From an uncultured Pseudomonadales bacterium (GTDB lineage: Bacteria > Patescibacteriota > Microgenomatia > UBA1400 > MFAQ01): a DNA stretch of 64,000 nucleotides. A program made the position numbers and the translations under genes. The DNA lies in assembly GCA_964429015.1 (NCBI GenBank), contig CAYSAM010000003.1:6378-70377 (forward strand), in the 5' to 3' direction. This document shows positions 1 through 64,000 of this stretch, piece by piece. How positions within the stretch are numbered: position 1 is the stretch's first letter; each line of letters begins with the position of its first letter. Below the pieces are notes generated by a model. That model was given only the letters and a program-made list of their open reading frames with translations, did no database searches and was not told where the DNA came from.

Positions 1-268
1 CGCTCGCCGTACTATTACTCACGCTACCAAACGTGTCGGTAAATTCTTCCTAAGAGTTTTCCCTCACAAACCAATTGGTCACAAGACTCCAGGTGCTCGT
101 ATGGGTTCTGGAAAATCTGATGTTAGTGGTTACGTAGCTGTTGTCAAGCCTGGTCAAATCCTCATGGAGCTCTCCGGAGTCACCAGAGCTGTTGCTCAAG
201 AAGCCATCAGACTAGCAGGTCACAAACTCTCAGTTAAAACTAAGTTTATTGCAAAAGAAAATGACTAA
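1..268 (+). CDS. rplP: 50S ribosomal protein L16 (3' partial)
   Basis: Frame 2 translates ...RVFPHKPIGHKTPGARMGSGKSDVSGYVAVVKPGQILMELSGV..., a typical L16 C-terminus; stop TAA at 266-268. Confidence 0.9.
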   Translation, partial: ARRTITHATKRVGKFFLRVFPHKPIGHKTPGARMGSGKSDVSGYVAVVKPGQILMELSGVTRAVAQEAIRLAGHKLSVKTKFIAKEND

Positions 269-431
269 AATTAAATCCGAAAAAACCATTGCTAATCTCG
301 ATGAGCTAAAAATCAAATTTGCTGACATCAAACTTCAAATCAAATCAGGTCAACAAAAAAACACCAACGCTCACAAGGCTCTCAAAAAAGAAATTGCTCA
401 AATATTAACAAAGCCTCAATCAACAAAGTAA
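261..431 (+). CDS. rpmC: 50S ribosomal protein L29
   Basis: MTKIKSEKTIANLDELKIKFADIKLQ...; ATGA overlap with the rplP stop. The longer 249 start lies inside rplP. Confidence 0.85.
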   Translation: MTKIKSEKTIANLDELKIKFADIKLQIKSGQQKNTNAHKALKKEIAQILTKPQSTK

Positions 432-445
432 TTCATTAAATTAAT

Positions 446-670
446 ATGAAACACCTACTCGGAACCGTCAAAAGCGATAAAAACCTCAACACTGCCATAG
501 TGGATGTTGTTAGTTTCAAAGTTCACCCCAAATACCTCAAACGTATTAAGGTCAACAAGAGCTACGCAACACACAACACTCTAGGGGCAAAAACCGGGGA
601 CCGTGTTCGCATCGAAGAAACTCGACCAATTAGTAAAACCAAACACTGGCAAATAACCAAAATCCTATGA
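446..670 (+). CDS. rpsQ: 30S ribosomal protein S17
   Basis: 74 aa, ...[23 protein letters not shown]...[14 protein letters not shown], an S17 signature; conserved operon order. Confidence 0.92.
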
Positions 671-1041
671 TTCAACTAAGATCTGTTCTCAAAGTAGCCG
701 ACAACTCCGGCGCAAAACTCGTAAAAGTCGCTTTAGTTCATGGTGGCTCAAGACGCCGCTTTGGTTATATTGGCGATGTCGTCACCGCAGTTGTCGAAGG
801 TGCAGACACCAACGGCGCTGTCAAAGACAAACAACTCGTTAAGGCTGTTATCGTTAGAACTCGAAAAGAAACTCGTCGCCCTGACGGTTCCTACATTAGA
901 TTCGACGAAAACGCCGCAGTTATTATCGACTCTATCTCTGGCAAACAACCTCTAGGTACTCGTATCTTTGGACCCATTGCTCGCGAAGTCAAAGACGCAG
1001 GTTTTAGCAAGATAGCATCCCTAGCACCAGAAGTAGTATAA
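667..1041 (+). CDS. rplN: 50S ribosomal protein L14
   Basis: 124 aa [17 protein letters not shown]...; ATGA overlap with rpsQ. Confidence 0.95.
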
Positions 1042-1046
1042 AGCTT

Positions 1047-1370
1047 ATGTTTAAATTCAAAATCAACGACACAGTCCAAATTACTGCCGGCAAAGACAAA
1101 GGTCGCACTGGTAAAATCCTCAAAGTTTTACCTGTGGCTCAAAAAGTTTTAGTCGAAGGTATCAATCTTTACAAAAAACACATTAAACCAAAAGGTAACG
1201 AGGCTGGTACTATTGTCACCCTTCCTCGCGCCATCTCAACTGCCTCTGTCGCCATCATCTGTACTAGCTGCGGCAAACCTACCAGAGTCGGTTTCGATGC
1301 CTCCCAAAGCCCCAAAGTTCGTGTTTGTCACAAGTGCCGACAGGTTATCAAGTCCGACACCAAAAAATAA
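1047..1370 (+). CDS. rplX: 50S ribosomal protein L24 with a C-terminal Cys4 zinc-ribbon extension
   Basis: KOW region FKINDTVQITAGKDKGRTGKILKV, followed by ...CTSCGKPTRVGFD...VCHKCRQ. Confidence 0.88.
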   Translation: MFKFKINDTVQITAGKDKGRTGKILKVLPVAQKVLVEGINLYKKHIKPKGNEAGTIVTLPRAISTASVAIICTSCGKPTRVGFDASQSPKVRVCHKCRQVIKSDTKK

Positions 1371-1375
1371 CACCT

Positions 1376-1921
1376 ATGCAAACACTTAAACAACGCTTCC
1401 AAAAAGAAATTCGTCCAGCTCTTCAAAAAGAACTCGGTTTGGTTTCTATAGAGGAAACTCCAAAAATAACCAAGATCACCGTAAATACTTCTTCCAAAGA
1501 TTTCAAAACCGATAAGGAATTCTTAGCAAAAACCAAAGATTGGCTAAGCAAGATTACAGGTCAAAAACCTTCTGAGAGAAGATCTTCTGGTGCTATTGCC
1601 GCTTTTAATCTTCGCGAAAACGAAGTTGTCGGACTCAAAGTTACCTTAAGAGGTGACAGAATGTACGATTTTTACCAAAAGTTAGTAACTATTGTTTTAC
1701 CTCGTCTAAAAGACTTTCAAGGTGTTTCTCGTACCACATTCGATCAAAATGGTAACTACTCTCTTGGTTTAGTCGAACAAATAGTGTTTCCTGAAGTAGA
1801 ATATGATAAAATCGGGAGGATTCAAGGGCTACAAATCACTATTTCCACTAGTGCTTCCAATCCAGCAGACGCCGAGAGACTTCTCGAGGAACTAGGTATG
1901 CCTTTTACAAAAAAATCATAA
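1376..1921 (+). CDS. rplE: 50S ribosomal protein L5
   Basis: MQTLKQRFQKEIRPALQKELG...; the ATG at 1376 is preferred over the long 1325 start, which overlaps rplX. Confidence 0.9.
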   Translation: MQTLKQRFQKEIRPALQKELGLVSIEETPKITKITVNTSSKDFKTDKEFLAKTKDWLSKITGQKPSERRSSGAIAAFNLRENEVVGLKVTLRGDRMYDFYQKLVTIVLPRLKDFQGVSRTTFDQNGNYSLGLVEQIVFPEVEYDKIGRIQGLQITISTSASNPADAERLLEELGMPFTKKS

Positions 1922-1930
1922 ATATCGAAC

Positions 1931-2116
1931 ATGGCTAAAACAAGCAAAATAGAAAAAACCAAAAGACTCGCGGGTCACTCAACTAGAGATCACCGTCGTT
2001 GCCAACTTTGTGGTCGTCCTCGTGGTGTTATCCGTATCTTTGGTCTTTGCAGACTTTGCTTTAGAGAGATGGCTCACAAAGGCGAACTCCCCGGTGTTTA
2101 CAAAATGTCAAAATAA
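1931..2116 (+). CDS. rpsN: 30S ribosomal protein S14 (type Z, zinc-binding, 61 aa)
   Basis: [23 protein letters not shown] Cys4 motif; 61 aa. Confidence 0.92.
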
Positions 2117-2121
2117 ATAAT

Positions 2122-2511
2122 ATGGATACTACAGCAGACTTTATCACTATCATCAGAAACGGCTACCTAGCCAAAAAGACTCAGGTTACCACGAACTTTT
2201 CCAAGCTTCGCGGTGAAATTGCTCGCATTCTCAAAGATGAAGCTTTTATTGAGGACTTTTTAGTTACCGACGCCAAACCTAGCAAAAAAATCACCGTCAA
2301 CCTTCGTTACTTCGAAAAAGACATGCCCGCCATTACCGGAATCAAAAAAGTCACCAAGCCCAGTGTCCGCATTTACTCCGGCTACAACAAGCTCCCCAAA
2401 ACTCTTTCAGGTGCTGGTACTACTATTGTTTCTACTTCTAAAGGTTTACTTACTGGCAAACAAGCCAAAGAGCAACATCTAGGTGGAGAAGTTATTTGTC
2501 AAATTTGGTAA
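2122..2511 (+). CDS. rpsH: 30S ribosomal protein S8
   Basis: 129 aa, MDTTADFITIIRNGYLAKK...; operon position. Confidence 0.93.
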   Translation: MDTTADFITIIRNGYLAKKTQVTTNFSKLRGEIARILKDEAFIEDFLVTDAKPSKKITVNLRYFEKDMPAITGIKKVTKPSVRIYSGYNKLPKTLSGAGTTIVSTSKGLLTGKQAKEQHLGGEVICQIW

Positions 2512-2517
2512 AAATAT

Positions 2518-3066
2518 ATGAGCCGCATAGGAAAAAAACCCCTCCACTTGCCCGAAAACGTAAAACTTGAAGTTCTCGATGGACTTCTCAGATTCACAGG
2601 TCCAAAAGGTACTCTCGAATCTGTTCTTCCCAAAGGAATTTTTATGGAAGAAAAAGACAGTGTTCTGTCTTTTACTAGAAAAACCAACGAACCAGCCACT
2701 CGCGCTCTTCATGGTCTTGCTCGTCGCTTGGCTCAAAACGCCATTACCGGTGTCACCGAAGGTTTTGTTAAAGATCTCTTGTTAATTGGTACTGGTTATC
2801 GTGTTGCCAACCACGCCGATGGTATTAGTCTTTCTGTAGGCTTTTCTCACCCTGTTATCTTCAAAAAAGTTCCCGGGGTCACTATCACCATCGAAGGCCA
2901 AGACAAAATCAAAGTTGTTGGTATCGACAAACAGCTCGTAGGTCAAGTTGCCGCTAACATCCGGGAAATCAAAAAACCAGAACCTTACAAAGGCAAAGGT
3001 ATCCGCTATGTCGACGAAGTCATCATCAAGAAACAAGGTAAGTCAGCTACCAAAACTGCTTCCTAA
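2518..3066 (+). CDS. rplF: 50S ribosomal protein L6
   Basis: 182 aa MSRIGKKPLHLPENVKLEV... Confidence 0.93.
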   Translation: MSRIGKKPLHLPENVKLEVLDGLLRFTGPKGTLESVLPKGIFMEEKDSVLSFTRKTNEPATRALHGLARRLAQNAITGVTEGFVKDLLLIGTGYRVANHADGISLSVGFSHPVIFKKVPGVTITIEGQDKIKVVGIDKQLVGQVAANIREIKKPEPYKGKGIRYVDEVIIKKQGKSATKTAS

Positions 3067-3072
3067 ACTCCT

Positions 3073-3414
3073 ATGAAAAAAAGTAATAACCCTCAAATCC
3101 AAAGACAAACTCGTATTCGTGCTAAGCTTTTAGCTCGTGTCGACAGGCCTCGTCTTACTGTAAACAGGTCAAATACTCACATCTTTGCTCAAATCATTGA
3201 TTTAAGCGGTAAAGTTCTTGCTGCTTTTGGTTCTCAAGCTTTAAAGTCAAAGACTAACAAAACCGAAATGTCAGTAGAAGTTGGTAAAAAGCTCGGTGAG
3301 ATAGCCAAAAAGAACAATGTTTCCGAAGTTGTTTTTGATAGAGGTTCTTATCGTTATCATGGCCGTGTCAAAGCTTTGGCAGAAGCCGTAAGAGCTGCAG
3401 GCATCAAATTTTAA
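3073..3414 (+). CDS. rplR: 50S ribosomal protein L18
   Basis: 113 aa ...[17 protein letters not shown]...[20 protein letters not shown]. Confidence 0.92.
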
Positions 3415-3504
3415 ATCTGCGTTATTGCGCGATTCGGTAATCCGAACCAAAGCAATCCAAAAAAATAGATATAATACAAAATCACAAAACAAAACAAACT
3501 AAAA

Positions 3505-4029
3505 ATGGCATATTCAGGCAACACCAACAATCGCGGTAACAATCAAAGACCAGTCTCAGATAATTTTGAGCAAGTTTTAGAAATTCGTCGCGTTAGCAAA
3601 AAAACCCAAGGCGGCACAAATGTTTCTTTTTCTGCCTTAGTGGTTACAGGTGACAAAAAGGGTAAAGTTGGTCTAGGTTTAGCCAAAGCCCCAAACGTTG
3701 CCGACGCTATCAAAAAGTCCATCCGTTTAGGTAATCGTGATTTGGTTCAGGTTCCTCTAAGTAACGGCACCATTCCTTACGAAACCAAAAGTAAGTATGG
3801 CGCCGCCAAGGTTCTCTTCCGCCCTGCTCCAAAAGGTACAGGTATCATTGCTGGTTCAGCCGTTCGTGCTGTAGTAGAAGCCGCAGGTATCACCGACATA
3901 GTTTGTAAAGTTCTCGGAACCAATAACAAAACTAGCAATGCTCGCGCTACTTTCAAAGCCCTCAAACAAATCGAAACACTCGCCAAAAAATACCAATTGC
4001 TCAAAGCCCTAAAAACAGCTAAGGCTTAA
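3505..4029 (+). CDS. rpsE: 30S ribosomal protein S5
   Basis: 174 aa ...VLEIRRVSKKTQGG...; L15 follows directly, so no rpmD (L30) is present. Confidence 0.93.
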   Translation: MAYSGNTNNRGNNQRPVSDNFEQVLEIRRVSKKTQGGTNVSFSALVVTGDKKGKVGLGLAKAPNVADAIKKSIRLGNRDLVQVPLSNGTIPYETKSKYGAAKVLFRPAPKGTGIIAGSAVRAVVEAAGITDIVCKVLGTNNKTSNARATFKALKQIETLAKKYQLLKALKTAKA

Positions 4030-4034
4030 ACAAC

Positions 4035-4484
4035 ATGAACACAATACTCACCAATCTTCAAAAAGTCACCAAAACAGGTAAAAAACGCCTAGGACGAGGA
4101 CGTGGTTCAGGTGTTGGTGGTCATACTGTTGGTCGTGGTCAAAAAGGTCAAAAGACTCGAGGAGTTATCCCCCTCTGGTTCGAAGGTGGACAGCTTCCTT
4201 TGGTCCGCAGAACTCCTTTTATCAAAGGTAAACACCGCTTCCAGGTAATTAACAACCAACCCACCACCGTCAACTTTGATCTTCTCAGTAAACACTTCGA
4301 GGATAAATCTGTGGTCGATAATCTCACTCTCGCCAAAGCCCTAAAGATCAGTGAAAAGGTCGCCAAAAACGGTTTTAAGGTCATTGCTACTGGCAAGCTC
4401 ACCAAGGCTCTAGAGGTCAAAGTAGCAGCTTCAGTAGGTGCCATCAAAGCCATCGAAGTTGCAGGCGGCTCCCACTCAATCTAA
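4035..4484 (+). CDS. rplO: 50S ribosomal protein L15
   Basis: 149 aa ...RLGRGRGSGVGGHTVGRGQKGQKTRG... Confidence 0.93.
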   Translation: MNTILTNLQKVTKTGKKRLGRGRGSGVGGHTVGRGQKGQKTRGVIPLWFEGGQLPLVRRTPFIKGKHRFQVINNQPTTVNFDLLSKHFEDKSVVDNLTLAKALKISEKVAKNGFKVIATGKLTKALEVKVAASVGAIKAIEVAGGSHSI

Positions 4485-4503
4485 GAATTCTTTATTAAGT
4501 CCC

Positions 4504-4536
4504 AAAAAAGTCGCCGAAATGGCGGCTTTTTTTGTT
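4504..4536 (+). terminator. rho-independent terminator after rplO
   Basis: AAAAAAGTCGCC-GAAAT-GGCGGC followed by TTTTTTTGTTTTT. This is unexpected, since secY normally continues the operon. Confidence 0.7.
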
Positions 4537-4545
4537 TTTCTGGTT

Positions 4546-4622
4546 GTCATTCCCGACTCGATCGGGAATCCATCCCCATTTCGTCATTGCGAGGCTCGAC
4601 TTTAGGTCGACCGTGGCAATCC
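4546..4622. repeat. GTCAT-hairpin composite repeat element (family 1)
   Basis: GTC-ATTCCCGA-CTCGA-TCGGGAAT-CC (8-bp stem) followed by CGTCATTGCGAGGCTCGACTTTAGGTCGACCGTGGCAATCC. Related copies lie at 12100, 13056(rc), 27408, 32313, 34517, 43257 and 53706. Confidence 0.75.
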
Positions 4623-4644
4623 ACCTACCATCCTGAACCTTGCC

Positions 4645-4675
4645 CAAACACCCTATATTATGGTACAATTACCAT
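4645..4675 (+). promoter_or_regulatory. putative sigma70-like promoter (TTGCCC-18-TACAAT with TG extension)
   Basis: ttgcccaaacaccctatattatggtacaat; lies upstream of the 4713 TTG ORF. Confidence 0.35.
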
Positions 4676-4712
4676 CAGAAATCTTAAAATCCAAGAAAAA
4701 AAGAGGTGTAAA

Positions 4713-5345
4713 TTGACAACACAAAGCGAAAGAAGGAAAAGAACTACCCAAGCACTGCTGTTGGCCGCCCGCCAACTTTACAACGAATTAGATTTTTTTC
4801 AAAAGTACTTTACTTCCACAGTGATTTTAAACGGCTACGTTTGCTGGATGAACGACAGAAAAACAGGTTACTACAAGGTTAATGTCAACAGCGGCATTGT
4901 CCTTGAAGTTGATACCATTGAAGATACGACGGGTAAATACGTAAGGACAGAAGACCTTGTTTCGGTTTCCATGGCAATGGCAAACTTCATCAATATTTCC
5001 GGAACTATGGCAGGTTACTCGAGGCCTCTGCCTCAAATCAGCCACCAAGTACTGGATGGCATTGGTTGTCAGGTAACTACTCGTGGCGCGAACGAGACAG
5101 ATCTAACGCTTTATGCTTCTCACGATGTCTATCTAGAACTTGCCAAGTTGCATGTATTACACGAGCAAATATATTGGCCCCACAAACTCACCCATTACGC
5201 TCTAAAAGATGGCCGAACTCTGGCAATCACCATCGAGGAAAAAGAAGTTAACTTCGCAGTTTTGAGATCTCAATCCGTTCCAGTGAAAACAGGTATTCTT
5301 GAAATGCGCAACGCACTCATGGAATTTGTTCTTTACTGCAGTTAG
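4713..5345 (+). CDS. hypothetical protein (island ORF A; TTG start after SD AAGAGGTG)
   Basis: The long ORF from 4587 begins inside the repeat element. SD plus an in-frame TTG at 4713 is more plausible. No recognisable domain. Confidence 0.45.
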   Translation: MTTQSERRKRTTQALLLAARQLYNELDFFQKYFTSTVILNGYVCWMNDRKTGYYKVNVNSGIVLEVDTIEDTTGKYVRTEDLVSVSMAMANFINISGTMAGYSRPLPQISHQVLDGIGCQVTTRGANETDLTLYASHDVYLELAKLHVLHEQIYWPHKLTHYALKDGRTLAITIEEKEVNFAVLRSQSVPVKTGILEMRNALMEFVLYCS

Positions 5346-5356
5346 TTAGATACCAG

Positions 5357-5382
5357 CCCGCCTCATTGAGGCGGGTTCTTTT
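5357..5382 (+). terminator. rho-independent terminator
   Basis: CCCGCCTC-ATT-GAGGCGGG followed by TTCTTTT. Confidence 0.8.
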
Positions 5383-5444
5383 ATACCTACCATCATCCTT
5401 ACCAAAACACCCTCACGCCCGCAGGATTTTTTTGTGCCCAAATC

Positions 5445-5473
5445 TTGAATATTATCCTATATAGTGCTAAAAT
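5445..5473 (+). promoter_or_regulatory. sigma70-like promoter TTGAAT-17-TAAAAT with internal palindrome CTATATAG (paralogue A)
   Basis: ttgaat attatcctatatagtgc taaaat; an almost identical copy lies 700 bp downstream. Confidence 0.6.
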
Positions 5474-5519
5474 ACCCCAGATTTATCCAATCCACACTTT
5501 AAGTTAAAGGAGCTATCAC

Positions 5520-6083
5520 ATGCCGTCTGAATTCAAGAAGTTTTCACCTTACTTACTTTTGCTATTTATCTTCAGCGCAATCCTCGGTCTTTTCCTTCGT
5601 GGCAATCAGCTTGCCACCAGTATCTGGTTAGGCGTAGCCGTGGTTACCTGTATCTGCCTTATCGGTATTGAGTTCGGCTCACTTCTATTAGTCAAAAAAG
5701 ACAAAAATCTCTGGTACACAGAAACTCTCATTGCCGACAACAACGCAATCTTTGTCTTTGGCGAAGATGAACGGCACGAAGCTAAAGAGATTGTGGAGAA
5801 CGTTCGACGTTTATACAATGCTGGAGTACTATATCCTGTCTTAAATATTTTTGGAGTCGAAACGAGGGCTAACTTTTGGGGAAAAGACTTTTACTGCCCA
5901 TTTTCTACGACAGTATCTACATACCTTTGCATAACCCCAGACGGTGTTTTCTGTCGAAGTAACAGCGGGCTCGAAGTCCTGGAAAAGTTTGAGGCAATAA
6001 GTTTTGGATTCTTACAAGAACTCCACCGTGAGTTAGCACTTCAGGTTGAAAAACTCCCAGACCTTTCGGAAGATGAGTGGTAA
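5520..6083 (+). CDS. hypothetical membrane protein (2 N-terminal TM helices plus cytoplasmic domain; island ORF B)
   Basis: SD AAGGAG 9 nt upstream; hydrophobic segments LLLLFIFSAILGLF and IWLGVAVVTCICLIGI. Confidence 0.6.
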   Translation: MPSEFKKFSPYLLLLFIFSAILGLFLRGNQLATSIWLGVAVVTCICLIGIEFGSLLLVKKDKNLWYTETLIADNNAIFVFGEDERHEAKEIVENVRRLYNAGVLYPVLNIFGVETRANFWGKDFYCPFSTTVSTYLCITPDGVFCRSNSGLEVLEKFEAISFGFLQELHRELALQVEKLPDLSEDEW

Positions 6084-6099
6084 TTTGTTTATTTTCGTT

Positions 6100-6133
6100 C
6101 CCCGTCGCCATCATGGCCACGGGGAATTTTTTT
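6100..6133 (+). terminator. rho-independent terminator
   Basis: CCCCGTCGCC-ATCAT-GGCCACGGGG followed by AATTTTTTT. Confidence 0.7.
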
Positions 6134-6144
6134 ATGCCCAAAGA

Positions 6145-6173
6145 ATGAAAATAATCCTATATAGTGCTAAAAT
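6145..6173 (+). promoter_or_regulatory. paralogous promoter copy B (ATGAAA-17-TAAAAT, same ATCCTATATAGTGCTAAAATACCCCA core)
   Basis: Bases 6151-6179 are identical to 5451-5479. Confidence 0.55.
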
Positions 6174-6204
6174 ACCCCAAAATTCCTTAATAAAAGGAGG
6201 CTAT

Positions 6205-6753
6205 ATGCCTTTATTTAAATTCGCTCTAGAAGACTGGTACCGACTTCCAATTGGTGGCAAGTACGAGTGCTACGTTCGCCCAGACCGCCCATATACTATT
6301 ATCATCGACAATGAGCACAACAAAGTCGCTCTCACATTGGAAATCTCTTCAAACCCAAACTGGTATGTAGAAGAATTTACGAAACAAGTTGAGGCTGACA
6401 TGGTTCTTCCGCTAAATCAACATAACCTCTATTTTCTAGAAAGAGAAGCCCTGCTTGCAGAAGAAAGGCTCAATATCCACCACGATCATTTTTATGAAGA
6501 TGTTGGTGAATTGGAAGAAAAGAGATATCTATACGCCGCAATATTCGAAGTCTTTCTGTTCGATCGTCCCCCAGGTTATCTCGGCCTTCGTAGCCAGCAA
6601 GAATACTTGTTGGTTTACAACTCGATACCTTATCTTAGTTTCGATCCAAACAGTCTGGAGTATCAAAAATCGCTAAACATATTCACTGCCTTTACAGGTG
6701 CAACTGTTTGCAGAGTTGTAGATGTTACAGACTCGATTATTTCAGGTATATAA
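6205..6753 (+). CDS. hypothetical protein (island ORF C)
   Basis: SD AAGGAGG plus ATG at 6205. The long 6046 start overlaps the upstream gene and terminator. Confidence 0.6.
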   Translation: MPLFKFALEDWYRLPIGGKYECYVRPDRPYTIIIDNEHNKVALTLEISSNPNWYVEEFTKQVEADMVLPLNQHNLYFLEREALLAEERLNIHHDHFYEDVGELEEKRYLYAAIFEVFLFDRPPGYLGLRSQQEYLLVYNSIPYLSFDPNSLEYQKSLNIFTAFTGATVCRVVDVTDSIISGI

Positions 6754-6785
6754 TCAGCCCAGCACACGAAAATAAAGGAGAAAAA

Positions 6786-7115
6786 ATGGACATTGATTTT
6801 TCAGGTTCGCTTGAAAGACTCTTAAAAATAACCCGTTTTTTACATTCGATCATTGAGAATTTAGCTTTGGAAAAGCAAGAATCACCAAGTCTATACTTTG
6901 AGGCTAACAAGCTATACATTAACCTCAATCATCGACAAGGCTGGATTGTTGTCGATCCTGAAAATAATCGAGCTTATCATGTTTCGCGGGCCAAGGATCC
7001 AGCTACAACTCAACATCCTTGCTCACCATATTTGGCTGAATATATTTACAAGAGCCTGCACGACACCCTCATTGATCTCAATCTGCTTGTAGACTACAAC
7101 AATTTTGAAGGATAG
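6786..7115 (+). CDS. hypothetical protein (island ORF D, 109 aa)
   Basis: SD AAGGAG followed by ATG at 6786. Confidence 0.55.
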   Translation: MDIDFSGSLERLLKITRFLHSIIENLALEKQESPSLYFEANKLYINLNHRQGWIVVDPENNRAYHVSRAKDPATTQHPCSPYLAEYIYKSLHDTLIDLNLLVDYNNFEG

Positions 7116-7124
7116 CAACCATCA

Positions 7125-7151
7125 CACCCTCACATTCCGAGGGTGTTTTTA
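7125..7151 (+). terminator. rho-independent terminator
   Basis: CACCCTC-ACATTCC-GAGGGTG followed by TTTTT. Confidence 0.8.
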
Positions 7152-7159
7152 TATTCAAC

Positions 7160-7188
7160 TTGTTATATATCCCATAATGACATAAAAT
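7160..7188 (+). promoter_or_regulatory. sigma70-like promoter TTGTTA-17-TAAAAT containing the ATATCCCATAA motif
   Basis: ttgtta tatatcccataatgaca taaaat. Confidence 0.5.
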
Positions 7189-7236
7189 ATCAAAGCGTGC
7201 GTTGTCACTTTAAAATACCAAACACAGGAAGGTAAA

Positions 7237-7884
7237 ATGCTAAACGATTCTTTACGTCTCATGCTTGTTGAATCCACAATAAACGTCTTTAGGGTAGCTT
7301 TAAGTTCACCGTACTTCCTAAAGTCAATTGTGGATATCCCACACATAAACATAGGAAGCAACCTTTGTTTTTATGCAGAGGAGATAGGTGTTTATTGCTG
7401 CATCGACCTTAGTTTAAACGATATATATGTCTCACCAGAGCTAGTTGCTTTGGATTATCAAAATTACCCACAGGCTACCATCCAAGAACTTATTGTTTTG
7501 TCTCAAACACTTGTTCGCTTTGCAAAAAAAACAAGCTTGTGGTCAAGAATTTGTTCTTTATCTTGTCATATCAAAATTACTCCGGGAGAACAAGAACTTC
7601 TGCCACAAAGTTGTTATTTCGATAATGAAATTCTATTTTGGTATAGCCCCAAAATTAACCAGTACCTTAGAGTCGATTTTGTTTCATATAGCTTATTCCT
7701 TATGGATGAGCCTTCAGATCAGAGGAGTGCTTGGAAAGTCCCCTCAGAACAACATTTGCAAGCAGTTATCGAAGAGATTGTAAGTCACTATATATCAATT
7801 CATAAAAAAACAACAATGATTGCTGAGTATATGAATCAATACTTACAAAACAAAGATCTTAGTCAAAAGTTTTCCCTAAGTTAA
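7237..7884 (+). CDS. hypothetical protein (island ORF E, 215 aa)
   Basis: SD AGGAAGG; ORF. Confidence 0.55.
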   Translation: MLNDSLRLMLVESTINVFRVALSSPYFLKSIVDIPHINIGSNLCFYAEEIGVYCCIDLSLNDIYVSPELVALDYQNYPQATIQELIVLSQTLVRFAKKTSLWSRICSLSCHIKITPGEQELLPQSCYFDNEILFWYSPKINQYLRVDFVSYSLFLMDEPSDQRSAWKVPSEQHLQAVIEEIVSHYISIHKKTTMIAEYMNQYLQNKDLSQKFSLS

Positions 7885-7913
7885 AACTACTACTTGTGCA
7901 AACGGAGCTGCAA

Positions 7914-8465
7914 ATGGTCTCAATGGTGCAAAAAATTTTATTAGATCTAGCCAAAGAATTGGCTTTAAAAAAGCAAAAAGAAAGTTTGATAACCTGGGAT
8001 ATCTCCCCACATCTATCCCTCGGTATAGATCTTGTTGATGAAAAATTTTTTTACATTACCAAGCCAGGGAAAACAAAAATTAAGGATGAAGTCACTCTGG
8101 ATGACATCCTCATCGTTGCCTCCGCCATAAAGTTGTATTTAAAAAATGGCGCAGACAAATACAACATGGAGTTGGATTTGTATTACCAGAGTGGCGTCCG
8201 ATACTACGCTAACCTCGTCATCTTCTACGTTGAAAGCTGTGATGGTCCCAAAACAGACCGTTTCGTTATTGTTGGCAAACATATTGCCTTCAAAAACAGA
8301 TCTGGCTTCAACGTCTACCAGCATGTCCCGGATGGACCTGGAGTTTGGTATCAAGCTGGAGGTAAGCAGCTCGATATTGACAAAATAAAAAAGGTTGAGC
8401 AGATAAACCGCAGACGAGATCGCAGAGCGTTCGATCTCCTTCGAGAAACTGTGAAAATGTTATAG
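7914..8465 (+). CDS. hypothetical protein (island ORF F)
   Basis: SD GGAG 6 nt before the ATG at 7914. Confidence 0.5.
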   Translation: MVSMVQKILLDLAKELALKKQKESLITWDISPHLSLGIDLVDEKFFYITKPGKTKIKDEVTLDDILIVASAIKLYLKNGADKYNMELDLYYQSGVRYYANLVIFYVESCDGPKTDRFVIVGKHIAFKNRSGFNVYQHVPDGPGVWYQAGGKQLDIDKIKKVEQINRRRDRRAFDLLRETVKML

Positions 8466-8476
8466 GACAATTAAAT

Positions 8477-8507
8477 CATCTCGGCCATTTGGTCGGGATT
8501 TTTTGTC
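8477..8507 (+). terminator. putative terminator (7-bp stem with G-U pairs followed by T-run)
   Basis: CTCGGCC-ATTT-GGTCGGG followed by ATTTTTTG. Confidence 0.5.
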
Positions 8508-8532
8508 CATATCCCATAAAAAGATATATAAT
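8503..8532 (+). promoter_or_regulatory. sigma70-like promoter TTGTCC-18-TATAAT containing the ATATCCCATAA motif
   Basis: ttgtcc atatcccataaaaagata tataat; paralogous to the 7160 promoter. Confidence 0.55.
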
Positions 8533-8566
8533 ATGCCAGACTAAATACTAAAGGAGAACTTTTAAA

Positions 8567-9229
8567 ATGCACAAGAATCTCTATGACTATCTCAGAAATG
8601 CTGTCTTGTCAAAGGAGTTTTTATATCTCCTGGATGAATGTGGTGGTAAGTATCAAAATGGTTTTTTAACTTGGATCAAATTCCTTTTTGATGATGACGA
8701 ACTGGATGTTGACAAAGAAAGTATCGTCTATGCCATCGATATTAATCTGGAAAAAATTTACCTTCTCAACCACGAAAATCAGGTGCCTGGTCAAGGTAAG
8801 CTGGTAACAAGTCTAGAGTTGGCTGACGAGCTTTATAAAAGCATCTCATCTCGAATCTCAATAGTTAACGCTCTAAAGGGCAAAACCCTACCTTCGGTTA
8901 ATCTTTTTCAGTTTGTTCTTTTCTGCTTCGAAAATTTTGGACCGAGAAGTCTATTGGAAAAAGCTGGAGCCATTTTTGATGGTGACTGGTTCATTTGGCA
9001 AGATGAAAATGAAGAGCTTTTTTACGCCGTCAATCCCATCGTTAGTTCTGTCATGGCGCTTGTCAGTAAGGACGATAATCCAGCGATGGGGCGTGAGGTG
9101 CTAGATGAATTAGAAATCTCAAATATTCTAGTGGACATTTTTGAAAAGCTGGAAGAAGTCCGTTATATTAAAATTTTTAATTTTTCACCCAGTCACTATC
9201 TCCCGGGTCAACTGTTTACTATAAACTAA
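8567..9229 (+). CDS. hypothetical protein (island ORF G; weak SUKH/SMI1-KNR4-like resemblance)
   Basis: SD AAAGGAGA. The segment ...AGAIFDGDWFIWQDENEELFYAV... resembles SMI1/KNR4 immunity-type folds, but this is a low-confidence call. Confidence 0.55.
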   Translation: MHKNLYDYLRNAVLSKEFLYLLDECGGKYQNGFLTWIKFLFDDDELDVDKESIVYAIDINLEKIYLLNHENQVPGQGKLVTSLELADELYKSISSRISIVNALKGKTLPSVNLFQFVLFCFENFGPRSLLEKAGAIFDGDWFIWQDENEELFYAVNPIVSSVMALVSKDDNPAMGREVLDELEISNILVDIFEKLEEVRYIKIFNFSPSHYLPGQLFTIN

Positions 9230-9238
9230 AGAGTCATC

Positions 9239-9622
9239 ATGGATGAAAACGACGAAAAGAATCCACTAGAGGACCTAATACACATTATTCAAATTTTAAT
9301 GGAAGAGCCAGACAAGCTAGAAAAACTCAAAAAAATGGGGGCCAAAATCACCAGAGATTTTTTTGTGTTTACCTGTTTAGGCGGGTGTGGTTTGGTTTAT
9401 GCCATAAACGGAATTTCTGGTGAAGTTTATGACCTCAATGATCTAGAAAGCACACCAGAAACCGGAAGAGTAATAACAGACTCAGAGGAGATTGCATGCA
9501 TTATCGAAAGCCTTCTTGAGTTTGTTGAAGATACCCCAGATTTGTATGTGGTTGAAGAGTTTTTTATGGAACGCCTAAACCCCAAAAAATACATCCCTGG
9601 AAGTTGCTTTTCACCTTGCTAG
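9239..9622 (+). CDS. hypothetical acidic protein (island ORF H, 127 aa)
   Basis: Closely follows ORF G; SD AAGAG. Confidence 0.5.
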   Translation: MDENDEKNPLEDLIHIIQILMEEPDKLEKLKKMGAKITRDFFVFTCLGGCGLVYAINGISGEVYDLNDLESTPETGRVITDSEEIACIIESLLEFVEDTPDLYVVEEFFMERLNPKKYIPGSCFSPC

Positions 9623-9635
9623 CTTTTGATCACAG

Positions 9636-9659
9636 ACCCGCTTCTTAGCGGGTTTTTTA
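9636..9659 (+). terminator. rho-independent terminator
   Basis: ACCCGCT-TCTT-AGCGGGT followed by TTTTT. Confidence 0.8.
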
Positions 9660-9703
9660 ACGGACTCTTTCAAAAATCTCAAAAACTGTTAATATAAAAA
9701 TAT

Positions 9704-10720
9704 ATGGCAAGTGAAAATGAAGAATATTCCACACGACGAACAGTAGCCCCTCATGCCCCATCAAGGCAACCAAGGCGTGATTTTAAGAGTAGTTATCAAG
9801 ATGACGTTTACAATCCCTATTCTAATGTAAACTTAGGTGAGATTTCAGAAGTAAACCGAAAACCCAAAAAAGGCAGAATCAGAAGAAATGAACTAACCCC
9901 AACTGAAATTAATAATCTTTCAGAAGCAGACAAAAAAGCTAGAGAAAAATACCTAGCTGGCAATCTTGAGGAAATAAAACAATTATCATATGTTGAAACT
10001 AAGGGGAATTTTGGTAAGGTTGGTGAGGCACACACTGATGGTAAGCCTCCAGTTACTGAAGAGCGGGACGAAAAAATTACTGGTTTTAGCGTTGTTCAAT
10101 TAGAAAAAGAAGGAGATGTTTTAAGAGGTGATGAACAACGCATAGAAGGTATTGATAGTGGAAAATTGGGAACTGGAAAAAATCCAGATCAAGCAGATAT
10201 TGTCTACACCGAAAACGATCATCTTTTACCCATTAGTGACCGCGTGCAAAGTTTTGGTGATAGTCCGTTGCCTTTAGAAGATCAACATGCCGATAACGAT
10301 TATGAATTTGCAAAAAACGAAGACAGATTGATTGAGCCTGTTGATGCTACTCGAATAGAAGGTGATATTAACGTTGACTTTAACTTGGAATCAGTTTCAG
10401 ATAAAGTGGTACGTGAATTCTTAATTAAAAAAGGGTTAAGCTTTGTTGAAAATGTTTGGGAAAATTGCCGCTTTATTAATATATATTCAAAAAAAGATAG
10501 TTTTGATTTATACATAAATTTAAATGCTTATGGCAAAGGTTTTGTAGCTATGAAATTGGTTGACTTCTTTAATATGTGCAATTTGCCAGATTTTAATAAT
10601 GGTAATTCTCATTTGAAATCACCTGCGACCTTTGATAAAAAAGAAATATTGTCTACAATTAACAGAATTAAAGTTAACAATCGAGCAAATGGTGCCATAA
10701 AAAAATCAAGGCGCCATTGA
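9704..10720 (+). CDS. hypothetical protein with disordered, charged N-terminal half and C-terminal globular domain (island ORF I)
   Basis: 338-aa ORF; no recognisable domain. Confidence 0.5.
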   Translation: MASENEEYSTRRTVAPHAPSRQPRRDFKSSYQDDVYNPYSNVNLGEISEVNRKPKKGRIRRNELTPTEINNLSEADKKAREKYLAGNLEEIKQLSYVETKGNFGKVGEAHTDGKPPVTEERDEKITGFSVVQLEKEGDVLRGDEQRIEGIDSGKLGTGKNPDQADIVYTENDHLLPISDRVQSFGDSPLPLEDQHADNDYEFAKNEDRLIEPVDATRIEGDINVDFNLESVSDKVVREFLIKKGLSFVENVWENCRFINIYSKKDSFDLYINLNAYGKGFVAMKLVDFFNMCNLPDFNNGNSHLKSPATFDKKEILSTINRIKVNNRANGAIKKSRRH

Positions 10721-10767
10721 CAAGATAAAAGTTAATTAGACGATCGTATATGGTTGTTGTATAAGCG

Positions 10768-10796
10768 TTACACTTTTTATCTCCTTGATATAGAAT
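10768..10796 (+). promoter_or_regulatory. putative secY promoter TTACAC-17-TAGAAT; secY is probably leaderless or short-leadered
   Basis: The -10 ends 12 nt before the secY ATG, and there is no SD. Confidence 0.4.
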
Positions 10797-10808
10797 AGTA
10801 CTCACTCT

Positions 10809-12092
10809 ATGGAAAATATTTTTGCTCCACTGCGAGCCTTGTTTAAAATCAAAGATCTTCGTTCTCGTCTTATCTTTACTGCCGTCATCATTGCCATCTT
10901 TCGCTTTGTGGCTCATATTCCTACCCCAGGTATTAATGTCGCTGCACTACAACAACTTTTTGGTGGCAATGCCTTTCTCTCGCTACTAGACGTTTTTTCA
11001 GGTGGTACTCTTACCAATTTTTCCGTCATGGCTCTAGGGCTAAACCCCTACATCAACGCTTCTATAATTATTCAAATGCTTGGCATGGTCGTTCCCAAAC
11101 TCGAAGAACTTCAAAAAGAGGGGGACTATGGTCGCCAAAAATTAAACCAATACACCAGGCTACTTACCTTACCACTAAGCTTTTTGCAAGGTATTGCTCT
11201 CATAATGCTTTTAGCTAAGCAAGGTCTAACCACTACCGCCGACCCTCTCAAACTCGCCGCTATTATTTTTACTCTCTCCGCCGGCACCTCTTTTCTTATT
11301 TGGCTTGGTGAACAATTAAATGACTACGGTTTGGGAAATGGTATTAGTATGATTATTTTTGTTGGTATTGTTAGTCGTTTGCCAGTTAGTGCTGCTCAAG
11401 TTTTTTCCACTATCGACCCTTCCCAATACTTTACCTACCTAATTTTTCTTTTCTTTGCTGTCGTTGCCATTTATGCCATCATTCGTACAGGTGAGGCTGT
11501 CCGCGAGGTGCCAATTCAGTCCGCGCGCCGAGGTGCCAATACTTTTACCACCTCAGTTTCCAACCACCTACCTCTCAAATTAAATCAGGCAGGTGTCATC
11601 CCAATCATCTTTGCTGTTTCGTTTATGTTAATTCCCAATCTCTTAAGTCGTGTTTTAGCGGGTGTCAATCAGCCAAGTTTAGCCAGTTTTGCAAGTAATC
11701 TTAGTATCGCCCTAGCTCCAAATACTTTTTTGTATAACAGTATTTACTTTTGTTTAGTTGTTGCTTTCTGTTACTTTTATACTGCCGTTGTTTTTAATCC
11801 CGAAAAAATTGCCAAAGATCTTCGCACTTCAGGTTCTTTTGTTCCGGGCATAAGACCAGGTCAAAATACTGTTGAATATCTAAACTTTGTTCTCAATCGT
11901 ATTACCTTGGTTGGTGCCAGCTTCTTAGGATTAGTTGCCATTTTCCCCTCTATTATTTCTGGAATTACAGGTATAAGTTCTATCGCCATTGGAGGTACCG
12001 GCATTCTTATCGTTGTTTCCGTGGTTCTCGAAATTCTCAAAGCCGTCAACTCCCAGCTCTACATGTACAACTACGACAAATTTTTAGATTAA
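10809..12092 (+). CDS. secY: preprotein translocase subunit SecY
   Basis: 427 aa, 10 TM, ...[27 protein letters not shown]... Confidence 0.95.
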
Positions 12093-12157
12093 AATCATTG
12101 TCATTGCGAGGCACGTCTTTATGACAGCCGCAAAAATCTATATAAATTGAATACAAA

Positions 12158-12541
12158 ATGAAAACCATTTTAGTCGACGCTGCTGGAACACTTGTCGTCG
12201 ATGGTCAGGGAATATATCAGCCTCTTTATGACCTACTGGAAGAGTACCTAAACAAAAAGATTATTTTGTCCAATGCCAACGACGAACAATTGGTTGACTA
12301 TGGCATCGTTAACATGCCATATGAAGTCTTTACCTTAAAACACAATCCCAACAAAGACAATCCTGAGTATTTTAAAACAATGTTGAACCATTTTGGCTTA
12401 TCCGTTTCGGATGTCATTTATTTTGAGCATAGCCCCGAGGCTGTCGAAAGTGCCACTTCTCTAGGTATACTTTCTCATCACTACGACTCGGATAAAAAAG
12501 ATATTGAAAGTCTAAAAGTATTTCTAGATAAAAACCTTTAG
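12158..12541 (+). CDS. small HAD-superfamily-like hydrolase (degenerate motif I)
   Basis: MKTILVDAAGTLVVDG...; 127 aa. Confidence 0.4.
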   Translation: MKTILVDAAGTLVVDGQGIYQPLYDLLEEYLNKKIILSNANDEQLVDYGIVNMPYEVFTLKHNPNKDNPEYFKTMLNHFGLSVSDVIYFEHSPEAVESATSLGILSHHYDSDKKDIESLKVFLDKNL

Positions 12542-12544
12542 TTT

Positions 12545-12964
12545 TTAATCCCTCTCGGCTTCGCCGCTTCTCCCTTTGACAAGGGAGAGCAAAACACTTT
12601 TAACTTTTCCAAAATCTTTCAATACAGTCTCGTTTGTAAATCTGATAGTTTCAATTCCAATTTGTTTCAAAAATTCATCACGCTCCTTGTCGTAACCTAC
12701 TCTATCTTTGTGATACTCTCCATCAATTTCAATAGCCAAGTTTAATTCAGAACAATAAAAATCCAAAATAAATCTTCCAATCGGTTTCTGTCTGGTAAAT
12801 TTATATCCTGTCTGTTTTTTAGATAGTATCTTCTCCCAAACTAACACTTCTGCTTTTGTTGGTTTCTTTCTGTTAATTCTTGCTGCCCAGGTTAACTTTG
12901 GTAAATACTTTATTTGCCCATGTGTTTTGCTAATAACTTCAAAATCAATAGCTTTTTTCGTCAC
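12545..12964 (-). CDS. DUF559 / endonuclease-like (Vsr-fold) domain protein
   Basis: ...KKPTKAEVLVWEKILSKKQTGYKFTRQKPIGRFILDFYCSELNLAIEIDGEYH... Confidence 0.75.
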   Translation of the reverse strand: MTKKAIDFEVISKTHGQIKYLPKLTWAARINRKKPTKAEVLVWEKILSKKQTGYKFTRQKPIGRFILDFYCSELNLAIEIDGEYHKDRVGYDKERDEFLKQIGIETIRFTNETVLKDFGKVKSVLLSLVKGRSGEAERD

Positions 12965-12973
12965 AAATAATTG

Positions 12974-13122
12974 TAACGCCCTGCCCTGTCAAGGGAAGGG
13001 TTGGGGAAGGGTTTAAAAAGTGAGGGGGATTAAAAACATTAAGGCTTTATTCTGGATTCCGGATCAAGTCCGGAATGACAACTAACGCCCTGCCCTGTCA
13101 AGGGAAGGGTTGGGGAAGGGTT
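12974..13122. repeat. 40-bp perfect direct repeat (x2) flanking a family-1 GTCAT hairpin
   Basis: TAACGCCCTGCCCTGTCAAGGGAAGGGTTGGGGAAGGGTT occurs at 12974-13013 and 13083-13122. A related CCCTTTGACAAGGGAGAG lies at 12567-12590. Confidence 0.85.
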
Positions 13123-13140
13123 TTGGTATAAAATAAATCC

Positions 13141-13704
13141 ATGAACCTAATCATTCTCGGTGCCCCCGGTTCCGGAAAAGGCACCCAAGCCGAAAAAATC
13201 GCCAAAGAATTTAATCTTGCCCACATTTCAGGCGGAGAGTCACTGCGCAAAGAAATAGCCAGTGGGTCAAGAAAAGGCGAACTAATTGCCCACATTATGG
13301 AAAAGGGGGACTTAGTCCCGTTTGAAACAATCTCTTCCGTTATTGAACCAGAAATTCTAGAGAATAAAGACAATTTTATTTTGGATGGTAGTCCCAGAGA
13401 TCTGGTCCAGGCCGAATATCTAAATGCTTTTTTTGCCGAAAACAAAATCAACATCGACTTTGTAATATACCTCCATGTTCCAGACGAAAAACTCATCGAT
13501 AGACTTTTGCTTCGTGCCAAAACCGAAAACCGTGTCGATGATAATTTAGAATCTATTCAAGAGAGATTCAAAGTATTCCACCAAAATACCGAACCTGTCA
13601 TCGCCTTTTACCAAAAAAATTCTCACTTTCTCAAAATAGATGGTGATCGCAGTATCGAAGACATAGCCAAAGAACTCAGTAATATAATAGGACAAAGTAC
13701 ATGA
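13141..13704 (+). CDS. adk: adenylate kinase (short form, no zinc lid)
   Basis: MNLIILGAPGSGKGTQAEKIAKEF... Confidence 0.93.
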   Translation: MNLIILGAPGSGKGTQAEKIAKEFNLAHISGGESLRKEIASGSRKGELIAHIMEKGDLVPFETISSVIEPEILENKDNFILDGSPRDLVQAEYLNAFFAENKINIDFVIYLHVPDEKLIDRLLLRAKTENRVDDNLESIQERFKVFHQNTEPVIAFYQKNSHFLKIDGDRSIEDIAKELSNIIGQST

Positions 13705-14438
13705 GTTCAAAAACCCAAATCATGATCGAAGGCGGCAAACGCCTAGGTCACATCAAATTCCAATTAGCCGAAGCGGTCAAAGCAGGAGTCACCCCACTAG
13801 AGGTCGATGCTCTTGCCGATAAGCTCATCAAGGCAGGAGGAGATAAAGCTAACTTCAAAATGGTCGATGGCTATCGCTTTGCTACTTGTATTAATGTCAA
13901 CGCTGGAATTGTTCATGGTATTCCTACCAACAAACCCTTTCAAGAGGGTGATGTTGTTAAGGTCGATGTTGGTTTATTCCACAACGGTTTCCACTTAGAT
14001 ACTTCCAATACTATCTACATTCCACCCCAAAACGCCAAAGTAAATAATTTTTTAGAAGTCAGTCGTAAGGCCTTAGAGCTGGCCATTTTTACCGCTACCG
14101 CTGGCAACAGTGTTTACGATCTCGGTGTGGCCATGCAAACTACTGTAGAGGCTGGTGGTTATAGCGTCATTCGAGATCTTACTGGCCATGGCATCGGTCG
14201 TCAGCTCCACATGAATCCTTTTATTCCCTGTTATGCCGAACCAAAAACCAAGCGAGATATTTTAAGTATCGATCAGACTATTGCTGTAGAGATTATGTCA
14301 GCTATGGGAGACTACCACCTAGTAGAAGAGTCCGATGGTTGGACTCTATCCACCCAAGATGGCTCCATTACTGCTATGTACGAGGAAACCATCTGTATTA
14401 CTGACGGCCAGCCCCTCATTCTCACCGCCATAAACTAG
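13701..14438 (+). CDS. map: methionine aminopeptidase type I
   Basis: ...GHGIGRQLHMNPFIP...; ATGA overlap with adk. Confidence 0.92.
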   Translation: MSSKTQIMIEGGKRLGHIKFQLAEAVKAGVTPLEVDALADKLIKAGGDKANFKMVDGYRFATCINVNAGIVHGIPTNKPFQEGDVVKVDVGLFHNGFHLDTSNTIYIPPQNAKVNNFLEVSRKALELAIFTATAGNSVYDLGVAMQTTVEAGGYSVIRDLTGHGIGRQLHMNPFIPCYAEPKTKRDILSIDQTIAVEIMSAMGDYHLVEESDGWTLSTQDGSITAMYEETICITDGQPLILTAIN

Positions 14439-14512
14439 CTCTTTCTTGGTAGTTTGGTGGTCTATAATACCCACATCACCGCAGTTTAAATTTGTATAAA
14501 TTAGGAGTCAAT

Positions 14513-14953
14513 ATGAAAACCTTGTTGTTAGTCCATGATCAAGATTTCCTTTCCACTGCCAGCGCGCTCTGTTACATGCTCACAGCTTCTGGCTTTAGGG
14601 TTGTTTTAAGCTCAGATCTTTTTGCTGGAAGCCTCAAATCAGAAGCCTACAACGATCTCGACAAGATTTTTACCAATACCGCGGCGTTTTTAGTTTTACC
14701 CAGCCCAAATCTCTTTAAAAATGATTTTCTCCTCGGAATTGTTCACGATGCGGTTGGCGAACGCAAGGCTATTCTCCTTTCCTTATCATCTGTCACAAAT
14801 CTGCCTCCGTGGTATACAAATCCCATTGTTATCGACAATCCAGGAGATACCTCACAAGGGCTAAATCAGCTGATAACAAGGTTAAATTTGTTTGTTATGA
14901 ATCAGCCGCCTATTATTACTCCAGACATCATAAGTCTAAGAAGAATCAACTAA
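14513..14953 (+). CDS. hypothetical protein, possibly TIR-like/flavodoxin-like fold
   Basis: SD AGGAG followed by ATG at 14513; alternating beta-alpha pattern (KTLLLVHDQDF...RVVLSSD...AAFLVLPSP...). Confidence 0.45.
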   Translation: MKTLLLVHDQDFLSTASALCYMLTASGFRVVLSSDLFAGSLKSEAYNDLDKIFTNTAAFLVLPSPNLFKNDFLLGIVHDAVGERKAILLSLSSVTNLPPWYTNPIVIDNPGDTSQGLNQLITRLNLFVMNQPPIITPDIISLRRIN

Positions 14954-14964
14954 ACCGTTCAGTT

Positions 14965-14987
14965 GCCCTCCCTTGAGGGCTTTTTTG
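14965..14987 (+). terminator. rho-independent terminator
   Basis: GCCCTC-CCTT-GAGGGC followed by TTTTTT. Confidence 0.85.
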
Positions 14988-15078
14988 TATTCATTTTACC
15001 AGTGATATATGTGTCCCAAACTAGCCACTAGCCAAACCTAGGATTGTTTGCTACAATAGCCGTTGCACACAAAATATT

Positions 15079-15297
15079 ATGGCTAAAAACCAAATGACTG
15101 AGTTAAACGGAGTCGTTTCCGAGTGTCTGCCCAACACCCAATTTAGGGTAACACTAGAAGACGGCAGGGAAATCTTAGCTCATCTTGCCGGACGTATGAG
15201 GCTTCACCGCATTCGCGTCATGCCTGGGGACAAAGTTAAGCTCGAAATGAGCCAATACGACCTCGACAAAGGTAGGATAATCTACAGATCAAACTAA
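15079..15297 (+). CDS. infA: translation initiation factor IF-1
   Basis: 72 aa ...[30 protein letters not shown]... Confidence 0.95.
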
Positions 15298-15344
15298 TTT
15301 CGTTTATCTCTTAAAAAAATTATTTATCACTAAACAAAAATCTA

Positions 15345-15458
15345 ATGCGAGTTCAATCGTCTGTCAGACCTCGATGTAAAAATTGTAAAATTATTAAACG
15401 CCATGGTAAGGTGTTGGTTATTTGCACCAACGCACGTCATAAGCAACGCCAAGGCTAA
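15345..15458 (+). CDS. rpmJ: 50S ribosomal protein L36 (37 aa; too short for the ORF track)
   Basis: [37 protein letters not shown]. Confidence 0.9.
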
Positions 15459-15497
15459 AGTTAAATTTAAAATTTAAACTCAAAAAAATAAACAAAT

Positions 15498-15899
15498 ATG
15501 CCTAGAATTTCCGGAATCGATATCCCAAATGAAAAAAGAATAGACGTTGCTCTTACCTATATCTATGGTATCGGTGAAAAAGTTGCTCACGACATTCTCA
15601 AAACAGCCAAAGTTGATCCTAGTATCCGTACCAAAAATCTAACTGCCGACGAGCTCAGACTTATCCAAACCACCATCGAAACTCTCCCCACCGAAGGTGA
15701 GCTCAGAAAAATCGTTCGCGACAACATCGAAACTCTTAAGCGTATTCAGGCCTACCGCGGTACCAGACACTCCATGGGTCTACCTGTAAGAGGTCAAAGA
15801 ACCAAAACCAATGCTCGCACTCGCAAGGGTAAGAGAAAAACCATTGGTGCCGTTAGTAAAGAAGCCGAAGCCGCCAAGGCAGCAGCTACCAAGAAGTAA
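15498..15899 (+). CDS. rpsM: 30S ribosomal protein S13
   Basis: MPRISGIDIPNEKRIDVALTYIYGIG... Confidence 0.95.
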   Translation: MPRISGIDIPNEKRIDVALTYIYGIGEKVAHDILKTAKVDPSIRTKNLTADELRLIQTTIETLPTEGELRKIVRDNIETLKRIQAYRGTRHSMGLPVRGQRTKTNARTRKGKRKTIGAVSKEAEAAKAAATKK

Positions 15900-15915
15900 T
15901 TAATTTATTCACAAA

Positions 15916-16329
15916 ATGGCAGATAACAAAACCAAATCAAAGACTCAAGTCAAAGTTAAAAAAGCTTCTGGTGTTAGCTTCAAAAGCGGCCAAGGCAAAA
16001 TGTATGTCAAAGCTACATTTAATACTACTTATGTCACCTTTACCGACGCTTCTGGCAACACTCTATGTTGGAGTGCCGCGGGCACTTGCGGATTCAAAGG
16101 CGCCAAACGTTCCACTCCTTTTGCTGCAACTACTATTATCGAAGAAGGTCTCCGTAAAGCAAAATCTATGGGACTTATGTCTGCAGATGTCTACCTCAAA
16201 GGTCCTGGCCCAGGCAAAGATGCTGCTCTTCGTGTGTTAAAAACCTCTGGAATCGAAATTAATACCTTGGCTGACACTACTCCAATCCCTCACAATGGCT
16301 GCCGACCAAGAAAACACCGACGTGTTTAA
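15916..16329 (+). CDS. rpsK: 30S ribosomal protein S11
   Basis: 137 aa ...KGPGPGKDAALRVL... Confidence 0.94.
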   Translation: MADNKTKSKTQVKVKKASGVSFKSGQGKMYVKATFNTTYVTFTDASGNTLCWSAAGTCGFKGAKRSTPFAATTIIEEGLRKAKSMGLMSADVYLKGPGPGKDAALRVLKTSGIEINTLADTTPIPHNGCRPRKHRRV

Positions 16330-16363
16330 ACTAACAACCTATAACTAAAAACCAAGAATAAAT

Positions 16364-16987
16364 ATGGCAAAATATACCGACCCCAAATGCAGACTATGTA
16401 GAAGAGAAGGCACTAAGCTTTATCTCAAAGGTGCTCGCTGTCTTTCCCCCAAATGTCCCATCGACAAAAAAGGCGCTCAAGTTCCAGGTCAACACGGCAA
16501 AAAAAGAGCTCGTGGTCGATTATCTGGATTTGGTTTACAGCTAAGAGAAAAGCAAAAAGCCAAGAGAACTTACTCTGTTTTGGAATCACAGTTCCATGGT
16601 TACTACGATCAAGCTATCAAGTCCCAAGGAAACACTTCTGAAGTTCTCATGCAACTTTTAGAATCTCGCTTAGACAACATTTGTTACCGTCTTGGTTTTG
16701 TCACTTCCCGTTCTTTGGCTCGCCAACTTGTTACTCATGGCAATATTTTAGTTAACGGTAAAAAAGTCGATGTTCCTTCTTTCCAAACCAAACCAGGTAT
16801 GACTATTTCTCTTCCCGAAAAAGCCGCCAAGTTCGATTTTGTCGCACCAAATCTAAACGACAAAAACGTTCCTGCCAAATGGCTCTCTCGTAAAGGCACC
16901 GAAGGCAAAATCGACCGTATGCCTACCTCAGACGAAATTGGCTCCGAAATCAAAGCCAACCTCATTATTGAGTACTACTCTAGATAA
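16364..16987 (+). CDS. rpsD: 30S ribosomal protein S4
   Basis: MAKYTDPKCRLCRREGTKLYLKGARC... Confidence 0.94.
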   Translation: MAKYTDPKCRLCRREGTKLYLKGARCLSPKCPIDKKGAQVPGQHGKKRARGRLSGFGLQLREKQKAKRTYSVLESQFHGYYDQAIKSQGNTSEVLMQLLESRLDNICYRLGFVTSRSLARQLVTHGNILVNGKKVDVPSFQTKPGMTISLPEKAAKFDFVAPNLNDKNVPAKWLSRKGTEGKIDRMPTSDEIGSEIKANLIIEYYSR

Positions 16988-17018
16988 TAATTTAATAATT
17001 AACTAACAACAAAACAAC

Positions 17019-17921
17019 ATGTTAGAACCAAACTTCAAGATAAATATCAAAGATAAAGGAGACAACTCCGCCGAGGTAATTATCGAGCCACTTCCACAGA
17101 ACTTTGGACACACTGTCGGCAATGCTTTAAGACGCGTTTTATTAACTTCTCTTATTGGCGGTGCTGCTATTAGAGTCAAAATCGATGGTGTTACCCATCA
17201 ATTTTCTACCTTAGATGGTATCAAAGAAGACATTCTCGAATTTATTTTAAATCTAAAAACCCTCAACTTTTCTGTCGACTCAGATGAGCCAGTAGAGGTC
17301 AAGCTAAAAGTGTCTGGTGAAAAAACCATTACCGCAGCAGATCTCGATTTACCAGCCAACGTTGAAGTTGCCAATCCCGAAACTGTTCTACTTCACTCCA
17401 CCGCTTCCAAGAGCAAATTCAATGCTACTATCACCGTCGCTTCTGGTATGGGCTATGTTGCTGCTGAAGAACACGCTACCAACGAAGTTGGTGTCATTCC
17501 TCTAGACGCTTCTTTTTCTCCAGTAATCAAAGCCAACTATACCGTCGAAGCTGCTCGTGTAGGTCGATCCAGTAACTACGACAAAGTTCGCTTGGCTCTA
17601 ACTACCGATGGCACCACCACCCCAGAGGCCGCAGTTCGTGAGTCTGCTCGCATTCTTACCAACTTCTTTGGCTTCGTAAACTCCGAAGAGGCCTACACTC
17701 AAGATGAAAAAGTCAAAACCAGCAAAGAAACCTCAGGTTTTGTGGACGATCTCGATCTTCCAACCAGAGTCCTAAATGCTCTTCGCAAATCCGGTATCAA
17801 CAAATTATCAGACCTAAAAGCTCTTTCTCTAGCTGACCTTAAAAAAGTCAAAAACCTTGGCGAAAAATCTGCCCTCCAAGTCGTCGACAAAGCCAAAGAG
17901 AAGGGTGTAATTATTGAATAA
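17019..17921 (+). CDS. rpoA: DNA-directed RNA polymerase subunit alpha (short, 300 aa)
   Basis: ...IEPLPQNFGHTVGNALRRVLLTSL... Confidence 0.93.
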   Translation: MLEPNFKINIKDKGDNSAEVIIEPLPQNFGHTVGNALRRVLLTSLIGGAAIRVKIDGVTHQFSTLDGIKEDILEFILNLKTLNFSVDSDEPVEVKLKVSGEKTITAADLDLPANVEVANPETVLLHSTASKSKFNATITVASGMGYVAAEEHATNEVGVIPLDASFSPVIKANYTVEAARVGRSSNYDKVRLALTTDGTTTPEAAVRESARILTNFFGFVNSEEAYTQDEKVKTSKETSGFVDDLDLPTRVLNALRKSGINKLSDLKALSLADLKKVKNLGEKSALQVVDKAKEKGVIIE

Positions 17922-17924
17922 AAT

Positions 17925-18338
17925 ATGTCACGTCGTCATCAAGCCAAACTTGCCAAACTAAATCGTTCTTCCAAACAAAGAGCCTCTTTGTTTCGCACAC
18001 AGTTAAACCAACTTATCCAAAACGGGTCATTGGCTACTACCGTTGTCAAAGCAAAAGTGATTAAACGTCTTTTTGATCGTCTAGCTTCCAAAGCAGTCGA
18101 TGGTACTTTGTCTGATAGACGACGCATTGCTTCCACTTTGGGTCATCCCAAAAATGCAAACAAGCTTTTCGATCTTATTGTTCCTGCTATGGGCGGTCGC
18201 AAGAGTGGTTTTACCACTATCCAAAAAACTGGTGTTCGCAAAGGCGACGCTACCACCACAGCTACTCTTTCCTTTGTTATTCCCATGCCCGTGCGTCCAG
18301 AAGTAGTTAAGGAAAAGAAAATAGAAAAAACCAAATAA
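17925..18338 (+). CDS. rplQ: 50S ribosomal protein L17
   Basis: MSRRHQAKLAKLNRSSKQRASLFR... Confidence 0.92.
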   Translation: MSRRHQAKLAKLNRSSKQRASLFRTQLNQLIQNGSLATTVVKAKVIKRLFDRLASKAVDGTLSDRRRIASTLGHPKNANKLFDLIVPAMGGRKSGFTTIQKTGVRKGDATTTATLSFVIPMPVRPEVVKEKKIEKTK

Positions 18339-18343
18339 ATCTT

Positions 18344-18784
18344 ATGAAAACAACTACCCTAACACCCAAAGACATCACTCGTAAGTGGCACTTGGTCGAT
18401 CTAAGTGGTCAAGTTCTTGGTCGCTCTGCTGTCAAAATTGCTCGCCTTTTAGCTGGTAAAGACAAAGTTTTAACAGGTGACCATCTCGATAATGGTGACT
18501 ACGTTGTAGCTCTAAACGCCAAAAGTTTTGTTGTAACAGGCAAAAAACTAACCGACAAAATGTATTATTCTCACTCAGGATTTGCTGGTGGATTCAAAGA
18601 AAAAAACCTACAACAAATGATCGAAAAAGATCCTCGTAAGGTTATAGAAAAAGCTGTAAAAGGTATGTTACCAAAAGACAAACACCAACAAAATCGTCTC
18701 CGAAGACTCAAGGTCTACACTGACGACAAACATCCTTACGCTGTTCAACTTGGATTAGTCAAAAAAGAAGAAGCTAAGTCCTAA
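18344..18784 (+). CDS. rplM: 50S ribosomal protein L13
   Basis: ...KWHLVDLSGQVLGRSAVKIARLLAGK... Confidence 0.93.
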   Translation: MKTTTLTPKDITRKWHLVDLSGQVLGRSAVKIARLLAGKDKVLTGDHLDNGDYVVALNAKSFVVTGKKLTDKMYYSHSGFAGGFKEKNLQQMIEKDPRKVIEKAVKGMLPKDKHQQNRLRRLKVYTDDKHPYAVQLGLVKKEEAKS

Positions 18785-18814
18785 ATATAAAATATAAAAT
18801 TTAAAATAATCTAA

Positions 18815-19294
18815 ATGGCTCAAAAACTATCCAAAAAATCCAAAGTTGCAGTAAAACCAGTAAAATCTGCTGTTACCAAAAAAGGTGCCCTAACCATGCC
18901 CAAAGAGTTTTTCTCTGGTCTAGGTCGTCGCAAAACAGCTGTTGCTCGTGTTCGTATCTGGTCTGGTAAGCAAGAAATGGTTGTCAATGGCAAGCCAATC
19001 TCTGAGTACTTCAAAGGTGATGTTTTCAAAAAAACTTACAACGCTCCTTTCTTAGCTACAGACTCCCTTGGTCAGTTTACTGGTAGTGTCAAAGTTGCTG
19101 GGTCCGGCCTTATGGGCCAGGTCGACGCTTTAGTCCACGGTATTGCTCGTGCTTTAATCAAAGTCAATCCAGAAGGCTACAAACAAGTCCTTCGCGATAA
19201 AGGTTTCCTAACTCGTGATCCACGCATGAAAGAAACCAGAAAGCCAGGCCAAGGTGGCAAGGCTCGCTCCAAGAAACAATCTCCAAAGCGTTAA
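18815..19294 (+). CDS. rpsI: 30S ribosomal protein S9
   Basis: ...GLGRRKTAVARVRIW...GGKARSKKQSPKR. Confidence 0.93.
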   Translation: MAQKLSKKSKVAVKPVKSAVTKKGALTMPKEFFSGLGRRKTAVARVRIWSGKQEMVVNGKPISEYFKGDVFKKTYNAPFLATDSLGQFTGSVKVAGSGLMGQVDALVHGIARALIKVNPEGYKQVLRDKGFLTRDPRMKETRKPGQGGKARSKKQSPKR

Positions 19295-19304
19295 TCTTAA
19301 AAAA

Positions 19305-19331
19305 ATACCCCCTGTTGGGGGTATTTTTTTG
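19305..19331 (+). terminator. rho-independent terminator
   Basis: ATACCCCC-TGTT-GGGGGTAT followed by TTTTTTT. Confidence 0.9.
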
Positions 19332-19344
19332 CTAAACTACATTA

Positions 19345-22300
19345 GTGACCAGTTTTTTTACCTATCTTCACAAGCTTAACAAAGTAAAAGTTGGAATAAT
19401 TTTTTTATCTCTTTGTTTTTTGGTGTCAGTCGCCGTTTTTATTTTGCCTCAACTTCGTCAAACTGCGCGCATCAAACTTGGATCAGTAGACGGGCTAACT
19501 ATAACCGCTGATAAGCAGGACTCTCTCGGTATCTTCACCAATACCCAATTTACCGTCAAAACAGATACTGATCTGAGCTCTTCCGACATCAAAAAGAACC
19601 TCACCATTTTTCCTGCTACAGAATTCGATATTCAGCCGATTTCTGCACGTCAATTCACCTTAACTCCAAAACAACACCTCCTAGATAACAGTATCTACAG
19701 AATCGAAGTCAAAACCAATCAAAAAACTTTTTCGTGGGCATTTCAAACCAAAAATGATTTTCGTGTAGTCAATTCTCTTCCAGCCGACAAAACAGCCTAC
19801 GTACCCACAAACACAGGTATAGAACTAATTTTTAGCCACGACAACTGGGAAGATCCAAAAAGTTTCTTTTCTATTCATCCCAAGACGGAAGTAAGTTTCG
19901 AGCGCCACGGCCGGACCGCCTCATTTTTGCCTAAGTCCTTAAATCCCGGAACTCTTTATACCGTTACTCTCAAAAAAGGTCTAAAGCTAAACGGTACTGT
20001 CGATATCCTAAAAGACGATTTCACTTTTCAATTCGAAACAAAACCTTCCACTCCAATACAATCAAAAGTAAGCTTTTCCAAACTAACTTACGAATTTTCT
20101 GACACAGTAACACCAGCTTTCGATGTCTATGTTCCCAGTGAATCACTTTCGGCTATTTCTGCTGATATTTACAAATATCCCGGAGACTCAAGTTTTCTAA
20201 ATCATCTAAATGAAAAAATCTCTACCCCCTCGTGGGCAACTTACTCGGTTAGTAGCGATGTTTTACCAACTAACAATCTTACCAAAGTGGTTTCCCTAAA
20301 TCTAAATATTCAAAAGCAAAAATATAGTAACTTTTTCTCACTTCCCCAAACCCTACCTCTTGGACAATACCTTATCGAGGTATCTGCTGGTGGTCAAAAA
20401 TCCCAAGCACTATTTCAGGTTACCAATGTTTCCGCTTACTTTACCCAAAGTGGCACCAAAACTCTAGTTTGGGTCAACAGTTTAGCAAACGCTCCACTTT
20501 CTGGTGCTACGGTAACTTACAACAATAACAATCAGACCACCGATCAAAACGGCATCTCTTACTTCGAAACTGAACCCTCAGATATACAACTAGGTTTTCA
20601 AAATAAAACAACTATAGTTGCCGTGAAGCAGTCACTTGGAGCTCTTTATTTTCCTTTAAAGAGCGATTATTCTATTTTTTACCAAAAGCAATCACGCCAA
20701 TCAGATAAGTACTGGAGTTATATTTATCTAGACAGGCCCACCTATCTTCCAACAGATACTGTAAAGCTTTGGGGTTTACTCAAAAACAGAGATCTGCCAG
20801 ATAAAAAAACAGAATTTACCTTAGAGGTTACTCGCTCCGATTATCATTCTTGGGACTATCAGCCCATTGCTGTCTATTCCAAAAAAGTTACAACAACAGA
20901 TTTAGGAACCTATCTCGAAGAAATCAACCTCAATCAGTTTTCACCAGGCTGGTATACACTCAGTTTTAAGGTTGGTAATGATATCGTTATTAATTCAGGT
21001 TTTAGTGTTGAAACCTATGTCAAACCAGCCTACAAAATTTCTGTTCAACCTTCGGTCAAAGCTGCTTTTTCTGGAGATCAAATTAATCTTTTAGGTCAGG
21101 CCCAATTTTTTGAGGGGACACCTGTTGTTGGTTTACCGCTAAAAAGCTACAATTCTGACAGTAGTCTAGCTTCACTTACTCCAATCACTGACAACCAGGG
21201 TAAATTTTCAGTTTCTGTTCCTGTAAATAATGGTTCTGCAAATTATTCTCCTAATAATGTGAGTTTTACTTTCTCTCCAAAAAATCCTGAAGAGGGGCAA
21301 ATTTCTGGAAGCGCCAGCCTTGCTGTCTTTTCCTCTTCTCTCTATTTTCCTTATCCACGCATAGACAATAAAAACAATCAATCATCAGTTACTATCAACC
21401 TTCGTCAAGTAGATCTTCAAAAATACTCTCCCACAGCCGACCTCGCCGAGGTTTTTAATCCAGCACCAAATCAAAATGTTCACGCTGTTATTTATCAAAT
21501 CGATTGGCTCAAAAATCAGGTTGGTACGTACTACGATTTTATAAACAAGGTAACCTCTCCAACTTACGAATACTCACAATCTCAAAAGCAAATAGGGGAG
21601 TTTGACTTGGTTACAAATAGTTCTGGTCAAGCCACTTATAGTGTCAATCTCCCCGAAAATACAACATATAAAATTTCATTTTCTTCCAAGGATTCACTGG
21701 GCAGGACGGTTACTCAAGAAGCCATTTTGTACGGTAACAATTATGGTAATTCAGACGACAATTTTCTTTATCTAAAAACCGATAAAGAACAAGAGAAACC
21801 AAATACGTATAATATCGGCGAGCAAGTTAACCTTCATATTGAACAGGGTGGTAAAACTATAGCCGAAAACGAGTCAGACAAGTTTCTTTTTATTGTTTCT
21901 CAGCGCGGAATCAGATCATATTATCTCTCAGATAATGGCCTATTCAGCTTTAAATTTCCCGAAACCTTTATTCCAAACTTTTTTATCCAAGCAGTAAGAT
22001 TCAACGGTCAAACCTACCAAGCTACCGAAAATCTAAGCCTTTACTTCAACCAGGACTCCAAAAAATTAAACATTAAACTTTCCTCAGATAAACCTCTGTA
22101 CGAACCTGCTGATACTGCCAAAATTAACGTTACCACTTCAGACAATAGTGGCAATCCTATCCCTGCTGAAGTAGTCCTCAACGTGGTCGACGAGTCATAT
22201 TATGCACTCTTCACAGATTATCTCAATCCACTTTCAGAGATATACAAATCTGTCCAAACAGATATCATTACTACTTACGCCACACATCAATATCCAAGCA

Positions 22301-24528
22301 ACAACTCCGGAGCCGAAGGTGGTGGTTGTTTTCTTCCTGGAACCCAAATTCTTATGGCCGATGGAAAATCAAAAGGAATAGAGGAAATAAAAGTAGGTGA
22401 TAATATTAAAACTCGTCAAAGTCTCACTGACAAAAAACTAGTTAGTGCTAAGGTCAAAGAAGTCTTCACTCATCAAGTCAACGGCTACCTGCTAATAAAC
22501 AATCATCTTCGTGTCACCAAGGAGCACAACCTATATGTCAATGGTCGTTGGTTGACGGCAGGTGAGGTTAGGATTGGAGATAGTTATTTGTCAGTCGATG
22601 GAACTTACCAAACAATCAAGTCTATAGAGCCTCAGTCTGGTTTGTACAATGTTTACAACTTATCTATCGACAATCTTCACACCTACTTTGCTGAGGGCTT
22701 TTATGTTCACAACGAAAAAGGCGGTTCCCTTTTCAAAGACACAGCCTTTTTCGGCAACCTAACTACCAATAATCAAGGTCAAGGGTCTGTTGATATAAAA
22801 TTACCCGACAATCTCACTTCTTGGCGCGTGTCTTCAGTGGGACTCAGTTCCAATCTACAAGCAGGCAGTAAAACATTTCCACTGATTGTCAGGTTACCGT
22901 TTTTCCTCACCGCTACTCTTAATACTGACTACTTAGTTTCAGATAAACCTGTTGTTGTTGTACGCGCCTTTGGAGACAGTCTAGTTTCTGGTGATCAGGT
23001 AAATCTAAAAGTCGAGTCTTCTACCTTAAGTATCTCAAAATCAGTTTCTGGTCAAGCTTTCGAGCCCATAAAAATTGACATCAGTCCTCTAAAAGAAGGT
23101 CAACACAAACTAATTTTTACCGCCAGCTCACCAAAAGGTGGTTACAAGTTAGAAAGAACCATCAATGTTCTATCTACTCATCTTTCAAGGAGGTTTACAA
23201 AGTCTATCCCTCTAGCCGAAAATATTTCTTCATCCTCTTTTTCTGCTCAAAATCAAAAACTCGTAATTGCAGATCAAGGGTTAGGGAAGTATTATTCTCA
23301 ACTAACGTCTTTAACTTCCACTTGGGGTGATCGTCTAGATCAAAAAAACGCTCGATCCTTATCTCAGGAGTTGCTAAATCAATATTTCCAGGATCAAAAA
23401 CCCGTGGAGAAAATAGATTTCAATCTATACCAAACAAATACCGGAGGAATATCCCTCTTTCCTTACTCTGGTGCCGACATCGAAAACACATCCTTCATAG
23501 TAGCTTTAAGCAAAAATAAAATTGACAACTCCGCTGTTAAAAGCTACCTGTACTCAGCTCTTACCAAAGCAAAAGATCCAAATACCGCCAGTAAAGCACT
23601 ATTTGGTATTGCCAGTTTGGGTGAGCCGGTTCTTATCCAGATCAACAACATCATCGAAGATTCAAAAATAGATTTGGAGACAAAACTTTATCTTGGTTTG
23701 TCACTAGCAGAAATAGGTGACAAGGAAAAATCTTTATCACTCTACAAGGAGCTACTTGCCACAACCAAATTAGAAGAACAAAACATTTCCATCATTGCAC
23801 TTTTTGCTGACCTGTCAGCCATACTTGGTCAGTCAGAGGCAGACGATTTTCTTAACCGTGTCTTTACCACCTCATCTAAGGAGTACTCATTAGTAAGTCA
23901 AAAACTATTTGCACTTCAGAGTCTGTTACCAAGAGCCAGTACAGAACCAGTCGCTTTTACTTATAGTCTTGCTGGCACAGAAAAAAAGATCACTCTTGCC
24001 AAAGGGCAAAACTTAAACCTCTATGTTACGGAAAAGGACTTAGCCACTCTAAAATTCTCAAATATCTCTGGTCAAGCCATCATCACTTCTGTTATTTCTG
24101 TTCCTGTAGAGCCTGCCAAAATGGCAGCCAATTCCAGCCTAGTTCTTACCAGAACCTTTTATGTTGCGGGTAAAGAATCAACTTCAATAGGTGAATCAGA
24201 CTTAGTTAAAGTCGGTCTTACTTTCCAGATAAACGAAAATCTTCAAGATGGTTGTTATCAAGTTCAGGATGTTTTACCTTCCGGTCTAAAACCTGTTTCT
24301 GCCTTGTTATACCCCGGCCAAGACACCGATTTTTATCACTACCCCTACCAAATCGATGGCCAAAAAGTTAGTTTTTGTGTAACTAAAAACAGCACTAACA
24401 AAAATATTTACTACTATGCAAGAGTCGTAAACCAAGGCGTTTTCAAAGCAGAAAATGCCTTAATTCAGTCCTTAGCTAGCCCCTCCATTTTTACTCTCTC
24501 GCCTTCTTCTGAAGTAAATATAAAATGA
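19345..24528 (+). CDS. large alpha-2-macroglobulin-family surface protein (1727 aa) with embedded Hint / bacterial intein-like domain
   Basis: N-terminal TM/signal; Big-like repeats; A2M-domain signature ...LPDNLTSWRVSSVGL...RLPFF... with VVDESYYAL upstream. Residues 995-1123 run from CFLPGTQILMADG to FYVHN, which is Hint-like. No CxEQ thioester. Confidence 0.8.
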   Translation: MTSFFTYLHKLNKVKVGIIFLSLCFLVSVAVFILPQLRQTARIKLGSVDGLTITADKQDSLGIFTNTQFTVKTDTDLSSSDIKKNLTIFPATEFDIQPISARQFTLTPKQHLLDNSIYRIEVKTNQKTFSWAFQTKNDFRVVNSLPADKTAYVPTNTGIELIFSHDNWEDPKSFFSIHPKTEVSFERHGRTASFLPKSLNPGTLYTVTLKKGLKLNGTVDILKDDFTFQFETKPSTPIQSKVSFSKLTYEFSDTVTPAFDVYVPSESLSAISADIYKYPGDSSFLNHLNEKISTPSWATYSVSSDVLPTNNLTKVVSLNLNIQKQKYSNFFSLPQTLPLGQYLIEVSAGGQKSQALFQVTNVSAYFTQSGTKTLVWVNSLANAPLSGATVTYNNNNQTTDQNGISYFETEPSDIQLGFQNKTTIVAVKQSLGALYFPLKSDYSIFYQKQSRQSDKYWSYIYLDRPTYLPTDTVKLWGLLKNRDLPDKKTEFTLEVTRSDYHSWDYQPIAVYSKKVTTTDLGTYLEEINLNQFSPGWYTLSFKVGNDIVINSGFSVETYVKPAYKISVQPSVKAAFSGDQINLLGQAQFFEGTPVVGLPLKSYNSDSSLASLTPITDNQGKFSVSVPVNNGSANYSPNNVSFTFSPKNPEEGQISGSASLAVFSSSLYFPYPRIDNKNNQSSVTINLRQVDLQKYSPTADLAEVFNPAPNQNVHAVIYQIDWLKNQVGTYYDFINKVTSPTYEYSQSQKQIGEFDLVTNSSGQATYSVNLPENTTYKISFSSKDSLGRTVTQEAILYGNNYGNSDDNFLYLKTDKEQEKPNTYNIGEQVNLHIEQGGKTIAENESDKFLFIVSQRGIRSYYLSDNGLFSFKFPETFIPNFFIQAVRFNGQTYQATENLSLYFNQDSKKLNIKLSSDKPLYEPADTAKINVTTSDNSGNPIPAEVVLNVVDESYYALFTDYLNPLSEIYKSVQTDIITTYATHQYPSNNSGAEGGGCFLPGTQILMADGKSKGIEEIKVGDNIKTRQSLTDKKLVSAKVKEVFTHQVNGYLLINNHLRVTKEHNLYVNGRWLTAGEVRIGDSYLSVDGTYQTIKSIEPQSGLYNVYNLSIDNLHTYFAEGFYVHNEKGGSLFKDTAFFGNLTTNNQGQGSVDIKLPDNLTSWRVSSVGLSSNLQAGSKTFPLIVRLPFFLTATLNTDYLVSDKPVVVVRAFGDSLVSGDQVNLKVESSTLSISKSVSGQAFEPIKIDISPLKEGQHKLIFTASSPKGGYKLERTINVLSTHLSRRFTKSIPLAENISSSSFSAQNQKLVIADQGLGKYYSQLTSLTSTWGDRLDQKNARSLSQELLNQYFQDQKPVEKIDFNLYQTNTGGISLFPYSGADIENTSFIVALSKNKIDNSAVKSYLYSALTKAKDPNTASKALFGIASLGEPVLIQINNIIEDSKIDLETKLYLGLSLAEIGDKEKSLSLYKELLATTKLEEQNISIIALFADLSAILGQSEADDFLNRVFTTSSKEYSLVSQKLFALQSLLPRASTEPVAFTYSLAGTEKKITLAKGQNLNLYVTEKDLATLKFSNISGQAIITSVISVPVEPAKMAANSSLVLTRTFYVAGKESTSIGESDLVKVGLTFQINENLQDGCYQVQDVLPSGLKPVSALLYPGQDTDFYHYPYQIDGQKVSFCVTKNSTNKNIYYYARVVNQGVFKAENALIQSLASPSIFTLSPSSEVNIK
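22327..22713 (+). mobile_element. Hint (BIL/mini-intein-like) domain inserted in the A2M-like protein
   Basis: Begins with Cys and ends with His-Asn (HN); 129 aa. The +1 residue is Glu, not Cys/Ser/Thr, which argues for BIL-type over a canonical intein. Confidence 0.65.
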
Positions 24529-26258
24529 AGTTTTGGCAGCTTATTCTTGGTTTTTCTCTGATGCTATCTATTGTCTTTTTGTCATTCCGGTCCCGGTCTA
24601 ATACTCAGTCCTCATCATTGCTAGTAGAGCGTGGCAATCCAGAGTCAATCTCGACCACCTTTGCCTACGATCAAAATACTTTTCTAAATTCACTTTCATC
24701 TTCAAATTTCTCAAAAAATAAATACGCAAAAGGAGTAATTATTCCTCATCACCTCCTGGCCTCTCCGCTTATTGTCAAAGGAATAAGTATGCTCAGCGTA
24801 ATTGATCCTCAAAGTACTGTTATTCTGCTATCTCCCAATCATGCAAACCTAGGAAGCTGCGACATTGTCTCTTCAAATCTTCCCTGGTCCACTCCATATG
24901 GAGAAGTCGAAATAGACAAAAAATTGCAAGATGAGTACTTAGTTTCAAAACAAATTTGCATTGATAATTACAGTATAAAAGAAGAACATGGTATCGCTAC
25001 CATCTTGCCATATCTTAAGTATTTTTACCCTCAAGTCAAAGTTCTCCCACTCGCATTTAAAAAAAATATTTCCGAGGAAAAGTTAGAAAAAATAGCCTCA
25101 TTGCTTTCACAAACTTTAAAATATCAAACTAACTTTTTAATTAGCTCAATTGATTTTTCACACAACCTTAGTCTTTCAGAGTCCCAAAAAAAAGATTTGC
25201 TAACCGAAAAATATATCGAATACAAAGACGTCAAAACCATAAAAAATCTTTCCTCTGACTTTCTAGATTCGCCATCGGTACTAATAAATACTTTGCAAAT
25301 AGCCCAAAAAAACGATCTTACTACAAATCAAGAAAATCACAAATCTTCGTACGATTTTGGCTCAAACAGCGATGGGGTTACAAGCTATTTTGTTTATAGT
25401 CTGACTCCAAAACAAACAGATCAAAATTTGACTCTTTTATTTGGCGGCGATGTTATGCTTGGTCGCTCTGTAAATACTCAAATTAGAAATTTTGCCGACT
25501 ATGCCTGGCCAACCAAACTAGTTTCCGAGTTCACAAAACAGTCAGATCTTTTTCTTATAAACCTAGAGTCACCATTCAAGTCAGGGTGTGAGCCAACCGA
25601 CAAGGGTATGGTTTTTTGTGCTCACCCCAATAGCGTGGCCACCCTCGTTAGCGCTGGTGTCGACGTTGTCAATATAGCCAATAACCATATTTATAATCAG
25701 GGCAAAGAGGGTTTATTAGAAACTATCAATATTTTAAATAAAAATAACATTGTATTTGTAGGGGCGGACCCCCGTGTCCGCCCGTTAGATAACCCATTTA
25801 GTTCAATCATCACCATCAAAAATACCAAAATAGCCATCTTAGGTTTCAATGATATTGCACCCTTTCCCCAAGAGGTAAACAAATTGACAGTAGAAAATCT
25901 AACAAGCCAAATTAAAGGTGTTCGTTCTCAGGCAGACTTAGTCATTGTTACTTTTCACTGGGGAAACGAATACCAAAAAGCCAGCCCTCGTCAAAAGGAG
26001 TATGCTCACCTAGCTATCGACCAAGGTGCAGATGCCGTCATCGGTGCCCACCCTCACTGGGTGCAAGAGTTCGAGGAATACCAAGGCAAGCCTGTTTATT
26101 ATTCACTTGGCAATCTGGTCTTCGATCAAATGTGGTCCGAGGAAACCAAAAGTGGACTATTAGTAAAGCTTACCTATCAGAATAAAAAGCTTATCAAAAC
26201 CGAAAACTTTCCCGTAAAAATCGAAAACTACGGCCAACCGTATATAATCAAATTATGA
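24525..26258 (+). CDS. Memo-like (AmmeMemoRadiSam B family) :: CapA/PGA_cap metallophosphatase fusion protein with N-terminal TM
   Basis: N-terminal half: GVIIPHHLLASP...LLSPNH...EHGIATILPYL...SSIDFSHN (Memo pattern). C-terminal half: LLFGGDVMLGRSV...IANNHIYNQG...FHWGNEYQ...GAHPHW (CapA). ATGA overlap with the upstream gene. Confidence 0.65.
   Translation: MKFWQLILGFSLMLSIVFLSFRSRSNTQSSSLLVERGNPESISTTFAYDQNTFLNSLSSSNFSKNKYAKGVIIPHHLLASPLIVKGISMLSVIDPQSTVILLSPNHANLGSCDIVSSNLPWSTPYGEVEIDKKLQDEYLVSKQICIDNYSIKEEHGIATILPYLKYFYPQVKVLPLAFKKNISEEKLEKIASLLSQTLKYQTNFLISSIDFSHNLSLSESQKKDLLTEKYIEYKDVKTIKNLSSDFLDSPSVLINTLQIAQKNDLTTNQENHKSSYDFGSNSDGVTSYFVYSLTPKQTDQNLTLLFGGDVMLGRSVNTQIRNFADYAWPTKLVSEFTKQSDLFLINLESPFKSGCEPTDKGMVFCAHPNSVATLVSAGVDVVNIANNHIYNQGKEGLLETINILNKNNIVFVGADPRVRPLDNPFSSIITIKNTKIAILGFNDIAPFPQEVNKLTVENLTSQIKGVRSQADLVIVTFHWGNEYQKASPRQKEYAHLAIDQGADAVIGAHPHWVQEFEEYQGKPVYYSLGNLVFDQMWSEETKSGLLVKLTYQNKKLIKTENFPVKIENYGQPYIIKL
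25749..25779. repeat. REP-like palindrome (family 2) inserted in-frame within the CapA-like CDS
   Basis: GTAGGGGCGGACCCCCGTGTCCGCCCGTTAG; near-identical to the element downstream of the RAYT at 44628. Confidence 0.7.
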
Positions 26259-27394
26259 AAAAACTTTTTACCCTACTTTTTTTAATTGCATTCATTTTTG
26301 TTACAAAACCAGTTGAGGCTGTTTACTTTGGCTCTGGCGAAAAACTTTCTTTTCCCAAAACTCAAAAATTCAACGAAACAGTTTTTGTTGCTGCTTCCGA
26401 CCTAAACTTCGAAGCCGACGTCACTGGGGACCTTCTCTGTGCCGGTCAAAATATTACTATCTCCGGCAAAATTACCGGCGATATTCTCTGTGCAGGTCAA
26501 AATATTACTATCACAGGTACCGTCGACGGCAACGTCCGCGTAGTAGGCCAACAGGTTAATCTAAATGGTTCTGTATCACGCAACTTAAGTGTTGTTGCTC
26601 AAGTCCTAAAACTTTCTAGCAGCTCCAATATCAAAGGAGATATTTACTACGGAGTCCAAAGTGTTGATTTGCAAGGTGTTTTAGGTCGAGATCTGGCCGG
26701 CGGCTCAGAAAGCATCAATATTTCTGGGTCGCTATTAAGAAACGCCAAAATAGCCGCCAACAAAATAAATATTGACACCAATGCTAAATTGGGAGGAGAT
26801 CTAGAATACTTTATCGAAAAAACCGGTACTGCCAACCTCAACGAAAAAAGTATCAAGGGGAAAGTTACTCGCCACGAAGTCGAATTAAAGGAAAAAGATC
26901 AAATCAATAGTGGTATCAAAAAAGTTACGCCTGCAATTGTAGTTACTAAAACAGTCCTCTCAATCATATCCTCAATTTTGTTAGCTTGCATGCTTTTGTA
27001 TTTTGTCCCTGCTAGAGTTTCTCAAGTCGTCACAGTTCAAAAATCTCATCCAGTTAAATCAGCCTTTGTTGGTTTGGCGGTTTTGGTTACCACGCCTTTA
27101 GCTATTATTATTTCTAGTATTTCTATAGTCGGTTTGGGATTAGCTGCTGTTATTTTACTTTTTTACATAATTAGTCTTATTCTTGCTTCTAGGTTTGTAG
27201 CTATTTATATCGGTGGTTTGTTAATGGAAAAAATCACGGCAACTGGTAAGTCAGTGTATCTTAGCGCTGCACTAGGTTGTTTGGCTTTTGGCATAGTCGC
27301 TATTATCCCTGTAGTTGGACCAATTGTTTCTTTCCTAATTTTTCTAATTGGGCTTGGATCAACTTTTCTCTCATACCTCCCCTCAGAAAAATAA
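26255..27394 (+). CDS. bactofilin-like beta-helix repeat protein with signal peptide and C-terminal multi-TM domain
   Basis: Repeats GDLLCAGQNITISGKITGDILCAGQNITITGTVDGNV...; four hydrophobic helices at the C-terminus; overlaps the upstream stop. Confidence 0.55.
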   Translation: MKKLFTLLFLIAFIFVTKPVEAVYFGSGEKLSFPKTQKFNETVFVAASDLNFEADVTGDLLCAGQNITISGKITGDILCAGQNITITGTVDGNVRVVGQQVNLNGSVSRNLSVVAQVLKLSSSSNIKGDIYYGVQSVDLQGVLGRDLAGGSESINISGSLLRNAKIAANKINIDTNAKLGGDLEYFIEKTGTANLNEKSIKGKVTRHEVELKEKDQINSGIKKVTPAIVVTKTVLSIISSILLACMLLYFVPARVSQVVTVQKSHPVKSAFVGLAVLVTTPLAIIISSISIVGLGLAAVILLFYIISLILASRFVAIYIGGLLMEKITATGKSVYLSAALGCLAFGIVAIIPVVGPIVSFLIFLIGLGSTFLSYLPSEK

Positions 27395-27407
27395 CCAGGT
27401 TCAACCT

Positions 27408-27503
27408 GTCATGCCGGTCTTGATGAGTTTGTCCCGAGTACCCCCTCGGGAGCATCCAGTCCACGTCATTGCGATGCACGACTTTAGGTCGGCCGCGGCA
27501 ATC
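27408..27503. repeat. GTCAT-hairpin composite repeat element (family 1)
   Basis: GTCATGCCGGTCTTGATGAG...TCCCGAG-TACCCC-CTCGGGAG...CGTCATTGCGATGCACGACTTTAGGTCGGCCGCGGCAATCT. Confidence 0.75.
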
Positions 27504-27562
27504 TATAAAAATAAATTCCACTTTCCTGTTCAACCAAACATATCTCTTGCTACAATTATTTA

Positions 27563-27859
27563 ATGCCCATTCACCACTCACTTCACAAAATAAAAAAGAC
27601 CCATACCGACTATCTAGATTCCACCATGTCCGTCGTTGCTTTTATCAGTCCATTTGCAGTTACCCCTCAAATTCTCCAAATCTACCAAACCAAAGACGTC
27701 CAAGGAATATCACTTGTAACTTGGATTATTTCTATTCTTTCTTCTGTAATTTGGCTTGCTTATGGCTTACACCACAAAGATAAGCCAATAATCTTTAACT
27801 CAATCTTAGGAACTCTCTTCTGTTCTATGATTACTGTAGGAATATTAATATACAGATAA
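27563..27859 (+). CDS. SemiSWEET / PQ-loop sugar transporter (likely starts at ATG 27626, 77 aa)
   Basis: ...SPFAVTPQILQIYQTKDVQGISLVTWII...WLAYGL...; three TM helices. The first 21 codons overlap the repeat element. Confidence 0.65.
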   Translation: MPIHHSLHKIKKTHTDYLDSTMSVVAFISPFAVTPQILQIYQTKDVQGISLVTWIISILSSVIWLAYGLHHKDKPIIFNSILGTLFCSMITVGILIYR

Positions 27860-27884
27860 AAATATTGATACTCATCCTATATTG

Positions 27885-27955
27885 TCGGGGTACTCGGAAT
27901 TGAACCGAGATCATGCGCACCCCATGCGCACATACTGCCGTTATACTATACCCCG
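27885..27955 (-). tRNA. tRNA-Pro (anticodon GGG)
   Basis: Minus-strand read CGGGGTA-TA-GTAT-AACGGCA-GTAT-G-TGCGC-ATGGGGT-GCGCA-TGAT-CTCGG-TTCAATT-CCGAG-TACCCCG-A: 7-bp acceptor, TTCAATT T-loop, U33, G37. CCA is not encoded. Confidence 0.8.
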
Positions 27956-28123
27956 TAGCTAACAGAGTTATTTTATCACGCATATAGAAACCTAACTTAA
28001 TATTTTAATTTGACATGGGTACTTGCAAAAATAACCCGAAAGGATTAAATTGATTCTTGTAGGGGATGACTCCCACGTCAACCCAAAAAATAAACAATAA
28101 AAATAAAAATTAACCAAAACAAA

Positions 28124-29182
28124 ATGGCCAAAAAATCAAAAAATGAAGAAGCAAAAGGTGTCCAAACTCACGTCGACAATAGCGCTCGTCTTACCGCAGT
28201 AAAAATCGCCATGCAACAAATCACCAAACAATTTGGTGAAGGCGCCATCATGCACATGGACTCCGACAAAATCAACGACAAAATCCCCGTAATCTCTACT
28301 GGCTCCATAAGTTTAGATTTAGCTCTTGGTGTTGGTGGTTTCCCCAAAGGTCGCATTATCGAAGTCTACGGTCCAGAGGCTTCAGGTAAGACCACGGTTG
28401 CTCTCCACGTTGTTGCCGAAGCTCAAAAGCTTGGAGGTATCGCTGCCTTTATCGATGCAGAGCATGCTTTAGATCCAAGCCGTGCCAAATCTATTGGTAT
28501 AAATTTAGAAGAACTCTTACTCTCCCAGCCAGACAATGGCGAACAGGCACTAGAGATTGCTGAAACTTTAATTCGTTCTGGCGGAGTCGATGTTGTTGTC
28601 ATTGACTCAGTTGCCGCCCTAGTTCCCAAAGCTGAAATCGAAGGGGAAATGGGGGATGCTGCCATGGGTATGCAAGCGCGTCTTATGAGTCAGGCACTAA
28701 GAAAAATAACCGGTGCCATTTCCAAAAGTAAATGTATTGTTATTTTTACTAATCAACTAAGAGACAAAATTGGTGTCATGTTCGGTAATCCCGAGGTCAC
28801 TACTGGTGGTAAAGCGCTAAAATTCTATGCCTCCATCCGTATCGACATGCGTAAAATTGGCAACATCCAAGAGGGAGACGAAATTATTGGTTCACGTCAT
28901 CGCGCTAAAATAGTCAAAAACAAAGTTGCTTCCCCTTTCAAATTAGCCGAGTTCGATGTTCTCAATGTTGGTGGCATTAGTAAGTTAGGAGATCTTCTAG
29001 ACACCGCCATTGCCTACGGCGTCGTCGAAAAAGCCGGCTCCTTTATTAAATACGATGGCCAAACTCTGGCGCAAGGACGCGATGCCGCCAAAGCAGTTTT
29101 GTCTGGTCAGCCAGAAACTGTTGAGAAAATCAAAGAGCAAGTAATGGAAAAGGTCAATGCCGGAGTACAACCAGAAAAATAG
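28124..29182 (+). CDS. recA: recombinase RecA
   Basis: ...[27 protein letters not shown]...FIDAEHALD... Confidence 0.96.
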
Positions 29183-29591
29183 TGATATTCGGGCGGTACT
29201 TGTAAAGTATGCCGCCAACATTCTTAGTCGACGCCCATATTTTTATGGCCAAATTAAAAAAAAGCTAGAGGTGCGTTCTCAAAAATTAGGTTTCGAAGGT
29301 GTCAATGGTGTCATCGAAGGTATCCTCAAAGACTTACAGGGTAGTGGCTATTTAGATGACTCTTATCTAGCAGAAAGCTTTGTTAGGCGTTGTCTTGGTA
29401 AAGGTCAGGGTCCAAAAATAATTAAATACAAGTTAGGTCAACTAGGGCTTAGCGTAGCTGCGATAACCAGCGCCTTATCTACTCCAGAGAACCATGACCT
29501 TCTAGAGCAAGCCAAAGCCAAAATAGCCTCAAAATACTCTTCCTCCGATCCATACATTGTCAAAGCTAAGCTTTACCAGCGTGGTTTTTAG
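29157..29591 (+). CDS. recX: RecX-like regulatory protein
   Basis: ...[33 protein letters not shown]...; overlaps the recA 3' end by 26 nt. Confidence 0.6.
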
Positions 29592-29738
29592 TGTAAAATA
29601 CATCTACTAGTCACACGATTTTATCTTTACGCAATGAAAACTCTACTCCCCAAAAACTCCTCACTCCAAACATTTCTGTTGGAGATTTTTCGCGCACAAT
29701 AAAGTCCAAAGACTAGGTTAATATTTATCGCAAAACCT

Positions 29739-31325
29739 ATGTCACTTTTATCTATTTTTAAGTCTGGAATTTTCAAAAAATCAAAAGATTCTGTTGCAAA
29801 TGTTGAAACTGTAAAGTCATCTCCTGTTGTAATTAAGTCAGAGGTCGCCTCTATCGCACCAAAAACGTCTACGATCAACGATCTACAAACTACAAACTCT
29901 GTCGACACCACCGCAATCATTGCCCAAGCTACCGCTACGGCTCATGCTCAAGCCAGAGAAATTATTATTTCCGCCAAAGATGAAGCCTTCAAAGTCAAAG
30001 ATCAAGCTATAAAAGATGCTAGGTTGCAGCTCGAAGATATCGAAGTAAAAGTAAAGTCGCTAAACCAAAAACAGCAAGCTTTAGTCCAAGAAGAAAATAA
30101 TCTTAAAAAAGACAGACAGCAACTAGAGGTAACCCAAAAGCAAATCGAAGAAATAAAAGCCAAACTTCAAGACCATGCTGATCAAATGGTCAAAAAACTA
30201 GAAAAAGTTGCATCCCTAACCACCGAACAAGCCAAAAAAGAACTTCTCGCTCAAGTTGAAAAACGCTCTTCCATGGAGATTGCCAGAGCAATCAAAGAAA
30301 CAGAAGAAGTCGCCAGAGCCCAAGCCCAAGATAAGGCCAGAGAAATTCTCGTCGACTCTATGAGGTCAGGGGCTACTGATTATGTTGCAGAGTACACAAT
30401 TTCTACAGTCCCAATTCCAGACGAAGAAACCAAAGGTAGAATAATTGGTAAAGATGGTAGAAACATTAGAATCTTCGAAAAAGTTTCTGGTTGCGACGTA
30501 TCCATGGATGATTCACCAGACGAAGTAAAACTCAGTAGTTTTGATCCGGTCAGAAGAGAAATTGCCCGCCAAACCTTAATTCATTTAATTAAAGATGGTC
30601 GTATTCATCCTGCTCGTATCGAAGAATACTTCGAAAGATCAAAGAGAGATGTTGAGCAGATCATGTTTCAAGAAGGACAAAAGCTTTGTCACGCTGTTGG
30701 CGTCTACAATATGCACCGTGACATTGTTGCCATGTTAGGACGATTCAAGTTCCGCACCTCATACGGCCAAAACATGATCAGTCACACACTGGAGGAAACC
30801 AGAATCGGTATCAAAATTGCTAGTGAAATTGGCGCCAATGTCGACATTGTTCGTATGGGCTGCTTGCTTCACGATATAGGTAAAATTATCGAAGGTGAAG
30901 GTAATCACATCGAACTAGGTGTTAATTATCTTAAAAAATACAATCTTCCCCAGCCCATCATTGACTGTGTAGCTCAACACCACGAAGATGAAGAATTTAG
31001 TTCTATAGAATCAGTCTTGGTTTATATTTCTGATGCTATCTCTGGTTCTCGCCCCGGTGCTCGCCACGAAAATACCGAAGACTATGCTAAGAGAATAAAA
31101 CAACTAGAAGAAGTAGCTCGCAAACACCCAGAAGTCGAAGATGCTTACGCCATTTCCGCTGGTCGCGAAATTAGAGTCATCGTCAATCCTCACAAGGCAG
31201 GCGATGCTCAGCTAGTCATCTTGGCTCAAGCCATAAGAGACGAAATCAGAGACACTATGACCTTCCCTGGCACCGTCAAAGTAAACGTCATTCGCGAAAC
31301 CCGCGCCTCCGAAATCGCCAGTTAA
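29739..31325 (+). CDS. rny: ribonuclease Y (KH plus HD domains)
   Basis: KH: IIGKDGRNIRIFEKVSGCDV. HD: ...ISHTLEETRIGIKIASEIGANVDIVRMGCLLHDIGK. C-terminus ...VNVIRETRASEIAS, like B. subtilis ...VIRETRAVEYAK. Confidence 0.9.
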   Translation: MSLLSIFKSGIFKKSKDSVANVETVKSSPVVIKSEVASIAPKTSTINDLQTTNSVDTTAIIAQATATAHAQAREIIISAKDEAFKVKDQAIKDARLQLEDIEVKVKSLNQKQQALVQEENNLKKDRQQLEVTQKQIEEIKAKLQDHADQMVKKLEKVASLTTEQAKKELLAQVEKRSSMEIARAIKETEEVARAQAQDKAREILVDSMRSGATDYVAEYTISTVPIPDEETKGRIIGKDGRNIRIFEKVSGCDVSMDDSPDEVKLSSFDPVRREIARQTLIHLIKDGRIHPARIEEYFERSKRDVEQIMFQEGQKLCHAVGVYNMHRDIVAMLGRFKFRTSYGQNMISHTLEETRIGIKIASEIGANVDIVRMGCLLHDIGKIIEGEGNHIELGVNYLKKYNLPQPIIDCVAQHHEDEEFSSIESVLVYISDAISGSRPGARHENTEDYAKRIKQLEEVARKHPEVEDAYAISAGREIRVIVNPHKAGDAQLVILAQAIRDEIRDTMTFPGTVKVNVIRETRASEIAS

Positions 31326-31340
31326 TATTTAACTAAAAAA

Positions 31341-32279
31341 ATGACTATAATCACCGGTTGTGAAGGTCCAGATCTAGATGGTGTTGCCTGCATGATTGCC
31401 TATTCTGAGTTGTTAAATGCAAAGGGTATTCAGTCCAAGGCCAAATACTTTGGCAAACTCGATTTGGAAACCAATTTTGTCACCAAGTTCACTAATTATT
31501 TTCCGTTAGACGAAGGATCGTATCTACATGACGCCGACTATGTTCTAGTCGATACTGCAAATCCAGACATAATTGATAAAAATATACCAATCGATCGGGT
31601 AATTTCAGTTTTCGATCATCGTCAACTTGTATTTACCAATAAATTCACCAATGCAGAATTACATATCGAACTGGTTGGTTCCTGCGCCACCTTAATTACC
31701 GAAGAGTTCCAAAAGGCAAAAGTAACCCCAAGCATTAACTCGGCGACTTACCTGTATTCTGCAATTGTTTTTAGTACTATAAACTTCAAAAATACGGTCA
31801 CAACAGATAGAGATATCAAAGCAGCCGAATGGCTACTGTCTATTGCAAATACAAGCGAAAGCTTTGTTCGCGATTTATTTTCAGCAAAATCTCAAATATC
31901 TCCATCCAATCTTTATGAAATATTGTCACAGGATTTTTCCATAAAAACTCTATCAGATCACAAAATCGGTATTGCTCAAATTGAAATGGTCAACATCAAT
32001 CGTTTCTTGTCCGACCTCAAACAACCTCTTAAAGAGGCACTCTCCAAACTAAAAACAGACAACAACTTGGAATATATCTTTTTCAATGGTATTGATGTCA
32101 TTGACGGCTACAGTCTGTTCATAGTTATCGATTCGGCTTCGGCAGACATCTTCTCTTCGATACTCGGAATTTCCAGGTTCGAATACTCACATCAACATCC
32201 CTCCATCATCATGCGCAAACAAATCTGGCCAAAAGTTGAAGAACATCTAAAAACCCGCGCCTCCGAAATCGCCTCATAA
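31341..32279 (+). CDS. DHH-family phosphoesterase-like protein (degenerate, NrnA-like N-terminal domain) whose last 8 codons duplicate the rny 3' end
   Basis: MTIITGCEGPDLDGVACMIAY...LVDTANPD...VISVFDHRQ (DHH motifs); C-terminus ...KTRASEIAS identical to the rny tail. Confidence 0.55.
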   Translation: MTIITGCEGPDLDGVACMIAYSELLNAKGIQSKAKYFGKLDLETNFVTKFTNYFPLDEGSYLHDADYVLVDTANPDIIDKNIPIDRVISVFDHRQLVFTNKFTNAELHIELVGSCATLITEEFQKAKVTPSINSATYLYSAIVFSTINFKNTVTTDRDIKAAEWLLSIANTSESFVRDLFSAKSQISPSNLYEILSQDFSIKTLSDHKIGIAQIEMVNINRFLSDLKQPLKEALSKLKTDNNLEYIFFNGIDVIDGYSLFIVIDSASADIFSSILGISRFEYSHQHPSIIMRKQIWPKVEEHLKTRASEIAS

Positions 32280-32291
32280 AAATGCATTGTT

Positions 32292-32350
32292 GGGGCGAGG
32301 TTCCTCTCGCCCCCGTCATTGCGAGTCACGGCTTCAGGTCGGCCACGGTG
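32292..32350. repeat. perfect 8-bp hairpin GGGGCGAG-GTTCCT-CTCGCCCC followed by a family-1 GTCATTGCGAG element
   Basis: ggggcgaggttcctctcgcccccgtcattgcgagtcacggcttcaggtcggccacggtg. Confidence 0.7.
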
Positions 32351-32487
32351 CTTCTCAGTAGGTTTCTGCCTTTAGCCCCTGACCTAGATCCGTGGTAAAT
32401 GTCGAAATTAGTTTTTGTCGAAGACAAAATAACTTTCGACCAATCTATACAAACTACACTAAGTGAAAATAGTACTTAGTCAAAAAT

Positions 32488-32967
32488 TTATTTTACTAGC
32501 GCTAGTAAGGCATTTATATCCAGTTGTTTAGAATCCATCTCAATCATGCCATCTGCATTTTTCACCCAAGTTTCTTCTGGTGTATCGCAGTACAGTTCAA
32601 TACCAATGTTATCTGGGTCACGCAAATATATCGCCTCAGATACTCCATGGTTACTCGCTCCTTCAATCGGATATTTATTAACTACTAAACTTTTTAATAC
32701 TTTGGCAAGTTCCAGTCTGCTTGGCAGTAAAATCGCAAAGTGATAAAGTCCTGCAAACCCCTGTGGTTGTGGTGGTATTCCCTCACCTTGCCACACATTC
32801 AAACCGATATGATGGTGATAACCACCAGCAGATAAAAATACTGCCGACTTTCCATATTTATTTGTCACTTCAAAGCCCAAAATATCTCTATAAAACTGAA
32901 GTGACTTTTCCAGGTTAGAAACAGTTAGGTGGACATGACCTATTTTTGTTTTCGGACTTATTATCAT
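32488..32967 (-). CDS. VOC-family (glyoxalase/bleomycin-resistance/extradiol dioxygenase fold) protein
   Basis: ...IGHVHLTVSNLEKSLQFYRDILGFEV...; 159 aa. Confidence 0.8.
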   Translation of the reverse strand: MIISPKTKIGHVHLTVSNLEKSLQFYRDILGFEVTNKYGKSAVFLSAGGYHHHIGLNVWQGEGIPPQPQGFAGLYHFAILLPSRLELAKVLKSLVVNKYPIEGASNHGVSEAIYLRDPDNIGIELYCDTPEETWVKNADGMIEMDSKQLDINALLALVK

Positions 32968-33069
32968 AATTTATTCTACGTTAGTCTAGTGTTCTTGAGT
33001 TTTTTACTTATAAGTGCTATTATCAACGCACATTATCATTGATACTGCCCAATAAATTAATAAAAAAAT

Positions 33070-33345
33070 ATGACAAAACAAACCCTTATCGGAATTGTTT
33101 CCAAAAAAGTTCACCTCACCAAAAAAGCTGTCAAAGAAACAGTCGATGTTTTTTTCGATGAATCTATAAAAGCACTTACCAAAGGTGAAAAGGTTGTAGT
33201 GTCTGGCTTTGGTACCTTTTATGTCAGCAAGGTAAACGATAAGCAAGTTGTTCCTTTTGGCAACGAATCCAAACGTCAAGTAGTCAAAGGTCACAAAGTC
33301 GTCAACTTCCACGTTGGCAAACCTCTCAAGAAAAAAGTTTCTTAA
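33070..33345 (+). CDS. hup: HU-family DNA-binding protein
   Basis: ...KGEKVVVSGFGTFYVSK...; 91 aa. Confidence 0.88.
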   Translation: MTKQTLIGIVSKKVHLTKKAVKETVDVFFDESIKALTKGEKVVVSGFGTFYVSKVNDKQVVPFGNESKRQVVKGHKVVNFHVGKPLKKKVS

Positions 33346-34496
33346 TGCCTTTAGTTTTTATCAAAACATTTGGCTGTCAAGCCAACAAATCAGACTCCGA
33401 AAGGGTTCTTGGAGACTATCTTGCTAGAGGTTTTCAGGAAACAGAAAATTGGAGAGAAGCGGAGGAAATTGTTATCAATACTTGTTCCGTAAGGCAATCC
33501 GCGGAGGATAGAGTTACAGGCTTTTTATTAAATGTCGAAAAATATTTTCAAGATCAAGGTTCAACTCGGCCAAAAATAATTCTTACTGGCTGCATGTTAC
33601 ATATCAAAGAGCAGGAGATAAAAACTCTCCTACCTCAGGTCGACGAAGTTCTTCCTATAGGTGAAGTGGGTTTCAATCAAAAAGCTATAAGAAAAGATAA
33701 GCATCACGCTTGGATCCCAATCTCTAGTGGCTGCAACAGCTTTTGTACTTTTTGTATTGTTCCCTTTTCTCGCGGCCGCGAAAAATCTCGTTCTCTAGAA
33801 AGTATTCTGGAGGAGGTAACCAATTTAGCCAGTGAGGGCTATAAACAAATCACCCTCCTAGGTCAAAACGTCAATTCCTGGGGACTAGAAAAAATTGGTA
33901 TTTCTCTTCGTAAAATTTTCATGGAACAAGGAAACGTAACCGTAGATCAACTACCAAGCAATGCCTCCCAGTATCAAAGACCAGAGGGTATTCCTCCTTT
34001 TGTTCACTTACTCCAAGAAATAAGTAAAATTAACGGTATCGAAAAAATATCATTTTTTACCAGTAATCCATGGGATTTTTGGGATGAGCTAATAGAAGAA
34101 ATAAAAAACAATCCCAAAATTGATCGCTTTATTCACTTGCCAGTTCAATCTGGCAGCAACCGCATTCTAAAACAAATGAATAGGGGATACACTCGCGAGT
34201 CTTACCTTAGTATCGTTAACAAAATAAAAAAAGAAATTCCCGAAGCTGTGTTAGGTACAGATATTATTGTAGGTTTCCCAGGAGAAACAGAAGAGGATTT
34301 TCAAGACACTGTAAATTTAGTAAAAGAAGTTGGCTACAAGGTAGCCTTTGTGGCACGCTATTCTCCTCGTCCAGGTACCGCCTCCCAACGGCTATTTCTA
34401 GATGATATACCTGCCGCCGAGAAAAAAAGGCGTTGGGAAATTCTCGATAAAATAGCCAACAAAGACACACTAAGAGAACGCCCTCATATTGCATAA
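33345..34496 (+). CDS. miaB: tRNA methylthiotransferase (MiaB/RimO-family radical-SAM MTTase)
   Basis: N-terminal FGCQAN; radical-SAM CNSFCTFC; upstream of miaA. Confidence 0.8.
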   Translation: MPLVFIKTFGCQANKSDSERVLGDYLARGFQETENWREAEEIVINTCSVRQSAEDRVTGFLLNVEKYFQDQGSTRPKIILTGCMLHIKEQEIKTLLPQVDEVLPIGEVGFNQKAIRKDKHHAWIPISSGCNSFCTFCIVPFSRGREKSRSLESILEEVTNLASEGYKQITLLGQNVNSWGLEKIGISLRKIFMEQGNVTVDQLPSNASQYQRPEGIPPFVHLLQEISKINGIEKISFFTSNPWDFWDELIEEIKNNPKIDRFIHLPVQSGSNRILKQMNRGYTRESYLSIVNKIKKEIPEAVLGTDIIVGFPGETEEDFQDTVNLVKEVGYKVAFVARYSPRPGTASQRLFLDDIPAAEKKRRWEILDKIANKDTLRERPHIA

Positions 34497-34498
34497 AC

Positions 34499-35413
34499 AT
34501 GTCTTTATCCACTTCACGTCATTGCGAGTCACAAAGTGCCGAAGCAATCCACAAACAACCCACCCTCATCGTCTGCGGCACCACTTCCTCCGGCAAATCT
34601 GCCTACACATTCAAGTTAGCCAAAGAGTACAAAAAAGAAGTAAACATTCTCTCCGTCGATTCTCGTCAGTTTTATAAGGACATTCCCATAGTTTCAGGAC
34701 AAGACGACCTTTCAGAGTTACCATCAAACGTCACTCTTTTTGGTCAGGGTTTTTTAGAAGCAGATCAGGTTTCTAATATTAGCGATTTTCAAAAATACGC
34801 CAATCAAATTATCATCAAAACACAAAGTGAAAACAAAAAATTAATTATTGTTGGTGGCTCTGGACTTTATCTCAAAGCTATTACCGAAAACTTAGGTAAT
34901 GCCAAAGTCCCCCCAGACGCAATCTTTAGAAAGGAAGCTGAAAGTTACTCCGTATCTACTCTCCAAAATATTTTAAAAAGTTTGAACATTTCACTCTTTA
35001 ATTCATTAAATAACTCAGATATAAACAATCCTCGTCGCCTCATTCGCCATATCGAAATTTCCCAATCACCAAAAATGTCTCAAAAATCTACCATCTACCA
35101 TCTACCATCTACGACCTATTCCTGGCTCGGTCTCCGCAAATCCCCCGAAGCTCTTCTTCAATCTATCAAAGAACGCGTCGTCTTGCGTCTCAAAAATGGT
35201 GCTATAGAAGAAGTAGAGACTCTACAAAAAAAATATCCAAATCAATCTTTACCGATTTACAGCACTTTGGGTGTAAGCCAAATACAAAAATATCTTTGCC
35301 AAGAAATTACCAAAGAAGAACTAATCAAAAAATGGACAATCGATGATAATAACTATGCCAAACGCCAAATGGTCTGGTTCAAAAAACAACCTCAGATTGT
35401 TTGGTATGATTAA
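34499..35413 (+). CDS. miaA: tRNA dimethylallyltransferase
   Basis: ...TLIVCGTTSSGKSAYTFKLAKEY...ILSVDSRQFYKDIPIVSG.... The first ~18 codons are the translation of a family-1 repeat (34517-34550). Confidence 0.8.
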   Translation: MSLSTSRHCESQSAEAIHKQPTLIVCGTTSSGKSAYTFKLAKEYKKEVNILSVDSRQFYKDIPIVSGQDDLSELPSNVTLFGQGFLEADQVSNISDFQKYANQIIIKTQSENKKLIIVGGSGLYLKAITENLGNAKVPPDAIFRKEAESYSVSTLQNILKSLNISLFNSLNNSDINNPRRLIRHIEISQSPKMSQKSTIYHLPSTTYSWLGLRKSPEALLQSIKERVVLRLKNGAIEEVETLQKKYPNQSLPIYSTLGVSQIQKYLCQEITKEELIKKWTIDDNNYAKRQMVWFKKQPQIVWYD

Positions 35414-35418
35414 GCTAT

Positions 35419-36414
35419 ATGAAAAGCTCTAGGCGACTAAGTATCGATATCTCCATAAGCAGTATTTTTTGGATTCTACTAACATGCGGTGGAATATATT
35501 TATTGTTTGTACTTTCCAATCTCTTAGTTTTAGTTATTACCTCTCTTATTATTGCTCTTTCTGTAAATCCCTTAGTTGATTTGCTCGAAAAATACAAAAT
35601 CAACCGCAGTCTTTCCTCAGCCCTAATACTGTTTTTACTTTTTTTAGTTCTAATCCTCTTTGGTATTTCTGTCGCCACTCCACTTATCGATCAAACTGAA
35701 GTGTTCTTAGAAAAACTGCCTTCAATTATAGAAACAGTTAGTCCCATCAAAATTGACATGAATTCTTTTAATACCCAGTTGGCTAAAATTCCAGGTCAAG
35801 TATTTAATATTGCTATAGGAACTTTTTCTGGCCTATTTACTGCCTTTACTACTATTATTTTAAGTTTTTACATTATTCAAGAAATAAAAAAAATTCCAGG
35901 TTATATTGATTTTTGGTTTGCAGATAAGTCAAGTCTTTACAAAGATCTTTCCAATAGATTGCAAAAACAAATTAGTATGTGGGTAAGAGGACAACTATTG
36001 CTCATGCTTGTAGTTGGTGTTCTTAGTTATTTTGGTTACCTAGCTATCGGTATTCCGTACGCTTTACCTTTGGCTTTTATCGCCGGCATTCTGGAGTTGA
36101 TTCCCAACATTGGTCCAACTATTGCTGCCGTTCCTGCTATTTTTGTCGGATTTTCTATCTCAGCCGCTCATGGAGTCGCCGCCTTAATTATCTCTTTAGT
36201 TGTTCAACAACTAGAAAATAATTTTATAGTTCCCAAAATTATGGAAAAAGTAGCAGGGCTTAACCCTATTATCACCATTATCAGCATTATGGTCGGTTTA
36301 CAGCTTGGAGGCCCACTACTTGCTGTTCTATCTATTCCTTTAGTCTTATCGCTTAGAGTTATCTACACTCACGTTCGCCTCAATTCGGAAACAAAGCTTC
36401 CAGAAATCGACTAA
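35419..36414 (+). CDS. AI-2E family transporter (PerM/UPF0118)
   Basis: 8 TM; ...GILELIPNIGPTIAAVPAIFVGF... Confidence 0.8.
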   Translation: MKSSRRLSIDISISSIFWILLTCGGIYLLFVLSNLLVLVITSLIIALSVNPLVDLLEKYKINRSLSSALILFLLFLVLILFGISVATPLIDQTEVFLEKLPSIIETVSPIKIDMNSFNTQLAKIPGQVFNIAIGTFSGLFTAFTTIILSFYIIQEIKKIPGYIDFWFADKSSLYKDLSNRLQKQISMWVRGQLLLMLVVGVLSYFGYLAIGIPYALPLAFIAGILELIPNIGPTIAAVPAIFVGFSISAAHGVAALIISLVVQQLENNFIVPKIMEKVAGLNPIITIISIMVGLQLGGPLLAVLSIPLVLSLRVIYTHVRLNSETKLPEID

Positions 36415-36439
36415 AAAACCCGCCGATGGCGGGTCTTTA
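36413..36439. terminator. bidirectional terminator (AAAAAA-ACCCGCC-GATG-GGCGGGT-CTTT), shared by the AI-2E gene (+) and rnpB (-)
   Basis: A-run on one side and T-run on the other. Confidence 0.7.
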
Positions 36440-36442
36440 AGT

Positions 36443-36799
36443 GCTCCAGGTCATAGTAAGCCGGATTCTGTTTTTCAGAGGAATATCTGTCTAATGCTCG
36501 AGACTTTAGGGCTTACTTACTTTCGTAAGAAGAAAAAGGCATCAAACCCAGTTCGTCGATTGCAGCAGGGCGGGTTACCACTCCAAAATAATTACTTATT
36601 TCAGATCTCTGGCTAATGCCAAAGCGTTTCACCTTTAGTCGTCTCTGTGGCCCTATCGCGCTCACGATGGTTACCCATCGGAGGACCACGCACCTCTTAC
36701 GAAGAGCGTGGACACCTTGCCTTTTTGCTGTCCGGACTTTCCTCTCACGAATTCCGACTTTAGGTCGGAAGTTCGGAGCATTCCTCACCAGATCCTGGA
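36443..36799 (-). ncRNA. rnpB: RNase P RNA (bacterial type A), ~357 nt
   Basis: The minus strand contains GAGAGGAAAGTCCGGACAGC (P4 5' strand), AAAGGTGAAACG and ACAGAATCCGGCTTAC (P4 3' strand). P1 pairs GCTCCAGG (5') with CCTGGAGC (3'). The ORF-track ORFs 36513..36842(-) and the N-terminal 36616..36870 of the (+) ORF are artefacts of this RNA. Confidence 0.85.
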
Positions 36800-36870
36800 G
36801 CAATCTAATTCTACCACAAACCCATAGTATTAAATACATCAAATTTTTTAAAAGAGTCTATAATAAAAGC

Positions 36871-37533
36871 ATGCTCAATCTAAATCCTTTGGTTAATAGT
36901 CTTTTTCTTCACACTGCCGGCTTCCTACCCACCCTTATTGGTGCTGCCGCGCTAATGTTTGCTGGGGTTATTCTTTCCAACTGGCTAAAAAAAGCCGTCA
37001 TCAAACTAGCCATCGCCACCAAAGCTAGTAACCTTACCAAAAATCCAGCCATCCAAGATTTTCTAAACAACGCTCAAGTCACCACAAAAGTCGAGCACAT
37101 CCTTGGTGAAACTGTTCGTATCATTGTCCTTGTGTTCTTTGTTATTGCTACTTGCAACCTTTTAGGTCTCACCTCAGTTAGTCTATTGTTGGGTAGTTTG
37201 CTTTCCATAGTACCTAACCTCTTTGCCGCCTTAGTTATTCTCTTCCTTGGGGTTATTCTTGCTGGATTTTTAGAAAAGTTAGTCAAAGGCTCTCTGGGGG
37301 CAGGAGATCCATCTCTTTCTCGTTTTGCTGGCCGTGTTGTCAGTTATACAACAATGACAATCTTTATCCTCGCAGCTCTCTCACAGCTTGGTATAGCCAG
37401 CTTCTTTATCCAGGTAACCTATATCGGCTTTATCTTAGTTCTCACTTTAGCCTTAGGTTTAGGCTTGGGGTTGGGCTCAAAAGATATCTTCAAAAAAATT
37501 CTCGAAGACTGGTACAAAAAAGTCTCCAAATAG
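36871..37533 (+). CDS. small multi-TM membrane protein (conserved-TM-helix repeats, MscS-N-terminal-like), probably leaderless
   Basis: TATAAT at 36859-36864 lies only 6 nt before the ATG at 36871. The protein is hydrophobic and ends ...KKILEDWYKKVSK. Confidence 0.6.
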   Translation: MLNLNPLVNSLFLHTAGFLPTLIGAAALMFAGVILSNWLKKAVIKLAIATKASNLTKNPAIQDFLNNAQVTTKVEHILGETVRIIVLVFFVIATCNLLGLTSVSLLLGSLLSIVPNLFAALVILFLGVILAGFLEKLVKGSLGAGDPSLSRFAGRVVSYTTMTIFILAALSQLGIASFFIQVTYIGFILVLTLALGLGLGLGSKDIFKKILEDWYKKVSK

Positions 37534-37625
37534 GCACAAAACGTCCCATAGTCTTGACTTTAAGTCCTCTTGATGATACAATTCATCATTCTAATTTCCT
37601 TGTTGCTGTAGTTTAAAAAGAAAGG

Positions 37626-38045
37626 ATGGGTACAATGAGTGTCAGTAAACGCAAGCCATCTTGGATTGGCGTTTTTATCCTGCTAGTTCTCGCACTTATG
37701 TCAGGATATGGTGACTTTAAGTTGGAAAACAGGATCGCCAATCTTAGGCGAGAAGGTGTCCATACCACCGCAAATGTGGTTGGGACTTCATATTTTAAGG
37801 CCAGCCCTTTGACTTCTTGGGTTGAGTTCAAAACCGAGAGCGGCAGCACAATCAACACCTCACTCTACATCGGTCAACTCGCAGAAACCGATCCTGTTGA
37901 GGTTGTCTACGACCCGCTCGACCCCGAGCAGGTCACCTTAGGCAGCGAGGACCGTTTCCCAATAATGTCTGTCCTTGCAGTAGCTCTCATATTTCTCTGC
38001 TTTTTTGAGATATTTGCTGGACTAGAAAATTTGCCAAGCCGGTAA
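37626..38045 (+). CDS. hypothetical membrane-anchored protein (TM - ~90-aa domain - TM; DUF3592-like architecture)
   Basis: SD AAAGGATGGG; 139 aa; flanked by a duplicated host-gene 3' end. Confidence 0.5.
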   Translation: MGTMSVSKRKPSWIGVFILLVLALMSGYGDFKLENRIANLRREGVHTTANVVGTSYFKASPLTSWVEFKTESGSTINTSLYIGQLAETDPVEVVYDPLDPEQVTLGSEDRFPIMSVLAVALIFLCFFEIFAGLENLPSR

Positions 38046-38061
38046 CCAACCCGGCTTTTTT
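38038..38061 (+). terminator. rho-independent terminator
   Basis: GCCGG-TAACCAAC-CCGGC followed by TTTTTT. Confidence 0.75.
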
Positions 38062-38063
38062 GT

Positions 38064-38107
38064 CGCAAAAAATCCTCGAGGACTGGTACAAAAAAGTAAG
38101 CAAGTAA
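38064..38107 (+). repeat. diverged duplicate of the 3' end of the 36871..37533 gene (encodes KILEDWYKKVSK*)
   Basis: About 88% identical to 37492-37533 over ~40 bp, including the stop codon. Confidence 0.8.
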
Positions 38108-38110
38108 AAG

Positions 38111-38917
38111 CTAGTTCTTCATCTCAGACATAAACAACTCAAGTTTTTTGACGCCCATATCGAGTTCGGCCATATTTCCCTCCCAGACATAATAAGGAAA
38201 CTGGTATTTCCCCTTTTTAACTAGTCTGGTTTTCTCAAAAACATTTTTGTTGACCATTGGACCCTTTTCAGTCTGAATAAGTCTAGAGCTAGATCTAGTA
38301 AGTTGAAGAGTCATACTCCGAACATCAATATGTAGTTTTACAACTGGAACCATTTTTTCCGCGTTTTCAGTTTTTGGAAACAGATATATTATCCCATTTT
38401 TCAAAAAACCATTCTCAACACCATCAAAGCCAGGCAGGACCGCTTTAATGCTAGATAAAACTTCTTCAGTTATGGTTTTTTCCAGTTGCTCCTTCTTTCT
38501 TTTTGTAAACTCTATCTCAGCTCTAATTTCTTGAGATTTTTCTACAAAAAATCTACTACTCTCCAATTCAGTTATCGCTTTAAAAATCATATTGTAACCA
38601 CCACCTTCCAAGTTGGCGTTTGTATATCCTTCAGATTTTCTTTCAGGCAGTAAAAGCCCTTCCACTGTTTTGTCAAGTTCTATTGGAAGACTATATATAC
38701 CGTCGAAGCCCACCGAAAGCAAAACATGCTTTGATCCAATTCTTGTTTCTGTAACATTTATTCTTCCAGAAATTAAATTTTCCACATCTACCACCTTCTC
38801 GTAGCACTTATAAGGTGAATGTTTTTTGTCTTCTTCTTGTAGTTTATAGCCAAGTCTTGCCATCAGTTCACTTAAACTTCTAATTTGTTTTTCACTTTCT
38901 CTACTTTCTGTCGACAT
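38111..38917 (-). CDS. hypothetical protein (268 aa)
   Basis: Long ORF with no recognisable motif. Confidence 0.5.
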   Translation of the reverse strand: MSTESRESEKQIRSLSELMARLGYKLQEEDKKHSPYKCYEKVVDVENLISGRINVTETRIGSKHVLLSVGFDGIYSLPIELDKTVEGLLLPERKSEGYTNANLEGGGYNMIFKAITELESSRFFVEKSQEIRAEIEFTKRKKEQLEKTITEEVLSSIKAVLPGFDGVENGFLKNGIIYLFPKTENAEKMVPVVKLHIDVRSMTLQLTRSSSRLIQTEKGPMVNKNVFEKTRLVKKGKYQFPYYVWEGNMAELDMGVKKLELFMSEMKN

Positions 38918-38954
38918 AAGTTATTATAAACTTTATAGCTTCTCTATCCGCTCG

Positions 38955-38985
38955 CAAAAAATCCCGAACAAGTCGGGACTTTTTG
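38955..38985. terminator. bidirectional rho-independent terminator
   Basis: AAAAAA-TCCCGA-ACAAG-TCGGGA-CTTTTTG. Confidence 0.75.
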
Positions 38986-39011
38986 ACGAAAACAAATAAA
39001 ATTATTTGGCT

Positions 39012-39152
39012 CCGATTTTGAACATCTTAGTTCCACAGGCTGGGCAGACAGCTTTAACGGCTGGCTTACCATTCTTCATGGTAACTTGCTCAAATTTCTC
39101 AACCTCTTTTTTTGCTCTACATTTTACACAATAGATTTGCATTTACTTAGTT
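39012..39152 (-). CDS. small Cys4 zinc-ribbon protein (46 aa; absent from the ORF track)
   Basis: MQIYCVKCRAKKEVEKFEQVTMKNGKPAVKAVCPACGTKMFKIGAK; SD AGGGGGTG upstream; terminator downstream. Confidence 0.6.
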
Positions 39153-39176
39153 CACCCCCTTTCTTTTTGTTAGTGC

Positions 39177-39404
39177 CTAGGATAAATAATGCCACAAGGC
39201 TAATTCTAAGGCTAGAACAAGCATAGTGAGCACAAATGTCTTTGTCAAGTCTGCCTTAAAATACCCAGTATCTACTTTGATCTCTTTAGATACATTTTTA
39301 TCTGCTTCCGGCGTTTTTAGCCACTCAGATTTAATTTGAAACCCGGCTTTTCTTTCTACTGTTTTAAGTTTTTGGCTTTTTGTTCTACGCATTTTTTTGG
39401 TCAT
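39177..39404 (-). CDS. hypothetical small protein with C-terminal TM (75 aa)
   Basis: Basic N-terminus, hydrophobic C-terminus; weak translation signals. Confidence 0.3.
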   Translation of the reverse strand: MTKKMRRTKSQKLKTVERKAGFQIKSEWLKTPEADKNVSKEIKVDTGYFKADLTKTFVLTMLVLALELALWHYLS

Positions 39405-39437
39405 ATTCAAGCTAAATTGTATAGTAAAATTTAATCT

Positions 39438-39890
39438 ATGTCAGTTGAACAAATACTACTTGGTATCTTAACTATTTGGTTGATCGCTATAACCTACCTC
39501 TATTACAGACTTCAAAGTCACTACTCAAAACTCACAGCCGATGTTTCCAAAAAGGATTTAATCAGTAGTCTTAACCAACTTATTTCAGTTTCTGTTGAAA
39601 ATAGCGAATCTCTCAAAAATCTTTCTGAAAAACTAAAATCTGAAATAGAAGAGAATAAAAAACACCTCCAAAAGATAGGCTTTAATCGCTACAATCCATT
39701 TACAGACACTGGGGGAGACCAAAGCTTTTCTCTAAGTTTGCTAGATGAAAATGGTGATGGAATTGTGATAAGCTCTTTACATAGTCGAGAAAATACCCGC
39801 CTCTACGCCAAAAAGGTCGTTAACGGTAAAGTAGAAAATCAAGCCACCTCGGCAGAAGAAGTATTAGTTATAAAAGAAGCTCTTAAGTAA
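39438..39890 (+). CDS. DUF4446-family protein
   Basis: N-terminal TM; ...IGFNRYNPFTDTGGDQSFSLSLLDENGDGIVISSLHSRENTRLYAK... Confidence 0.7.
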   Translation: MSVEQILLGILTIWLIAITYLYYRLQSHYSKLTADVSKKDLISSLNQLISVSVENSESLKNLSEKLKSEIEENKKHLQKIGFNRYNPFTDTGGDQSFSLSLLDENGDGIVISSLHSRENTRLYAKKVVNGKVENQATSAEEVLVIKEALK

Positions 39891-39893
39891 ACA

Positions 39894-41108
39894 ATGGACC
39901 AAAATAAATTTCCAAATATCAAAAGTATATTAGTTTTAACCTTGGCATTCGCCATTTCTTTCGGTTTAACTTACATTTTTCTTCCGGTAAGCAAGGGAAG
40001 CTTAGTTTCTCCAAAAGCAGAACTAGAAAAAAATAGAGTTACTGCTGGATTCAATCAATTTGCCAATCAACCAAAAACAGAAACTTGTCCCATAAACGGA
40101 GCCCTTTTTAGTAAAGAAGAAAAAGCTCTCTGGGAACAAAAAAGACCAATTCTTACAATGATCGAAAACTCACTAGACGCAAGGCCACAATCAGGCTTAG
40201 GTTCATCAGACGTTGTCTATGAAGCTGTTGCTGAAGGCGGTATTACTCGCTTTATGGGTGTCTTTTATTGTGGAGCTCAAGCTGACAAACTTGCCGTCGG
40301 TCCTGTTCGCAGTGCACGCATTTATTTTGTAAACATAGCTGCTGAGTACAATACTCCTGTCTACATGCACGTCGGCGGTGGTAACTGCAGCCGTGACGAA
40401 GCCAGTGGTCAATGCACCTCAAACAAAAAAGCTTGGGCCTTGGAAGAACTACAAAAACTAGGCTGGAGAAAGCCAGGAGGTAATGACTTCGATACTATTG
40501 GTGATATTGGCAAGCCAGTGCTTTATAGAGATGAAGACCGACTTGGTCGTGACGTTGCCACCGAACATACTATGATGGGTTCCTTACCAGATGCGTGGCG
40601 TCAAGCCGCCAAGCGCGGATACACCAGCCAATCAGCTGATGGAAAAACTACATGGGTCGCTGGTTTCAAGCCATGGAAAATCGGCACTCCAGATACTGCA
40701 AAATCCACTCCAGCCACCACAATCAACTACGATTTCTGGCAAAACTATCCAGACTTTGCTGTAACTTGGAAGTACGATGCAGCTACAAAAACCTATTTAA
40801 GATCACAAGGCTCAACTGCTCACATCGATCACGATACCAAAAAACAGTTATCAGCAACTAACATCATTGTTCAGTTTGCCAAACAAGAAGGTCCCTTGGA
40901 TGATCACAAACATATGTTCTATAACGTCATAGGTGAAGGCACTGGTATCTACTTCAACAACGGTGTTGCTCAAGATATCAAATGGAAAAAAGCAAAACAG
41001 TTAGACCGCACTATCTTCACAGACACAGCGGGAAAAGAGATTGTCTTTTCTCCAGGTCAGTTTTGGGTAAGTATTTTACCCATCGGCAACAAAGTCATAT
41101 ATAATTAA
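39894..41108 (+). CDS. DUF3048 (YerB-like) exported protein
   Basis: ...ENSLDARPQSGLGSSDVVYEAVAEGGITRFMGVFY... Confidence 0.7.
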   Translation: MDQNKFPNIKSILVLTLAFAISFGLTYIFLPVSKGSLVSPKAELEKNRVTAGFNQFANQPKTETCPINGALFSKEEKALWEQKRPILTMIENSLDARPQSGLGSSDVVYEAVAEGGITRFMGVFYCGAQADKLAVGPVRSARIYFVNIAAEYNTPVYMHVGGGNCSRDEASGQCTSNKKAWALEELQKLGWRKPGGNDFDTIGDIGKPVLYRDEDRLGRDVATEHTMMGSLPDAWRQAAKRGYTSQSADGKTTWVAGFKPWKIGTPDTAKSTPATTINYDFWQNYPDFAVTWKYDAATKTYLRSQGSTAHIDHDTKKQLSATNIIVQFAKQEGPLDDHKHMFYNVIGEGTGIYFNNGVAQDIKWKKAKQLDRTIFTDTAGKEIVFSPGQFWVSILPIGNKVIYN

Positions 41109-41140
41109 GCCGAAGCTGCAGAAATGCAAGCAAAAAATAT

Positions 41141-41722
41141 ATGGCCAAGCTTTCTGATTTAATAATATCTAAGGTTCGTGTTAAACTTCTAAAAATATTT
41201 TTAGGCAACGCAAAGGGTCTTTACTATGTTCGTGAGTTGACCAGAATGACCAAGGAAGAAATAAACGCTATCAGAAGGGAGTTAGATAATTTGCTAAAAT
41301 CTGGTTTACTGCAAAGTGAAAAGCGTGGTAATCGTCTTTACTACTCTGTAAAAACAAGTTATAGCCTATACCCAGAACTTGTCAGTTTAGTAACCAAATC
41401 TACAGGTCTAGGAAAGTTAGTTGCCAAAAATCGTAGCAAGTTAGGATTTGTAAAATTTCTCTTTGTTTCCCAACGCCTAGCAAGAGGCTTGGAAAGACAG
41501 CCAGAAGATATCGATCTCTTAATCGTGGGAAAAGTTATCATGCCTCAGGTGGCACTTCTTATAAAAAATATAGAAAAGATTTTAAGTAGCGAAATAAACT
41601 ATTCCTGTATGACTGAGGAGGAGTTTTCTTATCGCAAAAATCACCAAGATCCATTTATTGTCAAAATCTTACTTCAGCCAAAAATAATGCTTATTGGTGA
41701 TGAAATAAACCTTCAAAACTAA
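41141..41722 (+). CDS. winged-HTH plus nucleotidyltransferase-domain protein
   Basis: N-terminal HTH-like segment; C-terminal ...RQPEDIDLLIVGKV..., a minimal NTase signature. Confidence 0.5.
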   Translation: MAKLSDLIISKVRVKLLKIFLGNAKGLYYVRELTRMTKEEINAIRRELDNLLKSGLLQSEKRGNRLYYSVKTSYSLYPELVSLVTKSTGLGKLVAKNRSKLGFVKFLFVSQRLARGLERQPEDIDLLIVGKVIMPQVALLIKNIEKILSSEINYSCMTEEEFSYRKNHQDPFIVKILLQPKIMLIGDEINLQN

Positions 41723-41922
41723 TGCCCAAACAAAAAATAATCCGTATTGGTAACTCGCTTGGACTTACTCTCCCGTCTCGCTTTGTTCAAAATCTTTCTC
41801 TAAAAATAGGCGATAGTATAGATCTTAAATATCACAGTGATGACTCACTAATACTTTCTTTTCCGGACAACTCGCAGCTAACACTTCTGCCAAATTCCAC
41901 AAAAAACAATAACAATAGGTAA
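41722..41922 (+). CDS. AbrB/MazE (SpoVT-AbrB, looped-hinge helix) antitoxin-like protein
   Basis: ...IIRIGNSLGLTLPSRFVQNLSLKIGDSIDL...; start overlaps the upstream stop (TAATG). Confidence 0.6.
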   Translation: MPKQKIIRIGNSLGLTLPSRFVQNLSLKIGDSIDLKYHSDDSLILSFPDNSQLTLLPNSTKNNNNR

Positions 41923-41934
41923 TATAATTTTGCT

Positions 41935-43281
41935 ATGACTTTTTCCAAACCCACCAAAGTTTTTTTCTTCCTTATTTTCCTTACTATATTTTCTCTCTAC
42001 ATTGCTCTGCCTGCAAAAATTGGCAAGTACCAAATTCCCAGATTAAACTTTAAGTTAGGAAAACTTGATCTTTCCAAAGAAATAGAGATAAAACAAGGTT
42101 TAGATATAAAAGGTGGAGTACAAGTTACCTTAGCAACTGACACATCAAAAATCCCAGAAGATCAAAAAAAAGATGCCATCGACTCTCTAAAAGATGTCGT
42201 TGGTAGGAGAATAGATCTCTATGGAGTCACAGAAGTTTCATTAAAAACACTTCAAAATGGCAAAGATTATCGTTTGGTTCTCGAGCTACCTGGGGTAACA
42301 GATTCTCAAGAGGCTCTAAATTTACTTGGTCAAACAGCCAAAATGGAGTTTGCCCTACCTATTTTTTCAGCTTCACCGTCAGCAACAGAGTCCGCTCAGC
42401 TCATTGGCTTTGAACCCACCGATCTTTCAGGTTCAGATCTAAAAAAAGCCCAGGTTACTTTTCAAACAGACGATCGCTTGCCCGCAGTATCTCTTGAGTT
42501 TAGTGAACAAGGTCGCCAAAAATTCGCCAAAATAACCAAAGACAATTTGGGTAAACAAGTGGCAATTCTTCTAGATGGTTATCCGCTCACTATGCCTACA
42601 GTTCAAACTGAAATTAGGGATGGTAATGCAATTATTACTGGTAGTTTTACTGTCGACGAGGCCAAATCATTGGCAATAAAACTAAATGCTGGTGCTCTGC
42701 CGGTTCCAATTAGTGTCTTAAGTCAAAAAAATATTCCTGCGACTCTTGGTGCAGAATCTATCCAAAAGAGCCTTCTGGCGGGCGGTATTGGCCTAGCTAT
42801 GGTCATTATTTTTATGGTTCTAAACTACGGCAAAATGGGTTTGATTGCCTCTGTTGGATTAACTTTATATGGTTTATTTACTATTGTTCTGTATAAGCTA
42901 ATTCCCGTCGTTTTAAGTTTGCCAGGTATTGCCGGTTTTCTACTTTCGGTGGGTATGGCTGTTGATAGCAACATTTTAGTTTTTGAACGCTACAAGGAAG
43001 AGATTAGGAGTGGTCGTTCTTGGCAAGTAGCTCTAGAGCTCGCCTTTGGTCGTGCCTGGGATTCTATTAAGGACGCCAACACTGCTACCATCATCACAGG
43101 CTTAATTCTTTTTAATCCGCTGAATTGGAACTTTTTAAACACTTCTGGTTCTGTCAGAGGTTTTGCTCTAACTCTTATATTAGGAATCTTCATTTCCCTT
43201 TTTACTGGCATCGTTGTAACAAGAAACCTCCTCCGCCTATTTTTCAAAGGCAAGACGTTGTCATTACGAAAAACAAAGTGA
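41935..43281 (+). CDS. secD: protein translocase subunit SecD
   Basis: ...GLDIKGGVQVTLA...; 6-TM C-terminal domain. Confidence 0.9.
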   Translation: MTFSKPTKVFFFLIFLTIFSLYIALPAKIGKYQIPRLNFKLGKLDLSKEIEIKQGLDIKGGVQVTLATDTSKIPEDQKKDAIDSLKDVVGRRIDLYGVTEVSLKTLQNGKDYRLVLELPGVTDSQEALNLLGQTAKMEFALPIFSASPSATESAQLIGFEPTDLSGSDLKKAQVTFQTDDRLPAVSLEFSEQGRQKFAKITKDNLGKQVAILLDGYPLTMPTVQTEIRDGNAIITGSFTVDEAKSLAIKLNAGALPVPISVLSQKNIPATLGAESIQKSLLAGGIGLAMVIIFMVLNYGKMGLIASVGLTLYGLFTIVLYKLIPVVLSLPGIAGFLLSVGMAVDSNILVFERYKEEIRSGRSWQVALELAFGRAWDSIKDANTATIITGLILFNPLNWNFLNTSGSVRGFALTLILGIFISLFTGIVVTRNLLRLFFKGKTLSLRKTK

Positions 43282-43293
43282 CGCGGCAATCTA
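43257..43293. repeat. family-1 repeat variant overlapping the secD 3' end
   Basis: GTTGTCATTACGAAAAACAAAGTGACGCGGCAATCTA. Confidence 0.6.
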
Positions 43294-43322
43294 TATAAAT
43301 AAAAAAAACACATCAAAAAAAC

Positions 43323-44183
43323 ATGAACTGGATGAAGCACCTCTCCCTCTACTTTTTACTTTCAGCGCTAATAATTATTCCCGGAACCTATTCCTTAACT
43401 AAATACGGCTTTAAACTTTCAATTGAGTTTACTGGTGGAACCTTGGCTAGTTTTAACATTGAAGACAGTAAAAAAAACAATTTAGTCCAGTCTTTAAATG
43501 CATACAACCCGCAAACCGAAAATAACATTCCAGGTCACATTACCCTCAAGCTCAAAGAAATTTCCGAAAAAGATCTTTTGCAAATTATGCAAAAAACCAG
43601 CACTTTAAGTGCAGAGATAAATCTTAGTAGTTTTGAAACAGTCGGACCTGTTCTCGGTCAAGAAACTCTCAAAAAAACTCTTAATGCCTTAGCTATTTCT
43701 TCTTTGCTTTTGCTTATATATATAAGCAGTGCTTTTAAACAATTTAAATATGGTGTTAGCGCCATTATCGCCATGTTGCACGATACTGTAGTTCTTCTAG
43801 GATCTTTTTCCCTTCTAGGGCACTTTTATGGTATCGAAGTTGACTTGCTTTTTGTAACTGCCGTTCTCACTATTCTTTCATTTTCTGTTCACGATACTAT
43901 TGTTGTTTATGACCGTATTAGAGAGTTAAGTCACAAGGTAAAAGGCGTATCTTTTGTAGATCTTGTCAACCAAGCTGTTTCTGAAACCATGGTCCGTTCC
44001 CTGAACAACTCCTTAACTATTATTTTTATGCTTATCGCCATGTTCCTAATTGGGGGAGAGTCCACCAAATATTTTTCCTTAGCTCTGTTAATCGGTACCA
44101 TTACCGGAACTTACTCTAGTACTTTCACCGCCGCTCCACTCCTTGTTGTTTGGAATAAATTATTCGAAAAAAATAAAAAATAG
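43323..44183 (+). CDS. secF: protein translocase subunit SecF
   Basis: ...IEFTGGTLASFNIE...; 6 TM. Confidence 0.9.
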   Translation: MNWMKHLSLYFLLSALIIIPGTYSLTKYGFKLSIEFTGGTLASFNIEDSKKNNLVQSLNAYNPQTENNIPGHITLKLKEISEKDLLQIMQKTSTLSAEINLSSFETVGPVLGQETLKKTLNALAISSLLLLIYISSAFKQFKYGVSAIIAMLHDTVVLLGSFSLLGHFYGIEVDLLFVTAVLTILSFSVHDTIVVYDRIRELSHKVKGVSFVDLVNQAVSETMVRSLNNSLTIIFMLIAMFLIGGESTKYFSLALLIGTITGTYSSTFTAAPLLVVWNKLFEKNKK

Positions 44184-44631
44184 GCACTCAATCAGGTTAC
44201 CTGGTTATGATTACTCACAAAGTGGGTGGTATTTTGTCACCATTTGTTCATATAAACACGAATGTATTTTTGGGGAAATTGTTGACGGAGAAATGAAATT
44301 AAACGAAATTGGGAAAAACGTGGAACAAAAAATTTTGGAAATGCCAAAGTATTATGGAATAAAAATTGATTGTTTTTGCGTTATGCCAAATCATATACAT
44401 GTTGTTATGGTTATTCCCAACCGTTCGACAATAATAGGGCAGGCGCAGGGGCCTGCCCCTACCATTGGTGAATATGTTAAACGTTTAAAAACCATTACGA
44501 CCAAAAAACAAAAAATGTGGCAACGCAATTATTATGAACATATCGTTCGTGATGATGTGGACATCTCTCGAATTCGTGAATATGTTAATTCAAATGTAAA
44601 AAATTGGATAATTGATAAATTAAATGCGTAG
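44143..44631 (+). CDS. REP-associated tyrosine transposase (RAYT, IS200/IS605 TnpA-like HuH)
   Basis: ...LPGYDYSQSGWYFVTICS...VMPNHIHVVM (HuH)...RNYYEHIVR (catalytic Tyr). No in-frame ATG downstream of the secF stop, so the start is uncertain (41-nt overlap with secF, or a non-canonical start). Confidence 0.75.
   Translation: MLFGINYSKKIKNRHSIRLPGYDYSQSGWYFVTICSYKHECIFGEIVDGEMKLNEIGKNVEQKILEMPKYYGIKIDCFCVMPNHIHVVMVIPNRSTIIGQAQGPAPTIGEYVKRLKTITTKKQKMWQRNYYEHIVRDDVDISRIREYVNSNVKNWIIDKLNA
44437..44466. repeat. REP-like palindrome inside the RAYT CDS
   Basis: GGGCAGGC-GCAGGG-GCCTGCCC. Confidence 0.6.
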
Positions 44632-44705
44632 GGGCAGGCCCCCGTGCCTGCCCTTGTATATCCCCCATGCCTGCCCTTGTATATCCCCCATGCCTGCCCT
44701 TGAAC
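44628..44705. repeat. REP cluster downstream of RAYT: full palindrome GGGGCAGGCCCCCGTGCCTGCCC plus two tandem 23-bp half-site repeats (CCCATGCCTGCCCTTGTATATCC)
   Basis: Same family as 25749-25779. Confidence 0.8.
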
Positions 44706-44713
44706 TGCCCCCG

Positions 44714-46210
44714 CTACCCTCGGGTTGACATATTATTTTCCCCTATCTCCAAAACTCTCTTCAATAAATACTCTCTTTGATTTTTTGAAGTATCCTCCAA
44801 TACTTCCTCAAATAATTCCTTCAAAACTTTACCAATAATGGGTCCAGGCGCTACTTTCAAAACCTCCATCACATCTTTTCCGTTCACTGCCATATCATTT
44901 ATCTCCATAGGCTCAAATAGTTGTTCACCAATTCTTTTTTGTAGTTCCAAAAATCTCCAACTTGTTGTCTTAGAGCCACTCCCTTTTCGGTCAGAAATTC
45001 TAAGTAGTACCAAGTCAGCAATATTCTCTTTACCCACCTTTCGAATTAATCTTCTTATGGCACTATCTGTCATAGAGGGTTGATAGTTAAACATATGCCA
45101 TCGGACCAATGTCTCTATTTTTTCAATTTCCTTTCGGCTAAATCTGAGCCTTTCTGCAATCTCTTTTGCCATTCTTGCTCCAATTACCTCGTGGCCATAA
45201 AAAGTAATCATTCCTCTTGTTGGTTGTTTGTAGCCACAATTTGCACATGTGTGAAAATCATCAGGAAGATCTCTAAACATTTTTCCGCATTTTCTACATT
45301 TAAATCGCTGACTTCTAGGTTTACCAATATCATGAATCAATGCTACAAATCGTACTAGTGGATTGGGTGATGGACAATTTTTTAAGCTCTGAATCGAGTG
45401 CTCCAAAACCGACCATTCGTGGTGTCCACCTTGTGCAGTATTCTTACCCTCAAGAATTTCGGGTAAAAAATAATTTATTAAGTTGGTAGATATTAAAAGG
45501 CTAAGGCCGTCGGCAGGATAGTTAGATCCTAAAATTTTCAAGAACTCTTCTCTTACTCTCTCCTTGCTAATTTTTTCTAGCAAAGCTGCATTTTTGCTTA
45601 CAGCTACAAGTGTTTCAGTGTCAATTGCAAATCCCAGTTTCGAAGCAAACCTAATTGCTCTCATCATTCTCAAGGCGTCTTCGCGGAATCGTCTATCAGG
45701 ATCTCCTACAGCTTTTATAACCCCTTTCTCAAAATCAGCTAGTCCTCCCACCAAATCAATCAACTCCCACTGTGATCTGTGATCTGTTATCTGTGATCTA
45801 TATCCCACCACTAGTGCATTTACCGTAAAATCCCTCCTAACTATATCCTCCTCCAAGTTTTTACCCCAAGAAACATTATCAGGTCGCCTAAAGTCAGAGT
45901 ACTCCTTTTCCGATCTGTATGTAGTAATCTCATACAACTCTTCCGTTCCGTCAACGTTCACATTGTAGGATACTGTCCCAAAATCATTATTATAAAAAGG
46001 ATTAAGATCCTTTAGTACTTCCAAGCTTTCCTCGGGGGTAGCGTTTGTGGTCAAGTCACAGTTTTCCGGTCGTTTGTTAACTAGTAGGTTCCTCACTCCG
46101 CCACCTACCAAATAAATCTCAAATCCTGCCTTAATATAAAGATCCATCACCACATTTAAGGCTTCGGGTATCAACGCAATTTCATCTGCTACCAAGTCTC
46201 TTTTGTACAC
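44714..46210 (-). CDS. cca: CCA-adding tRNA nucleotidyltransferase (PolyA-pol head plus HD domain)
   Basis: ...FEIYLVGGGVRNLLVNKRPENCDLTT...RRDFTVNAL...HD: ALIHDIGKP. Contains an internal heptanucleotide tandem repeat (45770-45799). Confidence 0.85.
   Translation of the reverse strand: MYKRDLVADEIALIPEALNVVMDLYIKAGFEIYLVGGGVRNLLVNKRPENCDLTTNATPEESLEVLKDLNPFYNNDFGTVSYNVNVDGTEELYEITTYRSEKEYSDFRRPDNVSWGKNLEEDIVRRDFTVNALVVGYRSQITDHRSQWELIDLVGGLADFEKGVIKAVGDPDRRFREDALRMMRAIRFASKLGFAIDTETLVAVSKNAALLEKISKERVREEFLKILGSNYPADGLSLLISTNLINYFLPEILEGKNTAQGGHHEWSVLEHSIQSLKNCPSPNPLVRFVALIHDIGKPRSQRFKCRKCGKMFRDLPDDFHTCANCGYKQPTRGMITFYGHEVIGARMAKEIAERLRFSRKEIEKIETLVRWHMFNYQPSMTDSAIRRLIRKVGKENIADLVLLRISDRKGSGSKTTSWRFLELQKRIGEQLFEPMEINDMAVNGKDVMEVLKVAPGPIIGKVLKELFEEVLEDTSKNQREYLLKRVLEIGENNMSTRG
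45770..45799. repeat. heptanucleotide tandem repeat (TGATCTG x ~4, two imperfect) inside cca
   Basis: tgtgatctgtgatctgttatctgtgatcta; encodes ...RSQITDHRSQW... in a loop. Confidence 0.8.
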
Positions 46211-46248
46211 GCCACAATCTTATCACGCCACTACAGTAAAATAGAGCC

Positions 46249-47748
46249 ATGAGTCCAACTCTCAAAACGCTTACCACCACCTTAAGGGGTAAAAATCTCA
46301 AGTACAATTTTAAAAAAATTAACAAAGCATATTTCTTTGCCAAAAAACTTCACGCAGGTCAAATACGTCAAACGGGGGAATCCCTTATAAAACATCCCTT
46401 ATCAGTTGCAATCACTTTGGCAGAATGGGGGTTAGATCAGCAAAGTATTGAGAGTTGTTTATTACACGAAGTTCCCGAAGCAATACCCAAAAACTACCGT
46501 CAAGTTATCGAAAAAAAGTTTGGGAAAGATATCCTGCGTCTGGTAGAAGGTGTTCATCGAGTTGGTCAAGTTAAGTTGATGGGGTCTGAGAATCAAAGTT
46601 TTCTCGAAAACTTAAGAAAAATGTTTGTAGCTATGGCCAGTGACGTCCGAGTTGTTCTTATTCGTCTCGCCGATAGATTGCACAACGTCAAAACTCTGGA
46701 TGCTGTACCTCTTTCCAAACAAAAACGCATAGCAATTGAAACATTAGAAATTTATGCCCCTCTTGCGGAAAGGCTAGGTATGGGTCAGTTAAAGGGAGAG
46801 CTAGAAGACCTCGTCTTTCCCTATATATATCCAAACGAATACAAGTGGTTAATGGAGATAGCCAAGCCACATTTTAAGTTTTCCTCGGACAATATTAAAA
46901 GTTCCATTGTCAAAATTCGTCAGCTTTTAGCCAAAAATGGTGTTATCGCACACACTGATGGGCGCCCAAAACGTAAATACAGTCTTTACAAAAAACTTCT
47001 TCGTCCCGAAATAAATAAAGACATCAATCAAATTCACGATCTTATGGCCCTTCGCATTATTACCAAAGACTCTAGTGCTTGCTATACAGTTTTGGGACTT
47101 ATGCATCAATACTGGAAGCCTGTTCCATATCTTGGCATCTCAGATTTTATTGCTCAGCCCAAACCAAATGGTTATCAATCGATTCACACCAAAGTTTTTG
47201 ATCACAAAGGAAATATTCTGGAAATTCAAATTCGTTCAGAACAAATGCATTTGCAAGCAGAACTTGGTGCAGCAGCGCACTTTGCCTATTCAGCGGCCAA
47301 AAATGCAGGTGTTGCGGATGAAAAACTTGAGTCAGGTAAGGGTTTTGTTCTAGATGAAAAAATGTCTTGGGTACAAGAACTTGCAAATTGGAAAAAGCAA
47401 ATAGAGTCGGTACACGAGCAAGAGTCAGATCTAAAACTAGATGCTCTTTCTAAGCATATTTTTGTCTTTTCACCCAAAGGTGATGTATACGATCTTCCTG
47501 AAAACTCCACTCCTGTTGACTATGCTTTTGCTGTACACACAAACCTAGGTTTTTACATTTCCTCAGTCAAGGTCAATGGTCGTATTAGTAGTGTCGACCA
47601 AGCTCTAAAAAGCGGAGATGTCATCGAAATTCTCAAATCTCGTGTCAGAAAACCTGTTAATAAAAACTGGTTGAGGTTTGTAAAAACTCACCGCGCCAAA
47701 GAAAAGCTTCGTCACCAAACTCAGTACGAAAGCAATCTCTATAAATAA
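46249..47748 (+). CDS. rel: (p)ppGpp synthetase/hydrolase, RelA/SpoT family (HD + synthetase + TGS, no ACT)
   Basis: HD ...LLHEVPE...; synthetase ...YQSIHTKVFD...; TGS ...VFSPKGDVYDLPENSTPVDYAF... Confidence 0.85.
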   Translation: MSPTLKTLTTTLRGKNLKYNFKKINKAYFFAKKLHAGQIRQTGESLIKHPLSVAITLAEWGLDQQSIESCLLHEVPEAIPKNYRQVIEKKFGKDILRLVEGVHRVGQVKLMGSENQSFLENLRKMFVAMASDVRVVLIRLADRLHNVKTLDAVPLSKQKRIAIETLEIYAPLAERLGMGQLKGELEDLVFPYIYPNEYKWLMEIAKPHFKFSSDNIKSSIVKIRQLLAKNGVIAHTDGRPKRKYSLYKKLLRPEINKDINQIHDLMALRIITKDSSACYTVLGLMHQYWKPVPYLGISDFIAQPKPNGYQSIHTKVFDHKGNILEIQIRSEQMHLQAELGAAAHFAYSAAKNAGVADEKLESGKGFVLDEKMSWVQELANWKKQIESVHEQESDLKLDALSKHIFVFSPKGDVYDLPENSTPVDYAFAVHTNLGFYISSVKVNGRISSVDQALKSGDVIEILKSRVRKPVNKNWLRFVKTHRAKEKLRHQTQYESNLYK

Positions 47749-47776
47749 ATACATCTTTGTAATATAAAATTAAACT

Positions 47777-48652
47777 GTGAAAAAAGCTTTACTTCTTATC
47801 CCTCTATCTTTTTTTATTGTCTTTTTACCGGTTTTGGGTAAGGTTTCCAATCCAAGAGAGCCAGTTGTAAAAGCTTACTATACTTCAGAGGCACCCCTAC
47901 CACAAAAGAAAAAAGACTCAACACCAATTACTGTTACAGCCTTAGGTGTTTTTATCATGGATTTAAACTCTGGTGTTGTTCTATACGACAAGTCTCCAAA
48001 CAAAAGGCTCAAGCCAGCCTCACTTACAAAAATTATGACTTCTTTGGTTGCCTTGGATTATTACAAAGAGGACTCAGTTCTCAAAGTTATCAACGGACAA
48101 AAGTCACTTGGGAATACCATAGATCTTGTCAGAGGAGATCAAATTATGTCTCAAGATTTAATTTACGGCCTTTTAGTGTCATCCGGAAACGATGCTGCGG
48201 TAACTTATGCCGAAAACTATCCTGGTGGTTATACTGCTTTTGTCAAAAGAATGAACACCAAAACTGCCGAAATGGGACTTGAGAATACTCACTTTAGTAA
48301 CGTTTCTGGGGTAGAGTCTCCAGACCATTACACCAGCGCTTTCGATATCGCCATTATTGCAAGAGAGGCATTGAACCGATCAGTTTTTGAACAGGTTGTG
48401 TCTACCAAAAAAATTACTCTCAAAAGTCTAAAGGGTAATTCCTATCCTCTTACTAACACTAATATCTTATTAAATAAGCCTGGTTTTTATGGAGTCAAAA
48501 CCGGCTGGACACCAGAAGCTGGTGAGTGTCTGGTTATCTTGGCCGAAAGAAACTCACACCCTGTTTTAATTTCGTTACTTCACAGCGCGGACCGTTTTGG
48601 CGAAGGTGAAAAATTGGCTAACTGGGTATTTCAAAACTACACCTGGGAATAA
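47777..48652 (+). CDS. D-alanyl-D-alanine carboxypeptidase (S11, PBP5-like)
   Basis: SxxK ASLTK, SxN SSGND, KTG KTGWT; signal peptide. Confidence 0.85.
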   Translation: MKKALLLIPLSFFIVFLPVLGKVSNPREPVVKAYYTSEAPLPQKKKDSTPITVTALGVFIMDLNSGVVLYDKSPNKRLKPASLTKIMTSLVALDYYKEDSVLKVINGQKSLGNTIDLVRGDQIMSQDLIYGLLVSSGNDAAVTYAENYPGGYTAFVKRMNTKTAEMGLENTHFSNVSGVESPDHYTSAFDIAIIAREALNRSVFEQVVSTKKITLKSLKGNSYPLTNTNILLNKPGFYGVKTGWTPEAGECLVILAERNSHPVLISLLHSADRFGEGEKLANWVFQNYTWE

Positions 48653-48680
48653 AAAAGAACCTCTCGCGAGGTTCTTTGTT
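48651..48680. terminator. bidirectional rho-independent terminator
   Basis: AAAAAAGAACCTC-TCGC-GAGGTTCTTTGTT. Confidence 0.8.
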
Positions 48681-48683
48681 CTA

Positions 48684-49337
48684 TTATGGAGTTATTTGTA
48701 ACTCTTGTTCTTTGGTGAGTTTGACCCAATTGTCCCCCAATACCCTTGCATAATACCCTCTTTCAAGCACCTTAGTGCCATAGGCGTAGGTTAGTTCCAC
48801 CACACCATCCGATGGAACATATAAATATACAAAAATGCTTTCCTGGGTCGCGTCTTTGCATCCCAGGTGTGCCGTATCGGTTGACAATCCAACCAGTGTT
48901 GCCCCCATCTCCTCTCTTTCTGCCGCCGGCGAAACAACAGTTAGAAAGCTGCCAATAATGTCCAGCTGAATTGTCCCTACCACTCTTACACCATATCCAT
49001 ATCCATCCTCATACCACGCGGCGATACTATCCGCGGTATAGCTAGTGTGGCATTTGCCACTCGTGCTCGGGTATCCTGCGTTCAATCTGATGACTTCATC
49101 AATAGGAAGCACCCTGCTTGGCATGCTTTGAACCAGAACGGGATCAATCGTTGGTGTAGCTGGTAATAGAGTAGGTGGTAACAGTGTGACCGTGGTCAAG
49201 CTTGGGTCACTTTCGGGTACCGGTGTCTGGACAATATAAACAGCCTCTGGCTGTTCACTTGGCTGCTCACTCAAATTGGGACCACAAGCAGCAAGGAAAA
49301 CCAGCAACAAGCTTACAAAAAACACATTCTTATTCAT
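48684..49337 (-). CDS. hypothetical lipoprotein (lipobox LAAC)
   Basis: MNKNVFFVSLLLVFLAACG...; Pro/Thr-rich linker. Confidence 0.6.
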   Translation of the reverse strand: MNKNVFFVSLLLVFLAACGPNLSEQPSEQPEAVYIVQTPVPESDPSLTTVTLLPPTLLPATPTIDPVLVQSMPSRVLPIDEVIRLNAGYPSTSGKCHTSYTADSIAAWYEDGYGYGVRVVGTIQLDIIGSFLTVVSPAAEREEMGATLVGLSTDTAHLGCKDATQESIFVYLYVPSDGVVELTYAYGTKVLERGYYARVLGDNWVKLTKEQELQITP

Positions 49338-49402
49338 CTTACCTCCGACTATCTTTTAGGGTGCCGCCGAAGCGGTGTGTGTACTGGTTACATATTATAC
49401 AC

Positions 49403-50488
49403 CTATTTTCCATCTAGCCACTCATCCCTCACGGCCGAAACATAAGCAGCAAACCCCTGATCTCCCAAGAAGATATATATTGGCATAGCGTACTTTTGGT
49501 TAACATTAGAGTCGTAGTATCCCAAAAAGATCTTCCTTATTTTTACCTCGCCATTCTGTGGTCCTGTGGGAGCCACAAAGCCACCACCAGCCGCCAATTC
49601 ACTCCACGCTTCATCACCAGTTTTTATTGGATAGGTAGAGCTTTTATCATAGTTAATAAAAGTATATGCATAATCCATATCGATAACCTTTTCATTTGGT
49701 TGTTTAGATCCAGATACCACAACCCTAATTAGGCCTCTGCTGGGATCGGTTCTATAAAATGGATAACTAGCCTTGATTTCCTTCGTTTTTGACGTAGGAT
49801 CAATTTCGTCAATATTTTTTCTAAAATAATCAATTTGAACAAAGTCTGCATCAGACAAAGACAATGCGGATATTAGTTTGCCAGAATCATTTTTTACGTA
49901 ACTGATTTTTTCAAATCCTATTGCATCATCTTCTAATAGGCCGACCTTTTTTAAATAATTACTTGATTCAATTATCACTTGTTTGTCAGAAACAAAATTA
50001 GCCTGAGTGGCAATAGTGGGATTATTTTGCCACTGTTTGGTTAACAAAAAGTGTCCAGACACAATATTCATGTCCAATTTAGAACTCAGTTGATCCTGGT
50101 TTGTCCAAATGTATCTGGTTTCTGTTGGTTGTTCTGGTTTAAAAAGGAAACCCAACGCCGTAGCAGTGTCCAAAGCCTTATCGGGGTCAGCAAAACCACT
50201 TCTCTTGGTTGGTGCATAATACACTCTCATTCTATCTGGAAACTCAGGAATAATACCGGTGGGAAGCTCCAAAGATAGTTCTGGTCTAGTGGTATTTTTG
50301 GGAAAATTAACTGGCTGTAGTAGCCCAAAGTCTACAGATGCTGGTGGAAGAGCAGGTGGGTGAAGGTATATATAGTAATTTACAAGAGCTACCCCCATAT
50401 ACCACAGCAATGTAACTCCAACAAAACCAATACTTCCGTATTTAATTGCTTTTCGAGAAATGGCCGAAGCCTCAGTTAGTGTCGCCAT
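49403..50488 (-). CDS. hypothetical membrane-anchored protein (361 aa)
   Basis: N-terminal TM (IGFVGVTLLWYMGVALV); no recognisable motif. Confidence 0.5.
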   Translation of the reverse strand: MATLTEASAISRKAIKYGSIGFVGVTLLWYMGVALVNYYIYLHPPALPPASVDFGLLQPVNFPKNTTRPELSLELPTGIIPEFPDRMRVYYAPTKRSGFADPDKALDTATALGFLFKPEQPTETRYIWTNQDQLSSKLDMNIVSGHFLLTKQWQNNPTIATQANFVSDKQVIIESSNYLKKVGLLEDDAIGFEKISYVKNDSGKLISALSLSDADFVQIDYFRKNIDEIDPTSKTKEIKASYPFYRTDPSRGLIRVVVSGSKQPNEKVIDMDYAYTFINYDKSSTYPIKTGDEAWSELAAGGGFVAPTGPQNGEVKIRKIFLGYYDSNVNQKYAMPIYIFLGDQGFAAYVSAVRDEWLDGK

Positions 50489-50513
50489 ATACTACATAAA
50501 GTATACTATCAGT

Positions 50514-51938
50514 ATGACAGATAAGCATATCAGAACCAGAAACGCGCCTTCGCCAACCGGCATTCCTCACATTGGAAACACACGAACAGCCCTTTTTGAT
50601 TATTTATTAGCCAAAAAATATGGTGGCGAATTTATTTTACGTATCGAAGACACCGATCAAGATCGTTTTGTAGAAGGGGCCATCGAAAAAATATATCAAA
50701 TACACGATCTTTTGGGTTTGGTAAGAGACGAAGATCCTGTTGTTGGTGGTAAATACGGACCATATATTCAAACTCAGCGCTTAGAACTTTACAAAAAATA
50801 CGCTCTCGAGCTTGTTAACACTGGCGCAGCTTACTACTGTTTTTGTTCGGAAGATCGTCTAAAAAAACTTCACGAAGACAATCCATATGCTAAATACGAT
50901 CGCCACTGTCGCAATCTAGACCAAAATGAAATAGATAAAAATCTTACCGAAGGAAAGTCTTACGTTATTAGAACCAAGCTACCAGAGTCTGGGTTTACAG
51001 TCTGGCACGATTTAGTTCAAGGGAAACTAAGTTTGCCAAACACAGAGTGTGACGACAAAGTTCTTCTCAAAAGCAGTGGTATCCCTACCTATCACTTGGC
51101 AGTTGTCGTCGATGACCATTTTATGAAAATCAGCCATGTACTTCGTGGTGTTGAGTGGATGATGTCTACACCAATACATGTATTTCTCTATGAGTCTTTC
51201 GGTTGGGAACCACCCCTTTTCTGTCATGTCCCTTTGCTCTTAGGTCCGGACAAAAGTAAATTGTCCAAGCGCCACGGAGCAAAATCTGTGCTGGAGTATC
51301 TTTCTGAAGGTTACTTGCCAGAGGCCATTAATAATTTTCTATTTTATTTGGGTTTTTCATATAAAGACAACTCTGATCTCTTAACTTTAGACGAAATGGT
51401 AAAAGTGTTCGACGAAACCAAATTGCAAAAACAAAATGCCATTTTTGATATTGAAAAACTAAGATACCTTAATTCTCAATGGATCAAAAAAATAGATATA
51501 GATACCATATTTATTAAACTAAAGCCATTTTTACCAGACAATTGGCAAGGACAAGATAAAAAAGTAAAACATGTCCTAGAGCTAGTAAGGGACCGTATGG
51601 TAACTTTGCCAGATTTTATTGATCTTAGTCGTTACTTCTTTGAAGATATAGATCTAGTTTTAGAGGAAGTTTTTAAGCAATCTACTCATCCAAAAACAGA
51701 CCTCCTAAATTGGTTTCAAGTAGTTATCAGTTTTTTAGCATCTCATCCTAATGCTAGTCTAGAAGAAATTCAAAACAATTTACAATCTTTACAAAAGGAA
51801 TCCGGACTAACTCCAAAAGAGGCTTTTATGTCACTAAGAGTAGCACTTTCTGGTCGCACTGTCACTCCACATATCTTTGACTGCATAATAGCTTTAGGGA
51901 TTGACGAATCAATAAACAGACTAAAAAAAGTTTTTTAA
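50514..51938 (+). CDS. gltX: glutamyl-tRNA synthetase
   Basis: HIGH: PTGIPHIGN. KMSKS: KLSKR. The ATG at 50514 is preferred over 50460, which overlaps the convergent gene. Confidence 0.9.
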   Translation: MTDKHIRTRNAPSPTGIPHIGNTRTALFDYLLAKKYGGEFILRIEDTDQDRFVEGAIEKIYQIHDLLGLVRDEDPVVGGKYGPYIQTQRLELYKKYALELVNTGAAYYCFCSEDRLKKLHEDNPYAKYDRHCRNLDQNEIDKNLTEGKSYVIRTKLPESGFTVWHDLVQGKLSLPNTECDDKVLLKSSGIPTYHLAVVVDDHFMKISHVLRGVEWMMSTPIHVFLYESFGWEPPLFCHVPLLLGPDKSKLSKRHGAKSVLEYLSEGYLPEAINNFLFYLGFSYKDNSDLLTLDEMVKVFDETKLQKQNAIFDIEKLRYLNSQWIKKIDIDTIFIKLKPFLPDNWQGQDKKVKHVLELVRDRMVTLPDFIDLSRYFFEDIDLVLEEVFKQSTHPKTDLLNWFQVVISFLASHPNASLEEIQNNLQSLQKESGLTPKEAFMSLRVALSGRTVTPHIFDCIIALGIDESINRLKKVF

Positions 51939-51942
51939 CTTA

Positions 51943-52818
51943 ATGCCAAATCTAAATCTGCCCAATGCTTTAGAAAATCTCGAAAAAAGATCTCTTTTAT
52001 TAAACAAAGAGGTAAAAAGGTTTAAAAAAGCCAAAAAATATTTTACCAAAACGCTTCTTTTAGCACATAATCTCCGGCAAAAATCAAATCAAATTTTGGC
52101 GTCTGTTGGCTTAATTGGTACTATCCTCACTACTCCTATTTTTGGGATTTCTGACATAAGCTCTACAAAAATAAAAACAGAAGATTCGCAAACTAAGCCA
52201 TCCAACAGACTACTTCTTCTTAACTACTTGCAAGAAAAAATTCCGCATAACCCTTATAAATTTTCCAAAGAAGAAATTGCCCCACTGGTAAACGAAATAA
52301 ACACCAAAACAAATATTAAAGTTGATGGCTATCTAGACGATCAATCACTAAATCATCATCTGGGCTACATCGGCTACGAACAACACTTAGTTCGTTTCCC
52401 TGGGGATAGCATAAGCCAGCACGACTCTTTTCAGGAAGCTGGCATGGCTCCAGGCAAAGGCGCTTTTGGCTATTTTGCCAAAGATGCGTCTCAGTTTACT
52501 ACCCAAGACTTTCTAAGAGAAAAATACTACTGCGTCGTCCAAACACTCTACTTAGAAAACTGGAACAGAGATCACCCCTTTCTCAAAGACTGGTACCAAT
52601 TCCGCAAAGTCTTGGTTATCAATCCCGTGAACGGTAACGCTGTCGTCTGCGATATTGGTGATGCGGGTCCTGCTGAGTGGACAGGTAAACAATTTGGTGG
52701 TTCTCCAGAGGTAATGCAAGAGTTAAACCTTCACAGGGGGCCAAGAAAGGGATTGGTTCTTATGTTATTTGTCGATGATCCTAACAATTTAGTTCCCTTA
52801 GGTCCTGTTAATTATTAA
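51943..52818 (+). CDS. hypothetical protein, possible RlpA/DPBB-like C-terminal domain
   Basis: ...VLVINPVNGNAVVCDIGDAGPAEWTGKQFGGSPEVMQELNL... resembles a double-psi beta-barrel; low confidence. Confidence 0.4.
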   Translation: MPNLNLPNALENLEKRSLLLNKEVKRFKKAKKYFTKTLLLAHNLRQKSNQILASVGLIGTILTTPIFGISDISSTKIKTEDSQTKPSNRLLLLNYLQEKIPHNPYKFSKEEIAPLVNEINTKTNIKVDGYLDDQSLNHHLGYIGYEQHLVRFPGDSISQHDSFQEAGMAPGKGAFGYFAKDASQFTTQDFLREKYYCVVQTLYLENWNRDHPFLKDWYQFRKVLVINPVNGNAVVCDIGDAGPAEWTGKQFGGSPEVMQELNLHRGPRKGLVLMLFVDDPNNLVPLGPVNY

Positions 52819-52823
52819 AAAAT

Positions 52824-53144
52824 ATGTCCATACTTTTTTACGACCATCTTTTCTCCAAACAGCAGATTCAAGAAATTATTGATCAGGTCGAAGAATCTGA
52901 AAACCTCAAATCTCGAATGCATCAACTTGTTGATGATATTGTTTATCAGGGCTTAGTTGCTATGATTCTTGGAAAATTAAAAGAAAGTAAACATGAAGTT
53001 TTTTTGGAAATGCTGCACGATAGGCCATATGACACCGAAATAATTCTCTTTCTGAGAGAACATACCCACGACCAAATAGAAGATGATATTAGGCAGGAAG
53101 CCGAAAAACTACTTGGTACTATTCTCAAAGATATGCTACCCTAA
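52824..53144 (+). CDS. hypothetical protein (106 aa)
   Basis: ORF immediately downstream of 51943..52818 (5-nt gap); no motif. Confidence 0.4.
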   Translation: MSILFYDHLFSKQQIQEIIDQVEESENLKSRMHQLVDDIVYQGLVAMILGKLKESKHEVFLEMLHDRPYDTEIILFLREHTHDQIEDDIRQEAEKLLGTILKDMLP

Positions 53145-53149
53145 TTGTT

Positions 53150-53683
53150 ATGGAAACAGAAAAATGCCCCAAATGTGGCGCACCCTTAGGAGATGTTCAA
53201 GAAACAGCAACTGGACGCAAGTTGCAACGTTGTTCGGCAGGTTCTTGGAATAAAGAAACCAAAAAAAACGAAGGTTGTGACTATGTTAAGTGGTTACAAG
53301 TAGAACCCCAAACCTTAGACGAAAAATGCCCCAAATGTGGCGCACCACTAGTGCTTCAAGTAACTCGTTTTGGTAAAAAAATGAAAAAATGTAGTGCTGG
53401 CGGATGGGACAAAGAAGCCAAAAAGGCTACTGGTTGTGATTTTGTGGAGTGGGTAAATGGCACCACCGAAAAGTTAGACGAAAAATGCCCTCAATGCGGC
53501 GAGGAACTCGTTCTTTATACTACCGCTAACGGCAAAAGAATGAAAAAGTGTTCCACTTCTGGTTGGGATAGAGAAGCCAAACGTGCCACCGGTTGTCCTT
53601 ATGTTGAGTGGCTCAAGGCGGAATATAAAGCAGCTCCAGCTAACGGCGAAGAATTTTTGCCCCCCGAAGAAGACATCTTCTAA
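53150..53683 (+). CDS. protein made of three tandem topoisomerase-type C4 zinc-ribbon modules
   Basis: Three repeats of CP(K/Q)CG..L-x20-CS(A/T)(G/S)GW-x13-GC(D/P)(Y/F)VEW; the DNA repeats about every 160 bp. Confidence 0.6.
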   Translation: METEKCPKCGAPLGDVQETATGRKLQRCSAGSWNKETKKNEGCDYVKWLQVEPQTLDEKCPKCGAPLVLQVTRFGKKMKKCSAGGWDKEAKKATGCDFVEWVNGTTEKLDEKCPQCGEELVLYTTANGKRMKKCSTSGWDREAKRATGCPYVEWLKAEYKAAPANGEEFLPPEEDIF

Positions 53684-53705
53684 ACTTACGTCACAAAAAT
53701 GATCT

Positions 53706-53731
53706 GTCATGCCGGACTTGATCCGGCATCC
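53706..53731. repeat. family-1 GTCAT hairpin element
   Basis: GTC-ATGCCGGA-CTTGA-TCCGGCAT-CC. Confidence 0.75.
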
Positions 53732-53756
53732 AGTTACAAATAAAAACGTTTTATCT

Positions 53757-54251
53757 ATGAAAAAAAAGAAGCATAGTCAAATTGATAAAATTTCTACCTG
53801 GCTCACCGAGTCTATAGGTACAAATACCTCTCTAGTCGTGCACACAATCCTATTTGTAGGGATTTTTTCACTGTCTTTATTTGGATTAACTATCGACAAA
53901 ATACTGCTCATTCTTACTACGGCCGTTTCCTTGGAGGCCATCTATCTAGCCATCTTTATCCAAATGACGGTTAACAAAACCACCGAGAGCTTGGCTAGTG
54001 TAGAAGAAAACATCGACGAAATCCAAGAGGACGTAGACGACATTCAGGAAGACGTCGAAGACATCCAAGAGGACGTAGACGACATTCAGGAGGATGTAGA
54101 CCATCTAGAAACAAACATCAAAGATATTTCTGAGGACTACATCGACGACGAGGTAGAGGAGAGTGATACCGTCAAAATCCTAAGCAATATTGAGTCACAA
54201 CTTAATTTACTCAAAGAGGAAATTGCCGAACTAAAAAAGAAAGCAAGTTAG
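53757..54251 (+). CDS. DUF1003-family membrane protein with acidic heptad tandem repeat
   Basis: 2 TM followed by ...IFIQMTVNKTTE... and a coiled coil. 21-nt tandem repeats at 54021-54110 encode (IQEDVDD)x4. Confidence 0.55.
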   Translation: MKKKKHSQIDKISTWLTESIGTNTSLVVHTILFVGIFSLSLFGLTIDKILLILTTAVSLEAIYLAIFIQMTVNKTTESLASVEENIDEIQEDVDDIQEDVEDIQEDVDDIQEDVDHLETNIKDISEDYIDDEVEESDTVKILSNIESQLNLLKEEIAELKKKAS

Positions 54252-54349
54252 TTTTATATAACCCATAGTAATTTTTTACCCAGAATTGACATTACATGTA
54301 CCTATAGGATAGAATTAGCTCACTTTGAACCTTTAAAAAGGAGTTTATT

Positions 54350-55423
54350 TTGAAAAAAAATATTGCTTTTGTTGTTTTAACTTTATTTTGTGTAATTATT
54401 TTGAGTTCTTGCGGTTTCAAAGAAAAAACCGCTCTAAAAATTATTTCACCCACCGAAGGTGTGCGCCTCACAGGGGAAACACCGGCTACAAATGTCACAG
54501 CACTCATAGAAACAAACAGGACAGACATTTCTACTATTCCTGTGAAGGTTTTTATAAATGATACTGTCCAAGGTGACCAAATTTTAAACATAAACACCGA
54601 AACAACATTTCAAATTCCTTTGGTAAATACGGGTGTTTATCACTTACGTCTAGAGGTTGATCAATCAGATGGTAAAAAAATTACTGCCGAAACAAAGTTT
54701 GTTTGGATACCAGTTAGAGGTTTCGACGTTGCCGCACTGTCAATTGCTCAGATGGTAAACAGAGAGGATCCTACTACAGGATACTTTATCATTGGTGCTT
54801 TTGTACTTTTAGTTATGATCATCTTGGCACTAATAAAAAGTAAGCAAGGTGGTATGCCCACAGTAATTATTAGTATTTCGTCTTTTATAACACTTATTAT
54901 TCTCTTGACGGCTGGAGTTGATCCTGTTCTTGCTTACAGATACTTTAATACTGTAATTGGTACTGTGATGGGACTAGGGTTAGTTTCAATTTTTGCATAT
55001 GTAATTTCCAATTTTGCAAACAAAAACTATGCCTATCGCGGATCTAATACCGTTGTTGTAAGTGCCAAAGCTTGGTGGCCAACAGGCGAGCCTCTTGCCA
55101 ATATTGAGATGACTGCAAATGAGGGTAGTTATTTTGGAAATGCAAACAGCATCCCTCAAACTCAAATTACCGCCATTGCTAGTACTTTATTTGTGTTACC
55201 AAAAATTATTGAACAAGCCGCCAGACTTATGGAGGAGTGTCCAAACCCAGCAGCAAGATCTCAGGTTATAGATGCACTCTACACAGGTCAAGATAATAGT
55301 GACATGCACTACTTTACAGACCAAATGGCAGCTGGATATATGCTCCCAGACGGGACTCGCCCAAACAACTCTATCGTCACAATCCAAGGATCTAAATCTT
55401 CAAAAAAAACAAATTGGAGGTAA
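54350..55423 (+). CDS. hypothetical membrane lipoprotein (TTG start, lipobox LSSC)
   Basis: SD AAGGAG 7 nt before the TTG; later TM helices. Confidence 0.55.
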   Translation: MKKNIAFVVLTLFCVIILSSCGFKEKTALKIISPTEGVRLTGETPATNVTALIETNRTDISTIPVKVFINDTVQGDQILNINTETTFQIPLVNTGVYHLRLEVDQSDGKKITAETKFVWIPVRGFDVAALSIAQMVNREDPTTGYFIIGAFVLLVMIILALIKSKQGGMPTVIISISSFITLIILLTAGVDPVLAYRYFNTVIGTVMGLGLVSIFAYVISNFANKNYAYRGSNTVVVSAKAWWPTGEPLANIEMTANEGSYFGNANSIPQTQITAIASTLFVLPKIIEQAARLMEECPNPAARSQVIDALYTGQDNSDMHYFTDQMAAGYMLPDGTRPNNSIVTIQGSKSSKKTNWR

Positions 55424-55424
55424 T

Positions 55425-56282
55425 ATGCCGAATATAGTGACAGATACAAAAGATCTTTATAGACAGCTTTTTCCTTATCAGTTAGCAACTGATTTCATCG
55501 GCGACGCTCACAGGGCACTTAGTTTTGTCACCGCTCCAACACACCAAGGCGAAGAACTTTATCAAGTGTTAAAAACTCTTAAAAAGCGCCTCGAATATGT
55601 TATTGAATTTGCATACAGTCCCAGACGAAGACCATATGAAGATGCAATAGAAAATGCTCAAGAAGAAATTGAAATTCTTGCTCGTGCAATCCATCACTAC
55701 GATTTAGCCTTTAAGGGTTATCCAAATGCTCTAAATCTAGACTTTTTAAGTTGGCAAAAGAACAGTTTAGGTTTTCCAGCATTTATGGTTATGGATATGT
55801 CAGTTGGGCCAAAGTTCAGCATTGTTGCTAAAGTCGATAAAACAAAACGCCCACCAACCACCACGCTCACTATCACTCCCAAACTCCCTGTGGAGGTGAC
55901 TGCTCCATACAACGCATTTAAAAACCTATTTGTCTCAAAGGCGGAATCAAATAGCATATCAACTTGCACCATTGCAGCCAAATTTGGTGGCAGTCCACCA
56001 AAATCTACAGATAAAAAAATCGATACGGCTGATAACTCAAAATTATTCAAACAGTTTATTATCATTGCCGAAGCACCAAACTGGGAGTTTGATGTTATTG
56101 TAGAGGTCAAAAAAGACCCTATTGTTGCTGCTCTATCTCCCGTATTTCATCCGGTAAAAAAAGATGACTATGGAAACCCGGTATCTATTGGGAATCACAT
56201 CACTTTTATTGATATTTTTAACCTCACCCACATCGAAGAACGAGCTCTTCAGTCATCACTGATTAGTCCGGGTAGCAAATAG
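55425..56282 (+). CDS. hypothetical protein (285 aa)
   Basis: SD GGAGG 6 nt before the ATG at 55425. The long 55272 start overlaps the upstream gene. Confidence 0.55.
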   Translation: MPNIVTDTKDLYRQLFPYQLATDFIGDAHRALSFVTAPTHQGEELYQVLKTLKKRLEYVIEFAYSPRRRPYEDAIENAQEEIEILARAIHHYDLAFKGYPNALNLDFLSWQKNSLGFPAFMVMDMSVGPKFSIVAKVDKTKRPPTTTLTITPKLPVEVTAPYNAFKNLFVSKAESNSISTCTIAAKFGGSPPKSTDKKIDTADNSKLFKQFIIIAEAPNWEFDVIVEVKKDPIVAALSPVFHPVKKDDYGNPVSIGNHITFIDIFNLTHIEERALQSSLISPGSK

Positions 56283-56291
56283 TCTCCCACA

Positions 56292-56319
56292 AGCCCACTC
56301 AATGTAGTGGGCTTTTTTG
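56292..56319 (+). terminator. rho-independent terminator (overlaps the last codons of the convergent nadE)
   Basis: AGCCCACT-CAATGT-AGTGGGCT followed by TTTTTT. Confidence 0.8.
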
Positions 56320-58155
56320 TGACAAAAACTCTTTACTAAAGTAAACTCCATTTTGTGACTCCCGTAAGTCAAATCCAAAAGCTCTTCTACTTACAGCAAT
56401 TATTGGTGGTGCCTGAATTCTTTTAAAAATATTCACTTTATATAGTTTCCATTTTTGTTCCAAATCTTCTATAAAACTTTCTCTAGAATCAAAATAACTA
56501 TCAATTGAGATTTTTAATCCAAAATCTTTTGTTAGGGTTCCAGTATCGTATTTTTGTAATATAGTTTGGGGATCCAGTCTCCACTCAACAAAAGCCTTTA
56601 TCAATTTATCGTGATATGGATAGTTTATAGGGTCGCCTTTGCCGATAGTTACATCTTGCTCACTGCTAAGCTCTGCCGAAGGTACTACTTTAATAATTTC
56701 CAAAGGAATTACTATTCTTCCTGCTTTACTATTTATATACTCAGCCATCTCGTAAATTTGTCCTTTATACAAATCAGCAATTGGGGCAAATGCTCCGCTT
56801 ACATCTCCATATAGAGTGCAGTAACCAAGTGCTGTTTCTGTTTTATTTCCATTGTTCACAAATACTCCACCTGCACAAGCTGAAATCGCAGCCAAAATTC
56901 TAGCACTTCTATCTCTTGCTTGTATGTTTTCAGTTACCACACTGGTTACTTCTAAGCCAGCCTCTTTTAATTGCTCAATAGTCATATCAACAGATTTCTG
57001 AATCGGAACCACCTTGTAATCAATATTAAGGTTTGCTGCCAGTTGTGCCGCCGCTGTTTTTGTTAGCTCAGAGTTAAAAACTGAAGGCATGTTCACCCCC
57101 AAAATATTTTCCGATCCAAGTGCCTCCACTAGAAGTGCGGCAACCACGGCAGAATCAATACCGCCACTAAGCCCAATTACTACTTTTTTACTCGGCAAAG
57201 AATTAAAAAATCTCGTAATTCCAAAAACTAGCCCTGTGTAAAGTTCTGCTAAATCACTCTCTTCTAATGTAGTCCTTTCGTTCTCACTGTTGCGATAGTT
57301 CGTCAAAGAAATATCATTATCAACATCTATTTCTGCACTTATTATTTCCTCCTTATATTTCCCAGCCTGTTTAACAACATTTCCTGCCTTGTCATACATG
57401 GTTGAACTACCGTCAAAAAGAAATATGTTTTTACCATTGTTTTGCGTACCTGTGTTGTTGCAGTACAAAAAAGGTACTTTGAGTGCCTCAATATGTTCCT
57501 TTATTACTCTGTGGCGCTTGTTATTTTTTTGTATGGTCCAGGGTGAGCAGGAGATATTAACCAAAATATTGGCTCCATTTTTTACCAATACTTTACTTGG
57601 GTCGACAGTATAGTCACTGCTCCACATGTCCTCGCATAGCATTAGCCCCAAACTTATTTTTTTGTCTTTTATTATCACTTCAAATGGTAAAAGTAAGTCT
57701 TCTATTTTTTTACTTTCTTCCAAGGCAAGTTTTTGTAAGGAAAAAAAGTGTCTTTCATCATCAAACTCCCGGTACTTAGGCATAAGAGTCTTGTAGCTTC
57801 TTCCCTCAAAAACACCATTGCTCACCCACTGCTTGTCTTGGGCAATAAACACACTGTTATATTTTCTCCATCTTCCATCTTCTCCTTTTTTGTTTTTGTC
57901 TACAAACACATTTCCCCACACTATAACCATTCCTTCAGATTTTTGCTTTATGATGTCGTTGGCTTTCATCAGCTCATCTACAAAAGATTCATTTTCCCAC
58001 TCATCACCCAGCAAGTATCCGCCCACCACCATTTCAGAAAAAACTAATATTTCTATACCCTCATTTTTTGCCTGGTCAATTTTGTCAATAATTTTCAAAA
58101 GGTTAGCTTTAGGGTTACCTGGTAGCACCTCAATTTGAGCTAGTGCAATTTTCAT
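56299..58155 (-). CDS. nadE: glutamine-dependent NAD+ synthetase (CN-hydrolase plus NAD-synthase domains)
   Basis: N-terminal nitrilase-like MKIALAQIEVLPGNPKAN...; PP-loop ...VIGLSGGIDSAVVAAL... Confidence 0.88.
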   Translation of the reverse strand: MKIALAQIEVLPGNPKANLLKIIDKIDQAKNEGIEILVFSEMVVGGYLLGDEWENESFVDELMKANDIIKQKSEGMVIVWGNVFVDKNKKGEDGRWRKYNSVFIAQDKQWVSNGVFEGRSYKTLMPKYREFDDERHFFSLQKLALEESKKIEDLLLPFEVIIKDKKISLGLMLCEDMWSSDYTVDPSKVLVKNGANILVNISCSPWTIQKNNKRHRVIKEHIEALKVPFLYCNNTGTQNNGKNIFLFDGSSTMYDKAGNVVKQAGKYKEEIISAEIDVDNDISLTNYRNSENERTTLEESDLAELYTGLVFGITRFFNSLPSKKVVIGLSGGIDSAVVAALLVEALGSENILGVNMPSVFNSELTKTAAAQLAANLNIDYKVVPIQKSVDMTIEQLKEAGLEVTSVVTENIQARDRSARILAAISACAGGVFVNNGNKTETALGYCTLYGDVSGAFAPIADLYKGQIYEMAEYINSKAGRIVIPLEIIKVVPSAELSSEQDVTIGKGDPINYPYHDKLIKAFVEWRLDPQTILQKYDTGTLTKDFGLKISIDSYFDSRESFIEDLEQKWKLYKVNIFKRIQAPPIIAVSRRAFGFDLRESQNGVYFSKEFLSQKSPLH

Positions 58156-58670
58156 ATGTTTTTATAGCAGTTTATTATTAAATCCATTGCCTTTATATCT
58201 ACAAACTTCTCCAGGTTTTTATAATCTTTGTCCTCAATTAGTTTCCTTACTTCAGTAGCTGAACAAACATTTTTCATGTCGCATCTATTTATCAAGATTT
58301 CAGTTTCAAATTTTTCAGCCAGTATCTCCAGGTCTTGCTCCAAACCACCATAAAACTTAAATCTCTCTCCTCTAGACATGGCTAGTTCCTCAATGCTTTT
58401 TAGCCATTGTTCATTTGTGCTGCCGTCAAAATGCTCCAAGTTTGGCTTGCCGTCTGGTAGGGGCAAAATTTCAATATCAGGGAAAGAGGTGGCAATTATT
58501 TTCTTCCTATCCTCATATCCGTAGGGGGTTCTCTTACTAATGGCATTAGAGGATCCAACTAAAACAAGGACATTTTTTATGTCCACTTTATCGATAAGTG
58601 CAGAAAGTAGCTTCTTGTGTCCGTTGTGAAAGGGGGCAAATCTTCCCAGGTATACATGTTTTTCTCTCAT
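58152..58670 (-). CDS. nicotinamide/nicotinate mononucleotide adenylyltransferase (NadM/archaeal-type-like)
   Basis: HxGH motif YLGRFAPFHNGH; 4-nt overlap with nadE. Confidence 0.75.
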   Translation of the reverse strand: MREKHVYLGRFAPFHNGHKKLLSALIDKVDIKNVLVLVGSSNAISKRTPYGYEDRKKIIATSFPDIEILPLPDGKPNLEHFDGSTNEQWLKSIEELAMSRGERFKFYGGLEQDLEILAEKFETEILINRCDMKNVCSATEVRKLIEDKDYKNLEKFVDIKAMDLIINCYKNI

Positions 58671-58745
58671 AGTGTATATTGTACACTACAATTCAGCTAT
58701 TTTTCAAGCTTCTGTATATAATTACTGTATTACTAACAATCAAAT

Positions 58746-59276
58746 ATGAAAAAAAGAACAATCCTAGCCACAGCTGTTGGTCTTACCATCATAGCTACAT
58801 CTCCAGCGCACGCCGCACTCCAAGAGCGTATCCAGGTCCGTCAAGAGCGCATGGAAAACCGTCAGGAGCAAATTCAAGAAAACAGGGATGAAAGGGTCGA
58901 AAATAGGCAGCAACGCCGAAGCGATATCGCCGAAAACCACGCCCTAAGACTCGAAAAACGTTTTGGTAGCTACTACACCCGTTTAAGTGCCATAGTTACC
59001 AAAATCCAAGCCAGAATCGACGCCTCCACCACCAAAAACACCACAGAGGCACAATCAAAATTAAATGAAGCCAAAACCAAGCTAGAGCAAGCTAAGGTAA
59101 GCGCCGATAGTGCCATTGCTCAGTTTAAAGCCATAGACCCCACCAAGTGGGAAGAACAAAAGGAAAAAGCCAAGTTGGCCAGAGATGAAGCCAACAAAGC
59201 TCGTCAAGGTTTTATCGATACTCTAAAGCTCTTAAATGAGTCAGTAAAGTTACTAAAGTCAGCCCCAGTTAAATAA
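58746..59276 (+). CDS. secreted coiled-coil protein (signal peptide; Q/R/E-rich heptads)
   Basis: MKKRTILATAVGLTIIATSPAHAA... Confidence 0.5.
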   Translation: MKKRTILATAVGLTIIATSPAHAALQERIQVRQERMENRQEQIQENRDERVENRQQRRSDIAENHALRLEKRFGSYYTRLSAIVTKIQARIDASTTKNTTEAQSKLNEAKTKLEQAKVSADSAIAQFKAIDPTKWEEQKEKAKLARDEANKARQGFIDTLKLLNESVKLLKSAPVK

Positions 59277-59281
59277 AGAAT

Positions 59282-59530
59282 ATGAAAAATAATCTAAAAA
59301 AAGCTTCTCTTCTATTTCTTGGTGCCGTATTGTTATCTGCTTGCAGTCTCTCCCTTCCCAAAAAAGATACTGATATGGGAGCTGAAGATAATAACAAAAT
59401 TGAAAACGTAAGCCCATCTGTTACCGAAAGCCCAACACCTACTCTTACCAAAGATAATAGTTTGGAGAGCATCGAGTCAGATTTAAAGAATACTACAGTT
59501 CTGGAGGAAGACTTTACTAACATCAAGTAA
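59282..59530 (+). CDS. small lipoprotein (lipobox LSAC)
   Basis: 82 aa MKNNLKKASLLFLGAVLLSACS... Confidence 0.45.
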   Translation: MKNNLKKASLLFLGAVLLSACSLSLPKKDTDMGAEDNNKIENVSPSVTESPTPTLTKDNSLESIESDLKNTTVLEEDFTNIK

Positions 59531-59795
59531 ACTCTTTGCTTTTATAGCAAAAGGAGGTCATCATGGCCTCTTTTTGTTTTTTTGTCAGTTTTTTAATTTC
59601 CGCCTCTCGTCTCATTGCCGCGCTTCTGTTTACATGTTTTTCTGCAAACACTAGCTCAAAACTCTCAAACATTCTCAAGTACTTGGCGCCATATTTTCCC
59701 TTTGTATGCTCTTCAACTCTTCGCTCCAAATTATTTGTTTGACCTACATAAAGGGTTCCTTTGTTTGTTCTTAAAATATATACAAAATATGTCAT
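59523..59795 (-). CDS. stand-alone GIY-YIG nuclease-domain protein
   Basis: MTYFVYILRTNKGTLYVGQTNNLERRVEEH... Confidence 0.7.
   Translation of the reverse strand: MTYFVYILRTNKGTLYVGQTNNLERRVEEHTKGKYGAKYLRMFESFELVFAEKHVNRSAAMRREAEIKKLTKKQKEAMMTSFCYKSKEFT
59554..59584 (+). terminator. rho-independent terminator
   Basis: GAGGTC-ATCAT-GGCCTC followed by TTTTTGTTTTTTT. Confidence 0.7.
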
Positions 59796-59819
59796 GGGGA
59801 TCTATAATTTTTATGCTAC

Positions 59820-61592
59820 ATGAATCTTAATTTGCTCAGTGAACCTATTATAGTTTTACTTTCTTTAATTGTAAGTTTTATTCTCACTCTTCTAAACCAA
59901 GATCTCTTAAGTAATCTTCTTGCAATTACTGCTATTGTTTACGGTAGTAAATCTTTGGTTGTATCTACCTGGGAATCGCTCAAGTCCAAAAACTTGGCTC
60001 TAGATTATATTGCTATCCTTGCTATTCTTACTGGTTTATTTTCAGGTAATTTTTTGGTTGCCTTAGTTATAGTTCTTATGATGTCTGGTGGAAACACCCT
60101 AGAGCGTTTCGCCAAGTCAAAAGCTAGTACCTCTCTTAAAAATCTTATTTCCCGTCTTCCTAAAACAGTCGAGGTTTTGGAAGGAAATAAGCAGTTTTCC
60201 AAAGAAATTGATACTGTTGCCATTGGTAGTATTGTGTTGGTTCGCAAGGGTGAGGTGGTGCCCTTAGATGGTGTTTTATTGAGCGCCAGGGCTATGTTAG
60301 ACGAATCTAGTCTTACCGGTGAAAGTTTGCCCAATTTAAAAAGATCAGGAAACCTAGTCAAAAGTGGCACTGTAAATGTTGGTAACGTTCTTACTCTAAA
60401 AACTACCGTCACTAGCAAAAACTCTGTTTACTCACAAATTGTTCGCTTGGTAAAAGAAGCTCAATCGAGCAAGGCACCTCTTACACGTTTAGCAGACAGT
60501 CTTAGTGGTTGGTTTACTTTGTTTACATTACTTTTATGTTCTTTGGCTTACTATTTGTCCCCAGATATCAATCGTATCCTTGCTATTTTGGTCATTGCTA
60601 CTCCATGCCCGTTAATATTAGCTGCCCCTATTGCATTTATTGGTGGTATTAACTCCGCTGCCAAAAAAAGAATCATCATCAAAAATATTTCCGCTCTCGA
60701 GTCGTTGGCAAAAGTTAACGCCATGGTTTTCGACAAAACAGGCACACTAACTTTTGGCTATCCAGAGCTGCAGACTCTCACTGTTATTAGCCCTCACTTC
60801 ACCAAAAAGGAAATTCTGAAAATTGCTTCTGGCTTAGAAATCAATTCGCTTCATCCTTATGCTCGTAGTTTAGTAAACGAAAGCAAAAAACAACAAATAA
60901 TTCCCGCAAAATTTTTAAGCATTACAGAAGAGATAGGAAAAGGTATAAAAGGCATTTATAAAGGAAGTACTTTTTCCTTACTCAAAAATGCCACTGATCC
61001 TACTAAAATAATTCTTCTTCAAAAATCCAAAAAAATAGCCACTTTTTCGTTTGTCGACAAAATAAAACCAGAAACCATTTCTTCTCTAAAGCGCTTTAGC
61101 GAACAGAAAATTAAACTCCACATCTTTACGGGAGATACAAAAGAAAAAACCAAACAAATTACCGATAAGTTTTCTTTTCCAGTAGAGGTCCATGCCGATT
61201 GCACTCCCAAATCCAAACAGGCTGGTATTAAAGAAATTAAAGAAAATTATTCTGTTGCCATGGTGGGTGATGGTATCAACGACGCACCAGCCCTAGCTCT
61301 AGCCGATGTTGGCTTGGCATTCAGTCATCATCAGCAGACAGCCTCCACCGAGGCAGCTGACATCGTCTTGGTAGGTAGCAATTTTGATCAAGTCCTAGAT
61401 TCAGTCAAAATAGCCAAAAACACTCTCAAAATTGCCAAACAAAGTATGTATGCTGGTGTTATTCTCAGTCTTTTGGGAATGGTCTTTGCTTTTCTTGGTC
61501 TTCTCAACCCTCTTACTGGGTCGCTCACTCAAGAGATTATCGATGTTGCTGTAATTCTCAATGCTCTTCGAGCTATCCAAGCACCTCACTAA
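59820..61592 (+). CDS. cation-transporting P-type ATPase (P1B-like, CPx-type TM motif, no N-terminal metal-binding domain)
   Basis: DKTGTLT phosphorylation site; GDGINDAPALA hinge; TPCPL in the TM region. Confidence 0.85.
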   Translation: MNLNLLSEPIIVLLSLIVSFILTLLNQDLLSNLLAITAIVYGSKSLVVSTWESLKSKNLALDYIAILAILTGLFSGNFLVALVIVLMMSGGNTLERFAKSKASTSLKNLISRLPKTVEVLEGNKQFSKEIDTVAIGSIVLVRKGEVVPLDGVLLSARAMLDESSLTGESLPNLKRSGNLVKSGTVNVGNVLTLKTTVTSKNSVYSQIVRLVKEAQSSKAPLTRLADSLSGWFTLFTLLLCSLAYYLSPDINRILAILVIATPCPLILAAPIAFIGGINSAAKKRIIIKNISALESLAKVNAMVFDKTGTLTFGYPELQTLTVISPHFTKKEILKIASGLEINSLHPYARSLVNESKKQQIIPAKFLSITEEIGKGIKGIYKGSTFSLLKNATDPTKIILLQKSKKIATFSFVDKIKPETISSLKRFSEQKIKLHIFTGDTKEKTKQITDKFSFPVEVHADCTPKSKQAGIKEIKENYSVAMVGDGINDAPALALADVGLAFSHHQQTASTEAADIVLVGSNFDQVLDSVKIAKNTLKIAKQSMYAGVILSLLGMVFAFLGLLNPLTGSLTQEIIDVAVILNALRAIQAPH

Positions 61593-61698
61593 AACCAATC
61601 TACTGATACAAACAAGATTCTAAAGAATTAAGCACTTGCAATTATATAGTGTATATGTTACACTAATTTAGTCGTCGCTCTCTGACAAAAGGAGAAAA

Positions 61699-62001
61699 AT
61701 GGCTACCAAACCTATCACCCCAAAAGACGCAACTCTTCTCAAAGTTTCTACTATTCCAGACGCAGTCTTTGAAGCTTTTAATGAGTTAATCGCAGAAAAC
61801 TTCGATGGGCACTCTTCTTGTTTTACTGAGAAAAAAGTAGTTGCTCGCATCGTTAAAAAAGGCATAAGTTCAAAAACTGCTTACGATAATCACTGGCTCG
61901 ATGTAGAACCTCTCTACGAGAAAGCTGGCTGGAAGGTAGAATACGATAAACCAGGTTTCAACGAAAGCTATGACGCCACCTTTACTTTTACCAAAAAGTA
62001 A
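61699..62001 (+). CDS. hypothetical protein (100 aa)
   Basis: SD AAAGGAGA; terminator downstream. Confidence 0.5.
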   Translation: MATKPITPKDATLLKVSTIPDAVFEAFNELIAENFDGHSSCFTEKKVVARIVKKGISSKTAYDNHWLDVEPLYEKAGWKVEYDKPGFNESYDATFTFTKK

Positions 62002-62034
62002 CTCTCTTTTTTACTCTAAACTCAGACGGAGTTA

Positions 62035-62062
62035 ACTCTCCGTCTTTTATTAAATACAAACA
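62035..62062. terminator. rho-independent terminator (bidirectional)
   Basis: AGACGGAG-TTAACT-CTCCGTCT followed by TTTATT. Confidence 0.8.
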
Positions 62063-62066
62063 AATC

Positions 62067-62438
62067 CTAGTTCTTTCCGCTCTGTCGGTAGTGTTTTTTT
62101 ATTTCCCAGTACTTGTTACTGGCGCCCGATGATTTCATTAGTTTTGCTGGGTACTTCTTCTTGTTGTGTTTAATCTTTTCTCTGACTGCTTTTAGTGCGT
62201 CAAATTTAAGGATTACTGCCATATCAAAACAGTAAATCATTATGTCTGCTAGTTCTTTTTTTATTCCGTTCAATTTCTCATAATCATCAAGCAATTCTTG
62301 TATTTTTGGGTCGGACCATTGGAAATGCTCAAGTAGTTCGGCAGACTCAATTGATATAGACTTTGCTACGTTGGCAGGCTTAAGATTTAGCCAATTTCTC
62401 GCTTTTAGGTAGTTTCGGATAACCTTTTGTGTTCTCAT
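62067..62438 (-). CDS. MazG-like nucleotide pyrophosphohydrolase
   Basis: ...SAELLEHFQW...ELADIMIYCFDMA...KIKHNKKKYP... Confidence 0.75.
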   Translation of the reverse strand: MRTQKVIRNYLKARNWLNLKPANVAKSISIESAELLEHFQWSDPKIQELLDDYEKLNGIKKELADIMIYCFDMAVILKFDALKAVREKIKHNKKKYPAKLMKSSGASNKYWEIKKHYRQSGKN

Positions 62439-62441
62439 AAC

Positions 62442-62723
62442 TTACAAATTTAACATTGTAAACACTTTGTAAACTAACACTGCTGGCCAAAAGAACGCTT
62501 TACCTATCGCCCACAAAATCATTTCCAAGCCGTGTGCATTTTGTAAAAAGTAAAACAACGCACCCAACATACCTAGCCCATATATTGCACCAGATTCTCC
62601 TCCTTTATTATAATTTCTGTTTTTAATTATTATCTTTTCTCCCTTTGGTGTCACGAAAGACTTGTTTTTCATACCCTTATCATACTGCAATTCAAAGCAT
62701 CTATAATATAACCATGTCCTCAA
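62442..62723 (-). CDS. hypothetical small membrane protein
   Basis: ORF with hydrophobic C-terminal half; the start may be the internal MKNK. Confidence 0.35.
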   Translation of the reverse strand: MRTWLYYRCFELQYDKGMKNKSFVTPKGEKIIIKNRNYNKGGESGAIYGLGMLGALFYFLQNAHGLEMILWAIGKAFFWPAVLVYKVFTMLNL

Positions 62724-63127
62724 TAACTATCGAAGTTACAGTAAAGTCATCAGTAGAAAAAGTCTGGGAGTATTGGACAGAACCACAACATATTACAAAT
62801 TGGAATTATGCCAGCGATGATTGGTGTTGCCCCAAGGCAGTTAACAACTTAGTTGTTGGAGGTCGTTTTAGCTACACAATGGCAGCTGTAGATGGTACTA
62901 ACAGTTTTGATTTCTCAGGAGTTTATACTCAAATCGAAAGACTAAAGAAAATAAACTACAAACTTGATGATAATCGCCAAGTTCAAATAATTTTCGAAAA
63001 GAATTCAGAATCAACCACCAAAATTATTGAGAACTTCGAAATCGAATCAGAAAACAGTGAGAAGCTCCAAAGAGATGGTTGGCAAGCAATTTTAAACAAC
63101 TTTAAAAAGTACTCAGAAAGTCTATAG
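62714..63127 (+). CDS. SRPBCC / AHSA1-like (START-fold) protein, likely leaderless
   Basis: ...VEKVWEYWTEPQHITNWN...; TATAAT 5 nt before the ATG at 62714. Confidence 0.7.
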   Translation: MSSITIEVTVKSSVEKVWEYWTEPQHITNWNYASDDWCCPKAVNNLVVGGRFSYTMAAVDGTNSFDFSGVYTQIERLKKINYKLDDNRQVQIIFEKNSESTTKIIENFEIESENSEKLQRDGWQAILNNFKKYSESL

Positions 63128-63203
63128 GTAAATGCAAAACCTATCTTCGGTCAAACTCATAAGACAAGAACACTTCTCGTAAAAAGTATTAAAATATCTC
63201 TAT

Positions 63204-63470
63204 ATGAAAAAATCAAACGACATGTGCGAAAGTTGCCTCATGCCTTTCAAAAAAGATCCCAAAGGTGAAAACAGAGAACATAAAAATTTTTGCTCGTACT
63301 GCTATGCAGGCGGCAAGTTATGTTACCCAGGGGCAGACCTCAAAGAGTTCCAGCAAGCTATGATCAAAGCTATAACAGTTAGGGGAGAAAGCAAAATCAA
63401 AGCCCACATTTTCGCCTTTATGGCCAGCTTCGCCCCTCGCTGGCAAAAAGGCTACCAATATCCTAACTAA
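63204..63470 (+). CDS. zinc-ribbon domain protein (88 aa)
   Basis: CESC...CSYC Cys clusters. Confidence 0.5.
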   Translation: MKKSNDMCESCLMPFKKDPKGENREHKNFCSYCYAGGKLCYPGADLKEFQQAMIKAITVRGESKIKAHIFAFMASFAPRWQKGYQYPN

Positions 63471-63910
63471 TTCCACCCACTCACAGAAAAGGCAATTTTA
63501 TTTTGGTAGTTTTTAATAGCCTCCTTTATATAAGGTAGAGTATTTTCTGGTAAATTATCAATTGGATACCAGTCTAACGCATCACACTTATTTGGTTCTC
63601 CTATTACAATTTCTCCCTGCCACTTTGTAATTACAAAGAAAAAATCGATATACTCTTCATCTGGTGATTTGCGATGAATAACCGTAGCGGGAATCAAATC
63701 TTCTTCTCGTACTACAATTACAGCTTCTTCAAAAGCTTCTCTAATCATGGCCTCGTTTACAGACTCATTTCCGTCCAAATGACCAGCTATAAGGCTATAA
63801 AATCCATCCATCCAGCCAGTCTGAAATCTTCGCGATAACAATATCTTGTTGTCCACAATTGGCATTAAGTAAACTGCTGACTTTGGTCTGAATCTTTCTC
63901 CACTTCCCAT
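63467..63910 (-). CDS. NUDIX hydrolase
   Basis: Nudix box GHLDGNESVNEAMIREAFEEAVI. Confidence 0.85.
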   Translation of the reverse strand: MGSGERFRPKSAVYLMPIVDNKILLSRRFQTGWMDGFYSLIAGHLDGNESVNEAMIREAFEEAVIVVREEDLIPATVIHRKSPDEEYIDFFFVITKWQGEIVIGEPNKCDALDWYPIDNLPENTLPYIKEAIKNYQNKIAFSVSGWN

Positions 63911-64000
63911 TAGGCAATTATAACAAGCTCATAATGACTTTTGTAATTATGAGCGCAGTTATAAGAGGCTCTGTAATCAGAGACAGGAAGATGACGAGCA

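Follow-up and report, generated by a model that had tools for sequence, protein, structure and literature searches.

A stand-alone protein of three divergent topoisomerase-type zinc ribbons in Microgenomates, a putative binder of single-stranded nucleic acid

The window analysed here is a stretch of 64,000 nucleotides whose gene set includes gltX, a CCA-adding enzyme, RelA/SpoT, a SecD-type export protein, RNase Y and NAD synthase. It also carries a small gene encoding three tandem cysteine-bearing repeats and an acidic tail, for which the first-pass annotation gave the coordinates, the length of 177 residues and the quoted peptides correctly. The gene and its parts are the following.

53150..53683, + strand: gene of the stand-alone three-ribbon protein, ATG to TAA, 177 aa plus stop (from the ORF list and the sequence)
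53150..53311, + strand: repeat 1, aa 1-54; CPKC, x18, C28, x14, C43 followed by DYVKW
53159-53184 and 53321-53346, + strand: copies 1 and 2 of the 26-nt word GAAAAATGCCCCAAATGTGGCGCACC, encoding EKCPKCGAP in repeats 1 and 2
53234..53275, + strand: Cys3-Cys4 spacer of repeat 1, aa 29-42, SAGSWNKETKKNEG; 14 residues, subtype-specific
53312..53470, + strand: repeat 2, aa 55-107; CPKC, x17, C81, x14, C96 followed by DFVEW
53393-53434 (repeat 2) and 53552-53593 (repeat 3), + strand: equivalent Cys3-Cys4 spacers
53471..53629, + strand: repeat 3, aa 108-160; CPQC, x17, C134, x14, C149 followed by PYVEW
53630..53680, + strand: acidic C-terminal tail, aa 161-177, low-confidence in the structural model
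53645-53665, + strand: GEEFLPP tail motif, aa 166-172, conserved in the family

The 12 Cys of the 177-residue protein (6, 9, 28 and 43; 60, 63, 81 and 96; 113, 116, 134 and 149) form three in-register units of the pattern C-x2-C-x17/18-C-x14-C, and this repetition is far above chance expectation. The units measure 53-54 residues, so that of the three tandem repeats of about 55 residues first proposed the number stands and the length does not. At the DNA level the period is 159-162 nt and the copies are 60-72% identical to each other, and the array escapes Tandem Repeats Finder, its copies having drifted too far apart. The gene has a GC content of 45% versus 39% for the window, and a promoter and terminator scan at the gene returned nothing exceeding shuffled expectation. 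A protein identical to the window's 177-aa product is called on an NCBI metagenome contig. As had been described, the product is free-standing: it consists of ribbons alone and is not fused to a topoisomerase. Scans of the 177-aa protein found no Pfam domain besides PF01396 and nothing above cut-off in NCBIfam, and a PHROGs search gave weak matches only, of unknown function.

The repeats are, with high confidence, ribbons of the type found at the C-terminus of topoisomerase I (TopA), as the first-pass annotation had proposed. The whole protein matches PF01396 (Zn_ribbon_Top1) in three stretches at 41.7 bits (gathering cut-off 32, E 9.7e-11), and the absence of a profile match that was to count against the proposal is thus not what the zf-C4_Topoisom check returned. 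This match holds for the protein and not for its single repeats, which score 17.3, 27.4 and 22.4 bits (repeats 1-3), all under the cut-off of 32, in alignments spanning only positions 1-20 or 2-11 of the 39 in the profile. The Pfam profile recognises just the first knuckle and hairpin of each repeat. Against PDB sequences neither the single protein nor a repeat-unit profile found a significant match; the unit profile reached TopA only at an E of about 0.5, over positions 3-23, and a match to zebrafish TRPM2 was dismissed as a chance match. The AlphaFold2 (AF2) model of the whole protein is all beta (pLDDT 70.7), and its one real PDB match in Foldseek is 4RUL_A, E. coli TopA with ssDNA (probability 0.95, 159 columns); E. 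coli TopA is also the top structural match of one single repeat. Domains D5-D7 of the E. coli enzyme, EcTOP1 (PDB 4RUL, 9GDA), are the best structural match both to the three-unit array and to a single unit, and the predicted structure shows the same kind of small antiparallel beta-sheet. In the topoisomerase repeat Topo_C_ZnRpt, the Zn ligands are a C-x2-C pair followed by Cys3 and Cys4 "further apart" (PMC9369019), and all three window repeats have C-x2-C, then Cys3 and Cys4. A profile comparison with E. coli YrdD (b3283) and the existence of TopA-fused twins, both described below, point the same way.

Within this fold the repeats constitute a divergent subtype. They share with Topo_C_ZnRpt the CPxCG ... 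L first knuckle, and repeat 2 keeps the RFG motif. Unlike the Topo_C_ZnRpt of TopA, they are unattached to a topoisomerase, the second half of each unit is unseen by the Pfam profile, and they have an extra hairpin and lack the canonical stacking aromatics. The hairpin corresponds to the Cys3-Cys4 spacer, which is 14 residues long in 120/120 family sequences, as compared with 4-10 residues in EcTOP1 and YrdD; EcTOP1 D5 likewise has a long spacer, of 10 residues. The Cys spacing is identical throughout the 120 sequences, the spacer coincides with gaps of 9-10 residues in the alignment to YrdD, and in AF2 models it forms the extra strands of a beta-hairpin. An invariant Trp stands inside it at Cys3+5 (120 sequences), and a strand of the form [DE][YF][VI]xW follows Cys4. 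In canonical ribbons two aromatic positions that stack on ssDNA flank Cys3, in the pattern F-x-x-C-x-x-Y (PMC9369019, PMC4678816). In the window protein, repeats 1-3 have Leu, Met and Met at Cys3-3 (G[KR][KR][LM]) and Gly, Gly and Ser at Cys3+3, so that neither position is aromatic. Because the stacking aromatics are replaced, these repeats may bind in another way than canonical ribbons do, and perhaps to another ligand (RNA, structured DNA or protein). The best-conserved stretch of the protein, TRFGKKMKKCS in repeat 2, is invariant across 32 aligned sequences.

How does this protein relate to other free-standing or ssDNA-binding fingers? The nearest parallel is YrdD, to which the family aligns in hhalign with a probability of 96.3% (E 1.8e-9) and in BLASTP at 28% identity (E 4e-7). 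Each is a free-standing protein of roughly 180 aa that contains nothing but tandem CPxCG-type ribbons and lacks a catalytic domain. YrdD contains four ribbons of the canonical form, with Cys3-Cys4 spacers of 4-5 residues and the F-x-x-C-x-x-Y pair, whereas the window protein has three ribbons, 14-residue spacers, Leu/Met and Gly/Ser at the aromatic positions, Trp at +5 and the GEEFLPP tail. The lineages differ as well (Enterobacteriaceae for YrdD, Microgenomates for the window protein), and while the YrdD gene sits in a smf-smg-yrdD-tsaC cluster, the window gene is without such synteny; dprA lies near the gene in just 1/85 related loci. The window family is an analogous, independently derived stand-alone family and not an orthologue of YrdD.

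Two other candidates were considered and set aside. Membership among the GRF fingers was suggested by the motif likeness GKKMKKC ... GCxFVEW, and the Trp at Cys3+5 and the [DE][YF][VI]xW strand after Cys4 do recall eukaryotic GRF fingers. PF06839 (zf-GRF), however, does not match the window protein at E up to 10, the GRF-like PF23549 matches over the first knuckle only (13.9 bits, E 0.049), and the structural similarity is weak. The Phe of GRxF in the GRF fingers (APE2 5U6Z, NEIL3 7JL5, ZCCHC4 6UCA, TOP3A) is Met/Leu in the window protein, and the beta1 strand before the first knuckle, absent in GRF fingers, appears to be present in its predicted structure. The relation is one of resemblance only, not membership. 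An SSB reading, suggested by the acidic ...EEDIF end, was rejected as a family-wide rule given the all-ribbon fold, where an SSB would have an OB fold and an acidic tip ending in Pro-Phe, and the finding that just 29/121 members (24%) end in Phe; what the family conserves is the internal GEE[FY]LPP. A canonical Microgenomates SSB exists (locus L080, with the tail ...EEGGEMPF), and thus the window protein neither replaces SSB nor strictly mimics the SSB tip.

The family is large and its members are alike. A search of 5.8 billion clustered proteins gave 2,111 matches, the best 120 of which are 170-198 aa long and 75-89% identical to the window protein; the closest homologue (P0001) is 89% identical, as is the locus of one related genome (L009). 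The same three-unit architecture occurs in more than 2,000 database proteins, and a scan in which each species was represented by a single genome detected relatives in at least 226 of these genomes. The lineages named among the best 120 are Candidatus Curtiss-, Woese-, Collier-, Levy-, Gottesman-, Shapiro- and Daviesbacteria, all Microgenomates of the candidate phyla radiation (CPR). One record among the 120 is labelled Actinobacteria. The informative titles among the matches listed name Microgenomates/Patescibacteria lineages, bar one Spirochaetia and two Saccharibacteria labels; the latter three labels sit on contigs with near-identical copies. Among named genomes the family is thus confined to Microgenomates. 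An exhaustive HMMER search of 1.84 billion representatives at 50% identity yielded 284 matches with a single full-length representative (P0121), and therefore the whole family is one tight 50% cluster. Of nine genes syntenic between the window and a Collierbacteria genome, that of the ribbon protein is the most conserved, at 77% identity against 48-74% for the others. On these comparisons the family is strongly constrained.

The three units did not arise recently, as far as these comparisons can tell. The first-pass annotation had found a 26-nt word twice in the gene, at the positions given above, and had taken the similarity of the repeats as a sign of recent internal duplication; the word is there, and the duplication is older. 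A family-wide signature marks each of the repeat positions, that of repeat 1 being ETxTGRKLQRCSxGSWNKETKKNEGCDYVKW, and repeats at the same position are on average 78% identical between genomes (minimum 64%), as against 38-66% between the repeats of one protein. Since same-position identity exceeds identity within a protein, the triplication predates the divergence of the sampled Microgenomates lineages and is ancient. The 26-nt identity itself needs nothing more than conservation of the peptide EKCPKCGAP in both repeats together with shared codon bias, perhaps with some help from gene conversion. The chance that all eight shared residues share codons is about 0.003 under window codon usage, a value uncorrected for multiple comparisons. 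There is a modest excess of shared codons within genes: codons of identical residues match in 50-57% of cases within a gene versus 40-45% across genomes (84 genes), and exact words of at least 20 nt between repeats 1 and 2 occur in 11/84 genes versus 5/300 controls. These figures hint weakly at occasional gene conversion over short tracts between repeats, and genome-specific codon bias could explain the same data. Five genomes had looked striking for gene conversion before the 84-gene comparison. The exact repeat in units 1 and 2, the codon excess and the long exact words are also what could be cited in favor of a lineage-specific internal triplication of recent date that may still be evolving and has no settled function. 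We hold that explanation to be extremely unlikely, indeed refuted by the signatures and by the identities between genomes, considering that the architecture and signatures are common to Collier-, Woese-, Gottesman-, Shapiro-, Davies- and Levybacteria, that same-position repeats are so much closer between genomes than the repeats of one protein are to each other, and that the codon excess is small and explicable by genome-specific codon bias.

The same ribbon subtype also occurs attached to topoisomerase itself. The exhaustive profile search found four TopA-sized proteins (P0151, P0153, P0191 and P0202) that match at their C-termini, and Toprim and Topoisom_bac were confirmed by Pfam in 4/4 scanned; P0391, a close relative of P0202, also ends in the same subtype. 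Repeat 2 aligns to the C-terminal ribbon of window subtype in P0151, CPKCNGDVFLQLTKNGKKMKKCSNGSWNPKTKKVEGCDFLEW, at 52% identity over 67 aa (E 5e-21), and two consecutive window repeats align to P0202 (E 9e-18). Fused and free ribbons share the pattern C-x2-C ... GKKMKKC-x14-GC[DT][FH][LIV]EW. They differ in arrangement: the fused versions are one or two units placed after Toprim/Topoisom_bac and are without a GEEFLPP tail, whereas the window protein has three units standing alone with that tail. At E 0.001 or better PF01396 makes no call on the subtype ribbons of P0153, P0191 and P0202, and in P0151 it calls just the canonical last ribbon. The hosts of these enzymes can be read from several signs. 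P0151 is NCBI MGL4951134.1, annotated as a topoisomerase of a Mycoplasma sp. MAG, and a Ureaplasma-like MAG is among the relatives of P0191. P0202 and P0153 carry Trp at positions where Gly is universal, and the P0391 gene, on a contig of 22% GC, has 38 in-frame TGA codons, mostly where other TopAs carry Gly. Gracilibacteria and Absconditabacteria (CPR) read UGA as Gly, which is genetic code 25. P0153, P0202 and P0391 are code-25 CPR proteins, and P0151 and P0191 are Mollicutes-like. It follows from the lineages of the fused proteins that the subtype is TopA-fused in other reduced-genome lineages (code-25 CPR and Mollicutes-like) and, as far as the sequences sampled indicate, free in Microgenomates.

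This distribution invites the main rival explanation, in which the TopA of Microgenomates lost its own ribbons and the stand-alone protein supplies them in trans, restoring ssDNA capture and processive relaxation while its GEEFLPP tail attaches it to the TopA core or to RNA polymerase. The identical subtype is, after all, TopA-fused in the Mollicutes-like P0151 and P0191 and in the code-25 CPR proteins P0153, P0202 and P0391. The tail motif, GEE[FY/H]LP, is present in 114/121 stand-alone members and absent from the TopA-fused and phage versions of the ribbons, as would be expected of a docking motif required only once detachment had taken place, and the very high conservation of the protein would fit a component of an essential machine. 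The genomic neighbourhood speaks against it: topA is absent from the 64-kb window and from about 6 kb around the gene in 85/85 related loci, and recently split genes are usually adjacent. E. coli, moreover, carries both a ribbon-bearing TopA and the stand-alone YrdD, so that a stand-alone paralogue need not mean a truncated TopA. No Microgenomates TopA with this subtype is found among the best 150 of the 284 matches, most of which lack lineage assignment. Further searches found no Microgenomates TopA: some 0.95 Mb of related loci were queried by tblastn with TopA of E. coli and of the CPR/Mollicutes type, P0191 and P0202 served as queries in protein searches, and linkage to dprA was examined (L047). 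Taking both sides together, we consider supply in trans unlikely.

The remainder of the neighbourhood is not conserved across the family. In the window and in the Collierbacteria genome the ribbon gene comes after gltX, a 291-aa ORF and a 106-aa ORF, and in the window the gaps in this run are 4-5 nt; this synteny is confined to a subset of 15 loci that includes the Collierbacteria contigs. Other neighbours are found in a Daviesbacteria genome, in a Woesebacteria-named genome (L006) and in a JGI metagenome contig (L007). A conserved operon partner was sought by clustering ORFs over 85 loci and rejected, no neighbour family being shared by more than 15 of them. A Zip transporter lies two genes away from the ribbon gene in one Daviesbacteria genome, where a superoxide dismutase is also close by.

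We lean toward reading the product as a stand-alone three-ribbon protein that binds single-stranded nucleic acid in a zinc-dependent manner, with ssDNA as its most likely ligand. TopA ribbons are reported to bind ssDNA (PMC4678816), and so is YrdD, in a Zn-dependent manner, according to the account given there of Cheng et al. 2014 (PMC4678816). Our literature search found no biochemistry for this ribbon family, and we infer zinc binding, nucleic-acid binding and the type of ligand by analogy; that the function is the binding of ssDNA or ssRNA is, on balance, probable. The protein would be a cytoplasmic array of three four-Cys zinc ribbons, homologous to the C-terminal repeats of TopA and to YrdD, in which each unit of about 53 aa most likely holds one Zn(II) via CPxC, Cys3 and Cys4. 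Each unit would expose a Lys-rich beta3 strand (G-K/R-K/R-M/L-x-K/R-C), the invariant Trp of the inserted hairpin and the [YF]-[VI]-x-W strand that follows Cys4. Strung together like beads, the three units could then jointly grip a stretch of single-stranded nucleic acid through Lys, Trp, Tyr and Phe, in a manner modelled on EcTOP1 D5-D9 and YrdD, both ssDNA binders. The tail has a net charge of -5 over aa 158-177 (20 residues), ends EEDIF in the window copy, and has a pLDDT below 50 at residues 159-170 in the AF2 model. This disordered acidic GEE[FY]LPP segment probably either serves to dock a partner protein or bends back onto the basic ribbons, and in the second case it would be autoinhibitory.

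Binding of a different kind is conceivable. The Lys-rich ribbons might contact RNA or RNA polymerase, making the protein an RNA-binding or transcription/translation factor, an accessory of the expression machinery. The neighbourhoods, however, are not conserved; no ribosomal or transcription-factor ribbon family scores above cut-off, and every homologue of known function that can be detected is a DNA-topoisomerase ribbon. We give this alternative only a small chance. A role in metal handling, whereby the 12 Cys mainly buffer, store or sense zinc or iron, has in its favor that YrdD is reported to bind iron and zinc, to go by the title of Cheng et al. 2014 as cited in PMC4678816, and that a Zip transporter and a superoxide dismutase lie near the gene in the Daviesbacteria genome. 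That context is limited to a single lineage, however, and conservation as high as that of the Cys is seen in TRFGKKMKKCS, the W residues and the tail, none of which pure storage needs; the homologous TopA domains, furthermore, use zinc as structural sites on a DNA-binding module (PMC4678816). Metal handling is accordingly very improbable as the main function, and single-stranded nucleic-acid binding stays the preferred reading.

The basic idea is not new. YrdD is known, and NCBI and JGI already give the family a generic name, which at JGI is "ssDNA-binding Zn-finger/Zn-ribbon topoisomerase 1". In the literature searched, YrdD is described and TopA C-terminal domains are surveyed, and nothing turned up on the CPR family or on the insertion subtype. 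What is new here is, first, that the repeats form a ribbon subtype of their own, marked by a hairpin insertion of 14 residues and by changed DNA-contact residues. The Pfam model sees half of this subtype, and PF01396 stays silent (E 0.001) in the three scanned TopAs that carry only this subtype. Second, code-25 CPR and Mollicutes-like lineages carry the subtype fused to TopA, whereas Microgenomates appear to have it free. Third, this free version ranks among the most conserved small proteins of its neighbourhood and bears a conserved tail motif. It is a long shot, though one worth stating, that TopA is a naturally split two-gene enzyme in Microgenomates, or that its ribbons were freed for a new essential role on ssDNA or RNA. 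If the protein were indeed a trans-acting TopA module, it would provide a natural system for studying what the C-terminal domain contributes to the work of type IA topoisomerases; otherwise it would simply be a lineage-specific ssDNA-binding accessory protein.

First, the repeats within the zinc-ribbon gene resemble one another slightly more closely at the codon level than do cross-genome controls. Across 84 related genes, the fraction of identical residues encoded by the same codon is 0.50-0.57 between paralogous repeats within a gene versus 0.40-0.45 in the controls, and exact words of at least 20 nt join repeats 1 and 2 in 13% of genes versus 1.7% of controls (in the window, the segments compared are 53159-53189 and 53321-53351). 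This excess could reflect occasional short-tract gene conversion, or codon bias alone. Copies of this Microgenomates-specific protein, 70-89% identical, also occur in numerous MAG records whose titles read "uncultured Pseudomonadales bacterium" or "uncultured Gammaproteobacteria bacterium" (L009, L012, L013, L016, L017, L020 and others among the matches listed in a one-genome-per-species scan); these labels look like placeholders or errors.

Second, ribbons of the same insertion-type subtype are encoded on viral contigs, exactly one per protein.

Phage-encoded ribbon proteins, by viral contig
L090, 4752-5306
L091, 4310-4684
L092, 4788-5279
L093, 4758-5135

Members of this family, to which the database proteins P0161 and P0164 also belong, are 124-184 aa long and have a conserved N-terminal domain (ASVTYxLxTPxGYxxLFTxR); at two of the four loci (L090 and L092) the C-terminal part also carries KWPELW..G(L/M)TKx(E/Q)A. 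Neither PHROG nor Pfam gave a function for the family.

Third, the ribbon-bearing TopA gene on contig L094 (6001-8181) contains 38 in-frame TGA codons. Because these mostly align with Gly of other TopAs and the contig has a GC content of 22%, the sequence indicates use of genetic code 25. The corresponding database protein, P0391, derives from a UGA=Trp translation, as do P0202 and P0153, two further TopAs with such ribbons.

Several other features of the window also deserve comment.

Window features, with strand where assigned
19345-24528, +, alpha-2-macroglobulin-like protein of 1727 aa (MG2, A2M_BRD and A2M domains)
53709-54251, +, 180-aa ORF downstream of the zinc-ribbon gene
53710-53728, 7-bp inverted repeat, TGCCGGA-cttga-TCCGGCA
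54350-55423, +, long ORF
55272-56282, +, long ORF

Between its bait region and A2M domain, the alpha-2-macroglobulin-like protein matches PT-HINT / Hom_end_hint (residues ~995-1123), a possible insertion of HINT or intein-like type. In the 180-aa ORF, tandem acidic DIQEDV repeats come after a hydrophobic segment; since its listed ATG (53709) overlaps the inverted repeat, which begins 27 nt past the zinc-ribbon gene's stop, translation may instead start from the ATG at 53759. Neither of the two long ORFs has a Pfam match. They lie in different frames, with an overlap of about 150 nt; one start is probably mis-set, or a frameshift is present.

Finally, a Microgenomates genome encodes a canonical SSB of 170 aa (L080, 9277-9789), adjoining an rpsF-like ORF, whose acidic tail (...SDEEGGEMPF) can serve as the SSB-tip reference for Microgenomates.
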